The notes beneath the pieces are model-generated. The model made no database searches, was not told the DNA's origin, and saw only the letters and a program-made list of their open reading frames with translations. Made by a program: the position numbers and the translations under genes. Source: Candidatus Heimdallarchaeota archaeon (GTDB lineage Archaea > Asgardarchaeota > Heimdallarchaeia > JABLTI01). From it: 64,000 bases of DNA. The stretch lies in the NCBI GenBank assembly GCA_019056785.1, contig DXJV01000085.1, forward strand, positions 16,476 through 80,475. The letters are read 5' to 3'. Shown here one piece after another: positions 1-64,000 of this stretch (the first letter of the stretch is position 1; each line of letters starts with the position of its first letter).

Positions 1-4
1 TAAT

Positions 5-2155
5 TTGATTAAATTGTTTGAAGACAAAAAGTATGTTAATTTTGCGGATACGATTTTAACAAAATTTGTAGAAGATGATGAATGGCTCTTTCTAACAGAA
101 CTTGGGAGAAAAGGGACTAAAGAACAAAGGGATTTTGTAAATATTGCTTTAACGACTTCTGATTTTGCAATATTAGAAGGTCCTCCTGGGTCAGGGAAAA
201 CTACAACAATTTGTGAGATAATCTACCAAGGGATAAAACGTGGTAAAAGAATCTTACTTGTTGCTTCTACTCATGTTGCAGTAGATAATGTTCTAGAGAA
301 ATTATTTGATGAAGAAAAGGACTATTACAACAAAGTTAAAGAAACAATTTTACCGATAAGAATTGGTAAACAAGACAATTGGAAAATTTCAGAGCTGGCT
401 TCGCAGTTTCAGTTTGAAAATTTCTGGGAAGAAGAAAAAAACAGATTAATCACTTCGTTAACAAAATTAAAGGTCAAAACTCCTGCTCAAGAAGCTTTTC
501 TAAGTTTGTTAAAACAAAAAGAAAAAAGTAAATTTGTTTCTAAATCTTTTTTAAATGCTGCAAATTTGGTCTGTGGTACCACTATAGGTATTCTAATGCA
601 CCCTGAATTAAGAAAAGTTAGATCTAAAGAAGCCATTACGCGCCCCTTTGACATGTTAATTTTGGATGAAGCTAGCAAAACAACCTTTCAAGAATTCCTT
701 GTTCCGGCTTTAGCTGCAAAAACTTTTATTATCGTCGGAGACGTAATGCAATTACCCCCTTATGTTGAAGAAGAAGGTGTTTCATCAAACCTTGAATTTC
801 TCTCTGAAAATAAAAATCACGATTTAGTTAATTTACATTTTAATTTAGACTCAATATATAAAAGGCATCTAAAAATTCCAAAAAGATGCTTAATCATCAC
901 TAAAAACACAAATGATTATCAACGATACAAGTTACTTGAACAATATTATGATCGTAGTATTGCTTTTCTATACGAAGAAGATGAAACAATCGATCTTGCG
1001 ACATTATGGGGTGCAGAATTTATAATTGGAACAGAAGGAGCAATTAAAAAACATCAAGCGATTCTTCCTATAAGTTTGAGTTTTGTTAAAGAAAATTCAA
1101 ATGATCTTTTGAAACCCATTGATTTTAAAGAATTAAGGCTTGAGCATTTTCAATTTACAAATAATTATTTTAAAGATAAATTCTTGAAAGAACAATCTAT
1201 AAATTTTCGCCGTCAAGATGAATCATGGGCTCATGGAATTAGCTGGCGATTAAATCGCTCATTTGAACATAGATTTCTTCAAGAAAATTTCTACGATTTG
1301 GAAATCGAGAAAAGACTTCCAAAATGGTTAGAAGAAGATGAATTAAATGAAATCAAATTTTTCCTTGAAGATATAAAGAAAATTTCTTATCCTTCAGTTA
1401 TTGAATTATTGCAAAAAGGTTTCAAAAGAAAATACCGAAAAGAAAATACTGTGCTTACTGAAGGGTTTAATGAAAGGGATCTCAAATTACGGCATCGAAA
1501 ATTAATTTACCAACACAGAATGCATCCTGACATTTCTGCTTTTTCCAGAGAAAATTTCTATGACAAAAAGGCACTTTTAGACTTTCCGGGGATTGAGGGA
1601 GAGAGAGCTCATACAATTAGAGATTATCAGTATCATCTTTATTGGGTAGACGTTAAAGTGCCTTCAAGATACAAGTCGCGAAATGTAAATTTGAATAAAT
1701 ATGAAATTAAAGCTATTTTGCAAGAACTGGGTTATCTTGAAAAATGGTTAATAAATAATCCAAAACCAAAGAATCGATTTTGGACAATTGCAATTCTTCC
1801 ATTCTATAAAGCACAAGAAAACCTCTTGAGAGAACAATTACGGAAAAAATTTAAATCAAAGAGATTTCGAACATTTGTAGATAGGAAAAACAGAATTCGA
1901 ATTGAACTATGCGTTATAGACAGATTTCAAGGGCATGAAGCAGATTTCGTTTTTCTTTCTATGGTTCAAAATAGACGTGTCGGTTTTCTTGATTGCCCTA
2001 ATAGATTAAATGTCGCTCTAACTAGAGGAAAATATCAAGTACTAATAGTTGGAGACAATAAATTTTTTGCCAGCGAAAATCATCGTTCTGATATTTTAAG
2101 AAAATTGGCTCGAACAACAAAATGCCTAAAAAGGATTTACAAATATGGGAGTTGA
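5..2155 (+). CDS. Superfamily 1 (Upf1/DNA2/NAM7-like, AAA_11+AAA_12) helicase; probably 5'-truncated by the window edge
   Basis: Motifs GPPGSGKT, ASTHVAVDN, DEASK, VGDVMQLPP, QHRMHPDIS, IDRFQGHEAD, NRLNVALTRGK; the frame is open upstream of position 5. Confidence 0.9.
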   Translation: MIKLFEDKKYVNFADTILTKFVEDDEWLFLTELGRKGTKEQRDFVNIALTTSDFAILEGPPGSGKTTTICEIIYQGIKRGKRILLVASTHVAVDNVLEKLFDEEKDYYNKVKETILPIRIGKQDNWKISELASQFQFENFWEEEKNRLITSLTKLKVKTPAQEAFLSLLKQKEKSKFVSKSFLNAANLVCGTTIGILMHPELRKVRSKEAITRPFDMLILDEASKTTFQEFLVPALAAKTFIIVGDVMQLPPYVEEEGVSSNLEFLSENKNHDLVNLHFNLDSIYKRHLKIPKRCLIITKNTNDYQRYKLLEQYYDRSIAFLYEEDETIDLATLWGAEFIIGTEGAIKKHQAILPISLSFVKENSNDLLKPIDFKELRLEHFQFTNNYFKDKFLKEQSINFRRQDESWAHGISWRLNRSFEHRFLQENFYDLEIEKRLPKWLEEDELNEIKFFLEDIKKISYPSVIELLQKGFKRKYRKENTVLTEGFNERDLKLRHRKLIYQHRMHPDISAFSRENFYDKKALLDFPGIEGERAHTIRDYQYHLYWVDVKVPSRYKSRNVNLNKYEIKAILQELGYLEKWLINNPKPKNRFWTIAILPFYKAQENLLREQLRKKFKSKRFRTFVDRKNRIRIELCVIDRFQGHEADFVFLSMVQNRRVGFLDCPNRLNVALTRGKYQVLIVGDNKFFASENHRSDILRKLARTTKCLKRIYKYGS

Positions 2156-2161
2156 GATTAA

Positions 2162-3280
2162 ATGAAGATTGTGCTAGAAAAAGAAGTTATGATTGAGAAA
2201 TACCAAGTACTAATGGATATAGAAGTAGAAAAGGATCGCCCTGAAGTGTTAGCTTGGTTAAAAGTTATTAAAGAAGGAAATGAGTTAAATAACGATGTTA
2301 TTCTCTACTTTCAAGAAAAGATATTCTTTGAATCACAAAAACCAAAGCAATTTATCAAGAACATTTTGCAAGAATTGGTGGTACTTGGTTTCTTGGATGA
2401 AAAGTTTAATTTAACTCAAAAAGGTTTAACAGCATTAGAGGAAGGAACTGTTTTCATACCTCAAAGCGGTATCTATGAACTTTTAGTTATTAACGATCCT
2501 TTATTTCCACAAGTAATACTAGATTATAAAGAATTTAAACCAGACCTCCATGAAGAAAAAAAGCAATGGAAGAATAACCCTGGAAGTGTTAATTATGAAA
2601 ACACAACCATCCCATCTTTTATTAGCAAATGTAAGGAGTTTGGTCCTATTAGACCCTTGAAAAATTCCGGCGAAACATTAATCAGAATTTTTAACATTAA
2701 AAAGGTAGGTAAGAAAGAAAAATTTCAAAAAAAGACCAAAGTGCGTATGGATATAGGTGAAATGACACAAATTTCTTTAAAAATTGAATACAATAAAAAG
2801 TTTCATTTTCTAGAACCTCCGAGAGATATTGATAAAATAAAATTAGTAGAATCGATACTTCGAAAGCTCCCCTATCCTGTGGATGAAGAAGTCTATAGTG
2901 TTCTAATAAATTTTGATGAAACTACACCAAAAGAACGAAAAACGTTCTCTAAAAACTTCAGCTTAATAAAGGAAACCCTCTTAAATTTAGGGAAATTTGA
3001 ATCTATTAAATTGATTGATGTACCTATTCTTCCTAGTAGCTTTGATTCTGCAAAAAAATGGGCTAAGGAGTTAATTAAAAACGAGATAAATACTTTTCTT
3101 ACAACCAACGAATTCGATTTAATATCAAAAGAGATTACCCATAAAGAGGAATTTGCTATGTTTAATTTACCTAATATTTCTATTGATGAAATGCTCCTTG
3201 AGGCTTCCTTTGGTAGTCAAGTATTTTGGTTTCTTAAAGCTCCTCGAGATTTAAAGTTAGAAAAGGTGATTAGTAAATGA
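2162..3280 (+). CDS. Hypothetical protein with a putative winged-helix segment; middle gene of the helicase-PLD operon
   Basis: 372 aa ORF starting 6 nt after the helicase stop, with an ATGA overlap with the next gene; segment ILQELVVLGFLDEKFNLTQKG looks wHTH-like. Confidence 0.7.
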   Translation: MKIVLEKEVMIEKYQVLMDIEVEKDRPEVLAWLKVIKEGNELNNDVILYFQEKIFFESQKPKQFIKNILQELVVLGFLDEKFNLTQKGLTALEEGTVFIPQSGIYELLVINDPLFPQVILDYKEFKPDLHEEKKQWKNNPGSVNYENTTIPSFISKCKEFGPIRPLKNSGETLIRIFNIKKVGKKEKFQKKTKVRMDIGEMTQISLKIEYNKKFHFLEPPRDIDKIKLVESILRKLPYPVDEEVYSVLINFDETTPKERKTFSKNFSLIKETLLNLGKFESIKLIDVPILPSSFDSAKKWAKELIKNEINTFLTTNEFDLISKEITHKEEFAMFNLPNISIDEMLLEASFGSQVFWFLKAPRDLKLEKVISK

Positions 3281-4752
3281 TCAAACCAATAATAATTGAG
3301 AAGGTTTTTAACAATAATGAAATTATCCCAAATTATTGGGCAATTCTTGACCATAAAAATCCTGAAATTATTCGAACAAAGAAGATTATCCCAATAAGTA
3401 ATGATAATTACAAATTTAAAAGTCTCATGACTTCTGCAATTAATAATGCCTCAGAAACGATAATGCTCTGTTCATTTATTCTAAGTGATAATGAAATCAT
3501 TGAGTCACTAATTGCTGCTGCTGAAAGAAATGTTCGAGTTTATCTTCTTTTTAGTACTGAAACCCAATTAGATAAAGAATTCAAAGAAGACAAGTCAGAA
3601 TTTGATGTTGAAATGGTTGAAAGTCACAAAGCATTTCTTAAGAAAATCTCAGGGAAGGCGCTTGCTCGTTCAGCTATTTTTCATGCTAAATTTCTTTTAG
3701 TCGATTATGGCTTGCCAAGTCAAGTTGGCTTTATTTCAACTGCTAATTTTACTAGTGAAGCCCTCTCTCGAAATCAAGAACTAGGCGTGAGACTTCAATC
3801 AAAATCAGACCTTGATATCTTGTTCTCTTTCTTCCAGCACGGATTTTGGGAGGAAGCTGAAATGGAATTTCACAATGATAGCTGGATTGGTGCGAAAACC
3901 TTTTCATTAATTCCAATAGAAACAAGCGATCGTATTGTTTCCACTTCTAAAAATAATAAATCTCTAAAGAAAAAAATATTGAACTTGATAAAATCAACAT
4001 CTGGACCACTTATTGTCTCGAGTTACAGTTTTAAAATGGATAATGAGTTAACTAAGGCACTTATTGCTTTAGCAAAAGAACGGGAAATAACCATTCTAAC
4101 ACGACCAAGATTTCAAAACTTGGAAGTATTAAATAGCTTTCTCGCAAATGGTGCAGAAATCTATTGCTATGATTATATTCATGCGAAATTCATTCTCGCC
4201 CCAAGAGAAAACAAAGGGATCATAATGACTGCTAATTTTGACGATCGTGGAATAGAAACTGGCTATGAGGTTGGTATTGTTTTGAATCCATCGGAGATTG
4301 AAGAGTTAAAAACTATTAGTAATTCATGGATTGCTAATGCCCAGTATCAATTTAAAGAAGGTAAAAAAATTGTTGAAATTGAAGCAAAAGAAATACAATA
4401 TTTTGAGGGTAATGAATTAAAGAAGTTTTCAGTTATCACTGAAGAAAATATTTACGAAGAGAAAAACCCCGAGGACTTAAGAGAAATGAGTCCTTTAAGC
4501 AACATAAACAGTTTTAATTTTCAATTTAACGATGAAGACAAGCTCATAAAAAAAGTCAATCTTAAGAGAAAAATAATCCCCCCAAAATTACCTGCAGGCG
4601 CCAGAAAGTTAAAGGACAATCCATACCCTTATGATTTATTTGAATTTAAAGGGCAAAATTATTTACTACTGAAAAATGAAAGAGCGCTAACCAGTATTCT
4701 TAAAGAAGCCGGGCATAAAAAGTATCACAAGATTCGTTTCGTAACTAATTAA
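3277..4752 (+). CDS. Tandem phospholipase D-family (HKD) nuclease-like protein
   Basis: Two PLD motifs: FHAKFLLVD...STANFT...NQELG and IHAKFILAP...MTANFD...YEVG. Confidence 0.85.
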   Translation: MIKPIIIEKVFNNNEIIPNYWAILDHKNPEIIRTKKIIPISNDNYKFKSLMTSAINNASETIMLCSFILSDNEIIESLIAAAERNVRVYLLFSTETQLDKEFKEDKSEFDVEMVESHKAFLKKISGKALARSAIFHAKFLLVDYGLPSQVGFISTANFTSEALSRNQELGVRLQSKSDLDILFSFFQHGFWEEAEMEFHNDSWIGAKTFSLIPIETSDRIVSTSKNNKSLKKKILNLIKSTSGPLIVSSYSFKMDNELTKALIALAKEREITILTRPRFQNLEVLNSFLANGAEIYCYDYIHAKFILAPRENKGIIMTANFDDRGIETGYEVGIVLNPSEIEELKTISNSWIANAQYQFKEGKKIVEIEAKEIQYFEGNELKKFSVITEENIYEEKNPEDLREMSPLSNINSFNFQFNDEDKLIKKVNLKRKIIPPKLPAGARKLKDNPYPYDLFEFKGQNYLLLKNERALTSILKEAGHKKYHKIRFVTN

Positions 4753-4768
4753 TTTCTTTTTTTTCTTT
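4753..4768 (+). terminator. Oligo-T archaeal-type terminator after the helicase-PLD operon
   Basis: T-rich run (tttctttttttcttt) immediately after the TAA stop. Confidence 0.4.
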
Positions 4769-4857
4769 AGAATTCTTTCTACTTTAAAATCTAAATGTTT
4801 AAATTTCAACATAAACTAATTATTAGCAGTTAAAATAACACGAAAGGAGCTTTTTAA

Positions 4858-6930
4858 TTGTCGAAAAAATTTTTAGCAATGTTTAGTGTAAGTTTCTTAG
4901 TTGCTCTTCTAACGATTTCATGGTCTTCCTTTTCATTTACCGGTAACTCTTCTCTTACGCCATCTCCTGTTTTGCCTTCTTTTCAGACCCAACCTTCTCC
5001 GGCCGATGGCCCTTTGGCTTTTGACTATGATTGGTTGGTTTTGAATTACATTGATGGCGACAATAATCTTGAGGCGGAAGCGATTGGGGATATGAATGAG
5101 TTGGAGGTTGCTAAGGTTTCTTCCAGCCGGGTAATGATCCTTGCATTGGTTGATCGTGCAAGTGGTTATGATGACACCAATGGCGATTGGACCGGCACGC
5201 GTTTGTATGAGATTACTCATGATTCTGATGCTGATATCATTGCTTCTACCTTGCTGGTTGATTATGGCGAGCTGAATATGGGTCAGGCTTCGACGCTCGA
5301 GTTATTATTGAATTATGGTTTTGCCAATTATTCTGCCGAGAAAATTTGGTTGAATCTTTGGGACCATGGTGGTGGTATAGATGGCATTTGTTGGGACGAT
5401 GAGTCAGGCAACGATTATCTTTCTATTAACGAGATGCAATCAGCTATTGCTACTAGTACTACTACTTATGGTCGCACCCTTGATCTTATCTCTCATGACG
5501 CTTGTTTCATGAACATGATTGAGGTTGCTTATGAGTTGCGAGATTATGCTGACTTTTTTGTTGCCTCTGAGGACTCTATTCCTGGTATGGGCTATAATTA
5601 CACTGCAATTATTGATGACTTAGAAGCAGATACAACGATGAATGCCGAAACTCTTGCAGGGGTACTTGTTGACACTTACGAGGATATGTATGATAGTATT
5701 ACGACTGATGTCACCCTTTCCGCTTTGAATTTGAGTTATATTGTGGATTTTGCAGTTCTTACCGATTACTTAGCGCATAACTTAACTGCGGTGTTAAACG
5801 ATGGTCAGATTTCTGCTGTTAAAACAGCTTTTCTTGATTCCTATGATTTTTATGATAATTACATTGTTGACTACAAGGATTTTGTGGACCAATTGCTGGC
5901 GAATACTACCCTGATGTCGAGTTATCCTGCCTTACAAGCTATTGCAACCAGTGTTCAGTCAGCATTTAGCAACTTAGTGGTAGCGAATTATCAACACAGC
6001 AGTTATTCAGGAAAAGCTCAAGGTGTGACGATTTTCATGCCAGTGCCTTCGAGTACCTATCAGAGTTATATTGATAATTATGTTGGCCATCTTGATAGGT
6101 TTGCAGGCATCGATTGGTTGTCTAATGTTTATTGGGACGAGTTTTTGGATCTTTTCTATAGTCTCTACGATACGACCAGCATCTATCCAGTCATATCATT
6201 GGATGAGCTACTTACTTCGCAATCGATCAACTATGATGAGTCCCAATTTTTCGAGTTCAACGCCCCTGAAGACGCTATTTACTTATTCTCGCTGAGCATT
6301 CTAGATGGCGATATCGACCTTTACCTTCGAGATTATTATTCCAACGATATTATTGCCTATAGCCAATTTTACAATCCAGATGACGGTTCCACAGAAAAAA
6401 TCCAACACTACTTTAAGGGCGGCAAATATCTAATTGAAATCTACGGCTTTGAACTTTCACATTACAACTTCATCATTACACAAGAGGAACCAACTATCTT
6501 ACAATTAAACTCCCTGGTCTCCGGTAGCAGCGGCAGCCAAGAAGGCACAGATTCTAACCATTATATGCAAATTTTCAATCATTTCTACCAGATAACTCTG
6601 TTAGAGGGTGATTATCAGATAACTATCACCTATGATAGCGATGTGGTGGACTTTGACCTCTTCCTTTTGAGTACAAATTTCGTTGAGCTAAATAAATCCG
6701 CAAGCATTTATGACAAGGATGAAATTGTTGTTAACGTTAACTCTGAGACAACGTACATTATTGCTGTCTATAGTTATTCAGGTCATGGCTCATTTAATCT
6801 CATTGTAACTGTTTATACTCCTCCAAGCCCATCGCCTTCAGGGTTCATTCCGGGCTTTACAGCAGCAATTGCTCTGGTAGCCCTTTTGGGTCTTAACACA
6901 ATTGTTTTCCTTAGAAAGAAAAGGAGCTAA
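4858..6930 (+). CDS. Secreted clostripain-family (C11) cysteine peptidase with PPC-like domains and a C-terminal PGF-type membrane anchor
   Basis: Signal peptide; YIDGDNNLE, WDHGGG (His), HDACFM (Cys), ASED; DIDLYL/DFDLFL PPC-like motifs; C-terminus PSPSPSGFIPGF + TM + RKKRS. Confidence 0.85.
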   Translation: MSKKFLAMFSVSFLVALLTISWSSFSFTGNSSLTPSPVLPSFQTQPSPADGPLAFDYDWLVLNYIDGDNNLEAEAIGDMNELEVAKVSSSRVMILALVDRASGYDDTNGDWTGTRLYEITHDSDADIIASTLLVDYGELNMGQASTLELLLNYGFANYSAEKIWLNLWDHGGGIDGICWDDESGNDYLSINEMQSAIATSTTTYGRTLDLISHDACFMNMIEVAYELRDYADFFVASEDSIPGMGYNYTAIIDDLEADTTMNAETLAGVLVDTYEDMYDSITTDVTLSALNLSYIVDFAVLTDYLAHNLTAVLNDGQISAVKTAFLDSYDFYDNYIVDYKDFVDQLLANTTLMSSYPALQAIATSVQSAFSNLVVANYQHSSYSGKAQGVTIFMPVPSSTYQSYIDNYVGHLDRFAGIDWLSNVYWDEFLDLFYSLYDTTSIYPVISLDELLTSQSINYDESQFFEFNAPEDAIYLFSLSILDGDIDLYLRDYYSNDIIAYSQFYNPDDGSTEKIQHYFKGGKYLIEIYGFELSHYNFIITQEEPTILQLNSLVSGSSGSQEGTDSNHYMQIFNHFYQITLLEGDYQITITYDSDVVDFDLFLLSTNFVELNKSASIYDKDEIVVNVNSETTYIIAVYSYSGHGSFNLIVTVYTPPSPSPSGFIPGFTAAIALVALLGLNTIVFLRKKRS

Positions 6931-6963
6931 TTATAATTCCTTTTCTCCCTCTTTTCTCTTTTT

Positions 6964-7416
6964 CTAATCTTCCCAATCAAAATCATTGTTGTATTGAAAA
7001 ACGAAGTCTATTTCTTCTGGGATTTCAAACCCAATCACTTTTTTAAACTGCTGGATGTTTCTTTTGCCGACAATAAAAAGCTCGGGCCGTTCATCTTCTC
7101 TTTGCGGGAAGTAAAGAAAAGAATGGATCCCAAACATTTGCAGTCCTTTTTGATAGCGTTCCAGTTTCAAGAAGTTGTGTTGTTGAATCGAGAGAATAAT
7201 GTTTGTATTGTTGTTAAAGTAAATGACCCCACAACTATCGAACACGCCACGGAGAAAGGATTGTAAATTACTCTTATCCATTGAGACTATTTCGCCACTT
7301 TCATCTGCACTGCTTCTTTGAGTAGTGTGGTGCTCTAAATTATGAATCAACTTCTCTTTATCGAAACTCTTCAAAAGGCTTTCACCAAATGTATTGCTCA
7401 ATCTATCTCTCAGCAA
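6964..7416 (-). CDS. Free-standing single LAGLIDADG-like domain protein (alternative ATG start at 7281)
   Basis: FLRGVFDSCGVI helix, then LQMFGIHS and NIQQFKKVIGF, typical of the LAGLIDADG_3 fold. Confidence 0.65.
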   Translation of the reverse strand: MLRDRLSNTFGESLLKSFDKEKLIHNLEHHTTQRSSADESGEIVSMDKSNLQSFLRGVFDSCGVIYFNNNTNIILSIQQHNFLKLERYQKGLQMFGIHSFLYFPQREDERPELFIVGKRNIQQFKKVIGFEIPEEIDFVFQYNNDFDWED

Positions 7417-7518
7417 TTTTCTTTAAAAATCCCTAATAGAGACCTTCTGTTTAAAATTTCTTCAGTTTTCAGAGGTTTTTTTAGTGAAATGGTTACTAGT
7501 TCAGAGAAAAGGTAAACG

Positions 7519-8619
7519 TTGGAAATTAAAGCAATGCCCTCTTTGAACCCCTTCCAAATTCGTGCTCCAGGAAGAGTGTTCCTCTTTGGAGAGCATAGTG
7601 ATTATTTTCATCTTCAGGTTATTTCAGCGGCTCTTAATCTAGCAATTTTTCTCGAAGTCGTTCCACGAGAGGATGATAAACTGGTAGTTAACTTCCAGAA
7701 CCTGGGGACAACCGATCAGTTCTCGATTCGAGACAAGTTGCTCCCTTATCGTTTTTCCCGGGATTATTTACGAAGCGCTTTTAATGTTATGAAAAAGCAT
7801 GGCTTCACAATAAAAACAGGGGCAACTATTACTGTTCGTGGGACAATACCGATCGCTACAGGGTTATCAAGTTCATCAGCTCTTGTTGTGGCAGCAATAC
7901 AAGCCTTTGCTCAGTTAGCCGAAGTTTCTTTGACAAAAGTTGAAATTGCTCGATATGCTTTTCAAGCGGAAGTTGAGGAATTCAAAGAAGCTGGTGGAAT
8001 GATGGATCATTTGGCCTCCACGTTTGGGGGCGTTTTGCATGTTGATTTTTCCCAGCCTTTGCGAAGAACACCTCTCCACATCCAACTCGAGGGTTTTGTA
8101 ATTGGTGATTCTCTCGAGAAAAAAGTTGATACTGTGGGTGATATAAAAATGATTAAATCAACAGTACAAACTGGCTATCAAAAGCTTAGCAAGTTTCTAC
8201 CCGAATTTAATCATCGGCTTACAGCTCTCGAGGAAATTAGGCCCTTTCTCTTCCATTTGTCTGAACCAATGCGAACAATGACTGAAACAACATTAAAAAA
8301 TAGAGATTTAACAAAAAGAGCGTTTACTTTATTAAAACAAGGGAAGGTGAAACCCACTCTTCTTGGTGAGCTCTTGGATAGGCATCATCAACTGCTGCGA
8401 GATGGATTAAAGCGTTCGACTGTAAAAATAGAGCGAATGATTGTTGCGGCAAAAAAAGCCGGCGCACTCGGAGCAAAGATGAATGGTAGTGGTGGTGGGG
8501 GAACGATGCTTGCTTATGCCCCAGGCCTAGAGAAGGAAGTTGCCGCTGCAATAGAACGAGAAGGCGGAAAAGCTTATCGTGTTGCTATTAGTCTTGGCGT
8601 GACGATTACGCGTTTCTAA
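7519..8619 (+). CDS. GHMP-family kinase (galactokinase/mevalonate kinase-like)
   Basis: RAPGRVFLFGEHSDY, PIATGLSSSSA, GAKMNGSGGGG. Confidence 0.85.
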   Translation: MEIKAMPSLNPFQIRAPGRVFLFGEHSDYFHLQVISAALNLAIFLEVVPREDDKLVVNFQNLGTTDQFSIRDKLLPYRFSRDYLRSAFNVMKKHGFTIKTGATITVRGTIPIATGLSSSSALVVAAIQAFAQLAEVSLTKVEIARYAFQAEVEEFKEAGGMMDHLASTFGGVLHVDFSQPLRRTPLHIQLEGFVIGDSLEKKVDTVGDIKMIKSTVQTGYQKLSKFLPEFNHRLTALEEIRPFLFHLSEPMRTMTETTLKNRDLTKRAFTLLKQGKVKPTLLGELLDRHHQLLRDGLKRSTVKIERMIVAAKKAGALGAKMNGSGGGGTMLAYAPGLEKEVAAAIEREGGKAYRVAISLGVTITRF

Positions 8620-8655
8620 AGCAAATAGTTTTTTACTGAATAAAGAATTAGTCAA

Positions 8656-9252
8656 ATGCAACTCATTGGTGGAAAGTTTATGACTACCGAAAACACTCAA
8701 GAGAAAACCTGCGAACAAAAAGAAACGAATTTGTTGCTCGTACGGGTGGAATACCTTGAGGATGAAATTAGTCTAAAAAGTACCTATGAGTATCAAGCCA
8801 TTCATGCGTTTAAGGGTTATAATGAAATTCGCTTTGCAATTTTTAACCATTTGAAAGAAGAGTTCATTGATCCAGTAATTAATAAAGGATTGCAAAAAGA
8901 AGAGCAAAAGCAACTCTTTAAAGAAAATTATAATGAATTTATTCGTTTTCTCGAGCGAAAAATTAGATATTGGTTGGCAGAATTTCTTAACTCGAAGGAG
9001 TTGCGAAAGGTCGTTGTTAGTTACAATAATCATCTCGTCCAAGAACTCGAGTATAACTATCTAGCAACAAGAGAACAAATGGCAAAACCCGACATTACAA
9101 AACTGACGAAAATAAGTAATGATTATCTCCAGCACGCGTTGGTAACTTCTTTCCCTAAACGAATTAGTTCCTATATCTTGTCGAAAAACAAATACAAAGA
9201 ACATCTCTTAGGGTTTTTCAACGAATTCCTAAAATACCTAATCATCTTTTGA
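8656..9252 (+). CDS. Hypothetical protein
   Basis: 198 aa ORF (alternative ATG at 8680) filling the gap; no motif recognised. Confidence 0.6.
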   Translation: MQLIGGKFMTTENTQEKTCEQKETNLLLVRVEYLEDEISLKSTYEYQAIHAFKGYNEIRFAIFNHLKEEFIDPVINKGLQKEEQKQLFKENYNEFIRFLERKIRYWLAEFLNSKELRKVVVSYNNHLVQELEYNYLATREQMAKPDITKLTKISNDYLQHALVTSFPKRISSYILSKNKYKEHLLGFFNEFLKYLIIF

Positions 9253-9267
9253 AATAGAACCGCATAC

Positions 9268-9861
9268 TCATTCCTTAGTGAAGTGATGAACCTTTTCGTG
9301 GGCAAAAGAGTCCCAATGCAACATTTTCGCTGTAAAAACACCATTATAGCGGAAGAATGCCTTACTCATGTCAAGCAACTCCTCTAACGTTAGATTCAAT
9401 TCACGATAATGGCCAAAAAAGATGGCTAAACGACCTTTTGGTTTCAAAACACGGTGGAATTCTTTCAATAACTCAGTATATGCCTGCACCCCTTGTCGCC
9501 GGCAGAGAGAATATAAAACATCAAAGAACAAAATAAAGTCAACAGAATTGTCTCCTAATGGAATCGTTACCTCTCCTGTAGTGAGAATAGTTTCAATGTT
9601 TTTAAGCTCATAAAACCGAGCTCGTCTCACCAATTCGTCTAAGGCTCCCGCATCGACATCAAGAGCATAGACTTTACCATCAGGGCCAACAAACATCGCA
9701 GCTGGAATAGCATAATTTCCTACGCGAGAACCGAAATCTAAAATAGTGTCATTTTTCTCGAGTTTTAATTGTTGGAAGAATGCCCGCGCCTCGCTATCAA
9801 ACCATTTAGCAACATCTGAGGGTAAATTTAATTTTTGTTGATGCTTATGTGGTGAAGTCAT
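9268..9861 (-). CDS. Class I SAM-dependent methyltransferase
   Basis: ILDFGSRVG, VYALDVD, EFHRVLKPKG. Confidence 0.85.
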   Translation of the reverse strand: MTSPHKHQQKLNLPSDVAKWFDSEARAFFQQLKLEKNDTILDFGSRVGNYAIPAAMFVGPDGKVYALDVDAGALDELVRRARFYELKNIETILTTGEVTIPLGDNSVDFILFFDVLYSLCRRQGVQAYTELLKEFHRVLKPKGRLAIFFGHYRELNLTLEELLDMSKAFFRYNGVFTAKMLHWDSFAHEKVHHFTKE

Positions 9862-10030
9862 GAAGAGTACATCTCGAAGAATAACTAATGGCCATTCTTC
9901 TTAGAAAACTTTTGGTTAATATTCTTAAAGGGTTGATTAATAGTATTTTGACTGATGAAGAGAAAAAGCATGTCATCTTTCTCTCGAAAAGATTTTTTAA
10001 TCAGTAGAGAGCTCTCTCGCAAGAGAAAAG

Positions 10031-10750
10031 ATGTATAGGGAATTTGCCAAATATTATGATAAAATCTACCATCGGAAGAATTACAAAAAAGAGGTTCGCG
10101 TCCTAAAAAAATTGATCCGTCGATATAAGCGGTCCCTTGGAAATGATCTTTTAGACTTAGCAACAGGCACGGGCAACCACATTGCCTACTTTTGTGATAG
10201 TTTTAATTGCACAGGCTTAGACCTTAACGAAGAGATATTGGCTGTTGCGCGTTCAAAAGGATTAAACGCAACCTTCGTTCAGGGAGACATGCAGGATTTC
10301 AATCTGCAGAAGCAATTCGATGTTATAACCTGTCTTTTCAGCTCGATTGGTTATCTTTTAACGGAAGCAGCTCTTGAAAAGACTTTCAAATGCATCTATC
10401 ACCATTTGAAACCCGGAGGAGTTGTGTTTATTGAACCGTGGTTAGAAAGAGAAGTTTATTGTGTAGGGTCCCCCCATATGGAAATCTATGACGATAACGA
10501 CCTTAAAATAGCTCGTTTGAATGTTTCTGAGTTAAAAAAAGAGTCTATCGCTTATTTTAAAATGCATTATCTGGTTGCTGAAAGAAACAAACCAGTCGAG
10601 TATTTCGTAGATGAACACGAATTGGCACTTTTCCCCCATAGTTTACTTATTACTAAGATGCAAGAAGTAGGACTGAAGACCAAAGTTTACGCGAAAGGGG
10701 TCTTTAAGAGAAGAACATTGCTCATCGGATTAAAACTGGAAAAAGTCTAA
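10031..10750 (+). CDS. Class I SAM-dependent methyltransferase (TylM1/DesVI-like N-methyltransferase family)
   Basis: YYDKIY, LLDLATGTG, GDMQDF, FDVITCLFSSIGY, LKPGGVVFIEPW. Confidence 0.85.
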   Translation: MYREFAKYYDKIYHRKNYKKEVRVLKKLIRRYKRSLGNDLLDLATGTGNHIAYFCDSFNCTGLDLNEEILAVARSKGLNATFVQGDMQDFNLQKQFDVITCLFSSIGYLLTEAALEKTFKCIYHHLKPGGVVFIEPWLEREVYCVGSPHMEIYDDNDLKIARLNVSELKKESIAYFKMHYLVAERNKPVEYFVDEHELALFPHSLLITKMQEVGLKTKVYAKGVFKRRTLLIGLKLEKV

Positions 10751-11028
10751 TTCCATTCTTTTTTAGTAGTGTTTTTATGTCCAAATAGAAAATCATTGTA
10801 AAAATAGAGTGATAATTTTGGCTGAAATAATTGCAAAAGAAAAAGAACGAGAAGAAATACCAACAATCCACCTTTTTGTGAAGAAACAGACCCAATTTTA
10901 TATTCGATCCAATGTTACCGTGACAACAACAAAAGTTCGATTACTAAAACGCGCAGAGTAACGGGGAAAGTTTGGACTAACAATTCCTTGGTACATTGCA
11001 AGCTCTTTTTCGTATGTAAAATTAGCAG

Positions 11029-12088
11029 TCATTTCAGAAAGACCATTTCGTGTAGTGCTTCAGTCTGCTCAATTATGGTTCCATTCTCAGTCGTACATTC
11101 AACATTACAAGTTGACAGGAAGCGAAAATAGCCGGGTTTAATCTTGAGAATTTTTTTCGTGAAAAATTGTACCAACCTGCTCTGTTCTGACAGAAGGTCT
11201 TGCGCATCAATGATCTTTTATATTTCCAGTTGTACTTTTACCTGTGAAGGAATCTCGAGTTGAAACCTTTTTGGATAATAAGAATGAATTCTCGTGTTTA
11301 GGGCAATTTCTTTAGTAGAGATGATGAATTCGCCGGTGCTATTTTTCAGTTTGTCCTTTTCAGCAAGCATAAAGACAGCTATTTTATAGTTCTTCATTTT
11401 TTTATTTAATTGAATAATCGCAAAAATCACTGTGAAAGTTTTTGTGTAGATTTTTCCCCATTGCCAGCAGTCAATAATTTTGGAAAGATTAACCCCAGAA
11501 CCCCAAGTGATCGTGATAGCCAATGCCTTCCTTTGTGAATTCTTCAGTCCCGAAACGGACCTGTGCTTTGACTTGTGCTCTAGGGAGGGGGACAATCCAG
11601 TGAAAATATCCCTTTTGCCCAAACGTGGTGAATCCTTTGCTTGGTTTCCAGCCAGAAACGATGCCGGTGAAATGAAGTTTGATGGAGATTTCGTCCTCTT
11701 CAACAAACAATTCATATACAGGTGCCTCTGCAAAAGAATAATCGACATGAAGATAATTGTTTCGAAGCTTGATGTCAGTTTTTTTCTGTGATGCTTTAAA
11801 TTCATGCGTTTGAAAAGGGAAACGATAAGATTCCTTTCCTCCCTCCGGCTTGTAAATTGTTACTTCAATTTTTGTTTTCCAGGATAAATGGTTACGGGCA
11901 TAGAAAAAGACAATCACTGTAAAGCCGTTATCTAAATGTGTGTCGAAATACCATCACTTGAAATTATCCCTCTTAGCGAGATCAATGTGTAACCCCCTTT
12001 CTTCCGGCGTAAGTGATTGTATTTTTCCATCCTTTTTTCCAGGACCAATCCATCCTTCATTGACTTCGGTTGCGAGTTTATGTGACAT
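11029..12088 (-). pseudogene. Disrupted CrtC/AttH lipocalin-like (hydroxyneurosporene synthase/tocopherol cyclase-like) gene
   Basis: ATG at 12088; in-frame TGA at 11954-11956 within the (E)WWYFD motif; frameshift near 11505 breaks GYHDH(N)WG; TAA at 11218-11220; the frame then continues KPGYFRFLS...LHEMVFLK to a stop at 11029. Confidence 0.8.
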
Positions 12089-12204
12089 TGAATGATCTCT
12101 TTTTCTATTATTTTGGGCCAATAATTATTTGAATCTAACCTTTTTTATAAGACATCGCGGGTGTTTTTTGGAAAACAACACTAAAAAAGAAGGAAAGAGG
12201 GGGA

Positions 12205-13017
12205 TTATTCGTTTGCATAAGCTTCTAAGCCAAAAGCTTCGCCGAGAAGCTGATGTAACCTGCTTACAAAACGGACTGCTGGGGCGCCATCAACAATATC
12301 ATGATCAAATTCAACAACAATGTGGAGAATGTCGCGGGGCACGAGTTCGTTGTTTATATAGACAGGTTTTTTTACAATCGCTCCTAATGCACAAGTAGTT
12401 GCGTGAAAGGTCTTTGGAATGGCATAGCCGACAATACCTTTACCAAACATTCCCATAGCTGTTACTCCCACAGTTCCTAGGTTCTTCCGGATTTTAAAGG
12501 GGTCTTTAATAATACTGCGCCAGAGAAGAGCCCGAATTATCTTAGGTAACTTCATAAGCAATTTTTGCCGCTTTTTCTGTTTTGCTTCTTTCTCGCGCTG
12601 ATCTTTGGAATGCTTTTGAGCCATGCGAATTTCGTTTTGAATTTCTTGAAAAGACTTCTTATTTGCTTGTCGTATGATGTACGCAATAGGAACTTTTTGG
12701 CCGCGAACCTCTTTTTCAACAAGGCATTTTATATCGACATCTTTGAATTGGATCATCTTCCGCCGCCCCTTTCGGAAGGTCTGGACAATGGGGTTCTCTT
12801 CAACAACTTGGGCAACGCATTTCATAATCCAAGAGGTAATGGACAGCTTTTCACCTGTTTTCTCTTCATGCTTTTTCATTATTGCCATTGCTTTAGTGAC
12901 ATCCATTTCAACAATGCCAATATTATGATTGTAATAACGACTGAGATTTACTGCTTCAGCAATTATTTCTCGTTCTTTAGTAAATTTCAAAACACGATAA
13001 TTTTCTGTTTCTGTCAT
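12205..13017 (-). CDS. 2-oxoacid dehydrogenase E2-type acyltransferase, catalytic domain only
   Basis: C-terminal FDHDIVDGAPAVRF motif; no lipoyl domain; likely start is the ATG at 13017 (MTETEN), as the upstream extension is intergenic-like. Confidence 0.85.
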   Translation of the reverse strand: MTETENYRVLKFTKEREIIAEAVNLSRYYNHNIGIVEMDVTKAMAIMKKHEEKTGEKLSITSWIMKCVAQVVEENPIVQTFRKGRRKMIQFKDVDIKCLVEKEVRGQKVPIAYIIRQANKKSFQEIQNEIRMAQKHSKDQREKEAKQKKRQKLLMKLPKIIRALLWRSIIKDPFKIRKNLGTVGVTAMGMFGKGIVGYAIPKTFHATTCALGAIVKKPVYINNELVPRDILHIVVEFDHDIVDGAPAVRFVSRLHQLLGEAFGLEAYANE

Positions 13018-13294
13018 TTTTTCATCACTCGAGCCACAATTAACTAGTTTGAGATGAATTCTGCCCTTTTTTTTTAATGGATTATTTTTATTTACTTGAA
13101 TCTCGATTTTAATTAATTTTGTGTTTAAACGAGAAGAAAAACAAGGTTGAAAGGGTATTTTCCAATGGAAAAGTGGGAAAAAAGGTATGAAAATTAGGGT
13201 TTTGTTAAAGAACAAGCTAAAAAAACTAACTAGGGCCTTTTTTAAAGAGAAAAGGAGTCTCAATAATTAGTGAATAATAACTTGTGAAAAACTC

Positions 13295-13864
13295 ATGACC
13301 GGTTTATTTAATCGAATTGCTCATCGTTACGATGGTATTGTTGGTTCTTTCGATTTGGACGAAATTCTGAAGCATCTGCCCTTAAATGAGAAAACATTAT
13401 TTTTAGACCTGGGTGGAGGAACAGGTAGGGTAAGCTATCACCTTTTGTCCCTTGTTAATGAATGTATGATCGCTGACTTGTCTTTTGAAATGCTTGAACA
13501 AGCCAAGAAAAAAACAACCGAGTTCATGTTGCTTCAAGCGAATGCAGACAATCTCCCAATAAAGTCAAATTCAATTGAAACAATTTTTCTAAATGACTCA
13601 TTACATCACATTCGAAATCAAAAAGAAACGATCGCAGAATGTTATCGAATCTTGGAAAAAGGGGGAGCACTATATATACGAGAATTCAATCGCAAGTATT
13701 TCTGGAATATCTTCTTAATTCTAGGAGAAGCATTGCTCTGTTTCAAGAGTAAGTTCTATTCGCCCAAAGAACTACAAAAGGCTTGCGAGGATGTGGGGTT
13801 CGAAGTGAGTATAATCACTTGCCGAAAAGGAACTTTCCTTATGAAAGCAAGCAAAATTCATTAG
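13295..13864 (+). CDS. Class I SAM-dependent methyltransferase (UbiE/Methyltransf_11-like)
   Basis: FNRIAHRYD, FLDLGGGTG, DLSFEML, ECYRILEKGG. Confidence 0.85.
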   Translation: MTGLFNRIAHRYDGIVGSFDLDEILKHLPLNEKTLFLDLGGGTGRVSYHLLSLVNECMIADLSFEMLEQAKKKTTEFMLLQANADNLPIKSNSIETIFLNDSLHHIRNQKETIAECYRILEKGGALYIREFNRKYFWNIFLILGEALLCFKSKFYSPKELQKACEDVGFEVSIITCRKGTFLMKASKIH

Positions 13865-13886
13865 CAAGAGAAACGATGTATTAAGA

Positions 13887-15719
13887 ATGGAACAAAATAG
13901 CCAGTTTATTATTAGCAACAGCCTTTTATGGGCTTATCACCAAGAAAAAATGGTTCATTTGTTTTCGCAAGGGAACTGGCTTCTCTCTTATACGCTACCA
14001 GAAGAGTATCAGTTAACCAAAGCAGAAAAGATAAAAGATGAAGGTAACCAAGCAGTTATCTATTATCCGAACGACGAAAAAAGGCTTCTTATCCTTGAAA
14101 AGAGTGCATTAATCGAACAGAAAGCCCAAAATGTTCACTATACTCTTCAGCCTATGTTTAGTAATAGCTTGATCTTTAGGGGCGATAGCCCAGCTCTTGA
14201 ACCTCTCGCGCCAATAAAACAACTCTCAAAAAATTGCTACACGCGAGAGGGGTTCCCTGTAGTAGAATTAAATCAAACACCAACGAAAATTGTTATCATA
14301 ACCAAACTTGCAAACAGCAAAAGAGGGTTTGTTCCACTGGCATATAAAGAGTGGCAAGAACAACAACCTAAAGTGAAAAGCAAGAATGCATTTTTTAATG
14401 CCCTCTATCAAAAAACATTGAAATCACTCTATAAGCTCCGACTAAAAACAATAGATGGAGAAATAAAAGTAGCAGGACTGCCAGATTTTCCATCGTTATT
14501 TGGTAGGGATTTCTCGTTAAGTGCTCTGGCAGAAATTTATCTTTGGCCAGAAAAAGTGAAAGAAGAGCTTTTAATTCATCTAAAACATGTTGGTGAAAAA
14601 ACTGATATTATCCGGAACGAGCAAAAGGGCAGAGCTATTCATGAATACAATTATGATGCCATAACAATGGCAGGGGCCTATCAACAGTTCCCAAGCTATT
14701 ATGCAAATGATAGCAACGCCCTTCTTCTAATTACTATCTTTCGCTTGGCAAAAATCCAAAGAGATTTCACTATAGTAGAAAAATACCCAGCTATTATTAC
14801 TGAACTCTTTCAACACATGCTAAGCCTTGATGTAGATGGCGACGGCTTTATCGAATATCAGCAGCAAGCAGGACAGCTACTTAAACACCAAACATGGCGG
14901 GATGGCGGAGACGAAATTCGCTCGCTGGAAGATAGAGCTGTACTTCAACCAATCGCCCCTCTTCATGATCAACTTTGTATGCTGGGAGCAATAAAAGAAA
15001 TTATCGCTTATCAAGAACAGTTCAAAAATGCGATTCTTGGTTGGAAAACAAAAGAACTACGCAGGCAATTTCAAAAGCTGAAAAAGGCTTTGAATGAGTC
15101 TTTTTGGATGTCAGAATATGAGGGCTATGCTTTGGCTTTAGATGGCAATAATGAGCAAGTTAAAGTGGTGAATTCAGATGTTTGTTTAGGGTATTATTTC
15201 CAGCTTTTCGATGAGAAAAAAGCTCACTTGCAATATCATGCTTTAGTGGATAAAGAACGATTGTTGGCAAAAGAAGGCATTCGCACGGTCTCAAAAGAGC
15301 ACCTGTTATATTCTCCGCGAAAGTATCAACGAGGTGGTGTCTGGCCCTGGCAATTAGCGGTCCTTATTCCCGGACTGCGAAATTATTCTCTCGATACTGA
15401 GCCATTTCTTCGTTGCTTAGATTATCTTGCAACAACAGGTAATTCTTTGGCTGAAGTGTATATCCCCGATAGAGATGTTTTAACTCCGTTATCAAATTGC
15501 ATAGAGCAACGATGGTCTGCAGCAATTCCATGGCTTGCTTTACTTGAAGGGTTTTGTGGCTTAAAAGTTGGCTATAATTCTATAGATCTCAAACCAAGGA
15601 AAAACGCGAGCAATTATTACCCACTAAGTATTAGGGGAATTTTCATTTATTCGAAAAAATATGATTTATTATTAGAGACAACAGAATCAGCAAAAATCAT
15701 ACAACGACAAACTCCTTGA
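13887..15719 (+). CDS. Amylo-alpha-1,6-glucosidase / glycogen debranching enzyme-like (alpha/alpha)6 glycoside hydrolase
   Basis: AGLPDFPSLFGRD, DVDGDGFIEY, QTWRD, YALALDG, YQRGGVWPW, QRWSAA. Confidence 0.8.
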   Translation: MEQNSQFIISNSLLWAYHQEKMVHLFSQGNWLLSYTLPEEYQLTKAEKIKDEGNQAVIYYPNDEKRLLILEKSALIEQKAQNVHYTLQPMFSNSLIFRGDSPALEPLAPIKQLSKNCYTREGFPVVELNQTPTKIVIITKLANSKRGFVPLAYKEWQEQQPKVKSKNAFFNALYQKTLKSLYKLRLKTIDGEIKVAGLPDFPSLFGRDFSLSALAEIYLWPEKVKEELLIHLKHVGEKTDIIRNEQKGRAIHEYNYDAITMAGAYQQFPSYYANDSNALLLITIFRLAKIQRDFTIVEKYPAIITELFQHMLSLDVDGDGFIEYQQQAGQLLKHQTWRDGGDEIRSLEDRAVLQPIAPLHDQLCMLGAIKEIIAYQEQFKNAILGWKTKELRRQFQKLKKALNESFWMSEYEGYALALDGNNEQVKVVNSDVCLGYYFQLFDEKKAHLQYHALVDKERLLAKEGIRTVSKEHLLYSPRKYQRGGVWPWQLAVLIPGLRNYSLDTEPFLRCLDYLATTGNSLAEVYIPDRDVLTPLSNCIEQRWSAAIPWLALLEGFCGLKVGYNSIDLKPRKNASNYYPLSIRGIFIYSKKYDLLLETTESAKIIQRQTP

Positions 15720-15816
15720 AAGAATGAATGAGACCCCTTCCACGCTCAAAAGACTTTAAAATGAAAAATGGTATCTATTAAATATTTCAATTAAAAAGAT
15801 AAAAGAGAAAATCATT

Positions 15817-16587
15817 ATGGATTATTACTTGATAATTCTCTTAGCAGGATTAGTTGGATTATTTGCTGGCTTTCTGAGTGGAATGCTAGGTATTGGCGGG
15901 GGGTCAATACGTGTTCCATTGTTAAATCTTTTAGGGTTTGATTTGCTTGTCGCTTTTGGGATTAACCTTTTAACAATCCCTTTTTCAGCGCTTTTCGGCG
16001 CTAAATCTCATATTGATAACATAGATATGAAAACTACTCTTTTTTTGACTCTGGGTGGTTGTGGCGGAACATTGGTGGGTTTGGTTTTAGCATTTCATCT
16101 CTCTCTCTCGAAATTACTTTTACCTGCAATTTTTTTCCTTTCATCAATTTTGACGGTATTAGGGTTGAATCTATACAAAATCTCTCCTAAAATTTCGTCA
16201 AAACTGAAACCAACAGCATTTAACATTATTTTAGGCGCCATGACCCTCAATTTTATTACAGGCTTGAAAGGTGGAAGTGGTGGTTCACTTTTCCCGCCAT
16301 TCTTAAAGACATTAGGTTATGACATTCACAAAGCAATTGCCATCTCTCTTCTTACAACTTTTTTTACATCAATTACGGGTGTCTTTTACTATTATTTTAA
16401 GGGTATTCCCTTTGCGAGTGAAGGTATGGTTGTAATTTTGGGTTCAATTATTGGGGTTAAGTTAGGGAGTGTTGTATCAATTAAAACAAAGCCTCGCATG
16501 CTAGAAGTAACTCTATCAATAATTGTAGTTTTGTTAGCTCTAATACCACTGATAAAAGCAATTATCAAAATTTGGAGTATATCTTAG
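15817..16587 (+). CDS. Sulfite exporter TauE/SafE family membrane protein
   Basis: GFLSGMLGIGGG...VPLL, repeated in the second half as GLKGGSGG; multiple TM helices. Confidence 0.85.
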   Translation: MDYYLIILLAGLVGLFAGFLSGMLGIGGGSIRVPLLNLLGFDLLVAFGINLLTIPFSALFGAKSHIDNIDMKTTLFLTLGGCGGTLVGLVLAFHLSLSKLLLPAIFFLSSILTVLGLNLYKISPKISSKLKPTAFNIILGAMTLNFITGLKGGSGGSLFPPFLKTLGYDIHKAIAISLLTTFFTSITGVFYYYFKGIPFASEGMVVILGSIIGVKLGSVVSIKTKPRMLEVTLSIIVVLLALIPLIKAIIKIWSIS

Positions 16588-16820
16588 TTTTTTCTCAAGG
16601 GAAAAAATGACATTTGAAAAGTAAATAATAAGACAAATGTAAGGGTGATTTGTAAAAAATCGCCACAAAGATTCTTATAAATTTTCTAATCTAAGAAGTG
16701 ATGGTTGGCTACCCTTCTCTTTTAAGCAATACTATTTATTTTTTGGCAATAACTTTCTTGAAAGACCAATTTACGATTTAGTCATATATTAGTCCTTTAA
16801 GTTAAGAGTAGAAAGGAAAA

Positions 16821-18110
16821 TTATGGTTTTACTCTTGCCATTGTTCGAGGGAAGGCAATAGCATCCTTTATTGTATCAAATCCACAGAGCCACATTACTA
16901 CTCGAGCAATACCCATTCCAAATCCCGAGTGGGGGACAGAACCATAGCGTCGAGTGTCCAGGTAGAAATCATACTCCTTTGGATCCAATCCTTCCTGTTC
17001 AAGGCTTTCGAGGATTTTATCCATATCAGACTCACGCTCTGAACCATCGATGATTTCACCAACTTCTGGAGCAAGCATATTGGCATTAAGGCATACTTTT
17101 GGATTTTTCGGGTCAACTTTCTTGTAAAAGGCCATGATCTCTCGAGGATAACGGGTAACAATAACCGGTTTATCAAAAAAGGTACCAATCAGTCGTTCTT
17201 CATGAGCCCCAAGATCCTTACCATATTGGAATTCAATGTCTTTTTGCTTTAACAAATCAATGGCTTCATCATAAGTGATGCGTGGAAAGGGTGGGGTAAT
17301 TTTCAACAATGCTTGAGGATCCCTGCCTAAAACCTTAAGCTCGTAATCATTCTTTTTAGCAACATTCTTGCAAATGGCTGCGATGACGTTTTCCATCAAT
17401 TTCAAGAGCCCCTCAAACTCCAGCCAGGTAGCCTCAACCTCATAATGCCAATACTCTGTAACATGCCTGGCAGTTTTCGACTTTTCAGCACGAAATGAGG
17501 GAGCAATAGTATAGGCCTTTTCTACAGCATAAATAAAGTTCTCAGCATAGAGCTGCCAGCTCTGGCTTAAGAACACTTCTTTATCGAAATATTTCACTTT
17601 GAAAAGTGTGGACCCTCCTTCAGAGCCAGCCGTGGTGAACATTGGTGGTTGAACTTCTGTATATCCTTCCTTACGCATGTAATTATGAATGGCTTCAAAA
17701 ACAGACGAACGAATCTTCAACATCGCTGTAAGTCTTTGGGAACGAAGTGCAAGATGACGAACGTCGAGTAAGAACTCCTGGCTTTGATCCTTGGTAATTG
17801 GAAAGTTTTCAGACTTGCCAACAACAACGATTTTTTCCGCGCGAATTTCATATCCGCCCGGTGCACGGGTGTCTGCCACAAGTTTGCCTGTGATAATAAG
17901 GGCAGCCTCATAACCAATGCTATCAGCAATATTATACATTTCCTCATTTGCCTCGCGATTTACAGAAACCTGGATCCTCCCAGTAGAGTCCCGGATAGTG
18001 AGAAAAGCAACCTTTTTGCTGCTTCTCTTCCTGGCTACCCAACCACGTAAACTGACAGTTTTATCAACTCGTTTGCCAGAAAGCAATTCGCGAATCTGAG
18101 GAAATTTCAT
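16821..18110 (-). CDS. asnS: Asparaginyl-tRNA synthetase (archaeal type)
   Basis: N-terminal OB fold; LSQSWQLY, PSFRAEKSKTARHVTEYWH, EIIDGSERE, YGSVPHSGFGMGIAR. Confidence 0.88.
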   Translation of the reverse strand: MKFPQIRELLSGKRVDKTVSLRGWVARKRSSKKVAFLTIRDSTGRIQVSVNREANEEMYNIADSIGYEAALIITGKLVADTRAPGGYEIRAEKIVVVGKSENFPITKDQSQEFLLDVRHLALRSQRLTAMLKIRSSVFEAIHNYMRKEGYTEVQPPMFTTAGSEGGSTLFKVKYFDKEVFLSQSWQLYAENFIYAVEKAYTIAPSFRAEKSKTARHVTEYWHYEVEATWLEFEGLLKLMENVIAAICKNVAKKNDYELKVLGRDPQALLKITPPFPRITYDEAIDLLKQKDIEFQYGKDLGAHEERLIGTFFDKPVIVTRYPREIMAFYKKVDPKNPKVCLNANMLAPEVGEIIDGSERESDMDKILESLEQEGLDPKEYDFYLDTRRYGSVPHSGFGMGIARVVMWLCGFDTIKDAIAFPRTMARVKP

Positions 18111-18248
18111 ATTAAATCACCAGATAGATAATGTCTTATCAGCAGAATAATTATTATTAAAACTTTATTCCTCCAATGAATTAGCCGTTTAAAGGTAGCG
18201 GCTACTTTGCTATAAAAATAATTTGTCATCAGCCTAGTACGCGTGTGC

Positions 18249-18560
18249 CTATTTTCTATTCTTTTCAAGTCGCTTCAAACAAAAATCGCGCAGGACAGCC
18301 ATCTCACCAAAAATGGCTAATTCTTCGATTGTCGGTGGTGTACCATTATTCTTCTTTTGTATTAATTCTTGAGCAATTCGTGAGAGTTCTTGATATCTTG
18401 CAACAAAAGTCTTCGTATAGCCTTTTTCATCTGTTTTCACAATGGCCTTAAAATCTTGTTCGATCTGTTCATACGCTTTAGAGAGCTCTTGAAATGAATT
18501 TGCATGCGTAATTTCGAGGGTGGACTTGCTAATTGCCGGAGGGTTTGTTTCAGCTGTCAT
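18249..18560 (-). CDS. Small helical hypothetical protein
   Basis: 103 aa ATG ORF with protein-like composition, between two genes on the same strand. Confidence 0.55.
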   Translation of the reverse strand: MTAETNPPAISKSTLEITHANSFQELSKAYEQIEQDFKAIVKTDEKGYTKTFVARYQELSRIAQELIQKKNNGTPPTIEELAIFGEMAVLRDFCLKRLEKNRK

Positions 18561-18705
18561 CTTTTCTCACGAGCTTTCTTGCTTACTTTTCTTTTTAAAG
18601 TTCTAACTGCTTTTTTATTAGTCTTTTTTTCTTTTTCCTTTTATATTGGAAACTGCTACATTATTTTACATACATTAACATATAAAAAAGTTCGCAATTC
18701 GAATA

Positions 18706-19260
18706 TTAAGGTCTGGAACAGAGGACACCGACATCTTCAACTTGAGCGGTCCATTCATCTTCAACGATGAGAGAGGTTTTGGCGAGCTCTTCACGCAACA
18801 ACTCGAGTGACCATTTCTTGCGAAGGATGGAAATTGCTAATTTTGCCTTACTTTTGGCTACACGCTCAATTTCGGTCAGCGTTTTAATTGGAAGGGGTAA
18901 ATTTTGCAAATGGGTTACAGAGACTATCTTATCAAATAATTCGGAACGAAAGGGAAGGTGGTCAGAATCAGCAACGATAAAATCGATGTCCGGAAATTTT
19001 TCGTGAGCAATTTTAATCATTTCGTACGATAGGTCGATACCAATAAGTGGGGCATTTCTAATATCTTCATGCTGTTCTTGTAAAATCCCTAAGAACATGC
19101 CTGTGCCGCAACCAACGTCTATAATGGCATCGTTGCTTGTAAGCACTAAACGTAAGAATATTTCCCAATATTTCTGCTCTTGAATGCTAGAATATCGTTT
19201 GTCATAGATTTTTGCTGAAGCGTTATACCGATCAGCAATCTCTTTTTTGTGTTTCGCCAC
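18706..19260 (-). CDS. Class I SAM-dependent methyltransferase
   Basis: IYDKRY, IIDVGCGTG, GIDLSYEM, ADSDHLPF. Confidence 0.85.
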   Translation of the reverse strand: MAKHKKEIADRYNASAKIYDKRYSSIQEQKYWEIFLRLVLTSNDAIIDVGCGTGMFLGILQEQHEDIRNAPLIGIDLSYEMIKIAHEKFPDIDFIVADSDHLPFRSELFDKIVSVTHLQNLPLPIKTLTEIERVAKSKAKLAISILRKKWSLELLREELAKTSLIVEDEWTAQVEDVGVLCSRP

Positions 19261-19381
19261 TAACTAGAACTGTCCTTTTTAATTACCACTTTAAATTTCA
19301 AAGGTTGTTGTCTTTTACCAACCGTGTTCTTTTTTTTCAACTGGGCTATGCTTTTTAAATTGCACTGTAGCTTTTCGAAAG

Positions 19382-20092
19382 TTATTCTTCTTTTTTCGTT
19401 AAGATAATTCGAGCATCTACGACCAAAAGGTCATTTTCATAGGCGAAAATGGGGTTTAAATCAACCTCTAAAATATCTTGAATATAATCTATGCTCAATT
19501 GCGAAACTTTCAATAAAACATCAACAATATTTTGCAAATTCACTTTTGGCCCGCCTCGCGCTCCGAGTAGGATAGGCAGTGCTTTTATTTCGTGAATCAT
19601 TTCCATAGCATCACGTTCGGTTATAGGTGCAATTCGGAATGCAACGTCTTTCAATACTTCAACAAAAATGCCACCAAAACCAAACATCACTGCCGGACCG
19701 AAAGTGGGGTCGCGAGTGACACCTATGATCAACTCGTCTGCAGGCTCTGCCATTTTTTCGAGAAGCACGCCTTGAACCTCTGCGTTGGGGTTGTGCTTTT
19801 TGATATTCGCAATAATTTTATTGTAAGCGTTAATTGCTTCCTTTTCCGTTTTGATGTTAAGTTGCACGCCCCCTGCGTCTGTTTTGTGAATAACTTGGGG
19901 GGAGACGATTTTCATTGCCAACGGGAAGCCCACTTTTTTAGCAACACTTTTAACTTCGTCAGCCGACTTGGCAACTGCAAAATCAGTTGTAGGAATACCC
20001 AGTTCTTTAATGATCCTTTTTGACTCCGGCTCTAAAAGGAAAGTTCTATTCTCTCCTCTGGCCTTATCAATAATCTTTTGAATGGTTGTCAC
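19382..20092 (-). CDS. acdB: ADP-forming acetate/acyl-CoA ligase beta subunit (ATP-grasp)
   Basis: KIVSPQVIHKTDAGGV, RDPTFGPAVMFGFGGIFVE, EVDLNPI, VDARI. Confidence 0.9.
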   Translation of the reverse strand: MTTIQKIIDKARGENRTFLLEPESKRIIKELGIPTTDFAVAKSADEVKSVAKKVGFPLAMKIVSPQVIHKTDAGGVQLNIKTEKEAINAYNKIIANIKKHNPNAEVQGVLLEKMAEPADELIIGVTRDPTFGPAVMFGFGGIFVEVLKDVAFRIAPITERDAMEMIHEIKALPILLGARGGPKVNLQNIVDVLLKVSQLSIDYIQDILEVDLNPIFAYENDLLVVDARIILTKKEE

Positions 20093-20252
20093 GAATGATC
20101 AATCCAGTGTATTTGTTTATTACATATTCCGAGACTCCTTTTCTCTTTAAAAAATTTGGTTTGAATTCAAGAGAACCGCTATTAGGTGTTCTTTTTCTCC
20201 TTGAACAAAACAATCGGAAAGGTAAAAAATAGCTTAGAAGTATTACTGTGGT

Positions 20253-22376
20253 TTGATTAGAAAGTTATTGATTAGTTATTGGAGGACAAAACCAATAAAG
20301 AAGCAAATTAAAGAGCACCCCATTCTCCCACCTAAGGAAGGTCGTGTAGTAACATTCACTTTTGATGGAAAAGAGTTACAAGGCATAGAGGGGATGGCGG
20401 TCGCATCAGTTCTATTTATGAATGATATCAAAGTTTTCGGCGAACATTATGTTGATCATTCACCACAAGGTATCTTTTGTGCCAACGGGCAATGCGCGCA
20501 ATGCACCCTTATAATCGATGGGAAGCCATTAAAGTCTTGCATGACGGCCTTAAAAGAGGGGATGCGCATTGAAAGTTTGAAAGGCGTACCAGCACTTCCA
20601 TCAGAGGATGAACCCGTTCCAGTCTCTAACATACAAACAAAAGAAGTGGAAGTGTTGATTATTGGTGGCGGTCCTTCAGGTCTGTCAGCAGCAAAAGTCC
20701 TTGGAGAGAAGAATATCCCTGTGTTGTTAGTTGATGATAAGGATAGACTTGGCGGGAAATTGGTTCTACAAACGCACAAGTTTTTTGGTTCGGCTGAAGA
20801 TGTTTATGCTGGGAGACGGGGAATAGAAATTGCCAAGATTCTTGCAGAGGACTTGCGACAATTGCCCTCTGTTGAAGTTTGGCTTCAGAGCACCGTTGTA
20901 GGTGTTTTTAGTGATAAAATTGTTGGCGTTTTAAGAGAAAATGAGAATTATGTCCTTATTAAACCAAAATATCTCCTCGTCGCCACCGGTGCAAGAGAAA
21001 AAATGCTCACTTTCAAAGGAAATACTCTGCCGGGTGTCTATGGTGCGGGTGCTTTTCAGACATTAGTAAATCGGGATCTTGTCAAAGCAGCTGAAAAGAT
21101 TTTCATTGTCGGTGGTGGTAATGTTGGATTAATTGCCGGCTATCATGCCATACAGGCGGGAATACAAGTTGTCGGTTTAGTCGAAGCGTTACCTCGTTGT
21201 GGCGGTTATAAAGTACATGAGGACAAATTACGACGCTCAGGAGTGCCCATTTTCACCTCTCATACCATCTTATCAGCAAACGGCACAAATAAGGTGGAGT
21301 CAGTGACCATTGCAGCCCTGGATGAAAACTGGCATCCGATAGCTGGAACGGAAAAAACATTCGAATGTGATACAGTGTTAATTGCTGTGGGGTTGGCTTC
21401 TGTAGATGAATTTTACCAAAAAGCAAAGGATTTTGGAATGGAGGTTTGGGTAGCCGGAGATGCCGACGAAATCGCCGAAGCATCAGCAGCGATTTTCACG
21501 GGGAGAATTGCTGGCATTAAAATACTCGAGACAATGGGGATTGATACAGGAGAAAATATTGAACAACTCGAGCAGAAGGCTGAAATTATGAAAAGCCGAC
21601 CCCCGCCACCTAAAACGCCCACGGTTTTTGATCTTGAGGAAGGGGTCTTTCCTGTTTTCCATTGCACCCAAGAAATCCCTTGCGATCCTTGCACGTCTGT
21701 TTGCCCGCGTGACCTAATAAAAATGTCTGGTGATTCCATTCTCTCATTACCATATTTCACTAACGAAGAGCCATGTATTGGCTGTGGAAGATGTGTGGCT
21801 GTTTGTCCTGGTTTAGCCATTACTCTGGCGGACTATCGGAAAGATCCGGACTTTGTTTATGTCACATTACCTTCTGAATTGGGTGAGAAACGCATAAAGA
21901 AAGGTGATATTGTTCATATAATGAGTAATACAACAGAAATTGGTGACTACAAAGTAGAACGAGTGAGAATACTGAAGGAATTCCCGAAGACCGAGCTGGT
22001 AACAGTCAAACTTCCGAAAGAGCAAGCAAAAGAAGCAACAGGAATTTTGGTGCAAAGGGTGGAAAGCTATTCAGAACCAATGGAGATTTATCATAAAGAA
22101 GCTCTGGCAGATGAAGCTATTGTTTGCCGTTGCGAGCGTGTCACCGCAGGGGAAATTCGTAAGTGGATACGGAGAGGGATTGTTGATATGAATGAATTAA
22201 AAGCAATTACTCGTGCGGGGATGGGAGCATGTGGTGGAAAGACTTGTAACCTTCTTATTCAGCGAATCTTTCGTGAAGAAGGCATCAAAGATGTAGTGCC
22301 TGGAACACCTCGACCATTGTTTGTCGAAGTACCGCTGGGTATTTTCGCCGGGACCAAAAAGGAGGAAGAAAAATGA
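20253..22376 (+). CDS. Multidomain FAD/Fe-S oxidoreductase (proline dehydrogenase/sarcosine oxidase alpha-like: 2Fe-2S + pyridine nucleotide-disulfide + 4Fe-4S + BFD-like domains)
   Basis: FCANGQCAQC, IIGGGPSG, ATGARE, CTQEIPCDPC/CIGCGRC, VCRCE, GMGACGGKTC; exact start uncertain. Confidence 0.85.
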   Translation: MIRKLLISYWRTKPIKKQIKEHPILPPKEGRVVTFTFDGKELQGIEGMAVASVLFMNDIKVFGEHYVDHSPQGIFCANGQCAQCTLIIDGKPLKSCMTALKEGMRIESLKGVPALPSEDEPVPVSNIQTKEVEVLIIGGGPSGLSAAKVLGEKNIPVLLVDDKDRLGGKLVLQTHKFFGSAEDVYAGRRGIEIAKILAEDLRQLPSVEVWLQSTVVGVFSDKIVGVLRENENYVLIKPKYLLVATGAREKMLTFKGNTLPGVYGAGAFQTLVNRDLVKAAEKIFIVGGGNVGLIAGYHAIQAGIQVVGLVEALPRCGGYKVHEDKLRRSGVPIFTSHTILSANGTNKVESVTIAALDENWHPIAGTEKTFECDTVLIAVGLASVDEFYQKAKDFGMEVWVAGDADEIAEASAAIFTGRIAGIKILETMGIDTGENIEQLEQKAEIMKSRPPPPKTPTVFDLEEGVFPVFHCTQEIPCDPCTSVCPRDLIKMSGDSILSLPYFTNEEPCIGCGRCVAVCPGLAITLADYRKDPDFVYVTLPSELGEKRIKKGDIVHIMSNTTEIGDYKVERVRILKEFPKTELVTVKLPKEQAKEATGILVQRVESYSEPMEIYHKEALADEAIVCRCERVTAGEIRKWIRRGIVDMNELKAITRAGMGACGGKTCNLLIQRIFREEGIKDVVPGTPRPLFVEVPLGIFAGTKKEEEK

Positions 22377-23539
22377 CGACTTACGATGTGATTGTCATTG
22401 GCGCGGGCAGCGTTGGCGTACCATTAACGAAAATCCTCGCTGAAACAGGCTTAAAGGTTCTATGCATTGACCAACATCCCTCTCCGGGTCAAGGGGATAA
22501 TAAACATGCCATAGGTGGCATCAGGGCTACCCATAGCCAAAAAGGGAAAATCTGGGTTGCTTTACGTTCACTCGAGATCCTACGAACTTGGGAAGAAAAA
22601 TATGGCGAAGACATCGACTGGATAGAAGGTGGCTACCTCTTTGTCGCTTATAGAGAGGAAGAGGAACGGCTACTCAAAGAAACTATCAAGTTTCAAAAAA
22701 AACAAGGACTGAATATCAATTGGATTGATGCCGAAGAGGTAAATGAACTTGTCCCGGGTATAACTTCTGAAGGGTTATTGGGTGGCACATATTCTCCGGA
22801 GGATGGGCATGCAAACTCCTTACTAATTAATCATGCCTTCTATAGTCAAGCATTGATTAATGGCGCGGAATTCAAATTTAAGGAAGCGGTCACAGATATC
22901 ATTGTTACACATGGCGAAGTCCAAAGTGTGAGAACAACAAAGAATAGCTATAACGCCATTTTTGTGATCAATGCTGCAGGAGCACATGCACAATACATCG
23001 CAAATATGGCTGGAATACAAGTGCCAGTAATGAGTGACATGCATGAGGCGGGGATAACAGAACCCGTGAAACGCTTCTTCGATCCATTGGTGGTTGACAT
23101 TAGACCCCAGCAAAATGAATTGTTTGGCAATTCGAAGAATTATTATTTCTACCAAAACAAGCTTGGACAGATTATCTTTTGCATTACACCAGACCCACCA
23201 CAATATGGTTTGAGTACACAAGAAACAAGTCAGTTCCTTCCGCAAGTCTCACAACGACTTGTTAACCTTGTTCCTCGATTAAGAAATATCAAAGTCAGAC
23301 GAACTTGGCGGGGGCGGTATCCAAATACACCTGATGGTATGCCCATTGTTGGCCCTGTAAAAGGAGTAGAAGGCTATATCAATGTCGTTGGCCTTGGTGG
23401 CCAGGGATTAATGCTTGGCCCAGGTCTAAGTGAAGTCGTTGCGAGATTCATCAATGATAAAATGACAGAACGTGACCAATTAATTTTCGAAGAATTCTCC
23501 CTTTACCGGAACTTTAGCAGTCAAGAGTTACTTAAGTGA
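22373..23539 (+). CDS. DAO-family FAD oxidoreductase (proline dehydrogenase/sarcosine oxidase beta-like)
   Basis: VIVIGAGSVG, INAAG, TPDGMPIVG, GQGLMLGP; ATGA overlap with the upstream gene. Confidence 0.88.
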   Translation: MTTYDVIVIGAGSVGVPLTKILAETGLKVLCIDQHPSPGQGDNKHAIGGIRATHSQKGKIWVALRSLEILRTWEEKYGEDIDWIEGGYLFVAYREEEERLLKETIKFQKKQGLNINWIDAEEVNELVPGITSEGLLGGTYSPEDGHANSLLINHAFYSQALINGAEFKFKEAVTDIIVTHGEVQSVRTTKNSYNAIFVINAAGAHAQYIANMAGIQVPVMSDMHEAGITEPVKRFFDPLVVDIRPQQNELFGNSKNYYFYQNKLGQIIFCITPDPPQYGLSTQETSQFLPQVSQRLVNLVPRLRNIKVRRTWRGRYPNTPDGMPIVGPVKGVEGYINVVGLGGQGLMLGPGLSEVVARFINDKMTERDQLIFEEFSLYRNFSSQELLK

Positions 23540-23557
23540 GCCATGAAAGATCGGCAG

Positions 23558-24070
23558 CTAAGCATTACTACTGTTCAAAAATTCATGAACAAACGACCGT
23601 ACTTTCTGGAATTCCACCCAAGAAAGAGGTTGAGAAGTGAAGCGCGCTTTTTCATAGAGAGCAAACATTTTTTTAGCGTTGGGAAGAGAAAGGGAAGGTG
23701 CCCCGGCTAAAAGTCGGAGAAGCTCGTCGGATGGGACAGTTAATGCTTTCGTAATCGAAAGTTCTTCTCTACAAAATAGTTTGAAGGCATAAAAGAGAAC
23801 AATTACAGCTTCAGCATATTTTTCTTCTCGAGCAAATTTTTCAGCTCTGGATAGAACCGTTTCTATTGGCATTTGGTTGTTTAAATTCTCTTCGACTTCT
23901 GCCCGAAGATAACGAAGTTTTTTCTTTCGGAGAGTTTTTACTAACACATATAAAAGGATACTACCACAAGCTACCCCGAAAATGATTCCGAAGATGGTAA
24001 AGAGATCCAATGAAAATTTTCTCCTACTCGAGTTTTTTATAACAGTTAATATTACTTCCAACTCTTGCAA
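23558..24070 (-). CDS. Single-TM membrane protein, DUF4129-like C-terminus
   Basis: TM helix, then YAEAVIVLFY and LYEKARFTSQPLS. Confidence 0.55.
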   Translation of the reverse strand: MQELEVILTVIKNSSRRKFSLDLFTIFGIIFGVACGSILLYVLVKTLRKKKLRYLRAEVEENLNNQMPIETVLSRAEKFAREEKYAEAVIVLFYAFKLFCREELSITKALTVPSDELLRLLAGAPSLSLPNAKKMFALYEKARFTSQPLSWVEFQKVRSFVHEFLNSSNA

Positions 24071-24516
24071 TAACTAACTACTACTACTAGGGTTAGAAAA
24101 AGTCTATTAAAATGTAGTGAAAAATTTCTTCTTTTTAAAATTAATGTTCGATAACCAGTCAAAATTCTCATTTTAGAGCTGGAGTATCTATACTGCAAGT
24201 TCCAAATATCCATCCTTTAATGAACTTCTTTTTCCAGCTGGAATCATAGCGGTGTCATTTGAGTGAGTCCATTGATATGTGTCGACTTTGAAACTATTTC
24301 TTTAAGAATTCATAATAAAAAATAATTTTAATGTAACTTTTTTCTTTATATGCATCCTTATACAAATCGACTAAAAGTATTTATTAATACAATTGACTTA
24401 TTTTGAAAGAGAGCAGTGCTTGCCAGAGTATAAAAGGCAATTATTACTATTCATCAATAAAAATAACTCCTCCAACAAATATCTATGTCAATATAACTAA
24501 AGTGGGTGACCTACCG

Positions 24517-25980
24517 GTGGTAAAGCGAGCAAAAGTTAGGAATAAAAATTTTGCCAAAACAAAAATTGTTTGCACAATTGGCCCCAAGTCGGAAGACGAA
24601 GCAACCATCGAAGAGATGATTATCACCGGTATGGATGTCGCTCGTTTGAATTTTTCTCACGGAACTCATGAATGGCATCGAAAGGTTTTCGAAAGAATTC
24701 GCACATTATCCGACGAAATCGCCATTCTTTTTGACTTGCAAGGACCAAAAATTCGTTTAGGAGAAATTGAAGGACAAATTACCCTCACTCGAGGGCAAGA
24801 CATTATCTTAACCACCGAAGACATTCTCGGAAAAGAGAATCGCTTTAGTGTTTCCTTGAAGACGCTACCCGAAACACTCAAGAAAAATGACCTTATTTAC
24901 ATAAATGATGGCATTATTAGCTTGCGAGTTCTTAAGGTGGAAGAGACAGAAATTTTTTGCCGTGTTCTTTCTTCAGGCATTATCTCGAGTAAAAAAGGAA
25001 TCAATATCCCAAATGTTGAACTAAATGTCCCGTGTTTAACAACCAAAGATAAAAACGACCTTGCTTTCGCTCTTTCTCTCGAGCCTGATTATCTTGCACT
25101 CTCTTTTGTGCGAATCGCTGAAGATGTTAAAGCACTTCGAGCATTGATTAATGAAGAAGGCTTAACTATTCCTATTATCAGTAAGATAGAGCATGCATTT
25201 GCAGTGCGAAATTTTGATGCCATCTTGAAAGAAACAGATGCAATTATGGTTGCTCGCGGGGATCTTGGAATAGAAACGCCGGTGGAAAAATTACCACTCT
25301 TGCAGAAAGAATTGATACGTAAATGCAATTTCGCAGGGAAACCGGTTATTACAGCAACACAAATGCTCGAGTCAATGACAAACAACCCAAGACCAACACG
25401 GGCAGAGGTGAATGATGTAGCTAACGCTATTTTTGATGGCACCGACGCAGTAATGCTTAGTGCAGAAACAGCAATAGGAAAATATCCAATTCATGCTATT
25501 CGCTTAATGAATAAAATTGCATTGAATGTGGAAAAAGAATTGCACTGGAGGGACTATCCAAAACAAAAAATCCCAAAAGAAGAGCTTGTGGCGGAAAATC
25601 TTGCAACAGCTGCCGGCATGCTCGTCGAAAAGATGCCTGTGAAAGGAATCATTGCATTTACAGAAGGAGGTTTTAGTGCGAGACTAATAGCCAAACACCG
25701 GCCAAGTGCCCGAATCTTCGTAGCAACCCCAAGTAAAAAAGTTGTTCGTGAATTAGGGCTTATTTGGGGGTGTTTGCCACTCTTGGTGAAAGAATATCAA
25801 AATATTGACCAAATGGTCGTGGAAACTGTAAACTACGCAAAGAACATCGGCTATTTTAAGGATGATGATATAATTATCATAGTCTCAGGCTCACGCCTAT
25901 CTCCCGGGAAGACGAATTTACTACGAGCATATACTGTTGGTGATATTCCTTCTCCGGAAGAATTTAATGCCATCCTCTAA
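24517..25980 (+). CDS. pyk: Pyruvate kinase
   Basis: KTKIVCTIGP, ARLNFSHG, DLQGPKIR, IMVARGDLG, ATQMLESM, DAVMLSAETA; GTG start at 24517 after a GGTGA Shine-Dalgarno-like site. Confidence 0.95.
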   Translation: MVKRAKVRNKNFAKTKIVCTIGPKSEDEATIEEMIITGMDVARLNFSHGTHEWHRKVFERIRTLSDEIAILFDLQGPKIRLGEIEGQITLTRGQDIILTTEDILGKENRFSVSLKTLPETLKKNDLIYINDGIISLRVLKVEETEIFCRVLSSGIISSKKGINIPNVELNVPCLTTKDKNDLAFALSLEPDYLALSFVRIAEDVKALRALINEEGLTIPIISKIEHAFAVRNFDAILKETDAIMVARGDLGIETPVEKLPLLQKELIRKCNFAGKPVITATQMLESMTNNPRPTRAEVNDVANAIFDGTDAVMLSAETAIGKYPIHAIRLMNKIALNVEKELHWRDYPKQKIPKEELVAENLATAAGMLVEKMPVKGIIAFTEGGFSARLIAKHRPSARIFVATPSKKVVRELGLIWGCLPLLVKEYQNIDQMVVETVNYAKNIGYFKDDDIIIIVSGSRLSPGKTNLLRAYTVGDIPSPEEFNAIL

Positions 25981-25997
25981 AGACAGGGTTGCGTTCC

Positions 25998-27125
25998 TTA
26001 ACTCATTTGTTGTATAAGTGACATTATTCGTTCGATTACTTTTTGATCCCCCAAGATTTGGAAATACTCAATCAAATCTCTGAGAAAGAGTCGAGCTTCC
26101 AGTGTATGTCCTAATTCTGCCATCAGTTGTGCATGGTCAATGAGTTTTAAGCAAAGATTGTACTCATATTTTGATGGGTTGTCTTTTGAAAGATAGCCGT
26201 TTAATTCAAAGCCAAAAAATTTCAAGGGAATCTTCTGAGGAGTAATTAACCGCTTAATTTTCCGGTCATATTTTGCCCGTTGCAATTTAATCATAATATC
26301 TTGTTTCATTGCTGCATTTAGTTCTTTAGAGATTTCAGTGAGAGCTCTGCTCTTCAAGGATTCAGTGACAAGAAAGTTTATGTGCAGATCCAAAGCTAAA
26401 AAGACATTCCCTTCCTTTGTTTTGGAATCCAGTTTTTTAACTTCACAGGGAACTTGAATTTCAATAACTCTATCCAGAATTCTTTTCTCTCGTTCCAGGT
26501 CCGCAAGACGGGAGTGGGCATCTTTATTGAAAGTAATTTCATCCCAATAAAGATCGATGCCATCATACAAAGCTTTTTTCAAACTCTCTTGTGACTCGAG
26601 AACCGAAGCAGCAGTCTCGAATTCTAACGTGTAGATGAATCGCAGCAAGTTACTTGGAGAGAAGGCGCGTGTCTGCGCAGCAATAGTCCGTGGTGTTGTA
26701 GGTGTTATTTGATAATAATTGATAGCAACCAAACCAACAGTTACCAGGAATTGAGCAAACTTAGACTCAGCAATTTGCCGGTTTATTTCTGGAAGAAGAG
26801 TTGGAGATTGTTCTTCAAGTTGATACACAGCAAGACCAACAACCTCGAGGTTAAAAGGGAGCATATATTTGAATGCCTGAATCTCCGAAAGCTCTTCCTT
26901 AGTGGGTATAATGCTTTGTTCTTTTACAGTTGTGCCTTCTGTAGTTCTAAAATGAACAGCAGTAAGAACAGTGACCTCCTTTCTTTCTGGTTCTATCGTT
27001 CCAAGTAGAATTGAGAAGCGCAAATCTTTTGAGTGTTCTAAACAGATTGTTCGCAAATCGTTAAGCAAGGGCTCATTAATAACAAGTGACAAACAACTCA
27101 CCACTAAAGGATAACCATCTGCCAA
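25998..27125 (-). CDS. Hypothetical protein, possibly ODR-4/inactive MPN-like
   Basis: ILLGTIE...VTVLTAVHF...MLPFNLEVVGLAVY N-terminal pattern; AMKQDI...TPQKI...NGYL C-terminal pattern. The gene is likely real; the family call is tentative. Confidence 0.55.
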   Translation of the reverse strand: MADGYPLVVSCLSLVINEPLLNDLRTICLEHSKDLRFSILLGTIEPERKEVTVLTAVHFRTTEGTTVKEQSIIPTKEELSEIQAFKYMLPFNLEVVGLAVYQLEEQSPTLLPEINRQIAESKFAQFLVTVGLVAINYYQITPTTPRTIAAQTRAFSPSNLLRFIYTLEFETAASVLESQESLKKALYDGIDLYWDEITFNKDAHSRLADLEREKRILDRVIEIQVPCEVKKLDSKTKEGNVFLALDLHINFLVTESLKSRALTEISKELNAAMKQDIMIKLQRAKYDRKIKRLITPQKIPLKFFGFELNGYLSKDNPSKYEYNLCLKLIDHAQLMAELGHTLEARLFLRDLIEYFQILGDQKVIERIMSLIQQMS

Positions 27126-27271
27126 TTATTAAAGATGTCTAAAAAATAGGTTAAAAGTTAAACAGAGGACATACTTAGTAAGGCAGCTGTTAAAAGATAA
27201 AAAGGAATAAAAACCTAAACAAAATACTTTTGAATCACGAAAAAATTATCGCGATAAAGCTTTGTGGATTG

Positions 27272-28225
27272 ATGAAAATGAAAAGAGTACTGGTTATTGG
27301 TGCCGGTGGACAAATCGGAAGCGAGCTTGTCCCCTTTCTCAGGAAAAAATATGGGAATGAAAATGTCATCGCAACAGGTAGACGAACCAAGCTACCAGAA
27401 ACGATTACTGAGCATGGCCCTTGGATGTACCTCGATGCCCTAAATCAAGATTCACTGAAAAAAGTGATCTATGAAAAGTCCATTGATATTGTTTATCATA
27501 TGGCTTCCATTCTCTCAGCAACTGGAGAAAAAATGCCGCAGACCGCTTGGGACATTAACATTAATGGTTTGATAAATGTCTTAGAAGTCTCGAGAAGATA
27601 TGATGTCGAACGAGTGATCTGGCCAAGTTCTATCGCTGCTTTTGGGCCAACTACTCCTAGAGAAAACACGCCAAACGAAACCATCTTACAACCAACAACA
27701 ATGTATGGAATCACAAAAGTTGCAGGAGAATTACTGGCAGAATATTACTTCAAAAAGTACGGTTTACTAACATTATCCATGCGTTTACCCGGTATTATCA
27801 GTAGCGAAACTCCTCCCGGAGGAGGGACAACTGATTACGCAGTAGAAATATTTTATGAAGCAATAAAGCATAAAAAATATACTTGCTTCTTACGAGAAGA
27901 CACAATGCTCCCAATGCTGTACCAACCAGATTGCCTTCAATGCCATCTGGATTTTGCTGAAAAAGATCCATCACTATTTAAACGCCATGTTTACAACGTT
28001 ACAGGAATGTCATTTACTGCTGGAGAACTTGTGGCAGAAATAAAGAAACATATTCCGGAACTTAAAGTAGAATACAAACCAGATTTCCGTCAAGAAATAG
28101 CTGATTCTTGGCCAAAATCAATCGATGACTCTCTTGCGCGTAAAGAATGGGGATGGAATCCAAAGTATGACCTCGCCGCAATGACAAAAGACATGATAGA
28201 AAAACTTAGCAAACGGTTGAAGTAA
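27272..28225 (+). CDS. tdh: L-threonine 3-dehydrogenase (SDR/NAD-dependent epimerase family)
   Basis: GAGGQIG, HMASILSATGE, YGITK, PGGGTTDYA, RQEIADSWP; kbl lies nearby. Confidence 0.88.
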   Translation: MKMKRVLVIGAGGQIGSELVPFLRKKYGNENVIATGRRTKLPETITEHGPWMYLDALNQDSLKKVIYEKSIDIVYHMASILSATGEKMPQTAWDININGLINVLEVSRRYDVERVIWPSSIAAFGPTTPRENTPNETILQPTTMYGITKVAGELLAEYYFKKYGLLTLSMRLPGIISSETPPGGGTTDYAVEIFYEAIKHKKYTCFLREDTMLPMLYQPDCLQCHLDFAEKDPSLFKRHVYNVTGMSFTAGELVAEIKKHIPELKVEYKPDFRQEIADSWPKSIDDSLARKEWGWNPKYDLAAMTKDMIEKLSKRLK

Positions 28226-28602
28226 AGAATAACCTATCTTCTTCCTTGAGAGATGTTTTTTCTCTCCCTTTTTTCTCTGCTTCTTAATCTTTTTCTTGAT
28301 ATCAGCTCTCCTTATACTGTCTTTTTCTTCAATTATGTCTATTGTGAAATATTGTGGATTTGTTATTTTTTTAATCCTTTTTAGAAAAAATCTGATAAAA
28401 AGTTAAGGCACCTAATAACTTCCAAATGTTTACAATCGCTTCGATTTAACTTGTGTATTAAGTATTACAAAAAGTTTTTTAATGGATAAAAAAACAAGCC
28501 ACCCCCTTTTCGTCATATTGACGCATCAGTTAATCAGAAAAAAGGAACGGTTTATATTAAAATAGCAAACTATATATTATGTATTAATTTGGGTGAAGCA
28601 AA

Positions 28603-30426
28603 TTGAGTGGGTTTGAAGTATCGTTTTATTTAATAATACTTCTTGTGATAGCTCAATTTGGTGTCTTTGGCTTGTTTGCTTATCTCTACATGAAGAAAAA
28701 ACAGGCCTCCTTTCTTTCAATTATCATCTCAGTAATATTCTTCATTATAAGCAACATTTTGAGCTTATATTTCATTAATCGCCCCCAGGATTGGAAGTTT
28801 GATTTCTTTCAAGGGCTTTTAGCGGCTGCAGGTCTTGCACCGATTGTGGTATTTCTCGAGATTTTCGAGAATGGTTATTCCTTTACACAAAGGAGTTCGC
28901 TATCTATTGTCTTTCTAATTGTAATCGGGGCAATTAATGGTGCAGCAAAGGCTATCTTTCCATTGCGTGTTGGGAAATTCATCAACCTCATAGCGCCAAT
29001 AATGTATATTGCAGTTGGTTCTTTTTACTTGAATACAATTAAAAAAATACGAGAACGAATTCGTTTTGAGAACCAAAAAAAGAAGATACAGGTGATCCGT
29101 CTGGGAATTTATTTGACATTCATTATCCCAAAATTCGTCATAGGAGCAATCTTAGGGTTAACAGTTTTACCCATATTACTTGCCCTGGTGATACCGTCAA
29201 GTACATTTCTACAAAATTATGATGTAAGCTTCCTTGAAACACCTGAAATGAACCATATCATCGAATTTACCTTGAATGTTTTTCAAACAATCGGCTTAGT
29301 GGTGATAAGCTTACCAATTATCTATAGCAAATCAGTATTTTTCATGCAATCACGAAAGGTCTCGAAATTAATTGTGATAAATGCTGATGGAACGCCAATC
29401 TATTCATTTGATTTCGAATCGAAAAAAGGCAATAAAATAAAAGATGAAACATTCCTCTTAGAAGCTTATGCCGCAGTAAGTACTCTGGTACAGCGAGGAG
29501 GAATAACCAAGCAGCGATTAAGATCCATACTTTTCGAAGATCTCGAGATTATGACGGAACTGCGAGAGAATTTTGCGGCATTGCTCGTGTGCGATAAGCC
29601 AACAAAATTCTTGAGTGAAGCTTTGGAAGACTTTGCAGATAACTTTGAAACTATTTACCCAAAAACAACATCGTTAAGTGAAATAAAAATACAGAAAATA
29701 AAATACAACGCTGAAAAAATGGTCCAGAAAAGCTTTGGGTTAGCAACAGAAGAATTCGATCAGATAAAAACAATCATACAAGAAGGGTATGATAAAGTTG
29801 CAAAAGAATACCTCGCATCGCGGTCGGAAAATGACCCGGAAGTTAAGCTCCTGCCGGATTTCATGAAACGATTGCCAGTAGGTGCGCGAGTGCTAGATGC
29901 AGGGTGTGGTGCGGGAGAACCGGTGACAAGAATACTGAGTGAGAAGTTCAAAGTAACAGGTGTAGATATATCGAAAAAACAAATCGAAATTGCGAGAGAG
30001 AATTTGCCATTCTGCGACTTCATCTGGCAGGATATGACCTCACTAACATTCCCAGATGAATACTTTGATGGTATAATCTCTTACTATGCGATACCAAATG
30101 TCCCGCGAGAAGAACACAAAGGCTTACTGGAAAACTTTTACAGGATGCTGAAACCAAATGGCTTGGCACTGTTATCATTCGGAACATCGGATGAACCAGG
30201 AATAGTGGTGGATGATTTCTTCGGAGTAAAAATGTATTGGTCAAGCTTCGACGCCGGAACAAATATCGATATGTTGAAAGAAGTGGGATTCCACGTTGTT
30301 TGGTTAAAATTTATTTTTGATGATATTACTGATGAACAACATATTTTTGTCTTAGCACAAAAACTAGAACCAGATTTTATGAATGAGTTGGAAACCATAG
30401 AACCCAACGTAGCAGAAGAAATGTAA
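28603..30426 (+). CDS. Multi-TM (~7) membrane protein fused to a longin-like domain and a C-terminal class I SAM methyltransferase
   Basis: Hydrophobic helices aa 1-245; LIVINADGTPIYSFDF...LRSILFEDLEIM...LEDFADNFE longin pattern; GYDKVAKEY, VLDAGCGAG, LKPNG. Confidence 0.75.
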   Translation: MSGFEVSFYLIILLVIAQFGVFGLFAYLYMKKKQASFLSIIISVIFFIISNILSLYFINRPQDWKFDFFQGLLAAAGLAPIVVFLEIFENGYSFTQRSSLSIVFLIVIGAINGAAKAIFPLRVGKFINLIAPIMYIAVGSFYLNTIKKIRERIRFENQKKKIQVIRLGIYLTFIIPKFVIGAILGLTVLPILLALVIPSSTFLQNYDVSFLETPEMNHIIEFTLNVFQTIGLVVISLPIIYSKSVFFMQSRKVSKLIVINADGTPIYSFDFESKKGNKIKDETFLLEAYAAVSTLVQRGGITKQRLRSILFEDLEIMTELRENFAALLVCDKPTKFLSEALEDFADNFETIYPKTTSLSEIKIQKIKYNAEKMVQKSFGLATEEFDQIKTIIQEGYDKVAKEYLASRSENDPEVKLLPDFMKRLPVGARVLDAGCGAGEPVTRILSEKFKVTGVDISKKQIEIARENLPFCDFIWQDMTSLTFPDEYFDGIISYYAIPNVPREEHKGLLENFYRMLKPNGLALLSFGTSDEPGIVVDDFFGVKMYWSSFDAGTNIDMLKEVGFHVVWLKFIFDDITDEQHIFVLAQKLEPDFMNELETIEPNVAEEM

Positions 30427-30499
30427 AAAGAGAATCAGCTTGCCAACAATTCAGTGGCATTTTTAAAAGAGAAAAAAAGGGAAAAAAAGACAAAAAGTT

Positions 30500-31738
30500 T
30501 TAAAGAATACCTAACTTTTTGCCGTTGCGCTCAAAAGAAGCTAAAGCAGTATCAAGGTGCTCCTTGGTTAACTTGGCAGTCATCATCACCCGAATACGAG
30601 CAGTGCCTTTTGGGACCATTGGAAATACAATGGGAAGCGCAAAAATACCGTCTTCGTAGAGTAAATTACTCATGGCTTTTGCTTTGTCGTTTTCACCACA
30701 AATAATGGGAGTTATACCAGTAGGTGTCTTTGCCGCTGCGGCAGTGATTTCATGCGTAAAGCCAATTTCAATTATTCGTTTCTTAAAGTAATCACAGTTG
30801 TCAAGCAGCATTTTAACGCGGGGTTCAAACTTTCCATCTTTATTCATAAGCACCTCAATAGCACCAATAGATGCTCCAGCAACAGCTGGGGGATGAGAGC
30901 CACTTAAAAGATAGGTTCTGGTTTTGTTGCGACAGAAGTTCACTAAGTCTTGGGAACCAGTAATTGCACCGCCAATAGTGCCCATAGCTTTACTGAAGGT
31001 GTTCATTTCGACATGGACTTTCCCTTGGAGCGCATAATGATCAACAATGCCTTTGCCTGATTTGTTACGACCAAGAACACCATCACCATGAGCATCATCA
31101 ACATAAATTATAGCACCATATTGTTCGGCCAATTTTTGAATCTCATCAAGCTTGGCCATGTCACCATCCATGCTGAAAACTCCGTCGGTTATTACAAGTA
31201 TTCTTCTGGCATTAACTTTTTCAGCATTCTGCAAGCATTTTTCTAATCCCCCCATGTCTGAATGCGGATAAATGAAGTCTCTTCCTCTTTGAGCTTTTGT
31301 CAATCTCACTCCATCAATAATGGATCCATGGTTCAGTTCGTCTGAGATTATTACGTCTTCGCTACTTGATGCTAATTGTGGTATTACGCCTGCATTTGCT
31401 GCGAAGCCTGTTTGCGTTATCATCACTGCTTCTTGTTCTTTAAATTCCGCCAGTTTTCTTTCCAGTTCCTCATGTAGTGCCATGTTGCCTGCTATTGCTC
31501 TTACTGACCCTGAGCCTGCTCCGAATTTTTCCATTGCTTCTAGTCCACGTTTCACAACATGAGGGTGTGTGCTCAGGTTCAAGTAGTTGTTTGAGCACAT
31601 CATTATTACTTCTTTCCCATCGACGATGCACACCGGGTCAGACGCCGATTCCAGTCTTCGATGTTTCCAATCCAGGTTATTCCTGACTAGTTCTTCGTAC
31701 TCGGCTTTCAAAAAGCCTACGGGGTCTCTTTTTGTCAT
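30500..31738 (-). CDS. kbl: Glycine C-acetyltransferase (2-amino-3-ketobutyrate CoA ligase)
   Basis: CSNNYL, SDELNHGSIIDG, TDGVFSMDGD, DDAHG, TFSKA, FPMVPKGTARIR. Confidence 0.88.
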   Translation of the reverse strand: MTKRDPVGFLKAEYEELVRNNLDWKHRRLESASDPVCIVDGKEVIMMCSNNYLNLSTHPHVVKRGLEAMEKFGAGSGSVRAIAGNMALHEELERKLAEFKEQEAVMITQTGFAANAGVIPQLASSSEDVIISDELNHGSIIDGVRLTKAQRGRDFIYPHSDMGGLEKCLQNAEKVNARRILVITDGVFSMDGDMAKLDEIQKLAEQYGAIIYVDDAHGDGVLGRNKSGKGIVDHYALQGKVHVEMNTFSKAMGTIGGAITGSQDLVNFCRNKTRTYLLSGSHPPAVAGASIGAIEVLMNKDGKFEPRVKMLLDNCDYFKKRIIEIGFTHEITAAAAKTPTGITPIICGENDKAKAMSNLLYEDGIFALPIVFPMVPKGTARIRVMMTAKLTKEHLDTALASFERNGKKLGIL

Positions 31739-31962
31739 GACTATTTTTCTCCGGAAAGCCTTTCAAGGTTTTCTTTCAGCTCAAACGTTTTTCCTCTTGT
31801 CTATTAAACTTTTTTTCTTGCTTTTGTTTTTCTTTTCTTCTTTCTTTTTCATCTTTTTTTCTGATTTTATCCTTATTTTTATTAGTTCCTGCTGTTGCAA
31901 TCTCATCGAAGATTTTTTAACTACCACCTCAGTTTAACAACTAGGGAAGTGTGAAGCAAAAA

Positions 31963-32823
31963 ATGTCTAAAAAGTCAGGACCCACTAAAAGCCGCCTGGA
32001 AGACGACCTTTTCGACCCAGCTGCTGTTGAGCGCGAAAAACTTTACGAGGGATTCCCCTCTCGCAATGAGCTTGTTATTGCTACTGTTATGGAAGTTGCC
32101 AAACACGGCTGTTATGTCCGGCTGGACGAGTATGATAATCTCCGAGCATATATCCATATTTCGGAGTTGTCTCGTACTTGGGTGAAGAATATCCGTGTTC
32201 ATGTTCGTGAAGGGCAGCGTATTGTTGCTAAGGTTCTTCGCGTTGATCCCAGGAAAAGTCAGATTGATTTGAGCATCAAACGTGTCCCTGAGCAAATGCG
32301 GAAGCTTAAGCTCCTTGAAGCAAAACGTAACCAAACTGCTTATACACTTTTCAAGATGATTGTTGAACAAGTCCCCCCTGAGGAGCGAGGAAAAGCAGAT
32401 GAGGTTCGTGATATTTTGATCGATAATTTTGAGATGCTGTATTATGGTCTTGAATTTGCTTCCACTGCTACTCAAAAGAAGTTGGTAGAACTTGGTATCC
32501 CTCCTGCATGGGCAAAGGTTATTCAAAAAGTTGCTGCAGCTAACATTATTCCTGCCACAGTAGAAATTAAAGGCACAGTAGAGATTAGCATTCCCGGTGG
32601 TGAGGGGGTAATCCATTTGAAAAATGCTCTTATCGCAGGCAAGAAAGCTGCTGAGAAAAATACCTCGATAACCATTTTTACTGAAGGAAGCCCACGTTAT
32701 ACCATCGAGGTGACTGCAGAAGATTACAAGGTTGCTGAAAAAGCACTTGAAAACGCTCTCGAACGGATACAAGAAATTGTTGAAAAACATGGTGGGACCT
32801 TTAAGTTCACACGCAAGAAGTAA
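31963..32823 (+). CDS. eif2a: Translation initiation factor 2 subunit alpha
   Basis: S1 domain (YIHISELSRTWVKNIR, KVLRVD...IDLSIKRV), GSPRY, DYKVAEKAL; followed by nop10. Confidence 0.93.
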   Translation: MSKKSGPTKSRLEDDLFDPAAVEREKLYEGFPSRNELVIATVMEVAKHGCYVRLDEYDNLRAYIHISELSRTWVKNIRVHVREGQRIVAKVLRVDPRKSQIDLSIKRVPEQMRKLKLLEAKRNQTAYTLFKMIVEQVPPEERGKADEVRDILIDNFEMLYYGLEFASTATQKKLVELGIPPAWAKVIQKVAAANIIPATVEIKGTVEISIPGGEGVIHLKNALIAGKKAAEKNTSITIFTEGSPRYTIEVTAEDYKVAEKALENALERIQEIVEKHGGTFKFTRKK

Positions 32824-32870
32824 TGGTGAAGTTGAATTTGCTTATATGAAATTACTAGGAGCCAAAGGAA

Positions 32871-33044
32871 ATGTCATTGCATAAATGTTCGAAATGTGGT
32901 CGTTATACAATGAAAGAAAATTGCCCTTATTGCAAGGCTCCAGCAGTTTCACCGGTCCCTCCAAGGTTCTCTCTAGAACATGCTCAAAAATATAGCAAAT
33001 ATCGTCGGATGTTGGTGAAACGCTTAGAGCAGCAGTCAAAATAA
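32871..33044 (+). CDS. nop10: H/ACA RNP protein Nop10 (57 aa, missed by the ORF track)
   Basis: Manual translation MSLHKCSKCGRYTMKENCPYCKAPAVSPVPPRFSLEHAQKYSKYRRMLVKRLEQQSK; canonical position after aIF2 alpha. Confidence 0.92.
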   Translation: MSLHKCSKCGRYTMKENCPYCKAPAVSPVPPRFSLEHAQKYSKYRRMLVKRLEQQSK

Positions 33045-33243
33045 CTCTCCTCGATAGAGATTTATTCTTTCTTGGATATTTTACTTGCCACCGCTTTCTC
33101 ATCCTTTTTTATTTCCAAAAAGTTTTAAAGCACTTTAGATTCTTTTCTCTTGGAGGTTTATTTTTGCCATCTTATAGCTTTGAGAATGAGAGTAAGCGAC
33201 TATTAAAACCAATTAAATAATACTTACAACATCTGTTATTGTT

Positions 33244-34101
33244 TTGCTAGCAATAATCATTCCCTTACTAGTAGTGCTAACATTAAACTACAAGAGAGGC
33301 CCCCTGGGAATAATTATTAGCCTCACTTATTTCGTCTTAATGCTTATATTTGACGTTTTGTTATTTCTAAGGCTTTTAATTTACAAAAAGCGAATCATTT
33401 CCTATCTTAGAGATTTAAGGGATCAGCAAAACATTCTCGGGCTTTTGGCAATTCTAAAGGGAGAGGATCAAAAATGGGCAAAACAATACCCACACCGGCG
33501 ATTGGCTTGCTTGCTTTTAGTTGAGTTTGACCCTGCAAAAGCCCTCAGTTACCTCTCGCGGATTATTGAAAGAGATTTTGAAAATAAAGTTTATACTACT
33601 GACTATCTTTCGATGTTAAAGTTCTTTCCAGCAGAGGAATATAAAAAGATGCTCTTTGAAAGCTTATTCGAAGCAATTACCTTGGCCCAACTTGATTATA
33701 CTTCTTCACAAAAAGACTACGTTCTCAGGCCATCAGAATATAATACTTATACAACAACCCTTTCGCCTTTGAATAGACAATCAAAAAGTGCTTTAACAAC
33801 CATTGCAACAGCATTAGGCTACCAAAGTGTTGCCACTTTAATTAAAACTGTAATTTACACCCAGCTTGCAAACCATGCTCATGAATTTAAAGCGGAGAAA
33901 ACTTTGACGATTGAACAACTTTTGAAGTTATGCCGGATTGGCGACGAGGACTTTCTCAGGAAAGCCATAAACGACTTGCTGATAATGTATCCTTCCCTTG
34001 GTTACTACAATGAAATTGAACAAACATTCACCCCCTCAGCTGAATTTAAGAATTTTAAAACAATAGTTGATATAGATATGGTGACCACAAAAGGAATATG
34101 A
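33244..34101 (+). CDS. Hypothetical membrane protein (2 TM, helical domain, C-terminal wHTH-like); 5' end possibly frameshifted
   Basis: 285 aa ORF; GGAGG + TTG at 33164 lies in another frame, one base short at ~33216. Confidence 0.55.
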   Translation: MLAIIIPLLVVLTLNYKRGPLGIIISLTYFVLMLIFDVLLFLRLLIYKKRIISYLRDLRDQQNILGLLAILKGEDQKWAKQYPHRRLACLLLVEFDPAKALSYLSRIIERDFENKVYTTDYLSMLKFFPAEEYKKMLFESLFEAITLAQLDYTSSQKDYVLRPSEYNTYTTTLSPLNRQSKSALTTIATALGYQSVATLIKTVIYTQLANHAHEFKAEKTLTIEQLLKLCRIGDEDFLRKAINDLLIMYPSLGYYNEIEQTFTPSAEFKNFKTIVDIDMVTTKGI

Positions 34102-34277
34102 CTTGCTTTCTCTCTCCTTCAAATAAAAGAGCATTTCAAAAACTAATTCATAAAGTGTTGATGTTCTTTTACTTTTTTTTAAAAAAAGAAAAAGTGTGTA
34201 AAAATCTGGTAACCAAAGAATACTAAATAAAAAAATGTTGAAGAAGGAGAAAGAGTGTAAGGGTTTCACCCAGAAAG

Positions 34278-34353
34278 TGGTGCACCTCCCGGGATTTGAA
34301 CCCGGGTTCCGACCTTGGGAGGGTCGAGTCTTACCAGGCTGGACCAGAGGTGC
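34278..34353 (-). tRNA. tRNA-Gly(CCC), CCA encoded
   Basis: GCACCTC/GAGGTGC acceptor stem, anticodon arm CGACC-CTCCCAA-GGTCG, T arm CCGGG-TTCAAAT-CCCGG, ACCA end; 76 nt, no intron. Confidence 0.95.
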
Positions 34354-34514
34354 AGAGTAATTATGCTCGGTACAAACCTTCTTACTCAAATTTTTTTTGT
34401 TTGAGCAATATTTGTGTTGCTAAAGTTTCTCTTCTTCCTAAAAAAATTTTCGTGTGGTTTGATGCGCAAGTTATTTTCGAGTAAAAAAAAGGAGTAAAGA
34501 GTATGGTTTAATTT

Positions 34515-35705
34515 TTATCGTTGATCATACTCTATTTGAAATTTTGGTGCCGCTTCAGGTAGTTCCTCTTTATATTTTGATGGGTATTTTCTTTCAGTTA
34601 GAGGATTTTCGACTAGTGGGAATTCTTTCTCTTCTTCAAAATTTACAATAGTGTTATTCGGTGTTGGTTGTGTAGTCAGGATCGTCAAGATTTCTTTCTT
34701 AAGTTCTTCTTTTAGCACTTTCATTTTCTCTGGTTCGTAGAGCTGGTATTTTAGTGAGAACATATATTTAATTTCAATTCTTTCTACATCTGCTAATACA
34801 ATTGGTGTCGAAACAATAGTCTTTTCCTTTGCAGCTTGTGTTTGTGTAGTGTTAATTGTTAACTCTCCAAGATTTGTACTCTTTTGTTCGATGCTTGTGT
34901 TTTTTAATGCATAAATCTCATTTTTAATGTAAGCAATGCCTTGATAAACAAAATATAGACTGTTCATGTGTAAACCTGTAACAACATTTTTTGTTCCTTT
35001 TTTTTTGCAAAAAGAAAGTGAAAAAATTTCCATCAGATTTATTACGATAAAAGCAATACCGGGCCCAATAAACCATTCATCAATGTAATGTATGAAGGCA
35101 ATAATGCTAATCGCAATGGCTCCCATGATTGCTAAACCAGTTAACCCCATAGTTAGAGGAATGAAAATTTTCTTTGTTTGTGTTAGAGGTTGTTCTTTTT
35201 TCTCTTCCAAGTCTTCTTGTCTCATTGGCATTCTGTCTTTTTTCAGTTTTTTTATTAATGGCCCGTAGGGTATCGCTGAAATTACGATGAAAATGTAACA
35301 ATAAATAGCTATGTCGATATATCCACCTGCCATCCAAGAAATGAAAATTTCTACAATAGTATAAATTATACATAAGGTCAAAAAGAAAGTTAAAATAGCT
35401 ATGCCGGTATTGCTCAATTGTACAGGTAAAATTTCTTTTCTCTCGTAAGCCTTGAAATACCCTCTGAAGGGGAGGTATTTTTTGTTGTTGGTGGGTTCAA
35501 ACACCGGTAAAAACCTATCTTCGATTATAAATCCATAATCTTCGATAGTCGATTCGAATAACGTACCATATATTTCAATAGGTCTTGGATTATCTATTTT
35601 TATATATGGCGACTCATAAAAATAATTGTGCCTAACCAATTCACTTTTTGGATAAGCTCTCTTTTGATTAATCTGTCCCATATTCATTGGACTCACCAAT
35701 TCCAA
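34515..35705 (-). CDS. Hypothetical 4-TM membrane protein
   Basis: 396 aa AT-rich ORF with two pairs of TM helices; a start at the internal ATG (~35687) is likely. Confidence 0.65.
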   Translation of the reverse strand: MELVSPMNMGQINQKRAYPKSELVRHNYFYESPYIKIDNPRPIEIYGTLFESTIEDYGFIIEDRFLPVFEPTNNKKYLPFRGYFKAYERKEILPVQLSNTGIAILTFFLTLCIIYTIVEIFISWMAGGYIDIAIYCYIFIVISAIPYGPLIKKLKKDRMPMRQEDLEEKKEQPLTQTKKIFIPLTMGLTGLAIMGAIAISIIAFIHYIDEWFIGPGIAFIVINLMEIFSLSFCKKKGTKNVVTGLHMNSLYFVYQGIAYIKNEIYALKNTSIEQKSTNLGELTINTTQTQAAKEKTIVSTPIVLADVERIEIKYMFSLKYQLYEPEKMKVLKEELKKEILTILTTQPTPNNTIVNFEEEKEFPLVENPLTERKYPSKYKEELPEAAPKFQIEYDQR

Positions 35706-35918
35706 AAAACTTCTCGAAATGCACTATATTAAGTTTGTTATAACGACATGGCATTTTTATTAATCTATTATTAATTAATGAACTTGATAAAATGGATATA
35801 AGTACCTTATTGAGTTGTATATTCTTTTTTTCAATAGTATCAAAGTAAGCCATTTGGTATTTAATTAACCCTAGATAGAAAAAAAGAAACTTGAAGAAAG
35901 GCAAAGGAGGAATTTTTT

Positions 35919-35989
35919 AACGCGAACTTTCCACTCAAAATCGTCATCATCTTTGCATCAGAAGGGCCAGAGCGGTCATCGTTCGCGTT
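35919..35989 (-). ncRNA. Candidate box C/D small RNA
   Basis: 9-bp terminal inverted repeat AACGCGAAC/GTTCGCGTT enclosing (AC)GATGA - 14-nt guide - CTGA - 7 nt - ATGATGA - 10-11 nt - degenerate D box; TATA-like element upstream and T-tract downstream. Confidence 0.55.
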
Positions 35990-36042
35990 GCTAATAGCTT
36001 CTTCTTTCAATAAAAAAACTTTCGTGTAGTATGCTTTTTTCA

Positions 36043-36753
36043 TTAGCTATCTTTTTTATATTCTCTTGCGTGTAATTTCTTAAGGATTGCTTCTCTTGTG
36101 ATGTCTTTTAAAACATCTGTAGCAACCCATTGCGCTGTTTTTGTTTTAATGGCTTTATAGCCTTCCACTTCTTTTTGGATGGCAGTGTTTAAGGTAAGGT
36201 TTCGTTTTCCAATTTGCCGCAAAGCCCAGCTTATGGCTAATCTAACTGTTCGTCGATCATCTCCAAGTCCCTCTTTAATCACAGGCAGAAAGGCTAGGAG
36301 TTCTTCATTCGTAGTTTTCATTCTTTTAAGAGCAAGCAAAGCCATTAATACGTAACCGGCTCGCCGAACATATTCTTGCTCCCGTCTAGCCCATTCTACA
36401 GCTTTCGTTTTTGCAAAAGGTGTTTTCACAATTAATGACATTAAACACTGGTCACAAATCTCCCAAAAATCAAATTCAGCCACCCAGTTCTCTAATTGTT
36501 CTTCGGTAACTGTTTTGTAATCTTCTATCATGCAGGCGAGGATTCTCGTTTCCCTTGAGTTTATTGCCCAAAGCTCTTCAGCCAAGTCGTGGTTTTGACC
36601 GATTCGTTTTGCCATGGCTTTTAATACGGGTATTTTCACTCCGAAAACCTGTTTGGTTTTAATACCCACTCTCGCCATTCCTTCAATTGCATCTGGATCC
36701 CCTTGCGCTTTTAGTTCTTCGAGAATCTTATTGACTCCCAAGATTTCAGTCAA
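36043..36753 (-). CDS. DNA alkylation repair protein (AlkD-like HEAT-repeat glycosylase)
   Basis: FGVKIPVLK, LAEELW, RETRILA, FDFWEICD, EYVRRAGY, AISWALRQIGKR. Confidence 0.85.
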   Translation of the reverse strand: MTEILGVNKILEELKAQGDPDAIEGMARVGIKTKQVFGVKIPVLKAMAKRIGQNHDLAEELWAINSRETRILACMIEDYKTVTEEQLENWVAEFDFWEICDQCLMSLIVKTPFAKTKAVEWARREQEYVRRAGYVLMALLALKRMKTTNEELLAFLPVIKEGLGDDRRTVRLAISWALRQIGKRNLTLNTAIQKEVEGYKAIKTKTAQWVATDVLKDITREAILKKLHAREYKKDS

Positions 36754-36804
36754 TTTTAGACCCCTTCCAATTTCTAATCTATTATTTATGCGTTGCTTGT
36801 TAGC

Positions 36805-37176
36805 CTACTCATCTTCTTCTTCGCTGCTTTCTTCGATGAATTTGTTGAGAATCGTTTTCGCGTCAGGAAAGTTTGGGTCGTCAATTTTTCGCATTACACC
36901 ATTTCGTCCGAGGGACAACTGTGGTTTCCCTTGCCAGACATTACAATAACCATCTTTGATTTCTAATAAATCGCCAAAACGTGCTTCATTTATCTTGCTT
37001 CCCCAAAGGCTGAGTGTTACTGTTCCTGTTTCATCCCCTACTTTGAGGTCGCAAACTCGAGACATGCCATATTTTGTTTTAACAGAACGTGGCTCATTTT
37101 TTGCGATCACTCGAACAATGATGTCGATACCTGGCTGCTTTTTCGGTTTAAGATCCTTGACTTTAATAAAAGGCAT
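36805..37176 (-). CDS. Single OB-fold single-stranded DNA-binding protein (crenarchaeal SSB/SOSS-B-like) with acidic tail
   Basis: KVKDLKP, VGDETGTVTLSLW, IKDGY, QLSLGRNG; EEEDE tail. Confidence 0.85.
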   Translation of the reverse strand: MPFIKVKDLKPKKQPGIDIIVRVIAKNEPRSVKTKYGMSRVCDLKVGDETGTVTLSLWGSKINEARFGDLLEIKDGYCNVWQGKPQLSLGRNGVMRKIDDPNFPDAKTILNKFIEESSEEEDE

Positions 37177-37361
37177 AACTTTTTTTCTCCATATGAGATA
37201 TTTGTCTTCTTATATCTGAGATAGTAATACTAAACTTTTATTAGTAATTTTCCCTTTTTTTTCGTAATTGTGTAGTAATTTTATTTGTCATTTAAAATTT
37301 CCATCGAATTTTTTATTAATGGCAGTCAATAATTCACTTCCGTATATGTGTGGTTTGAACC

Positions 37362-37874
37362 ATGAGTGAAGAGAAAAAGCCTTCAAGCGATTTTTCGGCT
37401 GTCTGGATGGATGATTTCAAGACTATTATTCGAGACGCGGTAGATTTTGATAAGCAAGTGCAAGTCAATGGATTTGATTTAACGGTGAAGGAAGTCTTTC
37501 TCCTAAAAGGGGAAGGAGTGATAGATTTCGACAACAGCAAGCGTATTCTTCCTGAATATGAACCCGTTCCACTAATTGATAATGATTATTGGTCGCTTCC
37601 AGCGGGTTCATATGTTATTCGATATAATGAAATTGTCTCTGTTCCGTTAGATGCTTTGGGTATCATCCAACCACGAAGCACGCTTCTCCGTATGGGGGGG
37701 ACCATTGTCGGTGCTTGGTGGGATGCTGGATACTCCGGCAGAGGACAAGGATTAATGATTCTCACTCGTCCTGTGAAAATTTATAAGAACGCTCGAGTTG
37801 CACAAATCGTTTTCTTGCGAACGAAAAAAGTCACTAAAGGTTATCAAGGTACTTATCAAAATGAAGCAAAATAG
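37362..37874 (+). CDS. dut: Trimeric dUTPase / dCTP deaminase family protein
   Basis: QVNGFDLTV, PRSTLLRMG, WDAGYSGRG, ARVAQIVF, GYQGTYQ. Confidence 0.85.
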   Translation: MSEEKKPSSDFSAVWMDDFKTIIRDAVDFDKQVQVNGFDLTVKEVFLLKGEGVIDFDNSKRILPEYEPVPLIDNDYWSLPAGSYVIRYNEIVSVPLDALGIIQPRSTLLRMGGTIVGAWWDAGYSGRGQGLMILTRPVKIYKNARVAQIVFLRTKKVTKGYQGTYQNEAK

Positions 37875-37960
37875 TTCTTTTTCATCGAGGATATTTTCTT
37901 AGCTTCAAAAGTAAAAAAAATTGAAAAGTCATTCATCGAGGGCAAGATTTTTCTTCTTTC

Positions 37961-38362
37961 TCAAAAAAAAATGCGAAAAAGCTCCTCAATCTCGTCCAAA
38001 TATCTTTTAGCTGATTGTGTTGCTAATCCTGCTCTCCGGGCTTTTTGTCCCTTAAACTTTAAGGCCATCGTGAAATGATCGGACCGGCAGATCAATAAAC
38101 TTCCTTGCTCCGTGCGAATATTCATATGTCGAAAATTATCTTGTGAGTCAATACTTTGGAGGGCTAAAAGAGAGCTAATGCTTCTGATGGTATCAATTAA
38201 CATTGCAGCTGTTCCTTCAACATTTATGGATCCTTTATGTTCATGGACACTACAACATGGCAAGCCTTCTTCTGTAGTAAGAACAATATCAGATGCGCCT
38301 GCTTTTTCCATCAGCTCTTGGAGCAGTTTTTCTGCTGTAACATTTATTGACTCATTGTTCAT
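37961..38362 (-). CDS. Roadblock/LC7 domain protein
   Basis: IVLTTEEGLP, TAAM, HMNIRTEQGSLLI, AGLA pattern; 133 aa. Confidence 0.75.
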   Translation of the reverse strand: MNNESINVTAEKLLQELMEKAGASDIVLTTEEGLPCCSVHEHKGSINVEGTAAMLIDTIRSISSLLALQSIDSQDNFRHMNIRTEQGSLLICRSDHFTMALKFKGQKARRAGLATQSAKRYLDEIEELFRIFF

Positions 38363-38513
38363 TACTATACCTTCTCATCAATAACCTCAAATTTCTGCAT
38401 AGTCCACTGGTTAAAATTTTTTAAGTTTGTTTATCAATAATGAAGAAAGTCACTCTCCTATAAAGATTTAGTGTTATGAGCAGTTGTCTATTCTCAAGAA
38501 TTCATACAATGGC

Positions 38514-39269
38514 TCAGAATAATACTGGATAGGCAAGTTCGTGGAGTACCTCATATTTTTTCGGATCAAAGTCACTCTCGTCAAGCAACTCATTCAAAAA
38601 GCTAAACTCATATTCGTTAAGTCCCACAGGGAAGATTTTATGGTCAATGTCTTCTTTTGGCACTTCGAAAAAGCGTATTAATAATGGCCCAAGATAACCA
38701 GTTTCAACATAAATTTGTACAATCCAATGGAAATACTTCATAAGCTCTTTAATGGTTGTATGCTCAATTGCATCTGCAATGATATGGTACGAGCTCATCA
38801 AAGCTGCCCGGCGGGTGAGGTAATCTTTTGTGTTTCCAGCTTCGATAAGGTCTGGCAGCAGGTCAAGGTTTGCGTAAGAACTTAAAGCCATGATGACAGC
38901 ATATTGTAAATCTTCTTTGCTTTCGCGCAGAATTTTGAGAAGGATCGGAAGTGAATCTTGATGGCCAATACGCCCAAGCGTTTCTATCAGCGCTAATTTT
39001 TTCGCAAGAGAGGCTATTAATACCTCTGTGTGAATTCTTTGGATAAGTTCTTCTTGCGGTTTTCGCTCGTAGATTTTTGCTAGTGCCATCGAGCAGGCGT
39101 TTCTAACATTCCAAGAGCGGTCTTCAAGTCCCGCAAATAACACCTCGAGGGATTCTTTCCCACCGACTTCGAGAAGTTTTAACGCGCCACGAACACGGTC
39201 TATTTCTTTTTCAGACCCAAGACGCTTTTTCGCTTTGGAGCGTTGGAATGCTTTTTTAATAAATGCCAT
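38514..39269 (-). CDS. HEAT-repeat (PBS-lyase type) protein
   Basis: LEDRSWNVRNACSMALAK, ALIETLGRIG, LQYAVIMALS repeats. Confidence 0.8.
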   Translation of the reverse strand: MAFIKKAFQRSKAKKRLGSEKEIDRVRGALKLLEVGGKESLEVLFAGLEDRSWNVRNACSMALAKIYERKPQEELIQRIHTEVLIASLAKKLALIETLGRIGHQDSLPILLKILRESKEDLQYAVIMALSSYANLDLLPDLIEAGNTKDYLTRRAALMSSYHIIADAIEHTTIKELMKYFHWIVQIYVETGYLGPLLIRFFEVPKEDIDHKIFPVGLNEYEFSFLNELLDESDFDPKKYEVLHELAYPVLF

Positions 39270-39271
39270 CT

Positions 39272-40876
39272 TTATTTGCCTCCATCCTCTTTTTGGCTGA
39301 CAATCTCCTCGATGAGAAGGCGTACCGCTGTTAATTTTGAATGGCTCATCTTCTTCAGATGAGAGTAATCAATATTTTTCTTCGAGCTTGAAACGCCATA
39401 AATTGCCTCTGATTTTCGCCCTGTATCTTCTTCGTCTCCTTTTTGTTCAGCTTTTTGTGCTGTAATGAAGTCGAAGAGCTCTTTTGATATATCAATTGCT
39501 CTGGTATAAATTGGTATGTCCCATGGAGAAATGGGATTATCCTCTAGATATCCCACAGAAAGTAATGTCCCGACAATCATTCTATCCATTTTTTTGAACA
39601 TAATCACATCAGGAAAGCCGGGTGTAGGCATTACAAAGTCCTGTCGGTAAAGCAGGCTATGATTATGGAGGATAAGTAATTGTTCAAGGCTGATAGATTC
39701 ATCGTCTATTTCGAAAACATAGACTGGTTTAGAGTTGACTTTTACATACCCATAAAATTGGAATGCCTTGCTATTTTCCAGCCATTGACCAACACTTCGG
39801 CATTGGTTTTTATTCAAGAATTTAATATAATCATCGAGTTGATCCCATTCATGTTCATAGATGTTCCAAGTTTTCCGCCAATAGCCACTTGTATCTGCAT
39901 GCCAATAGACATTTGTTGCTTGACTTGCTTCCCGAAGCTCTTTCAGGAGTCGTCGTACTTGGGCGCCGCCACCTGCTTTATTAATCAAGTCTAAATCGTT
40001 TGTTAATTGTAAGGTTTGCTTGATGATTTCTTGAGGTTGGTCTTTAATTTCTTCAAAGGCTTCTTCTAACATCCGGTAGGAAAGTTTGTTGATTGGAGGG
40101 CCATAAATTGGCTTGAGAAAGCGAGGAACTGTACTGAAAGGATATTCGCCTTTCTCGAGTATTTTTTCACCGATTTTCATATGGATGTAATTTGCAAATG
40201 CTTCTCTCAGGAAACCAGTGAGATGTTTCTTCTTTACAAGTTCAGCCCGTTTATTGAGAATGGAAATCACTTCTAGTAGGAAGTTTTGAAAGAGCGAGAC
40301 CTTTCGGGAGCTTTCAGGAGGGACGTAGAATTCTTGCACACCAAAAGAGGAGAGCAAACGAATAACCGCCACCATGTCTTGGAAATAGGGCAAGCCCCAG
40401 GTGGCATTTTTGGTTTCTTTTAAACCATATACGTTATTTACAATTAACTCTTTGATGATCATATCTATTCTATAGATTTCAGAAAGAATCTCACTGTCGT
40501 TAGAGGCACTTTTCTCTGCAAAATAGGCGTGAGCAAAAGCATGGATGAACATCATTCGTAATGTGAAATCTCTGTCTGGACTCTCTTTGAACTCAAAAGG
40601 CAAGCTAAGATAAATCATTGTTGGCTTACTTGGAAAGACAGATATGCATTCATCGGGGAGGAAGTTTCTATTGCGGGATTTCCGTAAATTGTCAATCATT
40701 TCTTGGGAGAGTACGGCAAACGGACTGCCACCTAATTCGATTACTTGGTAAAGGCTCGCATGAAGGTCGGGGTCAATGAAGAGAAGGACCTTATAGTCCT
40801 CCGGTGTTTCGCCGACAAATTCTTGGAAGTCTTTTCGTGCTTGTTTATAAATTTCAACCACTCGCGGATTGTCCAA
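39272..40876 (-). CDS. Divergent SpoVR/YcgB-like zincin-fold protein
   Basis: IHAFAHAYFAEK and TGFLREAFANYIHMKI resemble the SpoVR motifs AHVYGHxDFF and TKIMNEGWASYWH; lies directly after AAA+ and VWA genes. Confidence 0.55.
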   Translation of the reverse strand: MDNPRVVEIYKQARKDFQEFVGETPEDYKVLLFIDPDLHASLYQVIELGGSPFAVLSQEMIDNLRKSRNRNFLPDECISVFPSKPTMIYLSLPFEFKESPDRDFTLRMMFIHAFAHAYFAEKSASNDSEILSEIYRIDMIIKELIVNNVYGLKETKNATWGLPYFQDMVAVIRLLSSFGVQEFYVPPESSRKVSLFQNFLLEVISILNKRAELVKKKHLTGFLREAFANYIHMKIGEKILEKGEYPFSTVPRFLKPIYGPPINKLSYRMLEEAFEEIKDQPQEIIKQTLQLTNDLDLINKAGGGAQVRRLLKELREASQATNVYWHADTSGYWRKTWNIYEHEWDQLDDYIKFLNKNQCRSVGQWLENSKAFQFYGYVKVNSKPVYVFEIDDESISLEQLLILHNHSLLYRQDFVMPTPGFPDVIMFKKMDRMIVGTLLSVGYLEDNPISPWDIPIYTRAIDISKELFDFITAQKAEQKGDEEDTGRKSEAIYGVSSSKKNIDYSHLKKMSHSKLTAVRLLIEEIVSQKEDGGK

Positions 40877-42254
40877 GTCTCATACTCTCCGTTACAATTG
40901 TTTTTGCCAAAACATCCATCCTTGATGGATCAATAACAATAGGATAGGTTATTCCTCGCAAGGCTCTTCTTGTATCGCGATACAGGTCAGTAAGTTTTAG
41001 CCGTTCAGAGCCAATGATGAAATAAGAGACCTTCCATGTTCGGCTCTGGTCGCGTATGGCGTCCCGGAGTAAGCTATTAATTTCAAAGTAGCAATTTCGT
41101 GTTACCGGGTCAATCCCCCCTGAGCGTTCTTCTTCGAAGTAATTTATAAGACTCTGGGAGGGGGTAGGTTCATAGCCTGGGATAAGCTCATTCGGTCTGC
41201 CATCAGTAACAATAATTAAATGAACGTCTCGATTTTGGGTGTTTTTCTTGACTTTCGCGTGTTCTATTGCTGTTTTAATAGATGCACTCATTGGAGTTCG
41301 TCCTTTTGCTGTTGCTGTTAGCAGGAAACGTTCTAGCTGGTCCTCAGAAGTGATAATTTGCCTTGTTTTCGATATTGGTACAACAGCCGTTCGAAAGGCT
41401 CGCTGATTTGTCCTGCGAGTCCGTCCTTGTCGTTTGAAATAATAAAAGATCGCCAGTGAAGTTAGAAGCGCACCTTCCAGACGTGAAAAATGAGTCCCTT
41501 GAACAACATTCCTCATAGATTGCGAAGTGTCAACGATAAGATAGATTTGCGCATTTCGGTCCTTTTTCATGACAACAATATCATCAATATCGATAGACTT
41601 TGGGGGAATCGTCTGTGAGGTGAAAATAGAGTGTTCAAAGGTTTTTTTCTTGTGAATTTTTCCTCGAGGGCGTACAATTGTGTCATTGACCGGTCGTGCT
41701 GGAAGTTGTCGCGCTAACCAATTGCCAAGCTGGTTGCCGAGAAAGTCCATCACTTCTTCCCGTTTAATGCGCATTTTATGTCCAAATCTATCGGTGATTT
41801 CAATATCAGTCAATTCCTCAAGTGTGCGAAGTGACTCTGTGAGTTGTTTTTTGTATTCTGCTGTTCCTTCGAAGCCTTTCAAATGTCGCTGGATGAATTG
41901 TTCGATTTCCTCTCGTGTCTGCAATTCGCCCATGTTCACTTTTAATAAAGCATCCGGTAGTGCATTGTTGCCAATATACTCAAGTATTTCCAACTCGCGA
42001 ATCAAGTCTTCTTCCTCGAGTGGCTCCATTGGAGTGACCAGAAGCCTGTGTTGTATGTTTTTTACAGCAACGGCATTTTCAAGAGCCATACCTAAAACCA
42101 AAGCCTCACGTGAGCTCTGTCCTTTCCGGGGATCACGCCATTTCTGAAGGACACTTGCAGCATCGGCAAAGTCGAACACAAAATCAGGGTCACGCCACAC
42201 CATCAAAGGGTCTGTGAATCGCTCTCGACTGATTACGTGTATTCTGTGAGGCAT
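40854..42254 (-). CDS. VWA domain protein (YeaH/Rv0959-like partner of the AAA+ ATPase)
   Basis: MIDAS IVDTSQSM, GRTPM, IIVTDGRPN. Confidence 0.85.
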   Translation of the reverse strand: MPHRIHVISRERFTDPLMVWRDPDFVFDFADAASVLQKWRDPRKGQSSREALVLGMALENAVAVKNIQHRLLVTPMEPLEEEDLIRELEILEYIGNNALPDALLKVNMGELQTREEIEQFIQRHLKGFEGTAEYKKQLTESLRTLEELTDIEITDRFGHKMRIKREEVMDFLGNQLGNWLARQLPARPVNDTIVRPRGKIHKKKTFEHSIFTSQTIPPKSIDIDDIVVMKKDRNAQIYLIVDTSQSMRNVVQGTHFSRLEGALLTSLAIFYYFKRQGRTRRTNQRAFRTAVVPISKTRQIITSEDQLERFLLTATAKGRTPMSASIKTAIEHAKVKKNTQNRDVHLIIVTDGRPNELIPGYEPTPSQSLINYFEEERSGGIDPVTRNCYFEINSLLRDAIRDQSRTWKVSYFIIGSERLKLTDLYRDTRRALRGITYPIVIDPSRMDVLAKTIVTESMRLGQSASG

Positions 42255-42305
42255 TTTATTTGCTCTCCAATTTTCTTAAAGTGTTCTTTAATCATTCTTT
42301 CGTTT

Positions 42306-43868
42306 TTAGATATGGTCTACAAGTAGCAATTGTTCATAGCTTGGTTTTAATTGTGAAATGACCGCTTCTTGTATTTTCTTTGGCTGCTTTTCTAAGCCTT
42401 CATAAGCAATTATGATTTTACTTAGTTCCTCATCTGTCAATGCTTTCATTTTATCAATATCTTCAGAAATTGATTGCACCGTTGTCAGTTCCTCGTCAGT
42501 TTTAATAGTTCGTCGAAGCATGGTCTTTACTTCTTGCATAGCATCATTGATGAGGTTTCTTGGAATATCGAAGAGCTCGACAATGCGTTTTGCGTCATCT
42601 AATGTGAGCATTGCAACACTGTTTTGTTTATAAAACTCATCCTTTCGGAGAACGGTCTCACCAATGAGCGAATAAAGAGTACGTAAGTCAACATGAGGAG
42701 TCTTTTCGGGGTCATGAATTTCAATTAAAGATTTAAAGAACATATCTCGAGTAACTTTCTTACGAGCATAAGCTTCAGTTTCGCCGGATTTTAGTGCATT
42801 AGGAATTGAGAGGTCAGCCATCAAACCGATGAATTGAATTGCTAGTTTGCTGACACCTTTCTTACCAAATTGTTTTGTCTTCTCGAGAAGTGATACTAGG
42901 GCAGGATTTGCTGTCATATCATTTAAGCAGAGTGTTAAATGCTCTTTAAACATGTCTTCAACGATCTTGATACGTTCGAGTTTTGTTCTTGCTGGCCACA
43001 GAACTTCAGGAATACGATTGATAATTGGTTGTGCTTCTTCACCAAAAACACTAAGTGGAGCATTTGAAGTAAAGATCATTGCACCGTCTACGAAAACGGG
43101 TCGACCTTGAATACTATATTTGATACCGCTTGGGTCCTCGAGGAAACCCATTAAGGCTTCCAAGAAATTCAATGGTAAACGCTGGATTTCGTTCACAACA
43201 ACAAACCCTTGGGAGAGAACACCAACTTTATGTGCCATCGGAGAAAATGTTGTTGAAGTTTTGCCACCGAACAATTGCTCAAGGTTTTCCACCCCTGCGA
43301 GGAGCATGTATAGCCCTTCTGGGTCATTTCGAGGGTCAATTTGAGCAACATTTACAACAGTCTTGTCAGCTTTTACAGCGTTTAAAGCTTTTATGACTTG
43401 CTCTGTCTCGAGAGCTAAGATATCATTACTTCTGTCGAGATTAATATCTTGATTTGTCACTTTCTTAATCGACTCAGCGATATTTTGCTTACAGAAAGGA
43501 CAAAGATTCTTCAAGACTTCTGCAGAAGCAGCAGGATCCTTAGCATAATTTTCTGCAATATGAATAAGATACCCGGCATCTTCATTAAAGGGGCAACCAG
43601 CTATATGGTATTTCCGCTCATTAATAGCGTTTGTGAGATGCTTAAGGATTGTTCGAGCAAAAAGAGTCTTGGCTTCTCCAGTAGGACCAATTAATAAGAC
43701 CTTTCCAGAGACAGCAATCTTGTCCATCACAATTCCTTTCGAATGGACGTTTCCGCGAACAGCAGGATCTTCATTGATTTGTTTTCGCAATTCAGGCTCA
43801 TTTAATAATCTTCGAACAGAACATCCTTTATATCCTTTCTTCGCAAGGGACGCTATTGTCATCGTCAT
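42306..43868 (-). CDS. AAA+ ATPase of the PrkA/YeaG / Rv0958 (chelatase-like) group
   Basis: Walker A variant GPTGEAKT, IAGCPFNED...LCPFC zinc-like motif, Walker B variant VVVNEIQR, IFTSN sensor 1, IINRI arginine finger. Confidence 0.8.
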   Translation of the reverse strand: MTMTIASLAKKGYKGCSVRRLLNEPELRKQINEDPAVRGNVHSKGIVMDKIAVSGKVLLIGPTGEAKTLFARTILKHLTNAINERKYHIAGCPFNEDAGYLIHIAENYAKDPAASAEVLKNLCPFCKQNIAESIKKVTNQDINLDRSNDILALETEQVIKALNAVKADKTVVNVAQIDPRNDPEGLYMLLAGVENLEQLFGGKTSTTFSPMAHKVGVLSQGFVVVNEIQRLPLNFLEALMGFLEDPSGIKYSIQGRPVFVDGAMIFTSNAPLSVFGEEAQPIINRIPEVLWPARTKLERIKIVEDMFKEHLTLCLNDMTANPALVSLLEKTKQFGKKGVSKLAIQFIGLMADLSIPNALKSGETEAYARKKVTRDMFFKSLIEIHDPEKTPHVDLRTLYSLIGETVLRKDEFYKQNSVAMLTLDDAKRIVELFDIPRNLINDAMQEVKTMLRRTIKTDEELTTVQSISEDIDKMKALTDEELSKIIIAYEGLEKQPKKIQEAVISQLKPSYEQLLLVDHI

Positions 43869-43906
43869 TTTTTTTTCACACTCACTTTTTAAACTTCAAT
43901 TTTTTT

Positions 43907-44455
43907 TCAATGCTTTTTTTCACTCTTTCTGGAAGAGGACTTCTTTTTAAGTACTTTGGGTTTAATCCCAAGAGTTTCAATGTACATATCCAGCCATTCC
44001 AAACAGGCCAGTATGTCTTCTTTTTTATTTTCATGAATTTCTAAAACATTCCAGAGTCGATCTGTCAGACGAATGAGAGAAAAGGCTTCGATAATCTCTG
44101 ATTTTGTTAGAGCAATGGCTTTTTCAGCATTGTAACTCGCAATGAGGATGGGTATGTTTGCGGTTCGAGTGTCCCAAACGAATGTCTCCCAGAGGAATTC
44201 CTTAATCTTTGAAAGTTCGTCCATCTTTGTCGCGTTTACGATAAATATTGCACCATCGGTTTTTTTCAACACCGAGTCTGGTATCGTTCTATCAAAATCC
44301 GGTTCCTCAATAGAAAAGGTGTAATGCGGAATGTTCTCTTTTGGATTCTTCACTTCTTCTTTGATGATGTTGATAATGTAGTCTCGAGTGTCATTCTTTT
44401 CACCAAGTAAGAGAATATGTTTGGGTGGTTTTTGTCGTTTGAACATTGTTTTCAC
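43907..44455 (-). CDS. Arf/Arl-like small GTPase fold with degenerate G motifs (pseudo-GTPase)
   Basis: HILLLG then EKNDTRD in place of the P-loop; TDGAIFIVNAT, NIPILIASY, DRLWNVLE, ILACLEWL. Confidence 0.7.
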   Translation of the reverse strand: MKTMFKRQKPPKHILLLGEKNDTRDYIINIIKEEVKNPKENIPHYTFSIEEPDFDRTIPDSVLKKTDGAIFIVNATKMDELSKIKEFLWETFVWDTRTANIPILIASYNAEKAIALTKSEIIEAFSLIRLTDRLWNVLEIHENKKEDILACLEWLDMYIETLGIKPKVLKKKSSSRKSEKKH

Positions 44456-44706
44456 CGCAAGAGGAATGTTGTATTCAAGGCATCCTGAGTTTAATGAATC
44501 CTTCTTCCATTAAAGCTTTAGAGCGTTTTTTTTGGTGGCAGTTTTTGTTATTAAATTATTTTGTTATTCTTTTTATTCTTACAATGCCACCAATTTTACT
44601 GATTGTAGGAATTCATGTTTAAAAAGCTGTTGTTAGAAAAATTAAAAAAAGGTTCAAAAAGTTATTCAATAATAACCTCCACTATTTTTGCTGAAGGTGT
44701 AATTCA

Positions 44707-45399
44707 TTGGGTGAAAAAGAACTAACGAAACAACCAGCAGAAGAACAAGAAATTCTTACGCCCGAAACAGAAGAAGAAAGAGAAGAGGAAAAGGGAGTAT
44801 CAACAAGTGAAGAAGAGCAATCTTTCCGGACAGATTTTAGCCTGCCAATCAAAATCAAGCGGATAAAAATTCTCATTGCAATTGTTATTAACCTCATTCT
44901 GGGAGGAGTCACAACAAGTATGGGCATTTATTTCTTTGTAAAACCTCAAGTAAACAATTCAACATATAATGTCATCTTTGCGATTTTTATGGTACTTTTT
45001 GGTGGCATTATCTTTCTCCAATTTCCCTTTGTTATGGCCCGTACTATCAACTCGCAACTGATCCTTTCTGGTGAAGAAATCAAATTGCGGAATGCCTTTA
45101 GCTGGAAAAAGGTCCTATGGAGAGAGGTAGAAGAGATTCTTGCCCGTGAAAAACTTTCAAAAGATCTGGCTGAAAGCGAGTTACTTGCCGTGGACTTGAT
45201 ACGCTTCCGTACAGTAACAACAAGCATTCATTTCCTCGTAGAAAATTACCCTGCTGCAGATGCAGATGAAATGCTTCTTGCAATCGCCAGAACCTTCGAG
45301 CGTGTTTTAGAAGGTACGGATTTTGAAGTAGAAGAGCGTACAGAACGACCTTCTTTACAAACACGATTGCGCTATTTTGTTAAGGTAGCTAAAAAGTAA
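44707..45399 (+). CDS. 2-TM membrane protein with a bacterial PH-like soluble domain
   Basis: Acidic N-tail, two TM helices, then LILSGEEIKLRNAFSWKKVLWREVEEI. Confidence 0.65.
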   Translation: MGEKELTKQPAEEQEILTPETEEEREEEKGVSTSEEEQSFRTDFSLPIKIKRIKILIAIVINLILGGVTTSMGIYFFVKPQVNNSTYNVIFAIFMVLFGGIIFLQFPFVMARTINSQLILSGEEIKLRNAFSWKKVLWREVEEILAREKLSKDLAESELLAVDLIRFRTVTTSIHFLVENYPAADADEMLLAIARTFERVLEGTDFEVEERTERPSLQTRLRYFVKVAKK

Positions 45400-45463
45400 A
45401 AAAAGAGCGAAGCAAGTCTCACTCGAGTTGCTTCTGCTTTTCAACCCCTCTTTCTTTTCCGAT

Positions 45464-46525
45464 TTATTTCTTAGTTTCAGCTTTCATTCGTGATTGTGCT
45501 ATGAGTTCAAAACCCATGGCGTTGCACATTACGGGATTATCTGGAATAACAACTTCATCCGGTGACTTAACAATATTGGATTCCCACATCTTTTGTTTCA
45601 GCACTTCACCGAAAACATGAGCACCACCACCGGTAAGTATCACGCGTTCAATCCAAGCATCAGGTGGTAGGGTTCCCAATAATCTCGAGGTTTCATCGAT
45701 GATTATTTCTGAAATGTTTTCGATGTAATAATTCTTCACTTCAGAGACATCGAATTGTTGGCCACTTACCATGACCGCTGAAAGATTCTTCTCGATGGTC
45801 TTCATTAAATCAAAGGGCCGGATGATCTTTCCTGTTTGTTCTTGCAAAGTTCGAGCCATCCGTGTTGTGAGGGTGTCAACAGCTTCTTCTAAGCTCCCAC
45901 TTGCGGTTCGCATCAATCTTCCTTGATATACTGTAAGAATGTCTGTGGAGCCATGACCAATGTCTACAATAATCGCATCAACAGCACGATTTTCACCAGA
46001 TGTTTTCAAAATTTGATAATAAGAGCCATAGGGTTCTGGTAAGACAAGGCATTTCTCAACCACAACATTATAATTGAGCGTTTCTCCAGTGGCATCGTTG
46101 CGTACTTTAATGTTCATCTCTTCGGAGAGTCCTTTGGAGAGCGTGGACATTTCTTCTTGTGAAGTTGCCACAGGCACACCTGTCGCAATAAGAATATGTT
46201 CGCCATCATTTTTAATGAAAAGAGAAAGCGCTGCTTTAATGGCTATCACAGCATCTTTAATGCTTTTCATTTTTCCTTCCGAAGCTAAGGGACGTTTAAT
46301 TTCACTTTGTAAGCGTGCTAATTCACCCACGAAGAAGTTTTGACCTCCTTCCTCCAGTACCAGGTTGTTTTCCAATGACTTGTCAAGAGTCATGCCAGTC
46401 CAACCAGGATTCGGATCACCAATGATTGAGGGAATTCGTATCAATTTCTTTCCGGTGTCCGAAGACATTTTAATAGTACTAGTTCCCAAGTCAATTCCGA
46501 CAGTTCGTAATACTTTTTTTGACAC
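45464..46525 (-). CDS. Actin-like ATPase, ParM/StbA/MamK-like
   Basis: GIDLGTSTIK (phosphate 1), IPSIIG, FVGELA, LPEPYG, VDIGHGSTD (phosphate 2), ILTGGGA (adenosine), NAMG. Confidence 0.88.
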   Translation of the reverse strand: MSKKVLRTVGIDLGTSTIKMSSDTGKKLIRIPSIIGDPNPGWTGMTLDKSLENNLVLEEGGQNFFVGELARLQSEIKRPLASEGKMKSIKDAVIAIKAALSLFIKNDGEHILIATGVPVATSQEEMSTLSKGLSEEMNIKVRNDATGETLNYNVVVEKCLVLPEPYGSYYQILKTSGENRAVDAIIVDIGHGSTDILTVYQGRLMRTASGSLEEAVDTLTTRMARTLQEQTGKIIRPFDLMKTIEKNLSAVMVSGQQFDVSEVKNYYIENISEIIIDETSRLLGTLPPDAWIERVILTGGGAHVFGEVLKQKMWESNIVKSPDEVVIPDNPVMCNAMGFELIAQSRMKAETKK

Positions 46526-46838
46526 TTTCTGAACCTTCTATTGTTCTAAAATTGTTTAACATCTAGCAAATAAAAACTTCTCGCTTTTAGCATATCAATT
46601 TTATCAGCTAGAAGCAAGTTCTTTGTATTATTATGCTTTTTGCCTTGAATTTTATTAGAAAATCTTTCCTATTTAAAATAATTGTTCTGTGTTTAAATGT
46701 TCTGCCAAGAGTTTCAGCAAAAATTCATTCTTTTTCTTCTTTTTTTTCAATTTGCCTTCAAAGAAATTTTATTTAAAGAAGGAGTGAATTATAACGTATG
46801 GAAAAAATCACGGAAAAATACTTGAATAGTGAGTTATT

Positions 46839-47804
46839 GTGACCTCTGAAATCTATGAGCATAGTTCAATTGTTGCTGCGCATTTAGCTGTGGACATTTG
46901 TAATGTTGAGAATTTAAATACCTTGTACGAAAAACCAGTTGATTTGGCAATCATCGCCCATAAAAAACGCTATGTAAAGCAAAAGCTCTTCGGAAAGATG
47001 CTCGATCATTTGGTAGCAAATAATTACCTCGAAAAGCAAGGCGAAATCTATTCGCTCATGGAGAAATGGCGCCGGTCCCTCCCTCCCTTGAGTGTCTCGC
47101 AAGGTATTTTGCATGAGCAAGGAATTTACCAGATTTATCCATTTATGCAAACACTCGCAAAAAATTTTGTTGATATTATTAAAAATGATGTTTCAAAGCT
47201 TGAATTGCAGAAATTAATTTATTACATTGATAGTATTGATAGTTCCAAAGGACTCCATAAAATTCGTTCTGAAATCATTTCCGCAACAAATATCAACAGT
47301 TCTGTCCAGAGCATTTTGGACATTAGTTTTGGAATGGGACATAGCGCTATTCAATTAGCCAACACTTTCCCAAAAAGGAATATTTATTCTTTACAGCTTA
47401 ATCCATTATTTAGTGAAGCTTTTGAATATACCATTCAGAAAACGCAAAAGACGAACTTGTCTTATTCCACAAAATATCCTTCTGAACTTCTACAAAAATT
47501 AAGAGCAGAAAAAGTCGATGCAATTTTTCTGTTTAATCCCCTCGGCTTCGAAAGTCCTGAGCTTGAAAAAATTCTTACTATTGCAAATCAGGTGTCTCAT
47601 GATGGAACAAAATTACTTTTGCATGTGCCGCTTACAAAGAAGCCGAAAGAAACGTTAATTGCCGAATGGCTGGCTGAGTGCATTGAAGTGATTGATACCT
47701 ACCATAATTTTGATTATTACAATGTTGCTTTAAGCAACAATAAATTTTCAGTTACAAAATCAACTTCACATTACTTCTTGGCGGACTTTGATTCGAGCCT
47801 TTAA
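46839..47804 (+). CDS. Divergent methyltransferase-fold protein with N-terminal wHTH
   Basis: MLDHLVANNYLEK wHTH-like segment; ILDISFGMGHSA SAM-motif variant. Confidence 0.55.
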   Translation: MTSEIYEHSSIVAAHLAVDICNVENLNTLYEKPVDLAIIAHKKRYVKQKLFGKMLDHLVANNYLEKQGEIYSLMEKWRRSLPPLSVSQGILHEQGIYQIYPFMQTLAKNFVDIIKNDVSKLELQKLIYYIDSIDSSKGLHKIRSEIISATNINSSVQSILDISFGMGHSAIQLANTFPKRNIYSLQLNPLFSEAFEYTIQKTQKTNLSYSTKYPSELLQKLRAEKVDAIFLFNPLGFESPELEKILTIANQVSHDGTKLLLHVPLTKKPKETLIAEWLAECIEVIDTYHNFDYYNVALSNNKFSVTKSTSHYFLADFDSSL

Positions 47805-47867
47805 TTTCTTTTTTTTGCACACATTTAAGAAGGTTTGAAAAATGACCTGAGTTATTAACAGAAAGCA

Positions 47868-50513
47868 TTGGATAGGTTACAGATGTCGAGTAGAGCGTTT
47901 CAATATTACGTGTTTCTTATGGATTACAAACCAGAAACATTACAGATGAAAATGCTGCTACTCCCTGCGAAAGCAAAAGTTTTGCGTATCAAGCCACTAG
48001 AACGGGCAACATTACAATTTATCCTAGAAAAAGGCCGGCTCCGTCCCTATAAATACATTGTCTCTGGAAAATATGGGACAGAATATAAAAAACCTGAACT
48101 TATTACCTATGTCTTTCAAAAAGCCAAAGGTATCATTATTCCTGCAGACGAAAAAATCGATAAATATGATTTATTTGAGGAATATTTCAAAACCTTTCAT
48201 ATCAGTTTGCCTACTTTTCGCCGTATCTGTCGTTTTTGTATGATAGATCATCAAAGAGTGACCTTTCTTACTGAGAAAAATGAATTGACAGTTTTCGGGA
48301 GAAAAGCTTGCCAACAATGCGCTCAAGAAGAGTTGGATAAGGAACTTTCATCAAGAGAAATCCATTTGACTGCCAGTGGGAAACGGCATTTCTATCGGAT
48401 TTTAAAACAAGTTAAAAATGTTGACCGCGTATTGGATGCATTTGACACTAACTTTCGACCGACAAAACACCCCGAGCTAACTCTCTTTGATGTCATTGGA
48501 AATGTCGATGATTTAAGTGAATCTGTAGCCATCGACAATCTCTCATTGCCTGAAAACCTTAAACGTATCTTAAAACGAAATCGTTATACCAAGCTACTAC
48601 CTATTCAAGTTAAGGCTATTAAAGCTGGCTTGTTGAAGAAACAATATTTCTTGGTTGTTGCGGGCACAAGTAGTGGAAAAACATTAATCGGTGAGATTGC
48701 AGGCCTTCATAGTGTTCTCCAAAAAAAGCGCATGGTCTATTTGAGCCCTCTAGTTGCTCTTACAAACCAGAAATACGAGGACTTTAAAAGAAGATATCAA
48801 CGAGAAGGCTTTCGTGTGGCAATTAGAGTGGGAATGAGTCATATTGATGTAGGCGACGAAGCTGAATATATTATTGATACTGATTACAGAGCTGCAAATA
48901 TAATCACTGCGACTTACGAAGCTTTTGATTTATTGCTTCGAAATGGTAAGAAAGATGTTCTTAGAGATGTAGGTACCGTTATTATTGATGAAATTCAATT
49001 ACTAAATGACCCGGAAAGGGGGCCAGAGCTTGATGGTTTGATTGCTCGACTGAAAATCCTCTTCCCCCAAGCCCAATTAATCGGTCTTTCAGCAACAATT
49101 GGAAATCCTGAAAAGTTAGCAGAGGATCTCGGGTTTGAATTATTATTGCATCAAGAACGGCCCATTCCTCTAGAGCGTCATGTAATTATTGCTCGCGACC
49201 AAGATGAAAAAGAGCTTTTCTTACGTGATTTGGTTCGTGCAGAATATAATTACAAATCTTCCTATGGGTATTTTGGGCAATCAATCATTTTCACTAATTC
49301 ACGTCGCCATTGCTATGAATTAGCATTGAAATTAAATAAAAGCGGGTTAAAAAGTGCTGTTTATCATTCTGGTCTAACTTATCGAGAACGAAAACGAGCA
49401 GAAGAGGGCTTTGCAAACGGAAAATATGCTGCAATTATCACAACTGCTGCTTTAGGTGCTGGAGTTGATTTTCCGGCTAGTCAGGTTATTTTCGAGTCAC
49501 TTGCAATGGGTATAAATTGGTTGTCAGTGGCAGAATTCCATCAAATGTTTGGTCGGGCAGGGCGACTTGGTTATCATGATCGTGGAAAAATTGTGCTGGT
49601 TGTGGAGCCAAATAGACGATATCACAGTTCCATGGACAAAACAGAAGATTCAATTGCTTTTGAGCTTCTCACAGAAGAAATCGCCCCGGTCGAACCTGAA
49701 ATGGAAGGCGAACGGCAATTAGAACAATTATTAGCAGGCATAGTTACCATGAAAAACGCTGACTTGCGAGAACTGGTGCGCTACTATTCTAACTTACTTG
49801 GGCCTTCAGAGACGTTAAAAACAACATTACAAATGCTCAAAGAACTCGAGATGATAAAAATTTATCAAGTGGGTCCTCGGGCAACAAAATTGGGTTTTGC
49901 TACTTCACGAACCTTTCTTTCACCAACAGAAGCTTGTTCTATTCAAAAGAAATTACAGCTTTTAAGTCCATTGGAGATTGCTGTTGCTTTTGAACCTTTT
50001 ACAGCTGTGTTCTTGAATAGTAAAATTCAAGCAGAAATCGAAAAGACGTTGAAAAGTGGTTATATTGGTTCCAACCTTTTTTCTGGTTCGGTTCTCGAAT
50101 ATATGCAGTCTGCATTAGAAAAACGGGCAAACTTACCAAATTTAGTTGTTCAAACTTTTGCTAAATGGTCAAAAGACATTTTTAATTGTAAATGTTTAGA
50201 AAATCCTTGGTGTGGTTGTGGAGAAAAAGAGCTCTCTCGCAAAATAGTCGAATTACGGTTGCAAAATAAAAACTTGCGCAAAATCGCCACAGAATTGTCA
50301 ACAAATTATAACCTTTATGCCTATCCTGGGGATATTTACCGTTGGTTTGATACGCTTATCCATCATCTTCGCGCTGTGGCAAAACTCGCTCTGGTGTTTG
50401 ATGAGCGAAAAACAATGAAATTAGCGTTGAATACTATCAAGATGATCGAAAAACCATGGATAATTGCAAAATACCGGAAAAAACTGACAAAAAAACAATC
50501 AAAAAACAATTAG
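47868..50513 (+). CDS. Archaea-specific Ski2-like SF2 helicase (ASH-Ski2, DUF5814 C-terminus)
   Basis: CRFC...CQQC N-terminal motif, GTSSGKT, DEIQ, LSAT, GVDFPASQV, QMFGRAGR, CKCLENPWCGC. Confidence 0.88.
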   Translation: MDRLQMSSRAFQYYVFLMDYKPETLQMKMLLLPAKAKVLRIKPLERATLQFILEKGRLRPYKYIVSGKYGTEYKKPELITYVFQKAKGIIIPADEKIDKYDLFEEYFKTFHISLPTFRRICRFCMIDHQRVTFLTEKNELTVFGRKACQQCAQEELDKELSSREIHLTASGKRHFYRILKQVKNVDRVLDAFDTNFRPTKHPELTLFDVIGNVDDLSESVAIDNLSLPENLKRILKRNRYTKLLPIQVKAIKAGLLKKQYFLVVAGTSSGKTLIGEIAGLHSVLQKKRMVYLSPLVALTNQKYEDFKRRYQREGFRVAIRVGMSHIDVGDEAEYIIDTDYRAANIITATYEAFDLLLRNGKKDVLRDVGTVIIDEIQLLNDPERGPELDGLIARLKILFPQAQLIGLSATIGNPEKLAEDLGFELLLHQERPIPLERHVIIARDQDEKELFLRDLVRAEYNYKSSYGYFGQSIIFTNSRRHCYELALKLNKSGLKSAVYHSGLTYRERKRAEEGFANGKYAAIITTAALGAGVDFPASQVIFESLAMGINWLSVAEFHQMFGRAGRLGYHDRGKIVLVVEPNRRYHSSMDKTEDSIAFELLTEEIAPVEPEMEGERQLEQLLAGIVTMKNADLRELVRYYSNLLGPSETLKTTLQMLKELEMIKIYQVGPRATKLGFATSRTFLSPTEACSIQKKLQLLSPLEIAVAFEPFTAVFLNSKIQAEIEKTLKSGYIGSNLFSGSVLEYMQSALEKRANLPNLVVQTFAKWSKDIFNCKCLENPWCGCGEKELSRKIVELRLQNKNLRKIATELSTNYNLYAYPGDIYRWFDTLIHHLRAVAKLALVFDERKTMKLALNTIKMIEKPWIIAKYRKKLTKKQSKNN

Positions 50514-50573
50514 AAAAGTATTTATTTTTTCAAGATAAAATAGATAAAATCAGTTTCCTGAGGAACATTTGAC

Positions 50574-51008
50574 GTGGCAATTATTGAAGCAGGAGTAGTG
50601 TTTAGTGGAATCCCTATTGTAAAGGTTCGATACGATAAAGAATTTTCAAAACATGACAAATTGCTCACGCCAGGACTGCTAGAGGCAATTCAAACGTTTG
50701 CTTTTGAGATTTTCGAGGATGAGACTGAGTCCTTTAAAATGACACGCTTCACTATTTATCTGCACAAAGCAATTTTGAAAAATAGTCAAGCGGTAACGAT
50801 TTATGCTATTTGTGATAGTAATAATCACTCCACAACCATTCGTGAGAAAATCAGGGACATTGCCAGGAAATTTGTAAAACAATTTCCAGATGTGAATGTG
50901 GGTTTTTTAGATGCATACCGCAATTTCGAACAGGTCATTACTAGCACTTTTGGTGATCTCATTTTCCACCCCGAGGACCGGTTACGAAGCATTTTCTCGA
51001 CTGAATGA
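50574..51008 (+). CDS. Longin-like domain protein (Asgard type)
   Basis: SGIPIV, LTPGLLEAIQTFAFEIF, IYAICD, IARKFVKQFP, YRNFEQVI. Confidence 0.75.
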   Translation: MAIIEAGVVFSGIPIVKVRYDKEFSKHDKLLTPGLLEAIQTFAFEIFEDETESFKMTRFTIYLHKAILKNSQAVTIYAICDSNNHSTTIREKIRDIARKFVKQFPDVNVGFLDAYRNFEQVITSTFGDLIFHPEDRLRSIFSTE

Positions 51009-51102
51009 ACTGAGCTGTAAAAGAGCAAAGTGATTGCTTTTTTCAATTGTTATTTAGAAAAAGAATCGAAAAACAATTAAAGTAGAAACAAAACCATCTC
51101 GA

Positions 51103-51477
51103 ATGGTGAGTAAAATGGATAAAGAAACAACACTCCCCCCAGCATTAAAAATGCGCCTTGCATCTATGAATGATCTTGTACGAATGGCATTCTTTAGTGC
51201 CGCAAGAAATGTGGGGTTAAATTTTCTATTGTATCAAGATGAGAAAAGTGAAAAATGGTTCATTGGATTTCTTACTGGGGTGGTAGGCTATTACTCTTTG
51301 AGAGGATTGCCAATGCACTTTTTTGTCGAGCTTGATGAAAAGCCCAAGAAGGTCCATTTTATAAAATATAATTCACTCGAGGTTGAGAAATGGGAATTCT
51401 GCGACTCGACACCCACAACAACAAAATGGAATTATTTGCCGGTAATAGAGCTGGCAGAAAAACCTTCTTTCTTATAG
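51103..51477 (+). CDS. Archaeal hypothetical protein
   Basis: 124 aa ORF co-oriented within a cluster; no function recognised. Confidence 0.6.
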   Translation: MVSKMDKETTLPPALKMRLASMNDLVRMAFFSAARNVGLNFLLYQDEKSEKWFIGFLTGVVGYYSLRGLPMHFFVELDEKPKKVHFIKYNSLEVEKWEFCDSTPTTTKWNYLPVIELAEKPSFL

Positions 51478-51555
51478 GAAGATTTTAAGAAGAAAAAGTT
51501 CAAGTGCCACAAGAAAAAAGATCTTAAAAGAGAAGCTTTAAGGAAAAGTGTAACA

Positions 51556-52884
51556 ATGACAGATTATCAACCTTTGACCAGCATTGCGGTAATTGGTCAT
51601 GTCGATCACGGTAAGTCAACGCTTATGGGTCGATTTTTATATGAAATTGGCGCTGTCGATCCTCGAGTGATGAAAAAAAATGAAGCTGATGCTGAAGGAC
51701 TTGGGATGTCTTCCTGGAAATGGGCTTATGTTTTAGATGCCTTTCCGGAGGAGAAAGAAAAAGGGAAAACGATGGACATCGCTTTTAGGCGTTTTGCGAT
51801 TAATGGTCGTTCATTCGTGCTTATCGATAATCCTGGTCACCGTGATTTCACTAAAAATACCATTGCAGGTCTAAGCACGGCTGATGCGTGTATCTTGGTA
51901 ATTAGTGCTGGTCGAGGAGAAATTGAGGCAGGATTAGAACCTGGAGATGAAATAACACCTTCAGGCCAAACACTTGAGCATACACTCATCGCCTCTGTTT
52001 TGGGAATCAAAGATGTTATTGTTGCTGTAAACAAAATGGACAGTGCCAATTATTCTGAAAAACGATTTAATACCTGTAAACAAATCCTCATTGACTTTTT
52101 GAAAAAGATTCAAAGCCCTTGGATTAAAAATCTGGATGCCATCCCCTTTATTCCAATTAGTGGCTTGATGGGAGATAATTTAGTTACTAAAAGCGAAAAA
52201 ATGCCTTGGTATTCCGGTCCCACCTTAAAAGAAGCAATTGCAAAAATATCCATTCCTGAAGATTTATCAGATAAGTCATTGCGGTTAGTAGTTTATGATG
52301 CTTATCAAGAACCCGGCATGGGTCTTGTTGGTTATGGACGAATTATTAGTGGAAAAATAAAAACTAATGATCGTGTTATTGTCTCACCAGGGTTAAATAA
52401 AGCAACAGTAAAAACTCTCTGGGATGATGAGAAGGAGATTACAGAGGCGAGATGTGGCATTGATGTAAACTTTCTTCTTAAAGGTTCTGCCGAGGAAGAC
52501 ATTCGTCGTGGTGCTGTTGTAGGGCATATATCAGATCCCCCACCATTTAAACCTCGTGTGCAAGTGCGATTACTTTATCTCGGTTTGCATCCTCTCGTTC
52601 TAGGGAATCTGACAATCCTGCATGCCGGCTCGGACCATGTGGAAGCTGAAGTAGAAGCAATCTTGAAAATTTACCGGCAAAATCCCAAATACAAAAATAC
52701 ACCTCGAGAAATTAATGGCAAAAAAATTATGATCTTCACAGACGAAGTTGCCAGTGTGATTTTACAAACGAAGTCTCCAATTGTGATTGAAAAACAAGCT
52801 GATGTTCCAAAACTGGGCCGAGTTATTCTCAGGAAAAAAGGGCGAGTTATTGCCGCTGCTATTGTAGAAGAAATTCTCGAGTAA
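51556..52884 (+). CDS. Divergent EF-1alpha-family translational GTPase (HBS1/eRF3-like paralogue)
   Basis: GHVDHGKST, EEKEKGKTMD, DNPGHRDF, GQTLEH, NKMD, ISGLMGDN; domains II and III strongly diverged. Confidence 0.85.
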   Translation: MTDYQPLTSIAVIGHVDHGKSTLMGRFLYEIGAVDPRVMKKNEADAEGLGMSSWKWAYVLDAFPEEKEKGKTMDIAFRRFAINGRSFVLIDNPGHRDFTKNTIAGLSTADACILVISAGRGEIEAGLEPGDEITPSGQTLEHTLIASVLGIKDVIVAVNKMDSANYSEKRFNTCKQILIDFLKKIQSPWIKNLDAIPFIPISGLMGDNLVTKSEKMPWYSGPTLKEAIAKISIPEDLSDKSLRLVVYDAYQEPGMGLVGYGRIISGKIKTNDRVIVSPGLNKATVKTLWDDEKEITEARCGIDVNFLLKGSAEEDIRRGAVVGHISDPPPFKPRVQVRLLYLGLHPLVLGNLTILHAGSDHVEAEVEAILKIYRQNPKYKNTPREINGKKIMIFTDEVASVILQTKSPIVIEKQADVPKLGRVILRKKGRVIAAAIVEEILE

Positions 52885-52943
52885 AACCGCTTGTGTCTTC
52901 TCTGGATGATTCAGCCCTCAGCTGGCTTTTTCCATTTTTCTTT

Positions 52944-53792
52944 TTAGAGAAAGGCCTTTCTTGCGACAACTAAAAGCTCTGAGCCAGTGTCAAGAAGGCC
53001 GGGATTTGTACTTAGGCGTTCTTCCAATGTTAATAAGGTCTTTAAAATATCTTTATTTTCAAATAAATTGACTAGTTCTTCACTCATATAAGGGAAAAGA
53101 CAATTTAATGCTCGAATTTCCAAGAGTTCGCAACCACATTTCTCGAGTAATTTCATAATTTCATCAGAAGAAAAGGCATAATAGGATGGTTCTGCCGGAA
53201 AATCCTCAAAAGGTTTATAGCTGGTGTCGAGAAATTCCCAAAGGCCCGCTTTTAAGGGGTCCAGGAGCTTTTCAAGATCGGCTTTAAGGATAGTCGAACG
53301 GATATAATTTATTTTATTTTTTACTGAGAGTATTATTGGTGCACCAGGTTTACAGACACGGGCTAATTCGGCCAGCATGTTCTTTCTCTCGTCACAAGTA
53401 TAGGAAAGTGTGCCATAAAGACTAATTATCAAGTCAAACGTTTCATTATCAAACTGTCGCAAGTCTGTAAATGATTCTAAAACTGCAAACTGCTCGAAAA
53501 AGTTTGAGAGATTCTCCTTCTCTAATCGTTTACGTGTAATTTGTAGCTGTTCGACAGAAATATCGGCAATAATTATTCGGCGCTTTTTCTCTGCGATAAT
53601 TTTTGAAAAAATCCCCGGATCAATGCCGACATCTAATATAAGACTGTCTTCAGGAGGAAGATAATTTAAAATGACTTTTTTTAAGATTTCAAATTCAAAT
53701 CGCCCTCGCATCGTTTGCAAATGTTGTAAATACCAACTTTGATCAACACGTTTTTCCAAGAAATTTAGTAAGAATTTTTCCTTAAAAGTCAA
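52944..53792 (-). CDS. Class I SAM-dependent methyltransferase
   Basis: ILDVGIDPG, ADISVEQL, ELARVCKPG. Confidence 0.8.
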   Translation of the reverse strand: MTFKEKFLLNFLEKRVDQSWYLQHLQTMRGRFEFEILKKVILNYLPPEDSLILDVGIDPGIFSKIIAEKKRRIIIADISVEQLQITRKRLEKENLSNFFEQFAVLESFTDLRQFDNETFDLIISLYGTLSYTCDERKNMLAELARVCKPGAPIILSVKNKINYIRSTILKADLEKLLDPLKAGLWEFLDTSYKPFEDFPAEPSYYAFSSDEIMKLLEKCGCELLEIRALNCLFPYMSEELVNLFENKDILKTLLTLEERLSTNPGLLDTGSELLVVARKAFL

Positions 53793-53850
53793 GTTTCATT
53801 CCTCCAACAACAAGCTTATTATACATTATATCTATACACTTAAAATTAAT

Positions 53851-54432
53851 TTGCCTTGTTTGTTGATAGAGGTTGAAAAATTGTCCCAAAAAGAGCCAAA
53901 AAAACGCATTACTTCGAAACCCCAGCATAGTATACGTCCAACTGTGGATGAATATTTCACCGCAATGGCTGAATTAGTCTCAACACGTTCAACATGTTTG
54001 CGAAGGCAATTTGGCACTGTAATCGTACAAGATAATCATGTTATTTCCACGGGATATAATGGCGCACCTCGAGGGATGCCTCATTGTATCGATATCGGTT
54101 GCTTACGGGACGAATTACATATCCCAAGTGGAACTAAACATGAGATTTGCCGGGGGGTTCACTCGGAACAAAATGCTATCATTCAATGTGCAATCCATGG
54201 TGAGTCAACTGCAGGAGCAACGCTCTATGTCACAGGCTATCCTTGTAAGATTTGTGCAAAGATGATCATTAATGCAATGATTAAACGAGTGGTAGTTTCC
54301 GGCTCGTATTCAGACACCGAGGGAATTGATTTACTACGGGAAGCAGGAGTAGAAGTCACCATACTAGAACAGAAGGCAAAAGATGTTCTTCTAAAAGTTA
54401 TAAAAATGAAGGAGTCACGGCAAAGAAAGTAG
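53851..54432 (+). CDS. dCMP deaminase family protein
   Basis: RSTCLRR, STGYNGAP, HSEQNAI, PCKICAK; start may be the TTG at 53881. Confidence 0.9.
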   Translation: MPCLLIEVEKLSQKEPKKRITSKPQHSIRPTVDEYFTAMAELVSTRSTCLRRQFGTVIVQDNHVISTGYNGAPRGMPHCIDIGCLRDELHIPSGTKHEICRGVHSEQNAIIQCAIHGESTAGATLYVTGYPCKICAKMIINAMIKRVVVSGSYSDTEGIDLLREAGVEVTILEQKAKDVLLKVIKMKESRQRK

Positions 54433-54537
54433 TCCACGAAATTATTCGAGTAAAAATCAACCCTTGTTCAGTAGGGTTTTTCAAAAAAAGGTAAGTTAGA
54501 TTGTTTGTTTTGAAATTGAAAATGTCTTTAATTGTAA

Positions 54538-56799
54538 TTATTTCTTTCTTCTATTTTCTCTGATTAATAAGATAGTAACAACGAAGAAGCTTGTGGTAAT
54601 GGGAATAAAGACAACAACATAAAGGCTTGGTTCTTTAGGTTCGTGGTTGTTCAGTCGATAGATTTCCAAACCATCCCAGCCGTCAGCAATAAAGATTAGC
54701 CCCTCATGATAGACAACATCATAACAAAGACCACGGTAGTGGTCGCGAACGGCGGCAACTTCTGTGAGCTCGCTGGGATTGGTGATGTCAACAACACGCA
54801 AACCGCCAGCATACTGGGCAATATAGGCATAGTTATCTTCCACTGTAAGTGCCTGAGCAAAGCCCCAGCCATTAGAGAGCCGGGCGATTTTAAGGGGGGC
54901 AGACTTGTTCTTGGCATCGATCATCCGGAGCTCAGACCAATCGTTGCAGAGAAAGATCACGTCACCACGAACATAAATCGCATTCACGCGGCTGGGAAAA
55001 TAAAGCCAAGAAAGCGCCACAGGATTGACCGGCGTGGCATAATTGATATCCACTATTGCGAGAATCCCACTGCCCATGGATGTGAGATATAGATACTCGC
55101 CATTAAGGAAGATATCTCCGAGAGCGAAGAGCGGTTCAGCAATTGCAATCCGCCAGTAGAGCTGCGGGTTTGTCTTATCCGAACAATCGATGATAAAGAG
55201 GTCATGCCAGTCGTGGGCGAGGTAGATGCGCTGATATTTTTTATCGAGAACAAGGCTGCGGAAATTGCCGACTTCAGGTTCAAAGCGGTATTGTCCCACG
55301 AGTTCGGGATTCGTGGGGTCGCGTACATCCAGAATATCAAGCCCCTCTTTTGCAATAGCCAAATACGCATACCCCTCTGAAACAACGATGTCCATTATTG
55401 CATCTTGAGGGTATTGATAGCTTCCCACCAGCTTCGGTGCGCTTGTATTGGCAATATTAATAATTTCAAGTTTGGAAGGATAATATGGCCAATCGCGTCT
55501 TGTGCAAAGATAGGCGTAATTGCCTTCTACTGCTAGCCGCCAGGCTAAACCATTGGTGTCAAAAGCGCCGATAAGGGAAAGCTGACTGAGATTGGAAATA
55601 TCAAGTGCGAAGAGCCCAAAATGATAATCCGCACAAAATAAGCTTTGATTGTTTTTTCCAGCTGCCACAGAAAAGATTTCGAACTTGAATTCAAGCGGCG
55701 ACTTGTATTCACTAATCAATGAGATATTTTCAACGTTTGTAATATTTAGTGCAATGACTTTTTTCTTCCCGGAATCAGCAAGAAAGGCAGTGGTCTGATT
55801 CACAACGCAAATATCATTTATTGTCGATGCTGTTGTCTCGTAAACGGCGACAAGCTCAGGTGCAAGAGGGTTACTGATATCGACCACTTTTAATAAGTCA
55901 TTACTATTATGAACAATGCGTCCCACCAGCAAATAATCACCTACCTTCGCAAGCTCATTTCCTCCATCGATATCAATACTTGCCACTTCGACGGGATTAT
56001 ATGGGTCAGAAACATCAATTGCTACAACTTCTGGCCCTGGCGTAGAAAAAGCATAGTTTCCGGAGATGAGTGGCTCATAATAAAACCCTCCTATTTGTGT
56101 TCTGTTGATCTCTCCCGTCATGAATGGCTTTCTCGGGTCGGAAAAATCGATGATGCGAAAAACATTACCTTTGGAATATCTTGCAGTACCATCATCGACA
56201 ACATAGGCAAAAGTTCCCCGGATAGAGAAATATAGTATTTCTCCTGGGAATTTACTCAGGAGAACTGGTCTTGTTGGCTCGGCAATATCAATAAATAACA
56301 GCCCATTATAGCCATCTGCAAGTACTGCGATTGTCCCGCTGACCTCTACCCATGGAGCATAGTTAGAGTCCCAGGGATTTCTAAATGAGACGGGGCGCTC
56401 TTCATTGAAACTGCTCAAGAGCGTTGGGGTTGCGGGATCAGAGACATTAAAGATCAACAGTTCACCTGGATTACATGCAACAAAAGCCAATTCATCTTGT
56501 ACCACAAGATCGACTGGTCCACCATAGCGATTGCGATATTGCCCCACTTCTTGGAGCGTTGCTGAGAAATTGCCATCGACAAGTGCATTTTCTGTTTCAG
56601 CACTTGTAATCGTTCTTGCCGCGAGATCATTTACTTGTAATGCTCTAAAAAAACTCACACTCAGGATTATAAAAGCAAAAATGGCGACCGCTAATACACT
56701 CTTCTTTCCTTTTCGTCTTCTACTTTTGTCAGCCATTCTTCTCACCAGTTCAGAATTACTTTTCCTTTCAACAAAAGTGTCTCTTGTTTTTCTTTTCAT
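54538..56799 (-). CDS. LVIVD-repeat (beta-propeller) cell-surface protein with N-terminal signal and C-terminal TM anchor
   Basis: Many repeats of the type YAYIA...GLRVVDITNPSEL. Confidence 0.85.
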   Translation of the reverse strand: MKRKTRDTFVERKSNSELVRRMADKSRRRKGKKSVLAVAIFAFIILSVSFFRALQVNDLAARTITSAETENALVDGNFSATLQEVGQYRNRYGGPVDLVVQDELAFVACNPGELLIFNVSDPATPTLLSSFNEERPVSFRNPWDSNYAPWVEVSGTIAVLADGYNGLLFIDIAEPTRPVLLSKFPGEILYFSIRGTFAYVVDDGTARYSKGNVFRIIDFSDPRKPFMTGEINRTQIGGFYYEPLISGNYAFSTPGPEVVAIDVSDPYNPVEVASIDIDGGNELAKVGDYLLVGRIVHNSNDLLKVVDISNPLAPELVAVYETTASTINDICVVNQTTAFLADSGKKKVIALNITNVENISLISEYKSPLEFKFEIFSVAAGKNNQSLFCADYHFGLFALDISNLSQLSLIGAFDTNGLAWRLAVEGNYAYLCTRRDWPYYPSKLEIINIANTSAPKLVGSYQYPQDAIMDIVVSEGYAYLAIAKEGLDILDVRDPTNPELVGQYRFEPEVGNFRSLVLDKKYQRIYLAHDWHDLFIIDCSDKTNPQLYWRIAIAEPLFALGDIFLNGEYLYLTSMGSGILAIVDINYATPVNPVALSWLYFPSRVNAIYVRGDVIFLCNDWSELRMIDAKNKSAPLKIARLSNGWGFAQALTVEDNYAYIAQYAGGLRVVDITNPSELTEVAAVRDHYRGLCYDVVYHEGLIFIADGWDGLEIYRLNNHEPKEPSLYVVVFIPITTSFFVVTILLIRENRRKK

Positions 56800-56943
56800 T
56801 CTTTAAATAATTTTGGATGAAAGCGAGATTATCAATCATTTATTTCAAAAAAAAATACTTTTTTAAATGAATAGTCTGTTTGTTTTCGTACCCTTTTTAG
56901 GGTTTTTTCGTGAAAGGAAAAAAATTTCGGTTGAGATGGAAAA

Positions 56944-59169
56944 ATGATTTATCGCTTTTCTCATCGAAAAAGAAGGGAGCAAAAGAGACATTCGACTGTT
57001 TTTTTGCTTTGTTGTTTGTTTCTTTTCTCTATAACGAGTTTGTTAGTGAGCAATGGTCCTTGCGCTGCTTCTAGCGTTCAGGGCGTTGCTGAAGTCCTTT
57101 TTTGCTCTGAACATTTGTTTGTCCTACCTGAAAAAGAAGTGTGGCTTTTCTCTCAAGATAGCTTGGTCTGTGCTTCTTTCTCCCCCTTTAAAGCTGGTGT
57201 CGGCCAAGAAATCCCTGACTGGTCATCCGGCGGTCCTCTCGACTCTTACGAGGATACTTCCATGCTTTCCTATCTTGGTCTAGATTATATTCGTACCAAC
57301 ATTAATCCAAGTGTAACGCCCACTGTCGTTATTTTCGATCAGTTGGTTGATTATACCCACCCTGCGTTAAAGCCTGTTGTTGATATGGTTGTGACAATTG
57401 ATAATAATGGTGACTACAAAGACTATCATAAAGCTCAGCTTAATTACATGGATCCTTATAATATTTCAGACCCATTATATGCTTATTTACATCATCAGAA
57501 TTTTTATGGTCATGGCACGCATGTTGCGGGGATAGTGCATCAAATAGCACCTAATGCGAGTATAATTTCTGTTGCACATAAATCGTTACCTCCATGGGGG
57601 TATAATACCGTTGTCCATGCTTTCTTGGACTGGTTGGATGGTGCCAAAGATTCGTATGGTTCTCTAATTGTGAGCATTAGTGAAGGGTGGAACTCTGATC
57701 AGCTAGACATTCCTGGGATTTCGAGTAAATTCCGCGCTCTTGCTGCTTCAGGAAAAGTTCTTTTTGTTTTAGCTGCTGGTAATGAAGCTGCGAATGAACC
57801 TACCAATGGTGATCTTATTTATCCTGCAGAGCTTGCGAATGATTGGCATCGACAAGAACCGTTTCGAGATGAGCGCTATTGCGTTGCTGATAAAGTTGAT
57901 ATTGATGGTGGACCGATCTATGCGAACGGTATTCTCAGTGTTAGTTCGGTGTATGATGAAGGCGTTAATACTGGTAAGCGTAAGGACAGTTATGTTTATG
58001 ATAAAGATGCCGATGGCGACTTGCAGCTCATGGCACCGGGCTTTGATATTCTCTCTACCTTTCCTGTGAATAACAGCATTAACCCTGATAGAACCTATAG
58101 TGCTGTGATGTCTGGTACGAGCATGGCTACTCCTATTGTTGCTGGTATTGCTGCGCTATATAGCTCTCTTTATCTTCAGATTAGTACCTTTGCAGTTGAG
58201 CGTGACTTGCTTCAAACAGCACATTATGATGCGAATGTTCCCTATGATCCAACAATAGAGGTAGAACGCATTGAGCTTCAGAAACGCTATGGTCTCGGAA
58301 TGATAAATCCTTTTGAGCTTTTTGGCTTTGAGTCGCTTGACCGTGATAACGATGGCTTATTTGATACCCTTGAATTATATAAATATCATACCAATCCTCG
58401 AACTGCAGATAGCGATAACGATGGTTTGACAGATAAAGAAGAGGTTCTTCTTTGGCAAGATGGCTTTCAAACTGATCCTAACAACCCTGATTCTGATAGT
58501 GATGGTTTACTAGATGGTGAAGAATTTTCTTATGGTTGTAATCCTCTCACCCCTGATACTGATGGTGACGGACTGACAGATTATTATGAAATTACTTCCT
58601 CTAATACTGATCCTACTAAGGTTGACACTGATGCTGACAGCTTGACTGACTACGATGAGTGTGAAGTCTATTCTACCAATCCCCTCTTAAAAGATACCGA
58701 TGGCGACAACTGGGAAGATGCATATGAGCTCTTTACAACAGGAACGAGCCCTATAAAGAGCGATACTGATGCTGATGGCTTACTTGATAGTTCGGAGTTC
58801 TCTATCTGGCGGTCTCTAGGCTATTCATATAGCACCAGTTATAGTTATTGTCTGAAAAAGGATGTGGATAATGATGGACTCTCTGATGGCTACGAGTACA
58901 ACCACGGTCTTAAACCTGACGACAGCGATACAGACAATGATGGCATGCCAGATGGTTATGAAGTTGCTCATGGTCTCAATCCTAAAGTGAATGATGCCAA
59001 CTTTGATAAAGATGGTGATGGGCTAACAAATCATTACGAATATCAACTCGGCACAGAACCAGACAATAGCGATACTGATGGTGATGGCTACTCTGACAGC
59101 TGGGAGCTTGCCAATGGTTATAATCCCCTTGATGCTACGAGTAAACCCGGTGGCATCGGCTTCTGGTAA
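56944..59169 (+). CDS. S8 subtilisin-like serine peptidase with C-terminal thrombospondin type-3-like Ca-binding repeats
   Basis: [26 protein letters not shown]; more than 10 D-x-D-x-D-G-L/M repeats. Confidence 0.9.
58336..59140 (+). repeat. Coding tandem repeats (TSP3-like DxDxDG units of ~19-24 aa)
   Basis: Recurrent GAT/GAC-rich units inside the S8 gene. Confidence 0.8.
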
Positions 59170-59220
59170 TCATTTTCCTCTTTTTTTTTCTCTTTTTCCA
59201 AAAGATCTCTTCTATTTTTT

Positions 59221-59616
59221 CTATCTTAGTAATTGGAGATGTGTTTTTTTCCGTACAAAAATAACTGGCACACCCTTTTTTCTTAGCTTCTTTTTCAAAT
59301 CTTTGTCATTTGTGACAACTACTTTTTCTGGTGGTTCTTTGGTGGCATAAGCAATTATTTTTTCATCTGTTGTTGGAATTGTTTCAGGGTTGTAATTGAT
59401 GACTGTTATTTTCTTTCTCAATTTTTCAAGAAACAAAAGGTGTTTTTTCATTTTCATTTCTCTTTTCGCTAGAATCTCGAGTTCAGCGATACAGGCTGAA
59501 AGTATTACAACGTTGAACTCTTGGGTAAGTAGCCGTTCTAATTCAAAATTCAGGTTAAACTTTCCCTCTGAAAGGTAAATAATAATATTAGTATCTAAAA
59601 TTACTTCCAAGGGCAA
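59221..59616 (-). CDS. PIN-domain ribonuclease (Utp24/Fcf1-like)
   Basis: ILDTNII, TDEKI, VVTNDKDLK, GVPVIF; canonical position downstream of aIF2 gamma. Confidence 0.88.
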   Translation of the reverse strand: MPLEVILDTNIIIYLSEGKFNLNFELERLLTQEFNVVILSACIAELEILAKREMKMKKHLLFLEKLRKKITVINYNPETIPTTDEKIIAYATKEPPEKVVVTNDKDLKKKLRKKGVPVIFVRKKTHLQLLR

Positions 59617-59656
59617 CTTTCATCTTCCCCCTTTTTTGCTGAAGAAAAAAAGCCGT

Positions 59657-61096
59657 TTATTGGATGATGCCAAATCCAATAAGCCTAAAGCGTTCATGTA
59701 TTCGTCGTGATATCGCAACTCTAGTGCCGGCTTCTGCAGCAACGGGACGTGCTAATCGCACAGTAACAATATTGCCTTTCTTAATATTCGTAACCACTCC
59801 CAAAGTAATAGCGGTCCAAACATTTAGCATTAATTGTTCATTAATCGCCAGGTTTTTTACTTTGGTTTTTTCAGACATACCAACAACGTAATCCATCAAG
59901 TTTGCTTGAAAGGTTAATTCTTCAAGAACAGGAGGAAGTTTGCCGGGCTTTCCAATAATGTTCCCAACAAGGTTATCAGAACGAGTATAGGCAGGGTCAA
60001 TTTCCGTGCCGATAGACATTAATCCCCCTGGCTTTGCTTCGCGTACTTTCCCGAGAGTGCCTGCATGAATGCTGGTAATCCGAGTTCTAATGGGGACATA
60101 TTTCTTACCGAAACGAGTGCCGGGGATAATTTCAATCTCATCACCTTCTCGTAAGACACCCTGAAGAATGGACCCGCCTAAAACACCGCCTAAAAGGTTT
60201 TCTGGGGGTGTGCCGGGTTTGTTCACTTCAAATGAACGGGCAACAAACATCCGTGGATCTTTCTTCTCATCTCTTTTCGGAGTTTTAATAACCTCTTCTA
60301 TGGTTTTAATTAAAACATCTAAATTAGCGCCATGAACTGCACTCATTGGAATGATAGGAGCATTTTCAGCAACGGTACCCTTGACAAAGTTTTTGATTTC
60401 CTGATAATTCTTCAGTGCTTGTTCTTCAGAGACAAGTTCCACCTTATTTTGAACGATAATAATATTTTGAATACCAACAGCATCCATTGCAGCAAGATGC
60501 TCTCTTGTCTGTGCTTGAGGACATTTTTCATTGGCAGCAATAACGAGAATAGCGCCATCAAAAATTGCTGCTCCAGTAAGCAGCGTTGCCATTAAAACTT
60601 CGTGCCCTGGGGCATCAACAAAAGAAATACGCCTCGAGACTTTCGTTTCAGACCCACAATGGGGGCAAATTGTTTGTGTTGTCCACTTTTGAGGGTCTGG
60701 GCATTTTGTGCAGTAACGAATATCCGTATCGGCATACCCTAATCGAATAGTGATGCCTCGTTTTAATTCTTCAGAATGTGTGTCAGGAAAGGTGCCAGTA
60801 AGAGCTTTCACTAAGGTTGACTTGCCATGATCAACATGACCAATTGTTCCAATATTGATTTCTGCTTGTTTGCCAGTAGAATAAGCTTCTTCTTCTTCTT
60901 CTCCCTTGTTCTCCACTTCCGTTTTTTTCGTTGTAGCTGTCTTTGCCTTGGTCTTCTTTTCTTTCGTAGGTTCTTTCTTTTGTTTCTTCACTGCTGCGGT
61001 TGGAGCAGTAGTTGTTTTACTACTCGCAGTTTCAACAACAGCTTTCTCGACTTTTTGCTCTTCATCTAGTTTGGAAGTGGTTTTCTTGCTACTCAA
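59657..61096 (-). CDS. eif2g: Translation initiation factor 2 subunit gamma
   Basis: QAEINIGTIGHVDHGKST, EELKRGITIRLGYA, DAPGHE, RSFEVNKPG, FRLIGFG. Confidence 0.96.
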   Translation of the reverse strand: MSSKKTTSKLDEEQKVEKAVVETASSKTTTAPTAAVKKQKKEPTKEKKTKAKTATTKKTEVENKGEEEEEAYSTGKQAEINIGTIGHVDHGKSTLVKALTGTFPDTHSEELKRGITIRLGYADTDIRYCTKCPDPQKWTTQTICPHCGSETKVSRRISFVDAPGHEVLMATLLTGAAIFDGAILVIAANEKCPQAQTREHLAAMDAVGIQNIIIVQNKVELVSEEQALKNYQEIKNFVKGTVAENAPIIPMSAVHGANLDVLIKTIEEVIKTPKRDEKKDPRMFVARSFEVNKPGTPPENLLGGVLGGSILQGVLREGDEIEIIPGTRFGKKYVPIRTRITSIHAGTLGKVREAKPGGLMSIGTEIDPAYTRSDNLVGNIIGKPGKLPPVLEELTFQANLMDYVVGMSEKTKVKNLAINEQLMLNVWTAITLGVVTNIKKGNIVTVRLARPVAAEAGTRVAISRRIHERFRLIGFGIIQ

Positions 61097-61103
61097 AACG
61101 CAT

Positions 61104-61490
61104 CTATTCTCCGGTAGTTATTAATTCTTCGATTTTCTTTTTACCTGCTTGAACAATTTTCATGTTTATCTGGTAGATATCATCACTAATAGTGTTTCCT
61201 CTCACCAATTTCCTTTGCTTCTCGCCTTTCTTCTTAATTCTAAATCCTTGGCTTCGAGTGCTAAGAATGCGTTTTCGAATGGGCCCTTCAAGGTTAGAGC
61301 GCATAGGAAAGCCATCTTTGTCGCTTCCACCGGTGATCTTGAAGATGTAACCTGGAAAGCCAATTTGGCCACCATCGATTTCTTCGCTGATTCTTTTGCC
61401 GATGAGAATGTTTGCTTTAGCACCTTCGATAATTGTCTTATGTGTTTTTCCCGTCTCGGGGTTGCCAATATTCAGTTGGAATTTTGCCAC
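61104..61490 (-). CDS. rps6e: 30S ribosomal protein S6e
   Basis: KITGGSDKDGFPM, RKLVRGNTIS, QINMKI. Confidence 0.96.
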   Translation of the reverse strand: MAKFQLNIGNPETGKTHKTIIEGAKANILIGKRISEEIDGGQIGFPGYIFKITGGSDKDGFPMRSNLEGPIRKRILSTRSQGFRIKKKGEKQRKLVRGNTISDDIYQINMKIVQAGKKKIEELITTGE

Positions 61491-61644
61491 CTTGATTTCT
61501 CCTAGTATAGTTATTAGAGACCATTAAATAATTTTATCTCAAATTTCTCTGTTCGATTTCGGTTTTTTGAAGTTTATAATTTTATTGATTGTTCTTTCAA
61601 GCCTAAATCGATTTAAAAATTTCACTATTAATAGTTTTTCAAGC

Positions 61645-62574
61645 TCAGGGTTGCTGCAGAAAATTCTCGAGAATTTTTAACAGCGAAGTCTTTGTGTGAA
61701 GAATCTCTTGAATTGCCGGCATGTATTTTTTCAGCACAAGTGGAATGACTTTCCCATCAAATAATGTTTTAATAGCCAGTAGCTGGTCGCGGCTTTTGGC
61801 TGCGGCTTCGAATTTTTCCTCAGCTATTTCTCTTTCCATTATTCTCTCGAGTTTCTTAATTGTTTCCACACCTTGGTGCTCCAATTGCTCGATAAAGAGT
61901 TGTACTTGATATAAATAGGCAGCTATTTGGTCAGGTCGTTTACAAGGGGCCATACATTGATTAAAAGCACCTTTAAAGCAATGAGGGCTTTTGCCTTTTT
62001 TAAGGGGTTTAGCATAGTCACAAAGGGGAATGATCCGTAAAAAACCTGTCAACGCTGTTTGAATATTTGTGCCAACATTGAAAGGACCAAAAATATACGA
62101 ATTGGTTTGAGAAACTTGCCGGGTAATTATAACTCGTGGGATTGCTTCCCCAAGGGTAACCTCAATCAATGGGTATTCCCAGGTCATTTGGTTTAACGGC
62201 GGTTTGATTGCTGCAATTAAACTCCCTTCGAGCGTAAATGCTTCCTCGCTACTCTCGGTGATAATGTATTTTATTGTCCGAGTAAGTTGTATTATTTGTC
62301 TTTTCTTTTTCAATTCTTTATTATAACGCAAAACCGGTGATTTTTCAAGATACTCGAGAGTATAGTCCCAAGTGGCTTTTGGTTTGGTCATTTTCTGCCG
62401 TTTACTAACATTGTAAACTTTCTGAAATTGTCGTTCCTTACGCTTGCTGAAATGATCGCAAACACGTTTTTTCAAATTCACGCTTTTCCCGATGTAAAGA
62501 ATTTCATCTTGGTCGTCAAAAAAGAAATAGACGCCGGGTTTTTCAGGAAGAGTTTCTAGTTCGGCTTTATCCAT
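61645..62574 (-). CDS. GIY-YIG endonuclease, UvrC N-terminal half (Cho-like) with UVR domain
   Basis: PEKPGVY...ILYIGKSVNLKKRV, LEGSLI...PPLN, FGPF, Cys cluster, EKFEAAAKSRDQ. Confidence 0.85.
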   Translation of the reverse strand: MDKAELETLPEKPGVYFFFDDQDEILYIGKSVNLKKRVCDHFSKRKERQFQKVYNVSKRQKMTKPKATWDYTLEYLEKSPVLRYNKELKKKRQIIQLTRTIKYIITESSEEAFTLEGSLIAAIKPPLNQMTWEYPLIEVTLGEAIPRVIITRQVSQTNSYIFGPFNVGTNIQTALTGFLRIIPLCDYAKPLKKGKSPHCFKGAFNQCMAPCKRPDQIAAYLYQVQLFIEQLEHQGVETIKKLERIMEREIAEEKFEAAAKSRDQLLAIKTLFDGKVIPLVLKKYMPAIQEILHTKTSLLKILENFLQQP

Positions 62575-62827
62575 ATTCTATCGCACCAAGCATATTGTCG
62601 ATTCCCTTGTCAACTTATTAAAAAGCTATTTCCCTTCTTTGGTTAAAGAAGCGTTGTGAGTGAGAGAGAGAACTGAAAATAAAAAAGAAAAGGCTCTTAA
62701 GGGCAAGTCGTGCTTTATTTACAATTAATTCAGTTGCTCCAACAATTTTATTAAGAAGCAACCTTGAGTTTTTTGCAGACAACTTTTTGGAGAAAAACGA
62801 CAAACTAATTAATGGAGAAGATTTGTT

Positions 62828-64000
62828 ATGCCAAGTTCAAAAGAATTAATCGAAATGGATACAACTTATGGCGCACATAATTATCACCCCATCCCTGTTG
62901 TTATTTCGAAAGCAGAAGGGGTGTGGGTCTACGACCCGGAAGGGCGAAAGTATCTCGATTGCCTTTCGGCTTACTCTAGTCATAACACAGGCCATCGACA
63001 TCCAGAAATTATTAAGGCTTTGAAAGAGCAAGCAGATAGGGTAACCCTTACTTCCAGAGCTTTTTGTAACGACAAAATGGGTCCTTTTTTGAAGAAATTG
63101 TGTGAAGTAATGACGCCTTATGTTAATGATCCCAAGAAATCCGGAATTATGGCTCTACCAATGAATACAGGCGCAGAGGCTGTAGAAACAGGTTTGAAAG
63201 TTGCCAGAGCGTGGGGTTATATTAAAAAGAAGGTGCCAAAAGGTGAAGCGAAAATCATTGTTTGCCGAAACAATTTCCATGGTCGTACCATTACAATTGT
63301 TGGCTTTAGTACCGACATCAGCCATGGTAGATACTTTGGCAATTTTGGTCCCTTTACACCCGGCTTTACAGCAGTAACATATGGTGATGCGGAAGAATTG
63401 GAGAATACCATTCTTGAATTAGGTCCTGAAAAGGTTGTTGCTTTTCTTGTGGAACCAATACAAGGTGAAGCAGGTGTTATTGTTCCAAAAGAGGGCTATT
63501 TGAAGAAAGTTCGCGAGATATGCTCTAAATATAATGTCTTGATGATTGCCGATGAAATACAGACCGGTCTAGGCAGGACAGGAAAGTTATTCGCTTGTGA
63601 GCATGAAAATGTTCAACCAGATATGTTCCTCCTCGGGAAAGCCCTTGGTGGTGGTGTGTACCCGGTCTCAGCAGTTGTAACTACAACTGATATTATTGGC
63701 CCTGAGGTCATCACGCCTGGTGTTCATGGGTCCACTTTTGGTGGCAACCCCTTGGGCTCTGCTGTGGCAATAAAATCACTCGAAGTTATTATCGGTGAAA
63801 AATTGGCAGAGCGGGCAGCAGAAATAGGCAACTACTTTATGGAAGGCTTAAGGAAAATCGCAGCAAAGAAGACAAAGATCCCCTTCGTAGACGTCCGCGG
63901 AAAAGGCTTGTTAATTGCCATCGAACTTGACGGTGAAGCACGACCATTCACGGAAGCATTGAAAGAAAAAGGCATCTTGGCAAAAGAAACTCATGCAACA
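62828..64000 (+). CDS. rocD: Ornithine aminotransferase (class III PLP), runs off the window end
   Basis: Manual translation from the ATG at 62828: YGAHNYHPIPVV, YLDCLSAYS, LTSRAF, PMNTGAEAVE, NFHGRT, EPIQGEAG, ADEIQTGLGRTG, LGKALGGG, HGSTFGGNP. Confidence 0.92.
   Translation, partial: MPSSKELIEMDTTYGAHNYHPIPVVISKAEGVWVYDPEGRKYLDCLSAYSSHNTGHRHPEIIKALKEQADRVTLTSRAFCNDKMGPFLKKLCEVMTPYVNDPKKSGIMALPMNTGAEAVETGLKVARAWGYIKKKVPKGEAKIIVCRNNFHGRTITIVGFSTDISHGRYFGNFGPFTPGFTAVTYGDAEELENTILELGPEKVVAFLVEPIQGEAGVIVPKEGYLKKVREICSKYNVLMIADEIQTGLGRTGKLFACEHENVQPDMFLLGKALGGGVYPVSAVVTTTDIIGPEVITPGVHGSTFGGNPLGSAVAIKSLEVIIGEKLAERAAEIGNYFMEGLRKIAAKKTKIPFVDVRGKGLLIAIELDGEARPFTEALKEKGILAKETHAT

Follow-up and report, generated by a model that had tools for sequence, protein, structure and literature searches.

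Six co-oriented genes on the minus strand of a Candidatus Heimdallarchaeota window, which is the whole stretch of 64,000 nucleotides that was analysed, probably encode a very diverged version of the PrkA(YeaG)-YeaH-SpoVR(YcgB) machine, together with lineage-specific pseudo-Arf and HEAT subunits. On the same reading, the machine would probably be specific to Heimdallarchaeia and vertically inherited. The ORF listing agrees exactly with the coordinates and spacings reported in the initial annotation, the six ORFs (Table 1) being separated by 38, 51, -23 (an overlap), 2 and 151 nt. The arrangement is not a chance one, since the same order was found again in 10 long and 19 short loci of other genomes. 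Comparison with orthologues places the probable start of the Arf-like gene at the ATG at 44446, three codons past the GTG. The AT-rich region upstream of it is likely the promoter region of the operon; the promoter scan used is of bacterial type and is uninformative for archaea.

Table 1. Features of the locus (positions are those of the window)
Feature	Positions	Strand	Description
Arf-fold pseudo-GTPase gene	43907-44455	-	182 aa; Pfam Arf match and missing G motifs
PrkA-like AAA+ ATPase gene	42306-43868	-	520 aa; Walker A GPTGEAKT, Walker B VVVNE
YeaH-like VWA gene	40854-42254	-	466 aa; MIDAS intact; hhalign match to YeaH
SpoVR-fold protein gene	39272-40876	-	534 aa; overlaps VWA gene by 23 nt
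HEAT-repeat protein gene	38514-39269	-	251 aa; 2 nt past SpoVR-like gene
Roadblock/LC7 gene	37961-38362	-	133 aa; family-specific addition, preceded by 151-nt gap
Upstream AT-rich intergenic region	44456-44681	-	precedes first gene; putative promoter role

Many bacteria and haloarchaea carry the PrkA/YeaG-YeaH-SpoVR trio, which has been tied to nitrogen starvation and sporulation. Its bacterial members show strong cofitness in six bacteria (bioRxiv 10.1101/072470), the trio is a conserved cluster in haloarchaea (PMC3102087), and a 2026 study described the protease and kinase activity of B. anthracis PrkA as negligible (PMC13001217). The bacterial order PrkA-YeaH-SpoVR is present in 28 loci, and the archaeal locus shares with it the succession of AAA+, VWA and SpoVR-fold genes and their tight coupling or overlap; the 4-nt overlap in the Sphingobium trio parallels the 23-nt overlap found here. 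The suggestion that the three central genes are a highly diverged form of this triad is supported by hhalign against diverse bacterial alignments for the AAA+ and VWA proteins (E 1.1e-8 and 4e-7) and by the fold of the 534-aa protein. In contrast to the bacterial trio, the archaeal locus is matched by no Pfam model of the three families: the Pfam and NCBIfam models of PrkA, DUF444 and SpoVR hit none of its proteins, even at E<=1.

The alignment of the AAA+ family with a 39-sequence PrkA alignment covers 187 columns (Prob 95.6), while all non-cognate family pairs give E >=0.02 in hhalign. The Cys-bearing insert of the AAA+ protein, which has ~130 aa and is located between Walker A and Walker B, also matches the PrkA-specific insert when it is aligned alone (Prob 90.7, P 1.2e-6; controls at least 0.01). 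The motifs common to the AAA+ protein and PrkA in the alignment are cP.hE, LcPxCr and a Walker B without Asp. These sequence comparisons support the view that the AAA+ protein is a very diverged PrkA relative with a PrkA-type Cys insert. The AAA_PrkA model (PF08298) gives no match to the protein at E<=1, and a genome-wide search with this model also misses the gene. The archaeal protein is 110-150 aa shorter than bacterial PrkA (520 against 631-667 aa), and the C-terminal, kinase-like PrkA domain is undetectable in it, with no PF06798 match and a P of 0.13 between the C-terminal parts of the two proteins. The structure model is poor in the core (pLDDT <50 in residues 176-291) and reaches only TM scores <0.5 against PrkA.

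The VWA family matches YeaH over 173 columns (Prob 92.8), which include the part that precedes the VWA domain. This pre-VWA part alone matches YeaH with a P of 4.2e-4, compared with at least 0.11 for controls, among which there was no generic VWA alignment. The MIDAS site, also shared with YeaH, is intact and invariant in homologues and is formed by D242, S244, S246, T320 and D351 (D-x-S-x-S, T, D). Taken together, these features support the VWA protein as a putative diverged relative of YeaH. In the 466-aa protein the DUF444 model (PF04285) has no match at E<=1, and Pfam VWA_2 matches residues 238-352 (8.3e-5); this generic match and that of VWA_CoxE are both below their cut-offs.

The proposed likeness of the 534-aa protein to SpoVR is supported at the level of predicted structure. 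The top three fold matches of its model in a structure atlas are SpoVR clusters, and the best of them aligns 376 residues over positions 2-514 with a TM score of 0.55 by query and 0.66 by target, both models being predicted. The residues invariant in the family are HxFAHA (112-117), E225-x-F-A, WH (325-326) and HNH (404-406), and the HxxxH motif (H112, H116) and E225 are invariant in 19 homologues. The stretches IHAFAHAYF and EAFANYIH are in register with AH(x)3-4H..FFKNN and MNEGWA of SpoVR, with profile P values of only 0.014 and 0.0012; the HxxxH...E(G/A)(W/F)A motifs may be common to both. The sequence similarity to SpoVR is not significant alone (whole-length hhalign E 0.015; best slice 0.0012). 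Pfam finds nothing in the protein, and the SpoVR/YcgB models (PF04293, PF24755) match neither it nor anything else in the genome at E<=1. The predicted model thus supports a SpoVR fold over both domains of the 534-aa protein, with an HxxxH...E motif that resembles a metal site.

A less likely explanation, although one with a real share of the probability, is that the locus encodes a generic MoxR/ChlI-type AAA+-VWA maturation chaperone, like CbbQ-CbbO, NorQ-NorD, CoxD-CoxE or CobS-CobT, in which the 534-aa metal-binding protein would be a client or a metallochaperone and the resemblance to the trio would be convergent or at superfamily level only. RavA-ViaA, CbbQ-CbbO, NorQ-NorD and Rv0958-Rv0959 also pair an AAA+ protein with a MIDAS-bearing VWA protein, and their language-model features are similar: the AAA+ protein is nearest to archaeal AAA_5/Mg_chelatase clusters and not to PrkA, and the VWA protein to VWA_2/Rv0959-type clusters and not to DUF444 (scores 0.93-0.97). 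The sole Pfam AAA matches of the 520-aa protein are weak ones to AAA_5, Mg_chelatase and Sigma54 at the Walker A stretch, of which AAA_5 (PF07728) reaches 20.6 bits (cut-off 22) over 24 residues only; AAA_3 (PF07726) does not match it. The cobaltochelatase model TIGR02442 hits the VWA protein (4.2e-8), and the Walker A GxxGxAKT is as in Heimdall MoxR proteins, some of which also have NE in Walker B. The profile similarity to 27 Heimdall MoxR proteins, however, is limited to 43 Walker A columns (E 1.6e-5), much shorter than the alignment with PrkA, and the long insert between Walker A and Walker B matches MoxR with a P of only 0.014. The third protein has a SpoVR-like fold, which is not transglutaminase-like as in MoxR/ChlI-type systems, and the genes follow one another as in the PrkA trio.

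The linkage of these genes extends well beyond one genome. The order AAA+, VWA, 534-aa protein and HEAT is kept in 29 of the 29 related loci examined, the 10 long ones being from five families. All 29 belong to the five families (here f1-f5, f1 being the window's own) of one Asgard class, with the source labels Heimdallarchaeota, Heimdallarchaeaceae and Kariarchaeaceae. The 534-aa protein is found in 53 of the 58 genomes of these families and in none of 342 other Asgard genomes sampled, and the AAA+ gene in 54 of the 58 and in none of the 24 genomes of families f6-f7. The core cluster was not found in the other families sampled, so the archaeal system, in contrast to the bacterial trio, is confined to five families of one Asgard class. 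Canonical SpoVR occurs in only 2 of 400 Asgard genomes. A haloarchaeal cluster of two PrkA genes, DUF444 and SpoVR is also an archaeal version of the trio and a conserved lineage signature (PMC3102087). Unlike the Heimdall locus, it is picked up by the canonical family models, which match Haloferax in control searches; its PrkA gene is duplicated, and there is no Arf or HEAT partner among its four listed genes (PMC3102087).

The combination of an AAA+ engine, a VWA adaptor and a peptidase-like third protein is also that of the MoxR-vWA-peptidase model, and such triads have been described as conflict or degradation systems (PMC3495828). The language-model neighbours include the bpMoxR family (score 0.95). 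It is nevertheless very improbable that the locus serves conflict or defence as an NTP-dependent system of the MoxR-vWA-effector kind, in which the zincin-like protein would be the effector. The system is single-copy and near-universal in the five families, with ~50% identity between them, and its setting is constant among housekeeping genes (dCTP deaminase, SSB-like, helicase), and the only mobile-element gene in the vicinity is a TnpB insertion in one distant variant. The catalytic Glu is missing from the HxxxH motif, and no core protein matches PADLOC, where the HEAT protein alone has a match, through a generic HEAT-ARM repeat model.

The first gene of the cluster encodes a protein in which Pfam Arf (PF00025) matches residues 62-158 only, the C-terminal half (2.6e-7, 30.7 bits, cut-off 22.3). 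The G1 (GxxxxGK(S/T)), G3 (DxxG) and G4 (NKxD) motifs are missing in all eight of eight orthologues, in which G1 reads like LLLGEKNDTRD. By its sequence, the Arf-like protein is a pseudo-GTPase that has lost nucleotide binding. The pseudo-Arf gene is directly upstream of the AAA+ gene in ~40 genomes. The HEAT protein, which matches Pfam HEAT_2 at 2.8e-17, is encoded after the SpoVR-like gene in 29 of 29 loci, in each of which the two genes overlap or are 2 nt apart. Homologues of neither protein were found beside 80 bacterial SpoVR loci, so these two proteins set the archaeal locus apart from the bacterial trio.

The pseudo-Arf and HEAT proteins are predicted to form a heterodimer. The complex prediction passes with a score of 0.80 (best of three controls 0.00). 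In calibration, 58 of 80 solved complexes reached this mark, as did 2 of 110 mismatched pairs; these counts apply only roughly here because the prediction used alignments made for this analysis. At least 57% of contacts are common to the runs, and the pLDDT of the partners does not fall below 76. The 20-residue predicted interface contains six of the 11 invariant pseudo-Arf residues (p 2.7e-4) and is formed by the conserved C-terminal helices and face of the pseudo-Arf and not by the switch regions. The pass may partly reflect solved Arf/Arl-solenoid complexes. The N-terminal pseudo-GTPase domain of AAGAB, which binds adaptin solenoids (PMC12490416), is likewise motif-less, and Arf/Arl-solenoid effector pairs also place a small-GTPase fold on a solenoid; the archaeal pairing is a predicted one. 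It differs from both in that the predicted interface involves the C-terminal helices and that the partner is a small 250-aa HEAT protein from an AAA+ operon; the likeness to AAGAB is one of putative role. A faint Adaptin_N resemblance of the HEAT protein is seen in one orthologue.

The link of these two proteins to the triad, which was part of the original proposal, is upheld by synteny across families and by the passed complex prediction. It is improbable that pseudo-Arf, HEAT and roadblock are mere conserved neighbours of the triad whose roles lie elsewhere, in Asgard membrane or GTPase biology. Such a reading would agree with the pseudo-Arf gene being unlinked to the cluster in f2 and in one f5 genus, and probably also in f4, and with a roadblock gene that is present in one family only and has its own 151-nt upstream gap. 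It is opposed by the position of the HEAT gene at every locus, by the predicted pairing with conserved pseudo-Arf residues at the interface, by a cluster roadblock paralogue that is found beside the cluster only, and by the phyletic range of the pseudo-Arf, which matches that of the triad except in f4: orthologues at E<1e-24 are present in f1-f3 and f5 only, and f4 has weak matches.

If the locus is a diverged PrkA-YeaH-SpoVR machine, we infer its biochemical steps and physiological role as follows. The AAA+ ring would use ATP to remodel a client or hand it over, and the VWA protein, through its MIDAS site, would couple the ring to the SpoVR-like protein, which would bind or possibly process the client at its metal site. 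The HEAT protein and the pseudo-Arf would be two subunits added to the trio in this lineage, and the pair would act as a nucleotide-independent adaptor or scaffold that chooses the client or the place. If it works like the bacterial trio, the system probably serves adaptation to stress or starvation; a starvation/dormancy switch, as first suggested, would likewise be a role taken over from that trio. A bolder proposal, which is tentative and clearly less likely than the general one, is that in Heimdallarchaeia an ancient stress-response AAA+/VWA/SpoVR machine was joined to a eukaryote-like pseudo-Arf/HEAT heterodimer, with a dedicated roadblock protein in one family, giving a complex of five or six subunits whose fixed adaptor on a solenoid is a dead small GTPase. 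If true, this complex would correspond, in prokaryotes, to the pseudo-GTPase/adaptin-type assembly modules, and the PrkA trio would for the first time be seen with targeting subunits that can be identified and that could reveal the target of the trio.

The locus extends the trio to an Asgard class that carries the source label Heimdallarchaeota, in a version missed by curated family models, and offers a new handle on a trio whose biochemistry is unsettled. The Cys insert, the MIDAS site and the HxxxH...E site are the features that outlast extreme divergence, and the locus points to the AAA+ core, and not to a kinase domain, as the conserved engine. The extra HEAT and pseudo-Arf subunits may mark the client or the location, and the pseudo-Arf clearly illustrates the fixation of an Asgard Arf-family protein in pseudo-GTPase form within a conserved operon.

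Roadblock proteins are regulators of GTPases, as in MglA-MglB and Rag-Ragulator, and the archaeal locus is similar in that a roadblock/LC7 protein is encoded near a protein with a small-GTPase fold. It differs from these systems in that the GTPase is dead, so that GAP or GEF action would have no substrate, and in that the roadblock gene is confined to one family. Robl_LC7 (PF03259) matches residues 10-98 of the 133-aa protein (7.3e-6, 26.1 bits, cut-off 23), and the gene adjoins the cluster in 10 of 12 genomes of the window's own family. The cluster-type paralogue is seen only beside the cluster; at E<=1e-8 no other copy was found in the class. The roadblock as a general member of the cluster, forming a GTPase-roadblock module as first suggested, is not sustained, because the gene is in the cluster only in this family; there, the paralogue would be a family-specific addition, perhaps a further adaptor. 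The 151-nt gap may hold the roadblock gene's own promoter, as TTTATA-like boxes are found in it.

The operon is a real, conserved feature. Its six minus-strand open reading frames were recovered with the spacings first reported (38, 51, -23, 2 and 151 nt), and their coordinates and family matches are listed in the table. Pfam and NCBIfam models of PrkA, DUF444 and SpoVR give zero matches to the operon proteins at E<=1, and the contribution of NCBIfam is limited to the VWA protein.

Genes of the operon and their Pfam or NCBIfam matches
Gene	Coordinates	Strand	Matches
Arf-like	43907-44455	-	Pfam Arf 2.6e-7, C-terminal half only
AAA+	42306-43868	-	Pfam AAA_5, Mg_chelatase, Sigma54: weak, Walker A only
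VWA	40854-42254	-	Pfam VWA_2 8.3e-5; NCBIfam cobaltochelatase-type VWA
X (534 aa)	39272-40876	-	Pfam: none
HEAT	38514-39269	-	Pfam HEAT_2 2.8e-17
Roadblock	37961-38362	-	Pfam Robl_LC7 7.3e-6

The 534-residue protein, here called X, has only 29 relatives among 5.8 billion proteins, every named one being labelled Asgard, Heimdallarchaeota or Thorarchaeota, and a profile search of 1.84 billion representatives retrieved only 19 clusters. Within a sample of 400 Asgard genomes, X is single-copy in 53 of the 58 genomes of five families in the class of the window (f1 to f5, f1 being the family of the window) and is found in none of the remaining genomes, nor in any of the 22 that represent a sixth family in this class; the AAA+ gene has a matching distribution. 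Of the six-gene order proposed in the initial annotation, the segment AAA-VWA-X-HEAT recurs in 29 loci, 10 long ones covering all five families and 19 short ones, with identities to the proteins of the window falling to about 50% (AAA), 37% (VWA), 29% (X) and 23% (HEAT). Four of the five families (f1-f3 and f5) have orthologues of the Arf-like protein (E<1e-24), whose genes immediately precede the AAA+ gene in about 40 genomes; in f2 and one f5 genus, and probably also in f4, the Arf-like gene is displaced or unlinked. The roadblock paralogue is confined to the family of the window (10 of 12 genomes), where it is adjacent to the cluster every time.

Housekeeping genes surround the operon (dCTP deaminase, SSB-like, DNA alkylation repair, actin-like ALP and DEAD helicase). 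The ALP/ParM-type gene (45464-46525, minus strand; ALP_N 1.4e-15, MreB-like_C 5.6e-15) and a 230-residue reading frame with no Pfam match (44707-45399, plus strand) are located just upstream, and a gene pair matching them in lengths and Pfam families holds the same position in L003, a locus from another genome of the genus. TTTATA-like and AAAATTTTAA boxes occur within the 151 nt that separate HEAT and roadblock (38400-38470, minus strand), and the roadblock gene may therefore be transcribed from a promoter of its own. A bacterial-type scan, which is not applicable to archaea, did not exceed the counts of shuffled sequence, with 17 promoter-like sites against a shuffled mean of 15.6 and 5 terminator-like sites against 6.0.

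A very diverged PrkA-YeaH-SpoVR trio is the best reading of the three central genes, as had been suggested from the sequence, and the fold of X and profile alignments of the other two proteins bear this out. The AF2 model of X (pLDDT 76, pTM 0.75) has SpoVR clusters as its best three atlas matches, the top one aligning 376 residues over the span 2-514 with a TM of 0.55 (query) and 0.66 (target), a similarity between predicted models. Its IHAFAHAYF segment falls in register with the AHV.gHcDFF of SpoVR, with a weak score (P 0.014), and the region from E225 with MNEGWA, also weakly (P 0.0012). X resembles SpoVR in having an HxxxH motif that lacks the Glu used by zincins in catalysis.

The comparison set for the other two proteins consists of 80 SpoVR loci of bacteria belonging to many phyla, 28 of which have the order PrkA-YeaH-SpoVR; alignments of 39 PrkA, 44 YeaH and 81 SpoVR sequences were built from them. 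The signal was obtained solely with such diverse alignments of 39-81 sequences, while hhalign comparisons with one E. coli sequence or a five-sequence alignment do not discriminate, generic AAA+ proteins scoring as high as YeaG. The AAA+ protein has the Walker A GPTGEAKT and the Walker B VVVNE, with a distance of 160 residues from K67 to E227, all invariant. Its family aligns with PrkA from Walker A through to sensor 1, a stretch of 187 columns (Prob 95.6, E 1.1e-8), and the alignment includes the PrkA features cP.hE, LcPxCr, tG.id..kI, a Walker B without Asp and TNE/SNA. The insert taken without the Walker motifs matches the PrkA insert (P 1.2e-6; controls at least 0.01), and a control of 27 Heimdall MoxR proteins aligns over 43 Walker A columns only (1.6e-5).

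The main rival explanation is that the AAA+ protein is of the archaeal AAA_5/Mg_chelatase type, and language-model features do place it by such proteins. Its C-terminal part gives no significant match to the C-terminal domain of PrkA; residues 287-445 are an AAA+ lid in the AF2 model. The core of this model is poor, so fold matches are weak, and the best two in the atlas are PrkA clusters (TM 0.39/0.32 and 0.28/0.45). Some canonical Heimdall MoxR proteins (AAA_3; loci L145 and L146) have a Walker B in which Asn replaces Asp (MVVNEILR), together with a GxPGxAKT Walker A, so these two features are not specific to the PrkA-like protein.

The VWA protein has an invariant MIDAS (D242, S244, S246, T320, D351). 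Its family aligns with YeaH over 173 columns (Prob 92.8, E 4e-7), the first of them some 65 residues ahead of the VWA domain, and the part preceding this domain matches YeaH by itself (P 4.2e-4; controls at least 0.11, in a control set without a generic VWA alignment).

Because canonical SpoVR occurs in just 2 of the 400 Asgard genomes, both times on short contigs, the diverged trio is the sole such trio in these genomes. The canonical genes (L172 and L174 in genome G080, L173 in G151; E 2e-150 to 8e-59) belong to fragmented MAGs and could be contamination or recent transfer. The literature searched contains no link between Asgard archaea and PrkA or SpoVR.

The Arf-like protein is a pseudo-Arf: G1, G3 and G4 are absent in 8 of 8 orthologues and the C-terminal Arf helices are kept. 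W89, W94, S126, L127, R129, D132, R133 and W154 are invariant in these eight. HMMER profiles found no relatives of this protein or of the AAA+ protein among PDB sequences. Profiles of these two and of the VWA protein likewise had no hits in the E. coli, Bacillus and Sphingobium records, a result of no weight since hardly any candidates got through the prefilter. Complex prediction, made with own alignments, supports the binding of HEAT to the pseudo-Arf as a predicted pairing, with a score of 0.80 (runs 0.80, 0.78 and 0.81; best control 0.00), contact agreement of at least 57% and partner pLDDT of at least 76; of 80 solved complexes 58 attain this score mark, as do 2 of 110 mismatched pairs. 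The score may draw on solved Arf/Arl-solenoid complexes. Six of 11 invariant pseudo-Arf residues fall within the 20-residue predicted interface (p 2.7e-4), and its HEAT side has no enrichment of invariant residues. Relatives of either protein are absent within 6.5 kb of the 80 bacterial SpoVR genes.

The bacterial trio behaves as a single unit, six bacteria showing cofitness of r>0.7 (bioRxiv 10.1101/072470), and it is also a haloarchaeal signature cluster (PMC3102087). Since the trio acts together and the kinase and protease activities reported for PrkA are under dispute (PMC13001217), an ATP-driven remodelling or hand-over machine is proposed, which would follow the AAA+/VWA/third-protein logic of MoxR-vWA-peptidase operons (PMC3495828). 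The HEAT/pseudo-Arf pair would be an adaptor that works independently of nucleotide, similar in principle to the pseudo-GTPase AAGAB (PMC12490416). We infer both a stress-related role and every biochemical step of the system. A defence reading was dropped, as PADLOC gave no match on the core proteins.

Several loci from other genomes vary around the core. Where the pseudo-Arf is not adjacent, a gene for an FKBP-type peptidyl-prolyl isomerase lies upstream of the AAA+ gene (L023:3534-4172 and L025:12731-13480; family f2 and one f5 genus); in L028 and L044 the upstream genes were rejected as pseudo-Arf. An f4 locus with no clear adjacent pseudo-Arf carries a 436-residue WD40 beta-propeller gene directly 3' of HEAT on the same strand (L024:10358-11668), whose product is a possible alternative accessory subunit. 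The most distant variant, L045 (identity 37% for AAA, 28% for VWA and 19% for X), has a TnpB-like gene (Cas12f1-like_TNB; 3580-5184) between the AAA+ gene and the oppositely oriented VWA-X genes. L044, from a contig labelled Promethearchaeota, has an AAA+ homologue of 42% identity (8001-9551) whose neighbours include none of VWA, X, HEAT and pseudo-Arf, so the ATPase occurs outside the operon context as well.
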